A DNA stretch of 63,606 nt, the filler included, from Octopus bimaculoides (Eukaryota): assembly GCF_001194135.2 (NCBI RefSeq). It is 3 parts of 3 records of this genome, joined end to end, with 100 filler letters (N's around TTAATTAATTAA, not from the genome) between each part and the next. Parts side by side here need not be neighbours in the genome. Positions count along the whole stretch, not along the records: positions 29,365 to 59,936 come from NC_069004.1; 2 more parts are not named here. One strand, given 5' to 3'. Positions 1 through 63,606 of this stretch are shown here, in pieces. The notes under the pieces were generated by a model. It saw only the letters and a list, made by a program, of their open reading frames with translations. It made no database searches and was not told the origin of the DNA. The translations under genes were made by a program, and so were the position numbers. The number at the start of each line of letters is the position of its first letter. The first letter of the stretch is position 1.

Positions 1-306
1 ATTGCGCTGGTATGGACATGTGGTGAGAATGGATGAGGATAGCGGCGTGAAAAAGTGCCACACCCTAACAGTTGAGGGAACCCGTGGAAGAGGTAGGCCC
101 AGGAAGACCTGGGCTGAGGTGGTGAGGCAAGACCTTCAAACAATGGGCCTCACCGAGGCGATAACTACTGTCCGAGACCTTTGGAAATGTGCTGTGCGTG
201 AGAAGACCCGGCAAGCCAAGTAAGATCGTTGCCAGTGCCCCTGGACTGGCTCTTGTGCGGGTGGCACATGAGATGCACCATTTTGAGCGTGGCCTTTGCC
301 AGTACC
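1..306 (+). mobile_element. RTE-clade LINE, 3' end of the RT ORF and start of the 3' UTR
   Basis: RWYGHVVRM...GTRGRGRPRKTW is the typical RTE C-terminus; it is followed by the same UTR unit seen at 44480-44818. Confidence 0.9.
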
Positions 307-816
307 NNNNNNNNNNNNNNNNNNNNNNNNNNNNNNNNNNNNNNNNNNNNNNNNNNNNNNNNNNNNNNNNNNNNNNNNNNNNNNNNNNNNNNNNNNNNNN
401 NNNNNNNNNNNNNNNNNNNNNNNNNNNNNNNNNNNNNNNNNNNNNNNNNNNNNNNNNNNNNNNNNNNNNNNNNNNNNNNNNNNNNNNNNNNNNNNNNNNN
501 NNNNNNNNNNNNNNNNNNNNNNNNNNNNNNNNNNNNNNNNNNNNNNNNNNNNNNNNNNNNNNNNNNNNNNNNNNNNNNNNNNNNNNNNNNNNNNNNNNNN
601 NNNNNNNNNNNNNNNNNNNNNNNNNNNNNNNNNNNNNNNNNNNNNNNNNATATATATATATAGATAGATAGATATAGATATATGTATGTATGTATTGACA
701 GAAAAGGTAAGACAACAAAAGAAAGAAAACGACCTCGATATTATGTGAATAGAGGAATTTATCTGTAAATAATGGCTACTGAATAATTGTCACATATTAT
801 TTACAAATATTTACAG

Positions 817-850
<34 letters not shown>

Positions 851-855
<5 letters not shown>

Positions 856-1017
856 AGCTCCTTTCAATTTCTGTCTGCCAAATCCACTCACAAGGCTTTG
901 GTCAGCCCAAGGCTATAGTAGAAAACACTTGTCTAAGGTGCCATGCAGTGGAACTGAACCAGGAACCATGTGCTAAGTAAGCAAGTCACTTACCACACAG
1001 CCACTCTTGCACCTATA
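851..1017 (-). mobile_element. tRNA-derived SINE family A, head portion
   Basis: Reverse complement of the head seen at 13743, 30951 and 35808 (gtggctgtgtggtaag...ggttcagtcccactg...ccttgggcaagtg). Confidence 0.85.
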
Positions 1018-3285
1018 TAAAAAATAATCAGAGAAGAAAATCCTTTCTCTTTATGGACGTAATACTAATAATTATTTGTAGGATTCAGGATTTTTGATAT
1101 TATATGAATATAGGGTGCAACATTTAGAAAAACCTAAATAAGGTGTATGTATGTAAAGGTTTGGTGATGCAAACAGGAAAATAGAGCTCAAAATATACAT
1201 TAACAACCTGCAGTATTCATCAACAGGAAGAATAAACTATGTATATTTGAGTGTGTATATGTATTTGTTTGAGATTTATTCATTTCCTCTGCATCATTTA
1301 AGCTGCTCTCCAACAAAGTGACAACGTTGTATGCATGCATAGAATTATACGTGTATGTATATATGGATGGACAGATATGTGTCTGGAATGTGTAGTGTAT
1401 GATGTCCTTGTGTAGTGGCAACATGCTGTTAAGACTTTAATGTTCAAGAACTTTCTTTGGTTTACTTTTAATGGTTATGTTTATTTCCAAGTGGAAGTAT
1501 TTAGGAGTGGGACATGGTTTCTTTAGTTTCAAATTTATGATTAATGAAACTGAGACTGGGATGTTTACATGAAACAAAATCACGTGGCAGTAATTTATTA
1601 AATTTAATTTCCAAAATTAAAACTATATACAACGAAAATATCAAAATTCAAATACAAATTTATAAAACATATTTGTGTTTTTAAACATATCATATCCATA
1701 AGAAATATTATCTCCAAACGAATACTGCAGTTAATTTGCTTTTACTCGATGTATTTGCATTAAGTATAATGTACAGATGGCTATTTAAATCTAATACTGC
1801 TTCTGTTGCATATAATGGATTTTTATTCAGCTGGGAAGCTGATTGCTACACCAGTGATTTTTCAATCATTGTTTATGCATATAAGTAGTGACATATAGTA
1901 TTAGGATGTGCTTGGTAGTGAGTATCTACTACAGCAAAGCTGAAATGCACATAGCATTCTCACCTTCATTCTGAGTGATTTCTGTTTGCTGCTGATATAT
2001 TTGTATTATTTGTATTTTAAAATACAGTGTGTCCATAAGATATATTATTTCCAGGTGAATAGTGCTGTTAATTTGTGTTTTCACAATGTATTTGTATTAA
2101 GTATGGTACACAGATGGCTAAAAATTGTCAGTTTTATATAAATTCAGTTTCAGTTCGACTTATCATTTTAAATGTATAGTTATCATTACAAATGCAATCC
2201 AATTATAGGGCAGAAAACATCTCTTTTATCAATATGGAATTTCAATGCGAGGTGAAAATGAAAGAAACATCATATTGAAATTCTAACTTTTTTATTAATA
2301 TATAAACTAATTCTTTAATGTCAAGCATTGCTTTTAGGTTTTTCAGTCACAGAAATAGAACTTGAAGAAGATGGTATGAGTTGACAAAAAAACTTCATAA
2401 TTTTTTAAAAAATGGATATAAGGTCTGATATTTTTGACAAAGTACTTCATGGAAGAACTGTGGGTCCTGCCTGACACATTAGAACTCACATCTCAACTCT
2501 TTGTTGCACATAAAGTTATTGTATTTTACAAATTTAATTTTTCAAGGCTTAATTATTATAATAATTAGTTGGATAATCAGGAGAATCAGATCCAATCACA
2601 TGTTGCAAAACATGCCATTAATTATTAAGAATAAATATAAAATGCTTTATGTTTTCTTAGTTATAGTATAGATTAAAACTAACTCAATGGTAAGAGAAGG
2701 AAGTGTTGGTTGAGCTAAATAAAAATTAGTGTCATAGGTTTGAATTACATCATGGTTATCTTACATCCACAGAAAACAGACAGAAAGGATTAATGTAACA
2801 CCTGTTGATATATGTAATGTCTCTGAGCAGTTGCTTGATATAAGGGAGATGGTCAATTCTTCATAATAATTGGTGGGACTAGAAGATTGAATTTAATATT
2901 AAGGAATGAAGTAGAAGTTGTATGGAACACACTTATATATTTAGTCATTTCAATATTATATTGCTGAGATTAACAGACCTGACTGTAATAAATTGAGTTT
3001 TGTATACGTTAACAATCACAGCTTGAATTGATAGGGTGCTAAGTTACAAGTTGGAAAGTCACTGTTTCATTGTCCTGATGTGTCCCTAGTATCCTACCAC
3101 AATTCTAGCAAAGAAATTTAATTCTAACAAGCCCAGTCCATTAACCTGTAAATAAATGCCACAAAGAGATACTGAAATACTTGTATCTCAGTGTATAACA
3201 AACAAGTTTTTGGACTAATTTAACTGATGAGCACAAATGCTCTCATAAATTTGGCCAAGATAACAGAAGACTCCTTTCCTCTTTC

Positions 3286-3332
<47 letters not shown>

Positions 3333-3510
3333 NNNNNNNNNNNNNNNNNNNNNNNNNNNNNNNNNNNNNNNNNNNNNNNNNNNNNNNNNNNNNNNNNNNN
3401 NNNNNNNNNNNNNNNNNNNAGAGGTGAGGACCGAAATCCTTCAAAGAGATGTCAAACATATATACATATATATTGTATATGTATATACATACAGTTGTAT
3501 ATATATATAT

Positions 3511-3558
<48 letters not shown>

Positions 3559-3576
3559 TACATTTATATAAATTTA

Positions 3577-4465
3577 CGTGGTCTGATCAATAAGTATCCG
3601 GACTCTTGCCATAGTAACAAACCTAAAATACACAGAGTGACGTCACTAGGAAAAGATTGATCTTGGACTCTGCTGTGCATGGGCACTAATTGTTAACATT
3701 CTAGCTCACTTTCATTGTTTACAGCAGTATTTGGAAGGAAGGTGTGTAGTGTGTGATCATTGCATTAACCATAACAGAGAAAGTTGAGCAGAGAATCTGC
3801 ATCAAATTTTGCCAAAAGCTTGGTGATACCTGCTCAGAGGTCCATGCAAAGTTTTCAAGAAGTTTTCATTGTTCTCAACACAATCAAGGAGATCTTGTGT
3901 AACCGAAACCCGGGTGTCTTTTTGGTCAGCTGAAAACAATTTTGGCACAAACTTGGCAGACACACATCCCATACCCAAATCTTCTGTGATAATGGATTGA
4001 ACTGAACTGTAACTAATCTGCACATTGCCTGATAACTCATGGATGGTGATTCGATGATTTCTCCTCACAGCTGCATGCACATCTGTGATGTTTTTCTCAG
4101 TTCTGCTGGTTGTGAGCCTCCCAAAACGTTCATCAATATCAATATATTTTCGGTTGTCTTGGAAACGTCTGAACCACTCATACATCTGTGTGTAGCTCTT
4201 ACACTCCTCTTCATACTCTTTCTGCAACTTTGCATAGGCCTCTGAGCAGGTATCACCATGACAACTGTCATGATCAGTGCGACGATCACACACTACACAC
4301 CTTCCTTCCAAGGACTTCTGTAAACAGCAGAAATGAGCTAGAACATCTAAACTTAATGTGCATGCACAGCAGGGTTCAAGATCAATCTTTGCCAAGTGAC
4401 TTTACTCCGTGTGCTTTAGCTTCATTACCATGGCAACAGTCCGAATACTTATTGATCAGACCTCA
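3577..4465. mobile_element. Mariner derivative made of two inverted 5' halves; transposase N-terminus pseudogene on the minus strand
   Basis: TIRs CGTGGTCTGATCAATAAGTATCCGGACT (3577) and AGTCCGAATACTTATTGATCAGACCTCA (ending 4465) with TA flanks. ORF 3802-4395 contains YEWFRRF, RITIHEL and SAKFVPKL motifs. The plus strand at ~3775-3840 reads TEKVEQRICIKFCQKLG. Confidence 0.85.
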
Positions 4466-4793
4466 TATATTGTGTATATATATATATATATATATATATG
4501 GGAGAATGTACGAAAAAAACAACAACATATATATATATTATATATANNNNNNNNNNNNNNNNNNNNNNNNNNNNNNNNNNNNNNNNNNNNNNNNNNNNNN
4601 NNNNNNNNNNNNNNNNNNNNNNNNNNNNNNNNNNNNNNNNNNNNNNNNNNNNNNNNNNNNNNNNNNNNNNNNNNNNNNNNNNNNNNNNNNNNNNNNNNNN
4701 NNNNNATAAATAAGTTAGTATTATTACCATTATTTGCACTAATAATAAGGTGGCTAGCAAGTTCACGCCTTTACCCTACCTAATCTTAAATTA

Positions 4794-4836
<43 letters not shown>

Positions 4837-5133
4837 TATATTTATATGTGTATTTGTGTTTACATGTACATACTTCTACATATATTTGTATGTATATATA
4901 TATTTTGATTTTTGTAATTCGAGACATTACTATAGTTTAGAAAAAAAGGGGAAATAATACAAATTATCCTTTGGTTAAATTGATTAAATGAAAGTTTTCA
5001 TAATTTGTGATAAGTCACTTAACTAGTCTCACAGATTTTTAGCAACATGAAAGGTATTATTACATCAATCAATAGACATGTACCTAGTCAACTTCGAGAA
5101 CAAGGAAAAGTAATTGAAAGAAATGTTAATAGT

Positions 5134-5142
5134 ACTTACCTG
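5134..5142 (-). promoter_or_regulatory. 5' splice donor ending the protocadherin exon (CAG|GTAAGT, phase 0)
   Basis: Perfect consensus on the minus strand. Exon ends at 5140; 7578-5140+1 = 2439 nt = 813 codons. Confidence 0.85.
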
Positions 5143-7578
5143 CCTTGAGTCAGCTGTTCTGTTTTGAACTTGAATATGAGGTGAAGATCCTTTCCAACTC
5201 TGTCCTGGATTATAATCAGGTTGACAAACATGTCTAATAAGATTTGATTGAGTATTTCTTGCTTGTTGTTTTGGATCTGATAAAATTGCCACAGGAACAT
5301 CATATTTTGGAGAGTCTTGTTCACAAACATATCCTGATGGTCTTCTCTCACCAACAAAGTCTTGGGCAGCACCATAATGGCTTTCTTTCTGATTTCTTTT
5401 ATGTATTATGCATACAATCACAGAAACTACAATAGCAACAGAAACTATCACTGCTGCTACTACTATAATAATCATCAAGTTAATATGTATTCTGTTGTCT
5501 GATTCTGTGTCTTCAGCTGTGTACATTTTGGCTGTTGTATTGCTAACAGTTAGTGTCAAAGACAGTATAGTTGTTGCTGATAAAACTGGAGTACCACCAT
5601 CTTTGACTGCTAATTTTAGATTATATGATCCAGCATCGTTTTGGTAAACTGTACGAGAGAAAGACAAAACTCCTGTGTAAGGGTTAACTGTAAATAACTG
5701 TTTGTCATTGCCTCCAAGTATTTCATATCTGAGGAAGGAATTTACATGACTGTCTCTATCAGAAGCTCTTAATGTTGTAATATCACTGTTACTCTGCGGA
5801 TGGTAATGGACATCTAGATTGAAAGGATTAACACTAGGGAAAGTAAAATATGGTGCATTATCATTTTTATCCATAACTTCAACAACAACATTAGCTGTGT
5901 TGTTAAGATATGGTGTACCATTGTCTTTTACTAATACTTTAAATTTGTAAACATCTTGTCGCTCTCTATCTAAAGACTGAGTTGCTGAAATAAATCCAAA
6001 ATCGGAAATTTTAAATGGTAAAATAATTCCTCTTTCATTAAATAAAGAAAAACTCAGCTGACCTCCTGACCCAAGATCTTCATCTGTAGCATTAACAAAA
6101 CCTACAGGAAAATTTTGTTCTTCATTTTCATATGTTAAAAATTTGAAAGTATCTTTGGTAAATTGAGGCTGTATGTCATTGACATCTTTCACTTGGATGG
6201 AAAACTTTCTTTCAGTTCTTAAAGGGGGAGATCCTTTGTCTTCACAAATTATTGTGCTTTCAATACTACTTTCAGTTTCTCTGTTGATTAAATTCTTCAC
6301 AACAATTTTGTATTTGTTTTTTCCAAGGCTTCTTAGCTGAAGTTTTTCATGCTGAAGGTCACATGATACTTCACTGTTTCTACCAATATCTTCATCGGTG
6401 ACTTTAACAAATGCAATGAATCCTCCAACTTTGATTGCTTCAGACACCATTGCATTATTTTCTTTAGAGCGAGAAATAAAGTTCATGTCTATGACAGGGG
6501 CATTGTTCTGTTGGTTGATGACATAGACTAGAACAATGGCAGTGGAACTCAAAGGAGGATTTCCCCCATCAGTAGCTTCAACGAACAACTTGTAAACCTT
6601 TTTGGCTCTTTGCAGGAGACTCTTTTGCAAAAATATTTCGCCCGTGGCCTTGTTTAATTTAAAATAAATTTGGTCATTTTTTGATGTCTTAGAACCGAAA
6701 TGATAAGAGACATTTCCATTCTGATCAATGTCTAAATCATTGGCAGTTAAATGTACAATAGGTATATTTTTCTGATGATTACTATTTATAGAAACATTGT
6801 AAATATTTTGGTTAAAGAGTGGAGAGTTATCATTTTCATCTTCAATCAATATCTTCACATTTAGAAAACTACTCTTTGGTGGTAATCCTTCATCTTCAGC
6901 GATAAGCTGAAGAACATAATTATCTTTTGTCTCTCGATCAACACCTTGTTCTAAAACAATTCCAAGTTTAGCACTACCATCCACTTTTTTAACAATCGAT
7001 AGAATAAATGGTTCATTTCCTTGTTTTTTTAACTGATATTTGATCTGGGAATTTAGAACACCCACATCCCTATCAATAGCATTTGGAATTGGTTTACTTG
7101 TCCCTTTCTTATCAGCTTCAGAAAACTGAAGAACTATCTCTCTTGTGGGAAATTCAGGATAGTTATCATTAACATCTTCGATTATGATTTTCATTTCAAG
7201 TATTTTGATGAAAGCAAGCTGGTTCTGTACAGCAATGTCCACCATTTCAAAACATGGTGTGTTGTATTTACATAGTGACTCTGCATCTAATTTTTGAGCT
7301 GTATAGATTTCACCTGATTTGCTGATATTGAACAACTGGGAATTGCTGTCAGACTGCTTCTGGTGAAGCTGACTGAACCAAATTGCACTACGGTCTTTTA
7401 TGGTAATTTTATCCAAGAGGTTTGTATCTGTAGCGAGGTCACCAACATAAATGCCTGGCCTCTGAGCCTCTTTAACACGGTATGACAGATCAAACCCATA
7501 AGACATAGTATTCAGTAGGAGGGCAACATATATTTTCACTAACATTTCTTTCTGTTGTAAAGGCATTGAATCAATCAT
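5140..7578 (-). CDS. Protocadherin (cephalopod-type), large coding exon: signal peptide, EC1-EC6, TM and proximal cytoplasmic region (813 codons; the protein continues in a downstream exon not identified here)
   Basis: The ORF has six cadherin repeats with DxNDNxP, DxD and DRE motifs, the EC1 C-x5-C pair (LCKYNTPC), an N-terminal hydrophobic signal and a TM segment (INLMIIIVVAAVIVSVAIVVSVIVCII). The ORF-track tail 5065-5139 begins exactly at CAG|GTAAGT and is read as intron. Ortholog not assignable by eye. Confidence 0.97.
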
Positions 7579-7606
7579 TCATAAACAGGAATTACACTGA
7601 ATTAAT

Positions 7607-7625
7607 CTGAAATAGAAAGAAAACT
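7607..7625 (-). promoter_or_regulatory. 3' splice acceptor 28 nt upstream of the protocadherin ATG
   Basis: Minus strand reads TTTTCTTTCTATTTCAG|ATTAATTCAG; the exon starts at 7606, implying an upstream non-coding exon. Confidence 0.75.
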
Positions 7626-7996
7626 TCTTTAAGGCTAAACTGCAATTTTCTGTGACAATCTATGTTTGGTCAATTACTAGACACAATGATAGTTCTGCAT
7701 CTGTTTGCATTGATAATTTCTCTTCTATTCACAATTGCTATTTGTTAAACCAATATGATGGTGAAATTAAACCATTCTCTTAGTTGTCTTCTGTATTCAC
7801 TGTTTCCTCAGGAATCTCCTGAGTACCATCTGATTTTGATGGCACTGAAATCACAAGCTTAGCAATGGACTTTATCTGATCTTGTCAGGGCTGTGTTATG
7901 TTAATTTATTCCTACAGTGATGTGTTTTCAGATTCTTTAATCTATGTTCTCCCTGCTTGTTTCTGATGCTTCTCAAGGGAACCAGAACAAAGTGTA

Positions 7997-7997
<1 letters not shown>

Positions 7998-8087
<90 letters not shown>

Positions 8088-8607
8088 TCACAAAAGCTAA
8101 CATACATTCATAACACACTTAAAGATAGATACATACATATTAAATACATTTATACATATACATACTCACACACACACGTTCACTTCAATATATATATATA
8201 TATATATATATACAAATTCACAAACACATATGTACATAGCACACAAATATATTGACTTAAATACAGACAAACAAATAAATGTACACACATAAATACACCC
8301 ACATAACCACACACACAGTCACAGATTTACTTAAGTAGATTCATAGACATTCACAGACACACACAATTACATACATAACTTGTAGACATACTAACTCACA
8401 CTGTCAAGCACATTCATACATATGTGTGTGTATCTACGTATATATATATGTATATATATTTTTCCTTTCTGTCTTCTCCTCTATTCTGCCTTCTACTGTC
8501 TCATTCTTCTCACCTCCTCTCTCTCTCTCTTTCTTTCTCTTTGACTCCTTGCTCTTATATATGTCACAACCTCAACTAACAGCATACACATACACACATA
8601 TTCATGA

Positions 8608-8651
<44 letters not shown>

Positions 8652-9638
8652 TCATATATACAAATATATATATGTGTGTGTATGTATAAAAATACACATA
8701 CACACATATAACCACACATAATTTCTCTCTTCCATTCACATGCATGCATCGAATATTTCCATTTTTATTCACTGCAACATTCGTTTTATTTTTTAAGTTA
8801 TATATTCACACACACNNNNNNNNNNNNNNNNNNNNNNNNNNNNNNNNNNNNNNNNNNNNNNNNNNNNNNNNNNNNNNNNNNNNNNNNNNNNNNNNNNNNN
8901 NNNNNNNNNNNNNNNNNNNNNNNNNNNNNNNNNNNNNNNNNNNNNNNNNNNNNNNNNNNNNNNNNNNNNNNNNNNNNNNNNNNNNNNNNNNNNNNNNNNN
9001 NNNNNNNNNNNNNNNNNNNNNNNNNNNNNNNNNNNNNNNNNNNNNNNNNNNNNNNNNNNNNNNNNNNNNNNNNNNNNNNNNNNNNNNNNNNNNNNNNNNN
9101 NNNNNNNNNNNNNNNNNNNNNNNNNNNNNNNNNNNNNNNNNNNNNNNNNNNNNNNNNNNNNNNNNNNNNNNNNNNNNNNNNNNNNNNNNNNNNNNNNNNN
9201 NNNNNNNNNNNNNNNNNNNNNNNNNNNNNNNNNNNNNNNNNNNNNNNNNNNNNNNNNNNNNNNNNNNNNNNNNNNNNNNNNNNNNNNNNNNNNNNNNNNN
9301 NNNNNNNNNNNNNNNNNNNNNNNNNNNNNNNNNNNNNNNNNNNNNNNNNNNNNNNNNNNNNNNNNNNNNNNNNNNNNNNNNNNNNNNNNNNNNNNNNNNN
9401 NNNNNNNNNNNNNNNNNNNNNNNNNNNNNNNNNCTCTCTTGCCTCTCTCTCTTTCTCTCTTGCCTCTCTCTCTTTCTCTCTTGCCTCTCTCTCTTTCTCT
9501 CTTGCCTCTCTCTCTTTCTCTCTTGCCTCTCTCTCTTGCCTCTCTCTCTTTCTCTCTTGCCTCTCTCTCTTTCTCTCTTGCCTCTCTCTCTTTTTCTCTC
9601 TCTCTTACTTTCTATTTCACACACTTTCTCTTACACCC

Positions 9639-9682
<44 letters not shown>

Positions 9683-10122
9683 ACTCTTTCTACTCTTTCT
9701 ACACTTTAAAACATTTTTTCCCCTTTGTTATCTTTTTACAACCTGAAGCAGGTTTTCCTCACAGTTTATTGTTGATGGAGAAGGTAATACTATATAATTA
9801 CCTAAAAGTTTTTGAATATTGACAAAATACCTTAGAGAATTTTTCACAGATAACAATTGCTTGTGTTCTTCAATTTCTATCTTTATCTTTACATTTTTAA
9901 AAAAATTCTTTTCTTTTTTTTTATTTCAAACTTTAATTTATTTATATTTTCCTTTTTTCTTCTCATTTTACTTCGTTTTGCTCACAGATTTTTCTTTCCT
10001 CTCTTGTCTTCTCCCTCGTTCTCTCTCTCTCTGTCTCTCTCTCTTATTTTCTTTCTCTCACTGTCTTTTCTAACTTGTTTGGTTTGATTTAAACAGTTTC
10101 ATCATTTGAATTTCAAAAAAAA

Positions 10123-10153
<31 letters not shown>

Positions 10154-11646
10154 ATAACAACCCCAAAATATATTAAAAAATTTTTTTAGATATATAAATA
10201 AATAGAAAAAGAAACCGAAAACCAACAGCAACAAGAACAACAAGAACTACAACAACAATAATGATAATACTAAATAAATATAAAAATAAAGAAAAATAAA
10301 GAAAAATGTGAAAATTAAGTTCCTTTATTATTTTATATATTCTTCTTTCTTGAAAATGTCTTTTTACTTGTGATTTAGTAGAGAGAAAATAGGAAACACA
10401 CACACCCACACACACACACACACACACACACATGTTTACATATACATGCATGCATACATACATATACATATATATATATAGATAAATATTTATANNNNNN
10501 NNNNNNNNNNNNNNNNNNNNNNNNNNNNNNNNNNNNNNNNNNNNNNNNNNNNNNNNNNNNNNNNNNNNNNNNNNNNNNNNNNNNNNNNNNNNNNNNNNNN
10601 NNNNNNNNNNNNNNNNNNNNNNNNNNNNNNNNNNNNNNNNNNNNNNNNNNNNNNNNNNNNNNNNNNNNNNNNNNNNNNNNNNNNNNNNNNNNNNNNNNNN
10701 NNNNNNNNNNNNNNNNNNNNNNNNNNNNNNNNNNNNNNNNNNNNNNNNNNNNNNNNNNNNNNNNNNNNNNNNNNNNNNNNNNNNNNNNNNNNNNNNNNNN
10801 NNNNNNNNNNNNNNNNNNNNNNNNNNNNNNNNNNNNNNNNNNNNNNNNNNNNNNNNNNNNNNNNNNNNNNNNNNNNNNNNNNNNNNNNNNNNNNNNNNNN
10901 NNNNNNNNNNNNNNNNNNNNNNNNNNNNNNNNNNNNNNNNNNNNNNNNNNNNNNNNNNNNNNNNNNNNNNNNNNNNNNNNNNNNNNNNNNNNNNNNNNNN
11001 NNNNNNNNNNNNNNNNNNNGTAAAAAATACATTATTTCTCTTTACTGTTAGAAATGACTCCATCTTCAAAACACTTTGCGAATAAAACTATTTGAAGAGG
11101 TTGAAATAACGTCAAAAGACTTTGTAGTAACAGTTCCATTTCAATGGTATTGTTGCTCTTGAAAATTATTTCCAAAACTAGTGCTGTACAAGAACACAAT
11201 GGATGAAAATTTTTTTATTGTTGTTGTTGTTGTTGTTGTATGTGCCAGTGAAAAAAAAAAAAAAAAAAATGATGGTCTGTCTGTGTGATTTGTGAAGAAG
11301 ACAATTATGGATAATGTGGTTAAAACCAAAGTGATATTGTGTATCCATTTGTTCATTCCTGCTTGCTATGAATAGACATCTTTGATATCAAGCTAGAAAG
11401 AGGATAATTTTATCATCATTATCATGATCCTCGCCATCGTCTGTGTTGTTGTCATCTTCTTCTCCATCATCATTCTCATCATCATCATCATCATCATTAT
11501 CATCATCAGCAATAACAACAGCAGTTACAACTGCAACTCTTTTGTAGTTGTTGTAATTATTGTTGTTGTTCTAGTTCTTGTTAATATATATTTTCTTTGT
11601 TGTCTTTTCCATATATGTTATGATTATTATTGTTGCTGTTCTTTAC

Positions 11647-11677
<31 letters not shown>

Positions 11678-11699
11678 TTTATTTTATTATTATTATTAC

Positions 11700-11786
<87 letters not shown>

Positions 11787-13034
11787 CGTTGGTGGTGTTG
11801 TTATTGTTGTTGTTGTTGCTGCTTTATATTTTCTTTGTTGTCTTTTTTCCATATTCGTTGTTGTTGCTGCTGTTTGCTGTTGCTGATGACAACAATGATA
11901 ATGATGGTGGCTGCTGTCCATTGCATCTACGATGAGGATAACAATGCTGCTGTTTATAGATAATGATGATGATTAAGATCATGCGTGCGTTGGTGGTGGT
12001 GTGGGTAGATAATGCAGATAATGGTGATAATGATTATGACCTAGAAGATTATGATGAGAATACTGATGATGAGGAGCATCACTGCCATCATCATCATCAT
12101 CTTCATCATTATTATTATCACTGTAATCATCATCATCATCATCATCATCATCAGCATCATCATCTTCATCCTCATCATCATGATCATTCTCATGATGATC
12201 ATCATCTTTTTCATCATTATTTCATCATCTTGATCTTTATCATCTTCCTTTTTGATCATTACCATCATTATCATCACCTTTATCATCATTGTCATCTTCA
12301 TCATCATCACCATCATTATCACCATCATCATCATCACCATCATCACCATCACCATCATCACCATCACCATCATCATCTATATCATCATCATGATCTATAT
12401 CATCATCATCATCATCACCATCATCATAATCATCATGATCTTTATCATCATCATCATGCTTCCCCCTGGCATTGCAATACAACTATAACAATAACAATAA
12501 CAAAAAAAAAAATGAAAAGATACCACTAGCAAAGACCACTGACACCATTTTCACCATCACTACCACCACCACCACCACCACTACCATACCAATACTACCA
12601 CTTTAAGTTCCATCGTTACCACTACTACCACCAACATCATCACTAGCACTTCCACAGACACCACCACCACTGACAAGGCTACTTTCAACAACAATAGCAA
12701 CAACATCATCAGAAACCTTATGAGACATTCCAATGTGTCAGTGTTGGTTTTGCCCTCAGAGAAAGAAAAGGCTTGTGATATTTATGGATGATAGAGGAAA
12801 AAACACACAAAAGAAAACAAAACAAAAACAATATCAAAAAGAAAGACTGTAAAAAAGAGGAAAACAGAGAACTTCAAATTTCAAGAGATTTGAAACGAAA
12901 TAGGAAAGACCCATTTTCATTGAAAGACGATCTCTTTTATAAAAAGGAAATAAATACACTAACAAACATATATAAATAAATATATATTCAGAAGAAAAGT
13001 AAATATAAATTAACAAAATTGTTATTCTGATCAC

Positions 13035-13070
<36 letters not shown>

Positions 13071-13250
13071 CATCACTATCATCATCACTGTCATCATTGC
13101 CATCATCATATCATCTCCATCATTATCATCACCGTCATCATCATCATCACCGCCATCATTATCATTATCGTCATCGTCGTCATCATCGTTATCATCATTA
13201 TTGTTGTTGTTAGTATTATTATCAATATTAACATTACTAATAATATTTGG
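7998..13250. repeat. Compound microsatellite and low-complexity block: (CA)n, (CT)n, (ATT)n, (CAT)n, (GTT)n, with assembly gaps
   Basis: Seen directly; the ORFs here are homopolymeric in several frames. Confidence 0.95.
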
Positions 13251-13704
13251 AAATTTGACTATGTTTTCCTTGGTTTTCAAGGCAACATATGATATGAGAA
13301 AACACTCAGAAATAGTAATATTATGCTAAGATAAAAATCAATTTGTCCATTTTTATAAATATCTTCTAAGCCAAAAATTTTCTGGGTTTTGTAGTAGTTA
13401 TTGTTTATATTTAGTTTATTCTGTTGTTGCTATGTTTTGCTTTTGTTTGTTTGCTGTTATTTTTTTTTTTTGGTTATTTTAGTCTTTTTTTTTTTAGAGG
13501 ATTTTATTTCAGAACATGACACATGCACACACACACACACACACACACATACAAGCATACTTATGCATTTAAGCATGTATAAACACGCACACACACACAC
13601 ACACATAGATACATACATAAATATATGCAAATGGACAAACATGCATATAGATACACATAAGCATGCTTACAAATATAAACACACACACATGTATACATAT
13701 ATAC

Positions 13705-13742
<38 letters not shown>

Positions 13743-13745
<3 letters not shown>

Positions 13746-13990
13746 GGTGTAAGTGTGGCTGTGTGGTGAGAAGTTTGCTCCCCAACCACATGGTTCTGGG
13801 TTCAGTCCCACTGTGTAACACCTTGATCAATTGTCTTCTACTGTACTTACAGGCTGACCAAAGCCTTGTGAGTGGGTTTGATAGATGGAAACTAAAAGTA
13901 GCCCATCAAATATGTGCATGTTTGTCCACCACCACTGCTTGATGACCAGTGATGGGGTGTTTACATCCCTGCAACAGCAAATCAGCAAAA
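13743..13990 (+). mobile_element. SINE family A
   Basis: tRNA-like head, body, internal microsatellite and start of the tail. Confidence 0.85.
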
Positions 13991-29264: not shown

Positions 29265-29364
29265 NNNNNNNNNNNNNNNNNNNNNNNNNNNNNNNNNNNN
29301 NNNNNNNNTTAATTAATTAANNNNNNNNNNNNNNNNNNNNNNNNNNNNNNNNNNNNNNNNNNNN

Positions 29365-29395
<31 letters not shown>

Positions 29396-29879
29396 TTATG
29401 TGTATGTAAACCCGAGAATCGGTTTTATTACGTATGTGAACGACACGACTGGATCTAATCTGGGATTATTTAACGGAAATTAGGGGGAAAATCCAGTTCA
29501 ACTTGTGCCGATTTTTTTACATTGGGCGTTTGAAATATATATATGTCACTCATGTATATTCTAAATATATGCTTAAAAATCAATATAAAATATATATTGT
29601 ATATACATACACATACAGACACATATAAGTGTATTTATTTATATCTGTATATTATTACACACACGCATATATATATATAGTTATAGACATTTGTCTGTGT
29701 GCGTGTGTAATAGCTATCCACTCGTGACCGGGGAAGATGATGTCTTGGAAGGTTTTCCCCCGTCACTCAATTATAGATTACTGAACCCAATAAATCGATA
29801 TTTTTTATTTTATCTCATTTTCTCCGACAAGAAATGAAAGTCGACCGAAGGGAGATAACTCAGAAAGACCGCTTTGTTC

Positions 29880-30070
29880 ATTCTGTCGAGATAATTGGGC
29901 CTAGCGTGTAGCTGGCTGAATATTCGACACACTTGTACCCTTAATGATATCCTCTGGTAGAATCAGTGTGACAGGGCTGGACCCTTTTCATATTTACCCA
30001 AGATACCACAGAATGGGATTGAACAGTTGATCTCGTGACTAGAAACTGAACTCCTCACCCATTCGGCCAT
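29880..30070 (-). mobile_element. Diverged SINE family B
   Basis: Reverse complement resembles 40080-40160 (aaagggccagc..tgtcac..cattaagggtaca). Confidence 0.6.
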
Positions 30071-30300
30071 GTTATTTATTCACCGATATAAACACACGCG
30101 CGCGCGTGAAGGGGGGGGGGGACATAACTCAATCGGTAGGGGACTTAATCATATAACAGTTTTGATTAAATGAACAACTGATTGAAGATTCAGTTTGATG
30201 TGACTGACTCTGAAACTGGTGCCCCAGCATGGCCACGGTTCAATGACTACAGGACCGGTTTTAAACCAATTAGACAATTTAAAGAGTATATATATATATA

Positions 30301-30455
30301 CGAGAGTAAGCACATGAAATGTGCAACAAGGTGGAAAAAAGAGTACTCAAATACCAGAGGTAGAGTAATATGCTTTATTTAAAAGCAGCAGAAATATAAC
30401 AAAAGGTGTTACTCAGAGTTTCACGTTACCGTTTGTCGGACAGTTTTGTTAAAAT
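30301..30455 (-). mobile_element. Short hammerhead-bearing element, family P2 (probable Penelope terminal fragment); ribozyme at 30405-30444 is decayed
   Basis: Near-identical reverse complement of 57290-57439. Minus strand ACTGT-CCGACAA-ACG(GTAA)CGT-GAAAC-TCTGA-GTA-ACACC. Confidence 0.75.
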
Positions 30456-30472
30456 ATATATATATACATATA

Positions 30473-30650
30473 TATTGTTGTATTTGGGGAGGGTCATATT
30501 GCCAGTTTAGCCAATAAAAACACACGCACTGTATATTTGGTATAAATTTGCTTCAGCTTTATATTACATTACATTACATTAGTCCTATTTCGGCCAGAGT
30601 TCTTTCGTCACACTTCTGTGACATCATCAGTGGTCTTTTGCTTTCTTATA
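30473..30650 (-). mobile_element. Short hammerhead-bearing element, family P1
   Basis: Near-identical to 37388-37565; (TA)n on the left, gap on the right. Confidence 0.75.
30592..30635 (-). ncRNA. Minimal hammerhead ribozyme (P1) with one extra base after A9
   Basis: GACCA-CTGATGA-T-GTCACA(GAAG)TGTGAC-GAAA-G-AA-CTC^TGGCC. Confidence 0.65.
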
Positions 30651-30950
30651 TNNNNNNNNNNNNNNNNNNNNNNNNNNNNNNNNNNNNNNNNNNNNNNNNN
30701 NNNNNNNNNNNNNNNNNNNNNNNNNNNNNNNNNNNNNNNNNNNNNNNNNNNNNNNNNNNNNNNNNNNNNNNNNNNNNNNNNNNNNNNNNNNNNNNNNNNN
30801 NNNNNNNNNNNNNNNNNNNNNNNNNNNNNNNNNNNNNNNNNNNNNNNNNNNNNNNNNNNNNNNNNNNNNNNNNNNNNNNNNNNNNNNNNNNNNNNNNNNN
30901 NNNNNNNNNNNNNNNNNNNNNNNNNNNNNNNNNNNNNATATATATATATA

Positions 30951-31075
30951 TAGGCGCAAGGGTGGCTGTGTGGTAAGTAGCTTGCTTACCAACCACATGG
31001 TTCCGGGTTCATTCCCACTGTGTGACACCTTGGGCAAGTGTTTTCTACTATAGCTTCGGGCTGACCAAGCTCCCG
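30951..31075 (+). mobile_element. SINE family A head
   Basis: taggcgcaagggtggctgtgtggtaagtagc... Confidence 0.85.
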
Positions 31076-31189
31076 CTACTAAGAAATACTTCTCATTGCA
31101 TGCATCTCAAAGAGTCTCTGACAACCATGTCCAACTCCTGGTTTTCTCATGTGGCTTAACATCTTAGTTCATCAAAACATGAGGAGAGA

Positions 31190-31990
31190 TGAAGACAGGT
31201 GCTGGGCAGGTGGAACTTGTCGGCCTGGAAAGGCCTTCCATGTAAGTGAGAGCAAACCGACTTCAAACCTCTGCTGTCTTGTGACTTTACTCACCCACAG
31301 AAAGGTTTCAGGAGTAAACCTTGATAAAAAAAAAATCAAGAACAAAAGTCTCTAAGGCTCACCAATGTCTTTAGCATTGTTTTGGCATCTTCCGTAACAA
31401 CACAGGTGCCAAGCTGCATCGGTCTCTGTTGTTAAGCTGCACTAGCTTCAGTCCTTCCATTGAATAACACCACTGGCATGGAGAAGGGATACCTGCTACA
31501 TGAGCAACTATAATAAGCCTGCCCAGACCTGCAGCCTAAAGAGAACACTCCAGTATCATGTCACAGAGATGGTACTACAATGAAAGCAACAATTTACTAG
31601 TTATAAGCTTTGCACAAATTGGTGTGGAACTAGACATCAGGGGCAGCTTTTGATGGAGGAAGAAGCCATCATGTTTCACTGGACAGCTACTGCCTACCTC
31701 AAGATAGGCAAACCCTGGCTAATTAGTTTTTTCTCCTACCATAGTCTCCCTGTTTCATTGGGTGCATGGGGCTTAGAGGTATATAAGGAGCCTGAAGCAC
31801 ATATGTTAAATACTGCACCTGACATAACAGGAAGACACAACAAGAGGCCAGCACTCTGGTTCGGGTATAGGGATATACAGATCATATCCACTGGACTATC
31901 GGATAACCTCTTGAAGATTGATGACACACAAATGGTTCTAGTGATTAAAATCTGCTGAAAATTCAACTGGACAATTCAAGACTACAAAAG
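31190..31990 (+). mobile_element. Probable RTE LINE 5' UTR fragment
   Basis: cctggaaaggc..tccat....acttcaaacctc..ctg.cttgtg....aaaggtttcaggagtaaacctt resembles RTE 5' leaders as I recall them; not verified by search. Confidence 0.45.
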
Positions 31991-32007
31991 ACAAAATCAT
32001 GAAACTA

Positions 32008-33077
32008 TGAGGAGGTGCTGAAAAGTTCCTGGATTTAGGTAAAAGAAAATACAGGATGATCAGTTAATTATTATTCTGTTCAACATATTCCTCTCTCAGA
32101 TTCACACACATATTGCAGTGATCCTATGATTTTTCTAAGCCCTGTAAAAGGAACTAGGAAGGTTGGGCCTCCAACCAGATCTCTGTAGCAGCAATCACTT
32201 CTGAATCAGAGATAAATTTTGTTCCCTTGAGATGTCTCTTCAGTTGTGGAAAGAGATGATAATTGGAGGGGGCCAAATCAGGAAAGTAAGGTGGGTGGTC
32301 TACCAATTCAAAGCCAAGTCTGTAGGGTTTCATATGCTGTGTGTGATAGTACATTCTCCTGCAAAAACAGGACACCATGGTTCAGTTTTCCATAGCGTTT
32401 CTGCTTCAAAGCTTCACACAGTTCATCCAACAGAGACAAGTAGCATTCTGCATTGATGGTGCAACCCTTTGATAAGTATTATATGTGGAGTACTCTGTCT
32501 TCGTCTCAGAACACTTTCCATCTGAATTCTGGGTCTGAAACTTCTTGGGACATGGTGAACTGTTTGTTTGTGGCACCACTCCATTGATGCCGCTTGGGCT
32601 GGGAATCATGATGATGTAGACAAGTTTCGTCCATGGTAACTAAACAAGACATAAAATCAGCCTCTCTCACTGCAAACTGGTCCAAAATCATCTTCGATGT
32701 TATCACTCTGTGCTTCTGATCTGCATTCAGGCATTTCAGCACCCATTTCGAAGAAAGCTTTCTCAGGTCCAGAATGTGGATGATGTGGCCAGCTCTTTCA
32801 TGGGAAATCCCCAGAGTCCCAGCTATGACTTTAGCTGAAATTCAGTGGCCCTTGAGAATCACAACATGCACAGCATCAGCTCAATCCTCTGTGGTCACAG
32901 AAGTTGGCTACCCTATCCAAGGTTCACCTGTGACCTCAAAATATCCAGTTTGAAACCTTGACACCCAGTTTTTCATTGTAGAGTGAGATGGGCAGCCTCC
33001 TTGAGGACTTCCATCATCTCACCATGGATTTCCACTACTCCTTTGCTTTACAAAAAGAGGAACTTCATGACTGCCCA
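32008..33077 (-). mobile_element. Mariner transposase pseudogene with its 3' TIR
   Basis: VTMDET and HPPYFPDLAPSNYHLF motifs; TIR-like tgaggaggtgctgaaaagttcctgg after TA. Confidence 0.88.
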
Positions 33078-33544
33078 TGTATTATGTATGTATGTATGTG
33101 TATATGTATGTCAAACTATCCAACCCATGCCAGCATGGAAGGAGGACGTTAAACAATGATGATGATGGTGATGATGATGATGTATATGTATCATGCCTAA
33201 TTGTGTTTATCTGCATTAGTACTTCTTTCTCTCTCTACTCCCTATCTCTCCCCCCTCTCTCTCTTTTTCCAATGAAGGCTTAGCTGACCAAAACTTGAAA
33301 TGTCAACAACATTCTTGTTTAAGAATAATAAATTTGTATTATACAAAAGTATAAAGTAACTCATCAGATTAATGCAAAATTGTTTTTATTACAACTGAAT
33401 ATAACAACAAACATTAGAATGTGTGTGTGTGTGTGTGTGCACATGCGCATGCGAGTGTGTGTGCACATGCGCATGCGAGTGTGTGTGTGTGCGCATGCGA
33501 ATGTGTGTGTGTGTGTGTGTGCCTATACACCTCAATTGGATCTT

Positions 33545-33905
33545 TACTCTTTACTCTTTTACTCGTTTCAGTCATTTGACTGTGGCCATACTGGAGCATC
33601 GCCTTTAGTCGAGCAAATCGACCCCAGGACTTATTCTTTGTAAGCCTTGTACTTGTTCTCTCGGTTGCTTTTTGCCAAACCGCTAAGTTACAGGGACGTA
33701 AACACACCAGCATCGGTTGTCAAGCAATGTTGGGGAGACAAACACACACACACACATATATATATATACATATACATATACATATATACGATGGGCGAAG
33801 GCCCGAGGCTATAGTAGAAGACACTTGCCCAAGGTGCCATGCAGTGGGACTGAACCCAGAACCATGTGGTTGGTAAGCAAGCTACTTACCACACACCCAC
33901 TCCTG
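33545..33905 (-). mobile_element. SINE family A, near full length
   Basis: Tail, internal microsatellite and head all match other copies. Confidence 0.88.
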
Positions 33906-35807
33906 CTGAATAAATAAAAGGACCATTTTTACCAGGCTCTTTTGCTAACTATCTCAAAGACAAATGACAGTTACTTTATGCTCATGACTGGTGACTTCAG
34001 TAGACATATTAGGCAGGACTCCATGAAGTGCATGGAAGCTATAGATTTGGTTCTCAAAATGAAATGAGAACAAAGAATTCTGTGATATAAATTAGCTAAT
34101 TATCTACAACATTACAACTTCAGGAAACCTACCACCATTTACTAACTTATAAATCTGTTAGGCACACAAGCCGGATTTACAACATTCTCACTAGAATAGG
34201 GATAGGCAGATGCTTGTAAATGCAAAGTCTTTCTCTGGTGAAAAATGTACAACTCAACAAAGGTTAGAGGTTAGTGACTTCTGACACAGAGCTTGAAGGA
34301 CTCAGAGACACAAGCCAGTCTGGAAAAAGTAGATATAAATGCTTGAAGATCCATTAAGCAGTCAGAAATTTAGAGAAATATTAGTTGAAGAAATGGATGA
34401 AAAGGAAGAGGATATAGAGACGTATGGCATAGAGGATGACTGGAAGTTCTAACAGGTCAAGCTGCTGAGGAATACAGACAACGTCTATGGGTGAAATGGT
34501 AGTGGAACAGTGAAGTAGATAGAACCATATAAGCAAAGGGATAAGTTTGGAAGTGTTGAAAGAATGGGGGCTGCAGGGAATTTTGCCAAGTAGCTACAAG
34601 AGAAGTTAGGTGACAGGGAGATTTAACCTTCTAGAATTTAAACCGACCATATCCAGCCCAAATATTCTGAATGCTAAAGAGTTAGTCAAGAAAGAAACAG
34701 AAAGGAAAAAGTCTGTCAATGTTGTACTGCTTGAAGATCAGCGGCTTGAGGTGTTCTAAACTTCAGGATGGCGTATCAGAGAAAATTAAGACGTTGTAGG
34801 ATAAGTAAATGTGGTAATGATACATTTTCTCTTATTGGTTCTTCCAATAAAGAGACATGGAAGTTCTGTTACTAAAGTTTACTAAACATGGAGAATGCAT
34901 GGGAGAAAGAGAGCCTTTCCTCTCTGAGAACGAGACAGAACGTCCGTCCATTCTTGTTGAACAGCAGAATGATAGATAAAGTAATGAAGGTAAAAGAAAT
35001 AAGGAAAGCACGTGATCCATCAGAAATTTCGTCCAACAGTCGAACGAAATATGGTGCAAGGGAAGTAACTCGTGCAAACCTGTATACAGAAATAAAAATT
35101 AACATCGTAAGGGAAATAGTTACAGGAACTACTACAAATTATTGCATCATTCACAACAAAATAATAGCAAAAATTCGGAAAAATATTCATTCTTACACAC
35201 ACAAACACACACGTACACGCACGTTCATGTATTGAAAAGACAGGAAAGTTTGTAAAATTTTTATTCTATGCGATATGTGTTTCATTACAGTATAGGATAT
35301 ACCTTATGAATGATGGTTGCTAACGTTCGATTTCAACATATGAGTGTGTGAAGGAGAGGATTTAAAGATTAAAAATAAAAAAAATGAGAAAACGAGAAAA
35401 CAACTTTTAAAAAGGAAAGAACGTCTATTTGCGGTGGATGCATGAACGTAATTTGAGTCCAGGCATGGATTTTGCTATGGAGTTACAATGGGGGCACTAT
35501 TGATTCTGATTTTGCCCTGGATTAGGCAGGATAGAATTCTTTTACTGTTCTTTTTCTTCAACTCGGTATGAATTTCAAAAATAAAATAATTATGAATGTA
35601 ATAAATAAATAATAGCTATATACCCTAGAAAATATGTTTGGCATTCTCTACCCGTAATTCTTCAAACAAACATAAAAAAATGATAGAATGTTACTTGGAC
35701 GAAATTGTAATCTATAGTTTGTAGAATTTATTTATCAAGAATATATTGAGAGATAGACAGATAAAAAGGATAGAGAGAAAGGAAAATAATGAAAGAGAGA
35801 GAGGGAG

Positions 35808-36143
35808 AGGCACAGGAGTGACTGTATGGTAAGTAGCTTGTTCACCAAACACACGGTTCCAGGTTCAGTCCCACTACGTGGCACCTTGGGCAAGTGTTTT
35901 CTTCTGTAGCTTCGGGCCGACCAAAGCCTTATGAGTGGATTTGGTAGATTGAAATTGAAAGAAGCCCGTTGTATATATGTGTGTATGTATGTATGTATGT
36001 ATGTATATATATGTGTGTCTGTGTTTATCCCCCCACCCACCATCGCTTGACAACCGAAGTTAGTGTGTTTACACCCCCATATCTTAGCAGTTCGGCAAAT
36101 GAGGCCGATAGAATAAGTACTAGGCTTAGAAAAGAATAAGTCA
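35808..36143 (+). mobile_element. SINE family A, cut at its 3' end where the Tc1 element begins
   Basis: Head to ...aagaataagtc, then TA and the Tc1 TIR. Confidence 0.85.
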
Positions 36144-36145
36144 TA

Positions 36146-37343
36146 CAGATATGACGGAAGTAAATAGACATCCCCCAAAACATCTTTTTGATGTTTAATT
36201 ATAACTTGAGAATGTTTATGTTTTATATTAATTGACATTTTTATGTTTCAGGTTCTATATGTGACTGTTTAATGTTTAATCATGCCATGTACAAAAGAAG
36301 CCTTGGAACTGTCTGAATTTCAAAGAGGTTGTATTGTAAGTCAGTCTGAAGGTAGACTTAGCATAAAATTGCCGAAAAACTTGGGATCCCACTTTCTACA
36401 GTTAATAGAATGATTGTGCAATTCACCAGAGAGGGGAAGGAGTCCACATCATCTCTCCCATGTCGACCAGGGCCTTCTGACAGGACCCTTCTCTTTGCTA
36501 AGAGAAGTGTGGAGGATTATCCTCGTTGCAAGGCCTCTGACATAGCAGAACAAGTTGATGTCAGTCCCAGAACAGCTGTCAGGTATTTCCACAAACTTGG
36601 CTACTATGGCAGAGCAGCAAGAAGGAAGCCATTTCTTTGACCAGCCAATATCAAGTGGAGAAAAGATTGGGTCAGTGAGATGGTGGAGAGGCCTCTAGCA
36701 TTCTGGGACACTGTCATATTCTCTGATGAGTCTAGATTTGCTGTATTTTCTGACAGTGGACAAGTGTAGGTCTGGAGACTCTGTGATCAAGAATTTGATG
36801 TGAAAACATTGCAGCCAACAATGAAACATGGTGGCTATTCTGTGATGGTCTGGAGAACAATTTGGAGCTGGAGGACTGTGAGGAAAATATAAACTCAGAT
36901 AAATATGTGTCTATATTGCAGAAAGGGCTCCTTCTAGTCTTCTCCAGTGGTGAAATGATTAAAGAAGACTCTTTTTTTATGGAAGATGGGGCTCCTTGTC
37001 ACATGGCTAAAAAGACCCAAGATTGGTTGGATGAGAATGGCATTAAAAAGCTTCCATGGCCAAGCCAATCACCAGATATGAACCCTATTGAACAAGAAAG
37101 CATCCTCAAACCCAGATCTTTTGAGATTATTGCACAAAAGTTGGCAAAAAATTCCTCAAGAGAATGTTTGTCATCTGATCAATAGCATGCCTAATAGGGT
37201 CCTTGCATTGAAAAATACAAAGGGTGTGTCTATTAAATGATAGATATTCACATTATAATAGTTTATAAATAATTTGAATGTATAATTTCAGATTTAAACA
37301 AATTCTAATGATTATAAGGGTATCTATTTACTTCTGTAATGTC

Positions 37344-37345
<2 letters not shown>
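36146..37345 (+). mobile_element. Full-length decayed Tc1-like element (1200 bp)
   Basis: TIRs CAGATATGACGGAAGTAAATAGACATCCC and GGGTATCTATTTACTTCTGTAATGTCTG. Peptides ELSEFQRGCIV, VIFSDESRF, MEDGAPCH and WPSQSPDMNPIE. Confidence 0.92.
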
Positions 37346-37387
<42 letters not shown>

Positions 37388-37396
<9 letters not shown>

Positions 37397-37565
37397 ACTT
37401 GGGGATGGTCATATTGCCAGTTTAGCCAATAAAAACACACGCACTGTATATTTGGTGTTAATTTGCTTCAGCTTTATATTACATTAATCTTAATCTTATT
37501 TCGGCCAGAGTTCTTTCGTCACACTTCTGTGACCTCATCAGTGGTCCTTTGTTTCCTTCCTTCTT
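37388..37565 (-). mobile_element. Short hammerhead-bearing element, family P1, second copy
   Basis: Matches 30473-30650; flanked by (TA)n and (TG)n/(TC)n/(TA)n. Confidence 0.75.
37503..37547 (-). ncRNA. Minimal hammerhead ribozyme (P1) with one extra base after A9
   Basis: GGACCA-CTGATGA-G-GTCACA(GAAG)TGTGAC-GAAA-G-AA-CTC^TGGCC. Confidence 0.7.
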
Positions 37566-37580
37566 ATGTGTGTGTGTGTG

Positions 37581-37612
<32 letters not shown>

Positions 37613-37613
<1 letters not shown>

Positions 37614-37822
37614 TGGGTTGAATCATAAATAATTTCTGATTTTGTTAAACATATTTCCTTATGAAAAAATTTTACAAAGAATTATTTTCAAGTATCTTTA
37701 TAGTTGCCATTATTTTGAATGACCTCTTGCCATTTATCTGGTAGCTTTTTGATTCCTCTCAAATAAAATTCGGCAGGCTTTGACATGAAGAAGCTTTCTA
37801 CATACATTTTCACCTGATCTTC
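37613..37822 (-). mobile_element. Mariner 3' fragment
   Basis: FFMSKPAEFYLRGIKKLPDKWQEVIQNNGNY is a mariner C-terminus. Confidence 0.85.
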
Positions 37823-39339
37823 CTTAGAAAGAATAAGTACCAGGCTTAAAAAAAATACTGAGGTTGATTTATTCAACTAAAATTCTTCAGGGCTGTGCCC
37901 CAGCATGGCCACAGTCTAATGTCTGAAACAAGTGAAAGATAAAAAGATGTACTTTTGTAAATATGAGCCCGCACATGTGTGCTCATATTCAAGCATTACA
38001 TCCTTAAATGTAATTAGTCTATATTAAATAAATATTACATTCTTCTCATTAAGATAGATTCATTTGAAATAATAGTCACTATTGTAATTGAACAATATTA
38101 TTGAGGGTTATATGGTTGTTAAATTGATTAATTAATTAATTATCTCAAATACAAGATTATTATTGTTGTTGTCATTATTATTTAACAATCTAGCTTTTAA
38201 TATTTGAGTTTCTTCTTCCTCCTCCTCCACCTCCTCCTCCTCATCATCATCATTTAACGTCTGTTTTTCTATGCTGGTATGGGTTGGACAGCTTAAGCGG
38301 AACTGGTAAGGCTAGAGGCCACACCAGGTCCCAGAGTCTGTTTTAGCTTGGTTTCTACAGCTGGATGTCCGTCCTTCTTCCTGCCAACCACTTTACAGAG
38401 TGTACCAAATGCTTTGTTTGTGGCACCATCACCAGTGTTTGCTATGTGACAACAGCATCCACATCAAGTAATTTAATTTTGTACAATAAAAACATAAATC
38501 AAAACCATCATCATCATCATCATCACTTATTGTCCGTTTTCCATGTTGGTATGGGACAGAGTGTGTGTGTGTGTGTGTGTGTCCTAATCTTGACACTGCA
38601 TGATTGTTGTAAAGCAAGAGATGACATCATGAAAGTAAAGCCAGTCATTTTTAATCTATTGTGAAAACATGTCTGGCCCTGTAGAAATTGTAGCAGAAGT
38701 GATTTGCTCCTCTTCGTTATGAAATAATCCCTTACTTGGAAACAGGTGAGGGTTTGGCAACAGGAAGGGCAGCCCCTAACAAAATTCATCCAACCCATGA
38801 TAGCATGGAAAAGCAGATGTTAAAACATTAACGATAAGGGTGATGATGACAACGACAATGATGATGATGATGACGATGATGATTATGATGATGGTGATGA
38901 TGATGGTGATGGTGACGATGACAACGACGATGATGATGACAATGACTACAATGATGATAATGAAGATGATGACAACATCCACGACAATGACAACAACGAT
39001 CACGACGACAATGGCAATGACAACAATGATGACGATGACAGCGATGACAACGACGATGATTGATGTTGTTGCTATTTTCATTTTTATTAATTTCTATCAT
39101 AGATGTCTAATTTTTGATATCGCCGACCATTTAATTCTATGGCTGAGATCTCTGATATTTCCAACAAAAAATGGTTAATATCAAAAGGAAAAGAAAAACT
39201 TAGTATTTTGGCAGACGGTAGATAAATTAAGTACCAGTTGCCTACTGAGGACCAGCCTAATCGACTGGTACCCTCCCAAATTCCAGGATTTCTGCCTAGA
39301 GTAGAAAAGACATATTAGTTACATATCTTACTACTGATT

Positions 39340-39423
39340 GAAAAGGTTTTTTCATACTGAGCTACCCGGCATAATTGTTAATTATTAATTTTATTACTAA
39401 TTGACGATTCCCTGCCCTGTATA

Positions 39424-39516
<93 letters not shown>

Positions 39517-39540
39517 ATTTATTTATCTTTATATATATTA
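39340..39540. repeat. Near-identical direct duplicate of 40885-41045
   Basis: gaaaaggttttttcatactgagctacccggcata...ccctgccctgta(TA)n tgtatgtatatttatttatcttt is essentially identical apart from the (TA)n tract. Confidence 0.9.
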
Positions 39541-39937
39541 CGAATCAAGAAATGTAATATGGCTTGCACATTTGAAAGTTTAAATACTTCAAAAAGTGAA
39601 GTTTCAAGTTACAAGTTCTCTGAATATAAGGAAAAAGGTTAACATGACCTAGTGATAAGGGTGTTGCACTCACGATTGTGAGATCATAGTTTCAATTCCT
39701 AAATTGGGTGGTGCGTTATGTTCTTGAGTAAAACACTTTATCTCACGTCGCTTTTGAGTTTGATATAATCGAATTATCAACACTCCAGAAATTGTTGACC
39801 TTGTGTCAAACTAGATCTATGAACGAAAATTTATATTAAAAAAATTTTTTAAATAATAAATTAAACCGATTAGAACCACCAGTGAAGTTATTCGTTTTCT
39901 CTTTATTAAATATATACATATGTGTGTGTGTGTGTGA

Positions 39938-40225
39938 AGGCAAGTGGCTTAGCGGTTAGAGCATTAGGTTCATGATTGTAAAGTCATTCCTAGCGACATG
40001 TTGTGTCCTTGATCAAGACACTTTATTTCACATTGCTCCAGTTCACTCAGCTGGCAAAAATGAGTAGTACCTGTATTTCAAAGGGCCAGCATTGTCACGC
40101 TGAATCTCCCTGAGAACTACATTAAGGGTACATGTGTCTGTGGAGTGCTCAGCCACTTGCATGTTAATTTCACGAGCAAGCTGTTCTGTTGATCGTATCA
40201 GCTGGGACCTTCGTCATCATAACTG
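39938..40225 (+). mobile_element. tRNA-derived SINE family B (CORE-like central region)
   Basis: ggcaagtggcttagcggttagagca head; tgtgtccttgatcaagacactttatttcacattgctcc central segment. Confidence 0.8.
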
Positions 40226-40249
40226 AGTGCTCCTATATAAATATATATA

Positions 40250-40495
40250 TCATCATCATCATCATCATCGTTTAACGTCCGCTTTCCATGCTAGCATGGG
40301 TTGGACGATTTGACTGAGGACTGGCGAACCAGATGGCTGCACCAGGCTACAATCTGATTTGGCAGAGTTTCTACAGCTGGATGCCCTTCCTAATGCCAAC
40401 CACTCTGAGAGTGTAGTGGGTACTTTTACGTGCCACCGACACAAGTGCCCGGAAGGCGACGCTGGTAACAATCACACTCAAATGGTGCTATTTAC
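40250..40495 (-). mobile_element. RTE 3' UTR and tail, young copy
   Basis: (CAT)n-cgtttaacgtccgctttccatgctagcatggg...gatgcccttcc. Confidence 0.88.
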
Positions 40496-40581
40496 GATTT
40501 ATATATATGTATATATATAATATATATGTATCATATTTATCTTTATATACATATTATATTTATCGATCTATCTATTTATTA

Positions 40582-40640
<59 letters not shown>

Positions 40641-40646
<6 letters not shown>

Positions 40647-40872
40647 CATAAATATATAGGGATTAGCAGAAAACCTGCTTCTCCAACATACTGAGAATTC
40701 AGAAACAGCAGCCAAAGAACTACTGATTTAGTTCTGTGTGTACCATGAATATCGCTATCAATTAGAGAAAATTTGTAGTTTTAGAATCAGTAGTTCTTTG
40801 GCTGCTGTTTCTGAATTCTCAGTATGTTGGAGAAGCAGGTTTTCTGCTAATCCCTATATATTTATGATTATA
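40641..40872. repeat. Perfect 88-bp inverted repeat with a 56-nt spacer
   Basis: 40641-40728 is the exact reverse complement of 40785-40872 (checked base by base). Confidence 0.95.
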
Positions 40873-40970
40873 AATGGCTTTACCGAAAAGGTTTTTTCAT
40901 ACTGAGCTACCCGGCATAATTGTTAATTATTAATTTTATTACTAATTGACGATTCCCTGCCCTGTATATC

Positions 40971-41019
<49 letters not shown>

Positions 41020-41949
41020 ATTTATTTATCTTTATATATATATTATCATTATCTTTATATATATATATATTATCGTTAGCTTTATATCTATATTATACTT
41101 ACCTATAAGTCTGTGAAGAATTAAAAGTACTGCAGTGACAGTGAGAAGAATAAATGTAAATTTTCCATTTATTTTAGACATAATATTTTGAAAATCATCA
41201 GGACTGACGTTTATTGTGATTTTCATCCAGAACTAATTGATTTGCTGTGATTTCAATGTTTTTTATTGGAATTTCATTGACAGGAAGCTGCCAATGATTC
41301 TGAAAGTCACAGAATATTGAATTGCTTTGGTAATTTTATAAGAGATGATTTTCATGCTTTTTTATCAATAACATATTGATCTTTAAGATTGCAATATGGT
41401 TTGACAAAAGAATTATCAATATAAAATGTTTGAAGTTTTTGATATTATATTGGTTTGTAACAATTTCAGTGTTTCTAAACAATATTTGAAACTTTGAAAG
41501 TTTTGAAAATCATCAAAATCTCAATTGCTTCAAAATGTCAGAAGGAAGATTTTTGGTGACTTTCACCAATAATACATCAATTTATAAGAATTTAATTGAT
41601 CTTTCAATGATAATACATTGATTTGTAATGATTTCATTGATCGTTCATCGATAATACATGATTTGGAAAGATTTCAAAAATTCTTTGGCACTGATTAGTC
41701 AATATGAAACTTTCGAAGACTGGAAAAAATCATCAACAGTTGAATTGTTTTGCAATATCAGCAATAACTTTTATTGATATTATCATAATATGGATCCTTG
41801 TCCACTTGTATGTTATTGTTAGCTCTGTAATATTCTTGTTGCCACTATTATGTTGTGGTCATATTCCACGTCTTATTATCTTTGACTCGTCTATCATGCT
41901 ATCACTGATAGCTCCATGTATAAACCTGTGAAACTTTTTTGTGCCAAAT

Positions 41950-42650
41950 ATAATCACCAATGCCTCTTTTTCAATTTGGCTCTAATTTTTTCTGCTGGCA
42001 ATAGTGTCCTTGACGCATGAGCTATGGCCTTTTGGCTGCTGTCTTCACATTTGTGTAAGAGTACAGCACCTACCTCGTACTCATTAGCATCTGTTGCCAG
42101 TATCGTTTCCAACTTCGGATCAATTTGTGGAAGTGACTTGTCTGAAGTTAACATACTTTTTAGTTCCTCAAATGCCTTCTGGCATTTTTCTGACCAAAAC
42201 CATTTGGCATCCTTTTTAATAGCTCATTTAGTGGAGCCCTTGTGTTGTGTATGTTGAGGATATATACTTGATAGTAGTTTACCAAGCCTAAAAATTTGAT
42301 GTTCATCGGGGGAAGCATATTCCGTATTGCCATCGCCCTTAATGGGTCGGGGTTTCATCCCCTTTTGTTAATTACTTGACCTAAATATTTGATTTTTATC
42401 ATCAAAAATTCACACTTTTCCTGTTAGTCTAAACCTGTACTCACTTATTTTTCCAAATACTTATGGTGTGTGTTGATTCTTAAAAGGTGTGCGCAATCTT
42501 CTACTTGTCTCTATAGATGGGCCTCCAAGAGGTCTAACTTCAAGAAACATTTTCTTCCATTTAGTTTTGAGAACACTTCTTCTGGGCTTGGTAATGGATA
42601 ATTGTGTTTGACTAAACAGCCATTTAATCCAGTTGAAAAGTCTGTATGCA
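41950..42650 (-). mobile_element. Ty3/Gypsy pol relic (RT and RNase H)
   Basis: DFSTGLN, a frameshifted PLPSPEEVFSKLNG-type segment, and ATDANEYEVGAVLLHKCEDSSQKAIAHASRTLLPAEK. Confidence 0.85.
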
Positions 42651-42729
42651 CTCTTAGTTTATTATTATTTTCTTTACACAACCCGTCAGAGCAGCCCAGT
42701 CTGAATGGTCAACTTTTTCAGTGGTAGAG

Positions 42730-44400
42730 TATGCGCCATTCTAGTCAATATTCTATCTTTATGTCCTTAAGCTCCCAGATATAGTTACTAAGCCCTGTTG
42801 AATTTGCCTTACTCCTATTTCTGAAGCTAGTTTGGTGTGCATTGTAACTAAGTATCATTTGGTTTGTCGTGGCTCCTTTATAGGATTTTATATGGCTATT
42901 TGTGTGTATGTTACATTGGTAAACTATGTTTTTAGTCTTACATATATTAGAGAATTGGCACTTACTTCTATCCCTGCAGGCACATAAATTATTAAGTATA
43001 TCTGTGTTCATGTTGTGTTGTGGGGTGCTATTACTACTCTGGTCTTTGTCTTTATTACTAGGAGGCACTTCATTAGTGGTGGGATTTGTTCTATTAGTCT
43101 GTTGGTTGTTACATTTATTGTTCTTAATTTTCCTAGAATGTGTCTAGTTTTTTATCATCAATCGAGGCTATGATGGCAGCTAAGTTACTAGTCAGGCTGT
43201 GGCCTACTCTAATTTTCTATCTAAATATTGCTGCATATTTATTACTTACATTTAAGTGTTTATCTATTAGTTTCATTAATGAGTAAACAAAGTTGGATTT
43301 GAGGCGCATGGCAAAAGGGATTACGAGCCAGAGCTTATCACTATTATGTTTATTGTTAGTATTGCTATGCCTGGTATAGAAACTACTCTCATTGTAAAGC
43401 GTGTGAAATTATAGTTATGGCTATTGAGTTTATTTCTATAGTTGGGTTTATCTTTACTATTGCTCTTGTTTGTTTTATTGGGGTTATTTCTGTATGGTTT
43501 ATGTGAACTCAATGAGCTGGTGTTATGGTTTTTAACAGGGTTTATCTTTGTTCTTTGGGGCTCTTTATTTTTATTCTTATCGATGTGTAGGTTTATATTA
43601 TTCTTGTTATAGCTATTGTAGTGACGTCATTTGGCGCCAAAATACAGTTGCCATTACTGCGTTTTCATCCACGCATACGCAGGGAATAGTTCCGAGGGAA
43701 CACAGGAAGAGTCCCATGCGCATGCGTAGTTCGACTCTCTCAACATTTTCCAGCGTTTTATCTTCCTCTTGCGTCGACAACTTCGTGGGCGAAGGACGTG
43801 TTTTGTATCGCTCTCTTCGAGACCCAACACTCTCGTGATGAGGTCAGCGGACAAGTGAAGAAACGACCAACAGCCAAATAACCAATGCTGTATGAATATA
43901 CCGACAAGAACTGCCGAATATCCATGCTGTTTGAATAACTACATAAATAAATATTGTTATGTTTCTGGTTTAGAGACTGCGTTATCCGTTCTTAAATTTT
44001 TCCTTAAAGTTTGATGTGAGGAATTAGTTATTTAACCTAAAGGTTGAAGAAAGAAAGATATTTCTTACGCTATTATTATTTTACAACTTATTTTTATGAT
44101 TCGTGTTATTAGTTATGTTAGTGTTGTTAATTTTATTTATTATCCCATTGCTGGTATTCATGTTGTCGTTGTTTGTAATATTATTGATGATTTGTGTATG
44201 GGACTTAACGCTTTTGCTATTGCTATTATTTTTGTTGAGCTTATCTATGCTGTTCTTATTGTTGGTGTAGCTTCTATTGACGTTAGATATTATCATATGG
44301 ATTTAGGTTATTTGTATAGCGATTGGGGTGTAGGTATTTAATTTTTTGTTTAAATCTTGCTTTATCTAATGTGATATTATAGATTTCCTTCATCCCTTAG
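42730..44400 (-). mobile_element. Penelope-like retroelement, 3' part: end of RT, long Asn/Lys-rich linker, thumb-like segment and GIY-YIG endonuclease (pseudogene)
   Basis: KLWLVIPFAMRLKSNFVYSLMKLIDKHLNVSNKYAAIF, then CACRDRSKCQFSNICKTKNIVYQC...SYKGATT...YNAHQTSFR...STGLSNYIWELKD. Confidence 0.85.
43617..43943. mobile_element. Probable solo LTR (327 bp) interrupting the Penelope-like element
   Basis: Ends TGTAGT...ACTACA (6-bp inverted, TG..CA); GC- and CpG-rich against AT-rich flanks; no clean TSD. Confidence 0.5.
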
Positions 44401-44479
44401 AGGTTTTAAATACCTCTATCTTATACCTATATATATATATATATACATACATACATACACATATATGTATATATATATC

Positions 44480-44766
44480 AGTACCGCCTGACTGGCTCTC
44501 GTAGGATTTTCGAGCGAGATCGTTGCCAGTGCCCCTGGACTGGCTTGTGCGGGTGGCACATAAAAGACACCATTTCGAGCGTGGCCGTTTTCGTGCGGGT
44601 GACACGTAAAAGCACCCACTACACTCTCTGAGTGGTTGGCGTTAGGAAGGGCATCCAGCTGTAGAAACTCTGCTAAATTAGACTGGAGCCTGGTGTTGCC
44701 ATCCGGTTTCACCAGTCCTCAGTCAAATCGTCCAACCCATGCTAGCATGGAAAGCGGACGTTAAAC

Positions 44767-44817
<51 letters not shown>

Positions 44818-44818
44818 A
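44480..44818 (+). mobile_element. RTE 3' UTR with (GAT)n tail, young copy
   Basis: Shares its UTR unit with 224-300, directly downstream of the RTE ORF; near-identical to 63370-63606. Confidence 0.9.
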
Positions 44819-44838
44819 TATATATATATATATATATA

Positions 44839-45205
44839 CAGGTATGATGGGTACATTGTTGCCATTTTATATTTTTTATTTTGTGCCTGCGTATTGTTTG
44901 TTTTTGATTTTGTCAACTACACAGTATAGTAGGGTCAGTTGGGTACTGTCTGTGAGTAAAACAGCATCATGATGCAGTTAACTCTGTCAGAAATTTGGAA
45001 TCTACATGCTGTACTGCTTGACATTCATGCTGGAATCTCCAATACGAACATTTTGGAGTGTTTGGGTGTCAGTTTGAGGATAATGCAATCTGAGGACATG
45101 TACCAAGAGTGATGAAAATCAAACATCCAGTCAACATCATGGTGTTTGGAGTGATCACTAGTGATGACGAAATTATGCCTCCATTCATCTTTCCACATGG
45201 CCTCA
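44839..45205 (+). mobile_element. maT-like deletion derivative, 5' part (same family as 17350-18227)
   Basis: TIR-like start after TA; KIKHPVNIMVFGVITSDDEIMPPFIFPHGL. Confidence 0.8.
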
Positions 45206-45226
45206 GAAAAAGGCTCGTCATATATA

Positions 45227-45274
<48 letters not shown>

Positions 45275-45500
45275 TGTGTGCATGAATGTATTTGTGTGTC
45301 TGTATTTGTCCCTCCACCATCGCTTGACAGCCAATGTTGGTGTGTTTATGTCTCCATAACTTAGCAGTTCGGCAAAAGAGTCCAATAGAATAAGTACTAG
45401 GCTTACAAAGAATAAGTCCTGGGGTCGATTTGTTCAACTAAAGGCGGTGCTCTAGCACGGCTGCGGTTAAATGACTAAAACAAGTCAAAGAATAAAAAAA
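45206..45500 (+). mobile_element. SINE family A, 3' half
   Basis: Internal microsatellite and tail ending ...aaacaagtcaaagaataaaa. Confidence 0.85.
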
Positions 45501-45788
45501 CAAAGAATAAAATGGTGTAAATACACCTAAATCAGCTCACAGCACCACCCATCCTGAAATTTTCTCCATGACAAAACACAGTGAACGGTTTGTTTGCAAG
45601 TCTAAATGTGCTGCTGGCATATTCAGACTCGTAATAACATTGCATTTATATGCATCACTGCTTAGCGTTCCAATCCCATAATTTAATTATGATGAGCCTT
45701 TGATTAGCTCTTCCAGCCGACATATGTTGACTGGAATAACATAAGAGAGATGTATGTTGACTGGAATAACACAAGAGAGATTGGTGGT

Positions 45789-45835
45789 CTGTGACTGAAG
45801 AGGGATAACCACTCCGAAATGGTTGCATCTCACAG
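45789..45835 (+). ncRNA. Type I hammerhead ribozyme, retrozyme copy 1
   Basis: CTGTGA-CTGAAGA-GGG(ATAACCAC)TCC-GAAA-TG(GTTG)CA-TC^TCACAG; predicted cut after 45829. Confidence 0.88.
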
Positions 45836-46090
45836 TCTGGATAGGTGGCACTGTGAGCTAATTTAGGTGAATTTATACCATTTGTCTACAGTGAGAAATT
45901 TTCTCCATGATAAAACACAGTAAATGGCTTGTTTGCAAATCTAAATGTGCCGTGAACTAGTAATAACATTGCATTTATACGCATCACTGCTTAGCCTTCC
46001 CACCCTGTAATTTAATTAAGATGAGCCGTTGATTAGCTCTTCCAGCCGACGTATATTGACTGGAATAATATAAGAGAGATTGTCTCTTTT

Positions 46091-46195
46091 ATTAGCTCAC
46101 AGCACCACCGTTTGATGGTGCTGTGACTGAAGAGGAGATAACTTCTCTGAAATGGTTGCATCTTACTGTGTGGATAGGTGGCGCTGCGAGCTAAT
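46091..46195 (+). ncRNA. Type I hammerhead ribozyme, retrozyme copy 2, with extended stem I
   Basis: CTGTGA-CTGAAGA-GGAG(ATAACTT)CTCT-GAAA-TG(GTTG)CA-TC^TTACTG; distal stem ATTAGCTCACAGCACCACC / GGTGGCGCTGCGAGCTAAT; predicted cut after 46162. Confidence 0.82.
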
Positions 46196-47269
46196 TTAGG
46201 TGAATTTATACCATTTGTCTACAGTGAGAAATTTTCTCCATGACAAATTAATGGCTTATTTACAAGTCTGAACATACTGCACACATATTTGAATTGGTAA
46301 TAACATTGCACGTATACATATAAGCATACACACATATACATGCATACATACAAATACACACACACACGCACGCACATATATATATACAAGATGAGGACAA
46401 ATATCTGTCAAATGTAAATAATATAAATAATGTACATATGCACATGTACACACATATGCATACACATACACACACATGCATACACTTATACATACATGAA
46501 CATACCCATTCGTACATCTACATACCCATACGTACATCTACATACACATAAACACTTACATACATATAAACATACATACACAAATACGTGCTTACATATA
46601 TGCACATATACAGATGTATACATACACATACATACACACACACATACATGACACATACATGAATTCATAAATGCATACACATATACATATGCACATACAC
46701 ATAGACACATACACATACACATAGACATATAGACATATGTACATACACATAGACACACATACATATATATATACATACATAAATGCATGCACATATGCAC
46801 ACATATGCATACACATACACACATAAAAACACATGTACATGCATACACAAATGCATACACGTATATCCATATGCACTTATACACGCAGATACATATACAT
46901 ACACTCATATACACACACATACACACACATACACACACATAGGTTTCAGTCCAAAAGAATCATATATAATGGCTCCAAACAACATCAAGCATATTTCATT
47001 TTACTATAAAAATAAGGATAATATTTAGGTCAAATTCTGAAACTAGCTTCACAGCAAGCCATGAAATAACAGAGTGTTGAGGACCCCAGGAGGAAGTTTA
47101 GCTATCACATGTCTTTCTAAAGTGATAACAGTATTCATATTTAGGTCATGTCCTTCATAACAGAACCATAAAGAAAAAAAGCACAAAAATCAATGAACTG
47201 AAAAAAAATTAAAAATTAAGTAAGCTTTAATCATATATATGCAATACACATGCACATACACATGTATGA

Positions 47270-48250
47270 TGCCTGGGTGTGAACAGCCATGCTACATGGC
47301 AGTAAAACATGGGTTGTGACTGCTGAGGATATGTGTAGGCTTGAAAGAAATGAAGCTAGTATGCTCCATTGGCTGTGTAATGTCAGTGTGCGTGCACAAC
47401 AGAGTGTAAGTGCCCTGAGAGAAAAGTTTGACATAAGAAGCATGAGATGCGGTGTACAAGGGAGACAACTGCACTGGTATGGTCATGTATTGCATATGGA
47501 TGAGGAAAGCTGTGTGTAGAAGTGTCACACCCTAACAGTGGAGGGAACCTTTGGAAGAGGTAGATCCAGGAAAATATGGGATGAGGAGGTGAAGTACGAC
47601 CTAGAATGTTGGGCCTCACAGAGGTAATGACAAGCAACCAAAACCTTTCGAGCCATGTTGTGCTTGAGAAGACCTAGCAAGCCAAGTGAGAGAGGCCAAT
47701 GCCAGTGTTGCATTGGTCGACTTAAAAGTGCCCTTCAATCGTCAGTCGATATGTTGTGCTTGTGAAAACCTGTTAAACCAAGTGAAGTCATAGTCATGGC
47801 CAACAACAGTAATGGTAATCGTAGTCATGGCCAATACCAATGCAGCCTGATGGGCACGGGTGCCAGTGGCACATAAAAAGCACCAGTCGAGCGTAGCCAC
47901 TGCCTAGTGCCACTTGACTGGCACCCATGCTGGTGGCATGTAAAATGCACCATTTGAGCATGGCTGATGCCAGTGTTGCCTGGCTGACATTCGTGTAGGT
48001 GGTACATAAAAAGTACCATTCGAGCATGGCAAATGCCAGTGCCACCTGACTGGTACCCATGCCAGTGGCATGTAAATATCACCCACTACACTTTCAGAGT
48101 GGTTGGCATTAGGAAGGGCATCCAGCTGTAGAAACCTTGCCAAATCAGATTGGAGCCTGGTGCAGCCTCCCGGCTTACCAGTTCTCCGTCAGACTGTCCA
48201 ACCCATACCAGCATGGAAAGCAGACGTTAGACAATGATGATGATGGTGAT
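47270..48250 (+). mobile_element. 5'-truncated RTE LINE: RT C-terminus, repeated-unit 3' UTR and (ATG)n tail
   Basis: MLHGSKTWVVTAEDMCRLERNEASML...LHWYGHVLHMDE followed by the UTR and tail. Confidence 0.9.
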
Positions 48251-48305
48251 ACATATATACATATATACATACATACATACATACATGCACTCACACACAC
48301 ACACA

Positions 48306-48355
<50 letters not shown>

Positions 48356-49039
48356 TACACCACATACACTATTTGTCCAGTATCCACTATCGGTACCTAG
48401 GGTTAGATGGAAACCTATCCTGTGAAGGCATTTGTAGCAATAATATGCAAAGAGGAAATATTATACTGAATAAATAACAAAATCCGCATAACTCTCTGCA
48501 TAAAATGGTACCAAGTGCTTACTGTAGTTCGAGTCACACCAATATTTTGGTTACTTAGTTGGATACAAGATGAGATCCAGGGTATTAATGTCAATACCTC
48601 AAATCTATGAATTTCTGTAATTTCTAAGCCAAAATGATTTACTGGCTCTACTTAAAACACTCACACACACAGACACACACACACACACATAAACACACAC
48701 AAATGAAGTAGATATTTAACATGAATTCAAACAGTCTTTGAATGTCACATGACATCTGTTCAATAATATTTACAAACCAGCAAATGTCGAAGTGCATCGA
48801 TGGATCACGTCTGCATACATGACGTTTACTAACATCATGAGATTTAGAGGGAAGCTCCTCAGAAAGTACTCCCTAACTCATGACCAGGGATGCACACTTA
48901 GGATAGTTGTACTGCTCCACCACAACAGAACAACATACAAAGTCTTCTGTTTATCAACAGAAGATAATGTTTGGTGTTCGTCAGAAAAATTCTAAGTGAC
49001 AGTAACAGAGATGATCAGAGTAAGTTTAGACCAACAACT

Positions 49040-49260
49040 ATAATACTGGTTTCAAATTTTGGCACAAGGCCAGCAATTTTGGGGGAAAGGATTAAGTTTA
49101 TATCGATCCCAGTGTTCAACTGGAGCTTATTTTATCAACCCCCAAAGAATGAAAGGTGAAGTTGACCTCAGCAGAATTTAAAGTCAGAATGTACAGATGA
49201 ATGAATTGCCACTAAGCATTTTGCCCTGCATGCTACAGTTCTGCCAGCTGGTCACTCTAC
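49040..49260 (-). mobile_element. SINE family C
   Basis: Reverse match to 58050-58191 (gtcgactttgcctttcatcc...aaataagtaccag). Confidence 0.7.
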
Positions 49261-49624
49261 CAAAAACTGTAATATTAGCTCTTTCTTTGAAGGGTTAAAA
49301 GTTTGCTATTCAGAAACAGGGAGTAACAATGAAATATTTGATGATGCAAACGATGAGCTTGTAGATAAAACAATTAGATGTGACAACAGATGTACAATAA
49401 GACCTCAAAATGTGATAATTAATACAGAGATTATGAACTTAACACATAAGCTGTAACCAACATAAGTAGTTGTATGACATTCTCATCAACATATGAGGTA
49501 TGACATAGGCACCAAAATATTGCTTCTAATGAGCGTTCTAAGCAGTTGATAGGATCTAATTCCTGTCTTTATTGTTTGCCTGTGATCCCACCACATCTGT
49601 TAAGTGTCTATTGTTTACATTGAG

Positions 49625-50022
49625 CCCACTATATGAAGTTTCTACTTACTCCTTTTTCACATACTGAGCATAGTCATTTCCCTGCTGGTACAAGTGTCCT
49701 ATCTTCTTTTCTACTTAGCATAGCTTTAATCTTGGCTAAGCTTTCATTAAACCCTGCTTCCCTCTCTGACACACCACATCTGATGCCTCTTACGCACAAT
49801 TTTTCTTTCAAGACTCTTTATTCTGTTGTACATGCACACTGACATTGCACATCCAGCAGAGCATAGTAGATTCATTTCTTTCAAGCCTTTGCACGTCCTC
49901 TACCATCACAGCCCATATTTCACTGCCATGTAAACATGGCTGTTCGCACACAGGCATCAGACACTCTGCCTTTCACTCTGAGAGAGAGGTCCTTTGTTGC
50001 CAACAAAGGTAGAAGTTCCATA
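49625..50022 (-). mobile_element. RTE LINE fragment
   Basis: ELLPLLATKDLSLRVKGRVSDACVRTAM. Confidence 0.8.
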
Positions 50023-50424
50023 AACATGTATGTGTATTCATATTTATGTGTGTGTGCATACATACATACATACATACGTACGTATGTGTGTGTGTGTTAT
50101 ATCATCATCCTTATTATCATCATCATCATATTATCTAATGTCCATTCTCTACGCTGGCATAGGTTGGATGGTTTGACAGAAGCTGGCCAGCTAGATGTCT
50201 GCTTAGGTTCCATTTGTCTGTTTTGGCATGGCTTGGCTGGATGTCCCTAATGTTATCACTTTACAGAGAGTACTGGGTGCTCTTATGTGGCACTGGCATA
50301 TTTAAACTTTAGATTAGTTAAAAAATGTTTGTGACATATTTTAACTTCTAAAGGCAAAGTCGCTGCAGTTACTGTGGAGAAGAAATTCTTGCTTATGGTA
50401 AGTGTTTTGCTAAAAGCAGTTTTC

Positions 50425-50644
50425 AAACTCTTTACTCTTTTACTCTTTTACTTGTTTCAGTCATTTGACTGTGGCCATGCTGGAGCACCGCCTTTAGTCG
50501 AGCAAATCGACCCCAGGACTTATTCTTTGTAAGCCTAGTACTTATTCTATCGGTCTCTTTTTGCCGAACTGCTAAGTTACGGGGACGTAAACACACCAGC
50601 ATCAGTTGTCAAGCGATGGTGGGGGGACAAATACAGACACACAA

Positions 50645-50675
<31 letters not shown>

Positions 50676-51765
50676 CATATATACNNNNNNNNNNNNNNNN
50701 NNNNNNNNNNNNNNNNNNNNNNNNNNNNNNNNNNNNNNNNNNNNNNNNNNNNNNNNNNNNNNNNNNNNNNNNNNNNNNNNNNNNNNNNNNNNNNNNNNNN
50801 NNNNNNNNNNNNNNNNNNNNNNNNNNNNNNNNNNNNNNNNNNNNNNNNNNNNNNNNNNNNNNNNNNNNNNNNNNNNNNNNNNNNNNNNNNNNNNNNNNNN
50901 NNNNNNNNNNNNNNNNNNNNNNNNNNNNNNNNNNNNNNNNNNNNNNNNNNNNNNNNNNNNNNNNNNNNNNNNNNNNNNNNNNNNNNNNNNNNNNNNNNNN
51001 NNNNNNNNNNNNNNNNNNNNNNNNNNNNNNNNNNNNNNNNNNNNNNNNNNNNNNNNNNNNNNNNNNNNNNNNNNNNNNNNNNNNNNNNNNNNNNNNNNNN
51101 NNNNNNNNNNNNNNNNNNNNNNNNNNNNNNNNNNNNNNNNNNNNNNNNNNNNNNNNNNNNNNNNNNNNNNNNNNNNNNNNNNNNNNNNNNNNNNNNNNNN
51201 NNNNNNNNNNNNNNNNNNNNNNNNNNNNNNNNNNNNNNNNNNNNNNNNNNNNNNNNNNNNNNNNNNNNNNNNNNNNNNNNNNNNNNNNNNNNNNNNNNNN
51301 NNNNNNNNNNNNNNNNNNNNNNNNNNNNNNNNNNNNNNNNNNNNNNNNNNNNNNNNNNNNNNNNNNNNNNNNNNNNNNNNNNNNNNNNNNNNNNNNNNNN
51401 NNNNNNNNNNNNNNNNNNNNNNNNNNNNNNNNNNNNNNNNNNNNNNNNNNNNNNNNNNNNNNNGCCTTGTGAGTGGATTTGGTAGACGGAAACTGAAAGA
51501 AGCCCGTTGTATATATCTATATATATATATATATATGTATGTATGTGTGTGTGTATGTTTGTGTGTCTGTGTTTGTCCCCCCAACATTGCTTGACAACCG
51601 ATGCTGGTGTGTTTACGTCCCCATAACTTAGTGATTCGGCAAAAAGAGACCGATTAAAATAAGTATAAGGCTTACAAAGAATAAGTCCTGGGGTCGATTT
51701 GCTCGACTAAAGGCGGTGCTCCAGCATGGCCACAGTCGGATGACTGAAACGAGTAAAAGAGATCA
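50425..51765. mobile_element. Two family A SINE halves in opposite orientation (50425-50684 minus; 51464-51765 plus) either side of a gap
   Basis: The tails are near reverse complements of each other. Confidence 0.8.
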
Positions 51766-53299
51766 AGCTTTCCCAGAGTTTTCCAAATTCTTTGAGATCA
51801 ACACAGATGAGGGGATTCTTGTTGTTTTAGAGGGTTATCTCTAGGAGGTAAAAGCGTTTCAGTTAGATCTCTGTCTAGCTCTTGAGGGACTACAAATATT
51901 TGGATTAATTCAATAGTAGAGTTCATTTTTTCTGGTGATGTCAATTGCTCCGTAGATACTTTGTTCATTTTCCCCAGTGATTCCAAGTTTTTCATGGATA
52001 GTGTGGTTTCGCGACCGTCTGGGGGTAATGAGTGTGAGTGCATTGGGGATTGGCTTTGATTAAATCAACTTGGTTAATGATAGGGCCATACTTGCTAGTG
52101 CAATTGTTCCTTTGTACAAAAAGAAACAATAGGCATTCACGAAATTAAGAATATAAAAAGACGACAATTGTGTGTGTGTGTGTGTGTATATATATAAGTA
52201 ATCAAAATAAATAAACAAATAAACAAGGAAATAAATAAATAAATGAATATGAATGAATGGGTGAAAAAATACTAGACTCTTACAGCTGTTTTTACTTTGG
52301 GGGTGTCCAACTTGCCCAAGCTTCCACATCATACCAGTAATATACAGGAATTGTAAAAAGGTTGAACAAACATTGGACAGGGATTGAACAATAATTGAGC
52401 CCCAAATCATTCATTGAATATTTTCTTATTTGTTTTGTATTTTATTGATAGATATATATGCACAAATATGTTCTCATGTTCTTTCCAAACATTTGCATTT
52501 ACCATGTCACCTTCAATGTCACAGATATTAAATATCGCAACTAGTCAGATAGGTAATCCTATTAATCAATAGTTATTATAGATGACACCAACACTAATGG
52601 AATCACTTTGAAACTTGTAACAGTATTGATCAACAGAAATTATACATTATTGTATATTATAGTTTGGATTGATTTTATTAAGTTTGTTTCTCAAACTTTT
52701 ATCCACAGGTTTCTTTTAATTGCATTTTATGTTTATTTTATATTCCATAGTTTGCAGCTGTTATTGAATAAATATATCTTTTCTGATAATGATGAGATGT
52801 GGAAAGTTAATCTATATCCAAATGCAGATGATGTTTATATGTATTTGCATAAGTGCACATATACAGAGAGTTGGAGAAAATAATGGAAACACCTAGCATC
52901 ATAATTCGGAAATATCTATAAAACTGTCAAAAGCTTGTGAGTGAGTGTGTATGTATGTGTGTGTGTGTGTGTGTGTGTGTATGCGTGTGTGTGTTCATGT
53001 GTGTTTGTGTCTGTCCCCCATCACCTCTTGACAACTAGTATTGGTTTCTTTACATCTTTTTGATATAGAGCACAATTGGAAATTCTTATGAGAAAATCTA
53101 CCAAAGGTCACTAGACTAGATTTGTAGAAACTCTGCCAAATCAGATTGGAGCCTGGTGTAGACATCTGGTTTGCAAGTCCTCAGTCAAATCGTCCAACCC
53201 ATGCTAGCATGGAAGGCGGACGTTAAATGATGATAATGATAATGATTATATATATTGTTTTTGGTATAAATTAATATTACTAAGAAATATTACCAGTAC

Positions 53300-53560
53300 C
53301 TGGAACATTGAAAAAAAAACTGCCGGTACCCCACATCAGATAGTTTGAGAAGCATTGCTCTATTGAACCAATATAATTTCCTGGTCCTTTGCTTGGAAAC
53401 TCCTCAGAATCCATCTAGCCATTTGCCTGCATTTGGTCACCATCTTGGTGATATGTTCATGAAACAAAGTATTGTTTCTTATATCAATTCCCAGGTCATG
53501 TACACTGTTTGACTCTAGAACTGATGCTCCTTTTGGTCCAAAGTATCCTTGGATAAGGTA
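53300..53560 (-). mobile_element. CR1/L2-like LINE fragment
   Basis: VHDLGIDIRNNTLFHEHITKMVTKCRQMARWILRSFQAKDQEIIL matches the post-RT xxDLGV...WILRTF pattern. Confidence 0.7.
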
Positions 53561-53879
53561 TGTTAGCACAAGCTGACTGATAGCTGAGGGTTTGGAATTC
53601 GCTTAGATACTTACATGTATGAGTGTGTGTGTGTGCGTGCATGTGTGTGTGCATGTGTGTGTATGAGTATGTGTGTATTTACTTACACGCAAATGTTCAT
53701 ACGCATGCATACATACATATATGCATACATACATACATACATTCATACATATATACACCCAATAGACATACACTCATATGCGCATACATACAAACTTACT
53801 TATAAACACACAGTATATTTTACTATCATGTCAACCTACCTGACTCCTTACCTGCTTATCACATATATACATACATACA

Positions 53880-53911
<32 letters not shown>

Positions 53912-54199
53912 CTCTTTTAGTTGTTTCAGTCATTTGACNNNNNNNNNNTGCCACGCAGTGGGACTGAACCCGGAACCATGTGGTTGGTAAGCAAGCTACT
54001 TACCACACAGCCACTCCTGCGCCTATATACAAAAAACCCCTATTGATGTTGTTGGAATTCCAACGTAGGAGATTTGGATCTAGGTTAGAAACCAGCTCTT
54101 TCTCTATTGGCAAGAAATCTTGAAATGAAAATGAATAACTAATGACATGCACACACACACACACACACACACATATGTATGTATGTATGTATTTGTGTA

Positions 54200-54235
<36 letters not shown>

Positions 54236-55519
54236 CATACACACACACGCAACACATACACACATAGACATATACTCAAAAATATGCNNNNNNNNNNNNN
54301 NNNNNNNNNNNNNNNNNNNNNNNNNNNNNNNNNNNNNNNNNNNNNNNNNNNNNNNNNNNNNNNNNNNNNNNNNNNNNNNNNNNNNNNNNNNNNNNNNNNN
54401 NNNNNNNNNNNNNNNNNNNNNNNNNNNNNNNNNNNNNNNNNNNNNNNNNNNNNNNNNNNNNNNNNNNNNNNNNNNNNNNNNNNNNNNNNNNNNNNNNNNN
54501 NNNNNNNNNNNNNNNNNNNNNNNNNNNNNNNNNNNNNNNNNNNNNNNNNNNNNNNNNNNNNNNNNNNNNNNNNNNNNNNNNNNNNNNNNNNNNNNNNNNN
54601 NNNNNNNNNNNNNNNNNNNNNNNNNNNNNNNNNNNNNNNNNNNNNNNNNNNNNNNNNNNNNNNNNNNNNNNNNNNNNNNNNNNNNNNNNNNNNNNNNNNN
54701 NNNNNNNNNNNNNNNNNNNNNNNNNNNNNNNNNNNNNNNNNNNNNNNNNNNNNNNNNNNNNNNNNNNNNNNNNNNNNNNNNNNNNNNNNNNNNNNNNNNN
54801 NNNNNNNNNNNNNNNNNNNNNNNNNNNNNNNNNNNNNNNNNNNNNNNNNNNNNNNNNNNNNNNNNNNNNNNNNNNNNNNNNNNNNNNNNNNNNNNNNNNN
54901 NNNNNNNNNNNNNNNNNNNNNNNNNNNNNNNNNNNNNNNNNNNNNNNNNNNNNNNNNNNNNNNNNNNNNNNNNNNNNNNNNNNNNNNNNNNNNNNNNNNN
55001 NNNNNNNNNNNNNNNNNNNNNNNNNNNNNNNNNNNNNNNNNNNNNNNNNNNNNNNNNNNNNNNNNNNNNNNNNNNNNNNNNNNNNNNNNNNNNNNNNNNN
55101 NNNNNNNNNNNNNNNNNNNNNNNNNNNNNNNNNNNNNNNCACCAGCACCACCACCAGCACCACCGCCGGCACCAGCACCAGCACCACCACCGCCGCCACC
55201 ACCTTCACTTCCTCCTCCCACACCATCATCGTTCTTTTAGATGCTTGCTTTCCCATGCTTGCATGCATTGGATGGGTTTTGCTGGCATGGTGTCCATTGC
55301 CATAATTGTTGACAATATTTTGTAATCTCCTTTGTGAGGTTTGCCCCACAGAGATCAGCATCTACCATATTTTCTTCCCATGTCTCCCTGGGTCTTTTTT
55401 TTTCTGAGGGTTCTTAAAAAAATAGGGAAAAAAACAAAGAATAAGAAAACAAAAGAAAAGGAAAGAAAGTTTTTTCCTCTCCAGTTCCCTAATCTCTTTT
55501 ACAGATTCCCTTTGATCAT

Positions 55520-55835
55520 TCATGACCATGTGATTGCACCTAGAAAGTTCCCCTCCTAGACACAAATTTGGGCAAGGCTGTTCACGGAAGACCAGCAGTC
55601 GCCTATGCATACCACTCTCTCCTCTTCATGCCCCCGGTGTTTTATCCAAGGGAAAGGCAGAGGCTGATACAGCCTTGCACCAATGATGTCGCAACTCATT
55701 TCTACAGATGAGTGAACAGGAGCAAAGTGAAATAAAGTGTCTTGCTCAAGAACACAATATACAGCCTGGTCTTGGAATTGAACTCACTTCTTCATAATTG
55801 TGAGCCCAATGCTCTAACGCCTGAGCCATGAACTA
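55520..55835 (-). mobile_element. SINE family B
   Basis: Reverse of head and core (gtgaaataaagtgtcttgctcaagaacaca...gctctaac). Confidence 0.75.
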
Positions 55836-57170
55836 TCGCTTTTAATCAGTGAAATTCAATGAAATTTGATTAAAAGGTGTAACAGACTAGATCATATGGT
55901 GTATATGAGTATCAGGTCTTTGAGAAGCAGTGTCTCTTTTCACTCAGATATTTCCAGAGATTCAGGGATATTTTTGTAGGATATTTGAAGGGGACAGCTT
56001 GCTCTAGCTCTTTTTTCAATCAATCAATCAAATTAGCCATTGCTTTTGCATTAATTAAGTCATTAATCAAATTAATTGTAATTCTCTTTTGCAACTGAAT
56101 AAAGACCAATCATGTATTTCTCTATAACTTTTGGTTTTATTGTCTTTGATTTCCAATTTCTCTCAAATCCAACCAAATCATTCCACCATTCCAAACATTT
56201 TACAGTCTCCTGGGATCCTTTTGCAATCTCTTGCAATTCAGACTGCCAGCCTTTTCCACAAATGACTTGCATATTTTAGATATTGTTCAATGTTGCATGG
56301 ATTTCTGATAGGAATAGCAAAATAATTTATTAGTCTCATTTTACTGTGGCTGAGGCCCCCCTGTAAGAAATATCACAAGTACTTCAAACTAAATGTCATA
56401 CTGTACCTAATGAATAACTCTTCTAAACATTGATTTTTTTTTGTGTTTCTTTAACATTTCCTATTTTTCTCTTTTTATTTTTTCAAAAATAAAATAAAGA
56501 AAATTTGTTTATAGAATAGAATATCATATTTCTGTTTAAACGATATGAAAGACTAAAATGTGTGAGTCAAATAGTGGTGCATCATATATGAGTGTCATGA
56601 TGATGATGATGATGATGATCATCATCATCATCATCATCATCGTCACCATTTAACACACATTTTCCATTCTGGCATGGGTTATATATATATATATATTCTT
56701 CCCATAAAGGTTATGGGAAGAATAAAAAATAAAGAAAAGATGAATTGCAGAAATTATTATTAGGTATGGGGTAGATACTATTAAAAAAAAAAAGCAAAAG
56801 AGTGTCTTTTCCAATGTCAACACCCATAAACTCGCTCCATAAACATGTTCACTAGTTTATGTTTGGAAAAGGAGATAGAAAATCGCTCTTCTGCACAGAG
56901 AGGACAAAAAGATTTCCCTTTGTCATAGGGGAATGATCTAGATAAAAGGTTCTGATATAAAGAAAAAAGTTTGTTAGAGTCTTTAAGGTGCTAGATTAGT
57001 TTACTAAGTCCTGTGGAATTACACTTATGATTGTATTTGAAGGTAGAAAAGTGGTCTGCCAGTCTGGATTTCAAATCCATAGGAGATAATCCAATATATA
57101 CAATGGATTTCTTTCATTTTCCATCTACCAAATCCATTCACAAGGCTTTGGTTGGTCTGAAGCTATAGCA

Positions 57171-57530
57171 CAGTAGTTTCCAACTTTTTCACTACCAAGG
57201 ACCCCTTTTATTTAAATGAGTTTTCCCACAGACCCCTTTTGATATACCTATCCTTATGTGTATATATATACATATATATATATATATTCCTTTCCATTTC
57301 TAACAGAACTGTCCGATGAACGGGAACGTGAAACTCCGAGTAACAGTCTTTTGTTATATTTCTGCTGCTTTTAAATAAAGCATATTACTCTACCTCTGGT
57401 ATTTGAGTACTCTTTTTTCCACCTTGTTGCACATTTTATNNNNNNNNNNATATATATATGTATATATGAAATTTTGAATTTAGTTCACAGACCTTTGCAG
57501 GCGCTGTAGACCTCAGGTTGGGAACCACTG
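57171..57530. mobile_element. hAT-type MITE
   Basis: TIRs CAGTAGTTTCCAACTT / AGGTTGGGAACCACTG; 8-bp flanks ctatagca / ttatagta (SINE consensus ctatagta). Confidence 0.8.
57308..57347 (+). ncRNA. Minimal hammerhead-like motif (family P2) with a CCGAUGA core
   Basis: ACTGT-CCGATGA-ACG(GGAA)CGT-GAAAC-TCCGA-GTA^ACAGT; perfect stem I, U4 replaced by C. Confidence 0.7.
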
Positions 57531-58049
57531 TTATAGTAGAAGACACTTGCCCAAGGTGCCATATAGTGGGACTGAACCCAGAACCAATGTGGTTGGGAAG
57601 CAAGCTTCTTACCACAGAACCATGCCTGCTGGATGTTTCTTTTTGGTGGTACCAGCACAAATGATGTTGCTTTATAACTAGCAAGACTAAAGACTAAGAA
57701 CACAATGTGTGCCTATCTCATCAACAAGTATGCAACTAATGAAAGAGCCACTATGTTGCTAAGCTGCTAGAAATAGCGGCTAAATCTTCATTAAATCTTA
57801 TCAAAAAGGATACATTAGATAATGTAGCCTAACATTAGCCTAAAAAGGCAAGGTGATGGAAGTATTATCGGTCTGCTTGAACAGGGCTGACCAGGGGTTA
57901 AATAACGACGCCGACGACAACAATAACAACGAGAATAGTAATGACAAGAACGATAGCAACTATAACAACAACAAAGACAATGACAATAGCAACAACTTAT
58001 ACCCAGGATTTATACAGTTTACACTACCCGGTGTATTTTGAAGTTTTTG

Positions 58050-58191
58050 TTAGAAGGCAGCGAATCATTAGCACGCCGGGCAAAATGCTTAGCGGCATTT
58101 CGTCCGCCATTACTTTCCGAGTTCATATTCCGCCGAGGTCGACTTTGCCTTTCATCCTTCGAACTCGATGAAATAAGTACCAGTTACTCAC
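58050..58191 (+). mobile_element. SINE family C, 3'-truncated
   Basis: ttagcacgccgggcaaaatgcttagcgg...gtcgactttgcctttcatcc. Confidence 0.75.
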
Positions 58192-58477
58192 CAGGGGTTT
58201 TCAAACTTTTTGACTTGCGGACCCCTTTATATTTCAGGCTTTACCTTATAAACGCTTATGAAATTTATACATAAATATTTGCTTAAAATAACATATATTT
58301 TTACATTTATTTATTTAACAGTATTTAACAAAATAGGTTTATTGTCAATTAAAAGATTTCGATTAAAAAACATATATAAAATCAAATTGCCCATAAAAAG
58401 TATTTGCTGTCCACGGAGCCCCTGTCTTGTCCTTGCGGACCCCCTGTGGTCCGCGGATCACAGTTTGAAAACCCCTG
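58192..58477. mobile_element. hAT-type MITE with perfect 16-bp TIRs
   Basis: CAGGGGTTTTCAAACT / AGTTTGAAAACCCCTG; right flank gactagac fits the hAT target consensus, left flank does not match it. Confidence 0.85.
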
Positions 58478-61007
58478 GACTAGACCACTCTTCTCCAAAA
58501 TTTCAAGCCTTGTGCATATAGTAGAAAGGATTATAAAGCTTCTGCACACAATCTCTGTTACCAGACCACAACTATATACCCTCTTAGCAAGTATACTCCC
58601 TTAACTACATACCTGTTTAATCGATGTGTCACTAGATATGCAAGAAGATATAACCTATATCTCCCTCAAATTATATGCAGCTGAAGCTCAGTAACAAGTT
58701 ACAAGCATTTACGCGCTGATTTCAAATCCCGCTAAGATCACTTTTACTTTTTTCTCTTTTCAAAATCGATAAAATACATGCCAAGTACCAAACTATAAAA
58801 TAAAATATCAGTCAAGTACTGGATCGATTAATATTCTTGTAATGCAGAGATTTTTTTTTCTTTTTACCTACTTTACTCGGGTGGGCCCTCTTAGTCATTA
58901 GGTGTTTAAAAAATCTTATTATATTTTTATAATTAAAGATTATTAGGAATTGTGTAAAAAAAAAAAAATTGTTAAAAAATATTTTGTATACTGTAGAAGT
59001 ATAACTAAGTTACAGCAGATAAATTTTAATAGCAAAATCTTGTATGGACCCCAGTTGAGAACCACCGTTGTAATGTGTTCTAGATGTGGATGGCATTCTA
59101 AGAGAAGACTAAGACGAGACCCAACTGTCTGAATAAAAATATGACAAATTTGATACTGTAGTCCTGGATATCCTTCGTCGGCGAATATGACGAATGTTCA
59201 CAACGAAAACACTTTTCATTATAGGTCTGTTCAAATAGGGTCTTAGAGCATGTCGAGTTGTATCGATGTTTATCTAGCTACTCATCATCTGGCCGTGTCT
59301 AAGTAGGCAGTCAACATGAACAAACCATGCATGGCGAGTTACAAGACTACATCTCTCCAGTGAACCTCGATGTTTCAGTTAATCATCTATGCAACACGTA
59401 GAATCTATTTGCCCAATGAGAAGATGAATTGAAGTGGAAAGAAGAAAATGACTAACGTGAGAAAAGATAGAAGTTTGGTGTGAATCAAGGAAAGAAAAGT
59501 AAGACATCACAGAATTTTAGATGGACTAGGAAATTAATCTTAAACATTGTAGATGAAAGAATGAAAGTGTGTGTGTGTGTGTGAGAGAGGGGGGGGAGAG
59601 AAAGAGAGAAATGGAAATATATAGATATAAGGATAAAAGAGAAAAATGAGAACTATGTAGGGGAGAGAGAGAGAGAGAGAGAGAGAGAATAAGAAAGAAG
59701 AAAAAGAAAGAAAGAGCATAGAAGAAAAGTGAGATAATGATAGAATGGATAAAATGAGAGCAAGAGCTTGTAATTGCAACCTGTTCGAGTCACTTAACAA
59801 GGGACATAGGGATACAAACGGTGGAGATGGAGTATATGTAATCTGGGTATACCCCAACTTTTAAATTTTGTTTTTTTTTTACGGAATCCTATGTTTCAGA
59901 CCATGGAGAATCCGATTCTGGAAAAAAATTTTCAAANNNNNNNNNNNNNNNNNNNNNNNNNNNNNNNNNNNNNNNNNNNNTTAATTAATTAANNNNNNNN
60001 NNNNNNNNNNNNNNNNNNNNNNNNNNNNNNNNNNNNTATATGTATATATATATACACACATATATGTATGTATGTACTTATTTATAAATATATATAAAGG
60101 TATATAATCATATATCGATAACTTCAAATATGTGTATAAGCATACACACATATATAAATATACATATATACAATTTCATATATATGAATAAGCATATGTA
60201 TATAGTTTCATAAATATGCTATGATACATATATATAGATACATACAAATTTATGAACTAATATTGAAACGCTAGCATACACACACATACACTCAGGCTAA
60301 CATACACTATTCAGCACACACACATTTATACATGCACATACACACACCTTCCACAGTGCAGCAGAGTTGAAATGATTCAATATTTACCTGGATTATTTAT
60401 GATGGCTTTCTTTATATCTGACACTTAACATTACTGGCACTAGAGGTATGTTATACTAGTTTCTAAGATGATATTGCTAAAGCTGATTTGGGGGTTTGAG
60501 AATCTGAACGATTCAAAATATCCAAAAACAACTTCCTAAGGCTTTGTATAATTACAGGTGGATTTAGTAACATTGAAAAAAGCCAGTGTACGTGAAGTTG
60601 TATGATTAGATAGATTTTCTACAGTTCTTTCCTATAGTATAGATTCTTAGAAGATTCCATTGTTAAACATCTTAGAAAAGATATGCAAGTAACAATATGA
60701 AAAATAATGAGTTAAGTTGATGTGGCATAAAGATAAGTAATATTGAATGTTTGGAGCAGAGCCTTTCATTGGAGAATTTATAGTCACAAAATGATTAGCC
60801 ATCATTGCAGATTTATTTCTCTATAATGGGTAATGAGACTTTTGTGTCTGTGTATGTTGTGTGTATATATCATACATGTACATATATGTATATATATATA
60901 TATATAAGAGACAAGGTGTACGTATGCCGCTATACATATATATAAACAATACAGTGTCCCTTTCTTGTATCACCTAACTTTGCGTTCTTGTCCCATTCCG
61001 TATTATT

Positions 61008-61043
<36 letters not shown>

Positions 61044-61429
61044 TCGGCAAATAAAGTGAGTTCACGGCTGTATCCTACACCAGTTTTTCATAACCAGCCC
61101 CAGCCCATTCAAAAGTACCTTGGATCATAGGGCAACCTGCTGTGCTTGAGGAGACCTATTGAGTCAAGTACATCAACATCAGAATGAAAATCAAATGGTA
61201 ATTGTAGTTGTGATACCTGTGCCGGTGGCACGTAAAAAGCACTAACCGAACGTGGCTATTGCCAGCCTCCTCTGGCCCCTGTGCTGGTGGCACGTAAAAA
61301 GCACCCACCCCAAAAGGATGAAAAGCAAAGTCGACCTTGGCGGAATTTGAACTGAGAACGTAACGGCAGACAAAATACCGCTAAGCATTTCGCCCAGTGT
61401 GCTAACGTTTCTACCAGCTCGCCATAACA

Positions 61430-61624
61430 ACATTTTCTGCCATGGTCAATGCGATGGTCACACGCTACATGCCTTCCTTCCAAGTACTGCTGTAAACAGT
61501 GGAAGTGAGGTAGAATGTTAAAACTTAGTGCACATGCACTAAGGCGTTCAAGGTCTATTTTGCCAAGCATCACAGACAGCTCATTACTATGACATCAGTT
61601 CGGATACTTATTGATCAGATCCCA
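61430..61624 (-). mobile_element. Mariner 5' end with TIR (family of 3577-4465)
   Basis: agttcggatacttattgatcagatccca TIR and matching leader. Confidence 0.8.
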
Positions 61625-62034
61625 TATATATAAATATGTATATAAATATCTATACCTATGTATATCTTTATGTATGTGTGTGTGTGCGTATGCGTGCATG
61701 TATGTTATGATATAAACATTGTTCATCTTGTTTACATCACCTGTCCCTAATAATTTGACCTCATTTAAATCCAAAATATCAATAATCTCCAGTCACTTTT
61801 CTTCCACTGTGAAACCAAATCGAGGAAAGCAGCCTGGCTACTTTTATTCTTGAGACTATATGGAAAACAATATGACACGAAGAGAAAAATACTAACTCAT
61901 AAGCTGAAACTGAAATAATTTCTCAAAACATTCTAACATTCTAATATGCTTCTAAATATAAATGTATACTTATGCTAACATGCTGTCTTTTAAAGACTTT
62001 ATTGACAACAACATGTGCATTTTATGCATATCAA

Positions 62035-62065
<31 letters not shown>

Positions 62066-62071
62066 TGTATA

Positions 62072-63319
62072 TTAGGTCGTCAAGTATGAAATTTGTAGAA
62101 AAGAAAAAAAAAAACATAAATACAAGGAATAGTTTTATTCATCAAAGTATGCACCCATAATGTTAATACTCTTTTACCATTTCAGCAGTAGCTTGTTCAG
62201 CCTGGAACTGTAAAGGCCTGACAATCTAGAGTCAATAAAATCTTGGAAAGCCTGTTTTACAGCATCGTCGGAATTAAATTTTTTTTCAATCAAAAAGTTC
62301 TCCAAATTCTGAAAGAAGAGACAGTGGGAACAAGATCAGGTGAGTATGGTGGATGATGGAAAAATTCCAACTCCAACTCCTGTAATTTTGCCAATGTCAT
62401 TTTTGCAATATGTAGTCTGGCATTGTCTTACAATAAAATAGGAGTGGATCTGTTGACTAATCTAGGCTGTTCTTTTTTTGTAAGTTTCTGCATCATTTGG
62501 TCCAGTTGGCTGCACTATACTTCGGCTGCGATTGATGAGCCAGGTTTAATGAAATCATAATGGATTACACCTGTCCCAGACCACCAAACACACATCATCA
62601 GTTTCTTTTGATGAATTTTGCTTTTTGGACTGTGTTTTGTCCAACCATTATGCTGAACATTTATGGTTGTTGTATTGGATCCATTTCTCATCACATGTTA
62701 CAATTCGATTAAAAAATTATGCATTTTTGTGACAAGAAAGTAGCATAATGCTGGCTTCCAAACGTTGTTGTTTCTGATTTTCATTGAGTTCATGTGAAAC
62801 CCACTTATTCATCTTTTTCATTTTACTGATTTGAACTAGGTGAGTCAATATTGTTTGCTTGCTAACACCAAACAACAACGATAGTTCACGGGCACTTTGA
62901 AATGGATTTGACTTGATGGTGGCTTTCAGTTCGTCATTATCCACTCTGGCCAACTGCATTGCTCATTTGTGAGGTCAAAGTTACCAGAAGAAAATTTTAT
63001 AAACCAATTTGATATTGTCTGCTGTGTAATAACATTAGAATGAAATACTTCATTAATATTCTGAGCTGTCTGTGATGCTGTATTTCCAAGAAAGGACTCA
63101 TATTTCAAAGCTGTATGAATTTCTGACTTATCCATCTCTAAACAAAAATAGTAGAAAACGATTTATAAATACTTTATAAAGTGCAAAATGAGTTAGAATA
63201 AAGATATGTCAGTTTTGTAACAAAAAATCAAGATTTTCAAAATATAATAATGCCACAAAATGAGCAGCTGTCAAAGTTTATCATATACCTTACTGCAAAT
63301 TTCATGCTTGATGAACTAA
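62072..63319 (-). mobile_element. Full-length decayed mariner (1248 bp)
   Basis: TIRs TTAGGTCGTCAAGTATGAAATTTGTAG vs TTAGTTCATCAAGCATGAAATTTGCAG with TA flanks; peptides MDKSEIH..., ISNWFIKFSSGNFDL and KWVSHEL. Confidence 0.92.
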
Positions 63320-63369
63320 TATATGTATGTATATGTGTATATATATGTGCATATATATATATATATATA

Positions 63370-63606
63370 TATCATCATCATCATCATCATCATCATCGTT
63401 TAACGTCCGCTTTCCATGCTAGCATGGGTTGGACAATTTGACTGAGGACTGGTGAAACCGGATGGCAACACCAGGCTCCAGTCTAATTTGGCAGAGTTTC
63501 TACAGCTGGATGCCCTTCCTAACGCCAACCACCCAGAGAGTGTAGTGGGTGCTTTTACGTGTCACGCGCACAAAAACGGCCACGCTCGAAATGGTGTCTT
63601 TTATGT
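63370..63606 (-). mobile_element. RTE 3' UTR and tail, young copy, runs off the window
   Basis: Near-exact reverse complement of 44557-44790. Confidence 0.9.

What the first reader, a model, noticed from the sequence alone, without database searches (positions are those of the whole stretch)
45513..46310. Candidate cephalopod retrozyme: tandem 333-nt units, each with a type I hammerhead, predicted to release a small circular RNA
Seen: about 2.3 tandem units (periods 339 and 333), and both complete units carry a canonical core (CUGAAGA...GAAA...AUC), stem III AUG-GUUG-CAU and stem I CUGUGA/UCACAG. The predicted cuts after 45829 and 46162 are 333 nt apart. Known: non-LTR retrozymes of animals (newt satellite 2, Schistosoma Sm-alpha, cricket pDo500) are tandem repeats of a few hundred bp with one type I hammerhead per unit; their multimeric transcripts self-cleave to monomers that circularise, and they are thought to be mobilised by Penelope-like elements. 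Inference: this is such an element. I do not know of a description in Octopus but cannot search to confirm that.
Basis: partly seen in the sequence, partly recalled or inferred. Interest (0 to 1): 0.9.

Follow-up and report, generated by a model that had tools for sequence, protein, structure and literature searches.

The report
Decayed hammerhead retrozyme tandem repeat
About 0.8 kb holds 2.3 head-to-tail copies of a 333-base repeat, each with a self-cutting hammerhead RNA motif, from a family of a few hundred copies in this genome; it is an old, worn copy of a known kind of animal mobile element (a retrozyme), and the RNA data give no sign that this copy still makes RNA circles.

Summary
The tandem array and both type I hammerhead motifs are real and not chance: a structural descriptor finds only these two sites in the 30.5-kb piece and none in 300 shuffles. 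Genomic reads of the same organism show a family of roughly 300 copies. They share the ribozyme plus about 100 nt downstream.

The family consensus is a textbook metazoan type I hammerhead: helix I 6 bp, helix II 4 bp, helix III 2 bp plus a tetraloop. It repairs every defect seen in the two local copies, so this locus is an old, mutated insertion.

The unit fits the published definition of animal non-LTR retrozymes: 333 nt, 39% GC, no ORF, strongly self-paired as a circle (z = -4.8). A 48-nt inverted fragment at the 5' edge and a microsatellite at the 3' edge resemble Penelope-type integration.

- Rfam's hammerhead models do not score either copy.
- Most of the locus has no RNA reads in three deep RNA-seq runs.
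- No RNA ends fall at the predicted cut sites, and no circle evidence was obtained.

Two other runs, guessed to be RNA, hold very deep short contigs identical to the consensus ribozyme's 3' half; this is unexplained.

Verdict: a new member of a known kind, of modest interest.

The parts
45510..45557 (-). Inverted 48-nt fragment at the 5' edge of the insertion. It is the reverse complement of unit positions 7-54 (45836-45883) and is joined head-to-head to the first direct unit.
   Evidence: Inverted repeats I1 and I2 are 85-87% complementary. blastn gives a minus-strand hit at 85%. The junction was read.
45556..45829 (+). Unit 0. It is 5'-truncated, starting at about unit position 66. It contains a local 30-bp duplication (45723-45781) and ends at the first predicted cleavage site.
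45789..45835 (+). Hammerhead copy 1, type I: CUGUGA-CUGAAGA-GGG(AUAACCAC)UCC-GAAA-UG(GUUG)CA-UC|UCACAG, with the predicted cut after 45829. Lesions relative to the family consensus: one base missing after 45803, which shortens helix II to 3 bp, and 45822 C>G, which allows a competing UAACCA/UGGUUG pairing.
   Evidence: an A is put in behind 45803 in about 76% of family reads; 45822 is C in 85%; the minimum-free-energy fold of the local copy is not the hammerhead fold.
45830..46162 (+). Unit 1, the only complete monomer (333 nt, 39% GC) between the two predicted cut sites.
   Evidence: Folded as a circle it gives -95 kcal/mol against -70 +/- 5 for shuffles, z = -4.8.
46091..46109 (+). 19-nt arm (AUUAGCUCACAGCACCACC) upstream of hammerhead 2. 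It is complementary to GGUGGCACUGUGAGCUAAU, found downstream of each hammerhead (45844-45862 and 46177-46195). This pairing extends helix I into a long rod with the ribozyme at its tip.
   Evidence: Inverted repeat I3. The same upstream arm appears in the loose-end consensus of other family copies.
46121..46168 (+). Hammerhead copy 2: CUGUGA-CUGAAGA-GGAGA(UAACU)UCUCU-GAAA-UG(GUUG)CA-UC|UUACUG, with the predicted cut after 46162. Lesions relative to consensus: C11.1>U (46148), 1.2 C>U (46164), 1.5 A>U (46167), and 46170 C>G.
   Evidence: helix I is only 4 consecutive pairs; the family majority restores C, C, A and C at these positions.
46163..46316 (+). Partial unit 2, about 155 nt. It ends where the (ACAT)n-like microsatellite begins (46316-46940).

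Best explanation
This is an old, mutated genomic insertion of a non-autonomous retroelement of the animal 'non-LTR retrozyme' type. It consists of a 48-nt inverted fragment followed by 2.3 tandem 333-nt units, each ending in a canonical type I hammerhead ribozyme.

Shown here:
- the tandem anatomy;
- the complete hammerhead core and its three helices;
- a family of a few hundred related copies in the same genome, whose consensus is an intact ribozyme;
- a strongly self-paired predicted circle;
- no coding capacity.

Inferred from the published retrozyme model (PMC7229834, PMC7761336):
1. Source copies of the family are transcribed as multimers.
2. The hammerheads cut after the AUC triplet. With such a short helix III they probably act as pairs through its near-palindromic sequence. 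The product is a 333-nt monomer with 5'-OH and 2',3'-cyclic phosphate ends.
3. A host RNA ligase closes the monomer into a rod-like circle.
4. A reverse transcriptase, most likely from a Penelope-like element, copies the circle round and round into tandem cDNA.
5. The cDNA integrates, here next to a microsatellite and with an inverted 5' piece.

The copy in this window has since decayed. It is not detectably transcribed in the RNA runs examined, and it is probably a relic rather than a working source of circles.
For: - **Not chance.** The descriptor finds exactly these two sites and none in 300 shuffles.
- **Architecture.** It equals the published 'canonical metazoan type I' hammerhead: helix I 6 bp, helix II 4 bp, helix III 1-2 bp plus a 2-4 nt loop (PMC4209133). 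[quoted passage not shown]
- **Copy number.** Genomic raw reads laid at 80% or more give a depth of about 190-310 per run over 45813-45924, against about 0-1 over the locus-specific stretch 45757-84, at about 0.7x sampling. That means a few hundred copies.
- **The family consensus repairs all local lesions.** An A is added after 45803, 46148 becomes C, 46164 C, 46167 A and 46170 C.
- **Core and helix II are constrained.** A6, A7, G8, A9, G10.1, A13, A14, U16.1 and the first four bases of loop 2 vary in under 3% of about 550-700 reads.
- **Loops vary.** Loop 3 positions vary by 15-22% and one loop 2 position by 30-55%.
- **CpG decay.** The only frequent changes at conserved positions are at the C11.1-G12 CpG (C>T 23-34%, G>A 16-22%), as expected in dead copies, and U4>C at 14%.
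- **Possible compensation in helix I.** 2.1 A>G (14%) goes with 1.1 U>C (9%), and 2.2 G>U (4%) with 1.2 C>A (9.5%). Haplotypes were not seen.
- **Folding.** The circular fold has z = -4.8 and GC is 39%. The consensus folds into helix I (6 bp), an internal loop, 9 more pairs, and helix II.
- **No adjoining genes.** No ORF or Penelope gene adjoins the array.
- **Integration pattern.** The inverted 5' piece and the microsatellite flank match the 'tandem/inverted insertions' and microsatellite bias described for Penelope-like elements (PMC8557442).
- **Single polarity, DNA-encoded.** The hammerhead is on one strand only, and the locus is present in DNA runs.
Against: - Rfam's hammerhead covariance models give no match at all, even at E<=10 with each copy searched alone.
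- No RNA evidence of cleavage or circles was found. In three RNA-seq runs the locus has zero coverage over 45641-45776 and 46253-46315, and only one or two reads across 46015-46116. Nowhere does depth exceed about 23 per direction at 90% or more identity.
- At 80% or more identity, the family's RNA coverage is dominated by one variant locus that is read straight through the cut site, in both directions, with no read ends at 45829/45830.
- The family is no better represented in RNA than in DNA reads. Published retrozymes are highly expressed.
- Only the ribozyme plus about 100 nt is widely shared. The rest of the unit recruits about 10-40 times fewer reads.
- Tandem organisation at other loci is shown by only one contig junction.
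- No target-site duplication was found.
- The link to Penelope-like elements was not tested on sequence.
Confidence: 0.78

Rival explanations
1. One reading: this locus is a working retrozyme. It is transcribed, both hammerheads cut, and the 45830-46162 monomer is released and circularised today.
For: - Both cores are intact.
- Copy 1 keeps a 6-bp helix I and a 3-bp helix II.
- The monomer folds strongly as a circle.
- The RNA libraries may be poly(A)-selected and so blind to circles.
Against: - Each local ribozyme carries lesions that the family consensus lacks.
- Neither local copy takes the hammerhead fold as its minimum-free-energy structure.
- There are no RNA reads over large parts of the locus, and almost none at 99% or more identity outside the SINE.
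- No read ends fall at the cut sites.
- The units differ from each other by about 8-10% plus indels, which points to an old insertion.
Confidence: 0.08
2. It is not a separate non-autonomous element. It is a fragment of the terminal repeat (pLTR) of an autonomous Penelope-like element, left behind after the coding part was lost or never copied.
For: - Penelope-like elements carry hammerheads in their terminal repeats and insert as partial tandems with an inverted 5'-truncated copy (PMC8557442; PMC4209133).
- In Xenopus, retrozyme families are sister to pLTRs (bioRxiv 10.64898/2026.07.22.740005).
- Octopus genomes hold many Penelope copies (PMC13282606 and PMC8967140).
Against: - No reverse transcriptase or GIY-YIG ORF of the Penelope type lies within several kb. 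The neighbours are a SINE, microsatellites, an LTR-retrotransposon pol remnant and LINE-like fragments.
- The ribozyme has the canonical architecture, not the 'minimal' one reported for metazoan Penelope elements (helix II of 7-8 bp, helix I of 4-5 bp, almost no helix III).
- The repeat period is 333 nt, not about 3 kb.
Confidence: 0.1
3. It is a SINE-like hammerhead element of the Schistosoma Sm-alpha kind. Such elements are transcribed by RNA polymerase III from internal promoter boxes and spread as single copies. The tandem form here would then be a local duplication.
For: - The consensus of other copies reads ..ACGGGTTCGAATATGCC.. about 100 nt after the cut site, which resembles a B box (loose ends).
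- Most family reads cover only the ribozyme plus about 100 nt, as short dispersed copies would.
- The Cells 2020 review regards non-LTR retrozymes as a kind of SINE.
Against: - No tRNA-like structure was found.
- No A box lies at the proper distance (read by eye).
- T-runs that would stop polymerase III occur inside the unit (AATTTTCTCC).
- Units at this locus join exactly head to tail at the ribozyme. One contig from another copy shows the same junction (46162 to 45833).
Confidence: 0.04
4. It is a chance hammerhead-like motif inside an ordinary local tandem duplication, with no ribozyme biology.
For: Rfam models do not recognise it. No cleavage was seen in RNA.
Against: - There are 0 descriptor hits in 300 shuffles.
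- Hundreds of genomic copies have the core nearly invariant, the loops variable, and a consensus that is a better ribozyme than either local copy.
Confidence: 0.01

Closest known systems
Metazoan non-LTR retrozymes (Acropora millepora, Mytilus galloprovincialis, Ambystoma mexicanum; Cervera & de la Pena 2020, PMC7229834)
   Same: [quoted passage not shown]
- Low GC (39%), with no LTR, PBS, PPT or ORF.
- Many dispersed copies with heterogeneous bodies.
- A predicted highly self-paired circle.
- Helix III of 2 bp plus a tetraloop, as in invertebrate examples.
   Different: - High constitutive expression and circles are the hallmark of the published cases, and they were not seen here.
- The copy number is low (hundreds, against thousands to 120,000).
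- This locus is mutated.
- No cephalopod case appears in the literature I could search.
Newt/salamander satellite 2 hammerhead repeats (about 330 bp)
   Same: The unit length is nearly the same. Both have a type I hammerhead with a weak, near-palindromic helix III, which suggests action as a double hammerhead in multimeric transcripts.
   Different: - There is no sequence relationship.
- Helix III here has 2 bp plus a tetraloop rather than 1 bp.
- Newt arrays are long satellites, whereas this is a 2.3-unit insertion.
Hammerheads in the terminal repeats of Penelope-like elements (Cervera & de la Pena 2014, PMC4209133; Craig et al. 2021, PMC8557442)
   Same: Both have a type I hammerhead, partial tandem arrangement, an inverted 5'-truncated piece at the upstream edge, and insertion beside microsatellites.
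   Different: The ribozyme is canonical rather than minimal, there is no adjoining RT/GIY-YIG gene, and the period is 333 nt rather than element length.
Schistosoma Sm-alpha and cave-cricket pDo500 hammerhead repeats
   Same: Both are short non-coding repeats with a type I hammerhead whose extended helix I carries an internal loop facing loop 2.
   Different: Sm-alpha is SINE-like with polymerase III features and a longer helix III. Here no tRNA-like part was found and helix III is short.
Plant LTR retrozymes and viroid-like or HDV-like circular RNAs
   Same: The concept is the same: hammerhead-flanked units processed to small rod-like circles.
   Different: - Plant elements use type III hammerheads, LTRs, a PBS and a PPT, and have high GC.
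- Viroid-like agents are RNA replicons, often with ribozymes in both polarities.
- Here the element is DNA-encoded and has a ribozyme on one strand only.

Membership tests
Hammerhead ribozyme, type I (structural definition) | Conserved core: C3 U4 G5 A6 N7 G8 A9, G12 A13 A14, the A15.1-U16.1 pair, and H17 at the cut site | tested here: met
   Both copies read CUGAAGA ... GAAA ... AUC. Core positions are nearly invariant across about 550-700 family reads, apart from CpG decay at C11.1/G12 and U4>C in 14%.
Hammerhead ribozyme, type I (structural definition) | Three helices around the core, with helix I open (type I) and helices II and III closed by loops | tested here: met
   The descriptor gives hits at 45795-45829 (helices of 6, 3 and 3 bp) and 46127-46162 (4, 5 and 3 bp), with 0 in 300 shuffles. 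The family consensus has 6, 4 and 3 bp, counting A15.1-U16.1.
Hammerhead ribozyme, type I (structural definition) | Self-cleavage at the predicted phosphodiester bond | not testable with these tools
   This needs in vitro transcription. RNA-seq shows no excess of read ends at 45829/45830, but those reads come mostly from one variant relative.
Rfam Hammerhead families (RF00163 and relatives) | Score at or above the curated gathering threshold of the covariance model | tested here: not met
   No hammerhead match was found at gathering score or at E<=10 on 1.1 kb. None was found on each copy alone with the laxest filters. Possible reasons are my inference only: the AUC triplet, U15.2-A16.2, the very short helix III, and the local lesions.
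Metazoan non-LTR retrozyme (PMC7229834) | Short tandem DNA repeats (about 150-450 bp, dimers to multimers) with one type I hammerhead per unit | tested here: met
   The locus has 2.3 units of 333 nt. For other family members only one tandem-type junction was seen (46162 to 45833 in a 900-nt contig).
Metazoan non-LTR retrozyme (PMC7229834) | Low GC (<45-50%), no LTR/PBS/PPT, and no protein-coding capacity | tested here: met
   GC is 39%. Only short or low-complexity ORFs overlap the array and none has a family match. The repeats are head-to-tail units, not terminal repeats around a body.
Metazoan non-LTR retrozyme (PMC7229834) | Many dispersed genomic copies | tested here: met
   Read depth over the ribozyme and the next 100 nt or so is about 200-300 times that of the locus-specific stretch 45757-84, in three DNA runs. 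That means hundreds of copies. Dispersal itself is inferred from the varied flanking 'loose ends'.
Metazoan non-LTR retrozyme (PMC7229834) | Predicted circle is highly self-paired | tested here: met
   The circular fold is -95 kcal/mol against -70 +/- 5 for 200 shuffles, z = -4.8.
Metazoan non-LTR retrozyme (PMC7229834) | Abundant expression as monomer-length linear and circular RNA | tested here: inconclusive
   - The locus is essentially silent in three RNA-seq runs.
- Family reads are no more frequent in RNA than in DNA and are dominated by one read-through locus.
- Two runs guessed to be RNA hold short contigs of word depth about 37,000 and 8,500 that match the consensus ribozyme's 3' half. 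Two sister runs hold only 30 and 300.
- Library selection is unknown, and circles cannot be told from tandem transcripts with these data.
Metazoan non-LTR retrozyme (PMC7229834) | Co-occurrence with autonomous Penelope-like elements in the same genome | not tested
   No Penelope gene lies in the 30.5-kb piece. The literature reports abundant Penelope elements in Octopus (PMC13282606 and PMC8967140). The organism is coded in the tools, so the species was not verified.
Penelope-like element terminal repeat (pLTR) | Flanks an ORF encoding a telomerase-like RT and a GIY-YIG endonuclease | tested here: not met
   No such ORF lies within about 6 kb on either side. The nearest RT-related remnant is of LTR-retrotransposon type (RT_RNaseH_2, E = 4e-19, at 41957-42223 on the minus strand).
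Penelope-like element terminal repeat (pLTR) | Minimal hammerhead variant in metazoans: long helix II, short helix I, little or no helix III | tested here: not met
   The consensus has helix I of 6 bp, helix II of 4 bp and helix III of 2 bp plus a tetraloop. This is the 'canonical' class of PMC4209133.
Viroid-like / HDV-like circular RNA replicon | An RNA-only genome, often with ribozymes in both polarities | tested here: not met
   The sequence is present in many DNA runs of the organism. The hammerhead descriptor hits the + strand only.

The most novel reading that the evidence does not exclude
The family is a living cephalopod retrozyme system. On this reading a few source copies differ from this locus outside the ribozyme and are very highly expressed in particular tissues or stages, which would explain the 8,500-37,000-deep contigs in two runs. 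They would be cut by paired hammerheads through the palindromic helix III, circularised, and copied by the host's Penelope elements into tandem and inverted insertions such as this one. The long double-stranded rod could also be a substrate for the heavy A-to-I editing known in these animals.
Probability: 0.2. Interest if true: 0.5.

Novelty: new member of a known kind. Interest (0 to 1): 0.3.

Why it matters
It extends the known range of hammerhead-bearing circular-RNA retroelements to what appears to be a cephalopod genome. It also yields a clean consensus ribozyme that can be tested directly.

The locus preserves an integration footprint: tandem units, an inverted 5' piece and a microsatellite flank. 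This bears on the open question of which enzyme mobilises animal retrozymes, since it looks like Penelope-type integration.

Practically, it flags a repeat family that standard annotation (Rfam, Tandem Repeats Finder) misses. It does not change the current picture of retrozymes, and this particular copy is probably inert.

Tried and rejected
- **Rfam.** Four searches found no hammerhead: gathering score, E<=10 on 1.1 kb, and each copy alone. The only 'hits' (mir-297 and others at 46314-46394) lie in the microsatellite and are low-complexity artefacts.
- **Tandem Repeats Finder.** It did not report the 333-nt period. The array was recovered with the repeat finder, MAFFT and blastn.
- **Target-site duplication.** Nothing longer than 5 nt is shared between the two edges.
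- **tRNA-like or polymerase III origin.** ARAGORN found nothing. The sigma-70 and terminator scan is irrelevant for an animal genome and was uninformative.
- **Adjoining Penelope gene.** ORF lists, six-frame reading and Pfam found only an LTR-retrotransposon RNase H remnant; LINE-like and Mariner/Tc1-like fragments were identified by eye.
- **GIY-YIG-like frame.** The frame at 42748-43143 has no Pfam match. I did not pursue it, because it is 2.4 kb away and on the other strand.
- **Other copies in the piece.** There are none.
- **RNA-run index.** No RNA run holds this locus's exact words.
- **Not run.** I decided against a large protein-database search for Penelope elements, because no Penelope protein from this window was available as a query.
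Full report
**1. What is in the sequence**

Between a very abundant SINE (45301-45505, + strand, A-rich tail) and an (ACAT)n-like microsatellite (46316-46940) lies an 0.8-kb block. It has five parts:
- an inverted 48-nt fragment, 45510-45557;
- a 5'-truncated unit, 45556-45829;
- one complete 333-nt unit, 45830-46162;
- a partial unit, 46163 to about 46316;
- a local 30-bp duplication inside the first unit, 45723-45781.

The repeats show up as follows:
- The repeat finder gives direct repeats with spacings of 329, 332, 333 and 339 nt and 90-92% identity in ungapped blocks. It also gives the inverted pair 45510-45557 / 45836-45883, 85% complementary.
- By blastn, the complete unit matches the first unit at 81% and the last at 79%, gaps included. 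There is no other copy in the 30.5-kb piece.
- Tandem Repeats Finder missed the array.

**2. The hammerheads**

Both sites carry CUGAAGA, GAAA, helix III A-U/U-A/G-C closed by GUUG, and an AUC cut triplet. The cuts after 45829 and 46162 are 333 nt apart.

My structural descriptor finds exactly these two sites on the + strand, nothing on the - strand, and nothing in 300 dinucleotide-preserving shuffles. A looser sequence-only pattern gave 7 matches against 0.85 expected.

Copy 2 has UUACUG, not UCACAG, as the 3' strand of helix I, and a G-U at the 10.1-11.1 pair. Copy 1 has a one-base deletion that leaves helix II with 3 bp.

Neither local copy takes the hammerhead fold as its minimum-free-energy structure.

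Rfam's covariance models give no hammerhead match at the gathering score, at E<=10 on 1.1 kb, or on each copy alone. I take that as a real failure of the Rfam membership test, not as evidence against a hammerhead. The field finds these motifs with descriptors (PMC7229834, PMC8557442). The AUC triplet, the U-A second pair and the very short helix III all depart from what I recall of the model consensus; that explanation is my inference.

**3. The family**

Public runs of the same (coded) organism hold the locus in DNA. Three runs of genomic raw reads were sampled at about 1.9 Gb each and laid at 80% or more identity.
- Depth is about 190-310 per run over 45813-45924.
- Depth is about 0-1 over the locus-specific stretch 45757-45784.
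- Depth is about 5-15 over 45673-45756.
- If the genome is about 2.8 Gb, this means roughly 300 copies of a module made of the ribozyme plus about 100 nt downstream. The rest of the unit is far more divergent.
- Most reads are under 90% identical to this locus, so the family is old.

The majority base in the family differs from the window at exactly the places where the local ribozymes are defective:
- an A is added after 45803, restoring GGAG/CUCC;
- 46148 T>C restores C11.1;
- 46164 T>C, 46167 T>A and 46170 G>C restore UCACAGUC;
- 45822/46155 G>C makes loop 3 CUUG.

The consensus is ...CCGG-UUU-CUGUGA-CUGAAGA-GGAG-AUAAC(C/U)A-CUCC-GAAA-UG-CUUG-CA-UC|UCACAG-U-CUGG... This is the 'canonical metazoan type I' layout described in PMC4209133: helix I 6 bp, helix II 4 bp, short helix III with a small loop. 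It folds into helix I, an internal loop (UUU/U) and nine further pairs, plus helix II.

**4. Variation across about 550-700 family reads**

- Under 3% at A6, A7, G8, A9, G10.1, A13, A14, U16.1 and the first four loop 2 bases (AUAA).
- 15-22% at three loop 3 positions.
- 30-55% at one loop 2 position.
- The frequent changes at conserved positions are C11.1>U (23-34%) and G12>A (16-22%). Together these form a CpG, so this is the usual decay of dead copies.
- U4>C occurs in 14%, probably together with 2.1 A>G in one sub-lineage. A contig reading CUGCGGCCGAAGAG appears.
- 2.1 A>G (14%) with 1.1 U>C (9%), and 2.2 G>U (4%) with 1.2 C>A (9.5%), would be compensatory. I could not see haplotypes, so this is only suggestive.
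- 17-19% of copies have CAUG or CUAG in loop 3. That makes AUGC-NN-GCAU a perfect 10-nt palindrome. This fits the double-hammerhead mode proposed for ribozymes with weak helix III (PMC4209133, PMC7229834).

**5. Unit properties**

- The complete unit has 39% GC.
- Folded as a circle it reaches -95 kcal/mol, against -70 +/- 5 for 200 shuffles, z = -4.8.
- A 19-nt arm upstream of the ribozyme (46091-46109) pairs with the segment downstream of it (45844-45862 and 46177-46195). The ribozyme therefore sits at the tip of a long rod.
- The same arm is seen in the consensus of other copies.
- No meaningful ORF overlaps the array.

**6. RNA evidence**

*This locus, at 90% or more identity.* In three deep RNA-seq runs (6% sampled), the SINE collects thousands of reads. 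The array has zero coverage over 45641-45776 and 46253-46315, only one or two reads across 46015-46116, and at most about 23 per direction elsewhere. Both directions are represented, and no pile-up of ends occurs anywhere.

*The family, at 80% or more identity.* The conserved module collects about 130-165 reads of depth. These are dominated by a single variant locus (45822C, 45823A, 45830C, 45833A, 45842C; flank consensus agreement 0.98) and run straight through the cut site. Per million reads the family is no better represented in RNA than in DNA.

So the RNA data do not support the claim that this locus releases a circle. The libraries' selection method is unknown, and poly(A) selection would hide circles.

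*Older runs kept as contigs and guessed to be RNA.*
- One 900-nt contig joins 46162 to 45833. This is a unit-to-unit junction from another copy, and it could be tandem or circular.
- Two runs (X8, X5) hold contigs of word depth about 37,000 and 8,500. They match only 45804-45847 and 45805-45838, that is, the consensus 3' half of the ribozyme, with 45822 G>C as the sole frequent difference.
- Two sister runs from the same study as X8 hold only 30 and 300.
- X8 also has deep contigs (10,000-14,000) on 46205-46260.
They could be an expressed relative with different flanks, or a technical oddity.

**7. Surroundings**

No Penelope-type gene lies nearby. The neighbours are:
- the SINE and microsatellites;
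- an LTR-retrotransposon pol remnant (Pfam RT_RNaseH_2, E = 4e-19, 41957-42223, minus strand);
- a GIY-YIG-like frame without a Pfam match (42748-43143, minus strand);
- LINE-like and Mariner/Tc1-like fragments.

No target-site duplication was found.

The inverted 5' fragment is unit positions 7-54, joined head-to-head to position 66 or so. Together with the microsatellite at the 3' edge, it resembles the 'complex tandem/inverted insertions' and microsatellite bias described for Penelope-like elements (PMC8557442). Several 'opposite strands' joints at other positions appear among the genomic reads. The element's own inverted repeats could produce some of them.

**8. Mechanism**

Shown here:
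- the motif and the tandem units;
- the multi-copy family with a constrained ribozyme;
- the rod-like fold and the lack of coding capacity;
- the insertion footprint.

Inferred from the published model (PMC7229834, PMC7761336):
1. Source copies are transcribed as multimers.
2. The RNA is cleaved after AUC, probably by paired ribozymes.
3. A host ligase closes the monomer into a circle.
4. A Penelope-type enzyme carries out rolling-circle reverse transcription.
5. The tandem cDNA integrates.

This copy is most likely a relic of that process.

**9. Comparison and novelty**

[quoted passage not shown] The Rfam test fails.

It does not fit:
- a Penelope terminal repeat, because there is no adjoining gene and the ribozyme is canonical rather than minimal;
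- a viroid-like replicon, because it is DNA-encoded and has a ribozyme on one strand only.

Retrozymes are already described in a mollusc (mussel) and in many phyla. I found no paper describing them in cephalopods, and a recent detailed Octopus repeat annotation does not mention ribozymes. I rate it a new member of a known kind, with interest about 0.3.

Noticed in passing
window 45301-45505 (+): A SINE copy whose A-rich tail abuts the array. It has enormous depth in DNA-like contigs (up to about 5.7 million summed word depth in X1) and thousands of RNA reads in both directions. ARAGORN finds no tRNA-like fold in it.
   Followed up: partly
runs X8 and X5 laid on window 45804-45847 and 46205-46260: Very deep short contigs (word depth about 37,000 and 8,500) match only the consensus 3' half of the ribozyme. 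X8 also has 10,000-14,000 depth on 46205-46260. Sister runs X10 and X13 have only 30 and 300. This is unexplained. It could be a highly expressed relative with different flanks.
   Followed up: partly
window 42748-43143 (-): A 132-aa stop-to-stop frame with a GIY-YIG-like pattern (KNIVYQCNI ... SYKGATTNQ ... AHQTSFRNR ... STGLSNYIWELKD) preceded by cysteines. It has no Pfam match. It could be a remnant of an endonuclease-bearing element.
   Followed up: partly
window 41957-42708 (-): An LTR-retrotransposon pol remnant. Pfam RT_RNaseH_2 matches at E = 4e-19 on 41957-42223, and RT-like frames with stop codons lie upstream.
   Followed up: yes
window 47283-47516 (+) and about 49.8 kb (-): Two inverted relatives of a LINE-like RT C-terminal fragment (..HGSKTWVVTAEDMCRLERNEASMLHW.. 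and ..HGSEIWAVMVEDVQRLERNESTMLCW..). Neither has a Pfam match.
   Followed up: partly
window 32509-32841 (-), 36362-37182 (+): Mariner/Tc1-like transposase fragments, identified by eye from the stop-to-stop frames.
   Followed up: no
window 40268-40517, 44419-44718, 47907-48188: A repeated module that translates as ..LQSDLAEFLQLDALPNANHSESVVG.. occurs three times, each beside a microsatellite. It is probably another interspersed repeat family.
   Followed up: no
window 46314-46394 (-): Sub-threshold Rfam matches to mir-297, mir-3149, mir-1277 and others lie in the (ACAT)n-like microsatellite. They are low-complexity artefacts.
   Followed up: yes
family consensus, about 100 nt after the cut site (aligned to window 45926-45951): Other copies read ..CTTACGGGTTCGAATATGCC.., which contains a B-box-like GGTTCGAA. 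In the window the stretch has decayed to TTTGCAAATCTAAATGTGCC (loose ends). This is a lead for a polymerase III promoter or a tRNA-derived part.
   Followed up: no
window about 50.7-51.4 kb: A run of 1937 N (an assembly gap) lies inside the piece.
   Followed up: no
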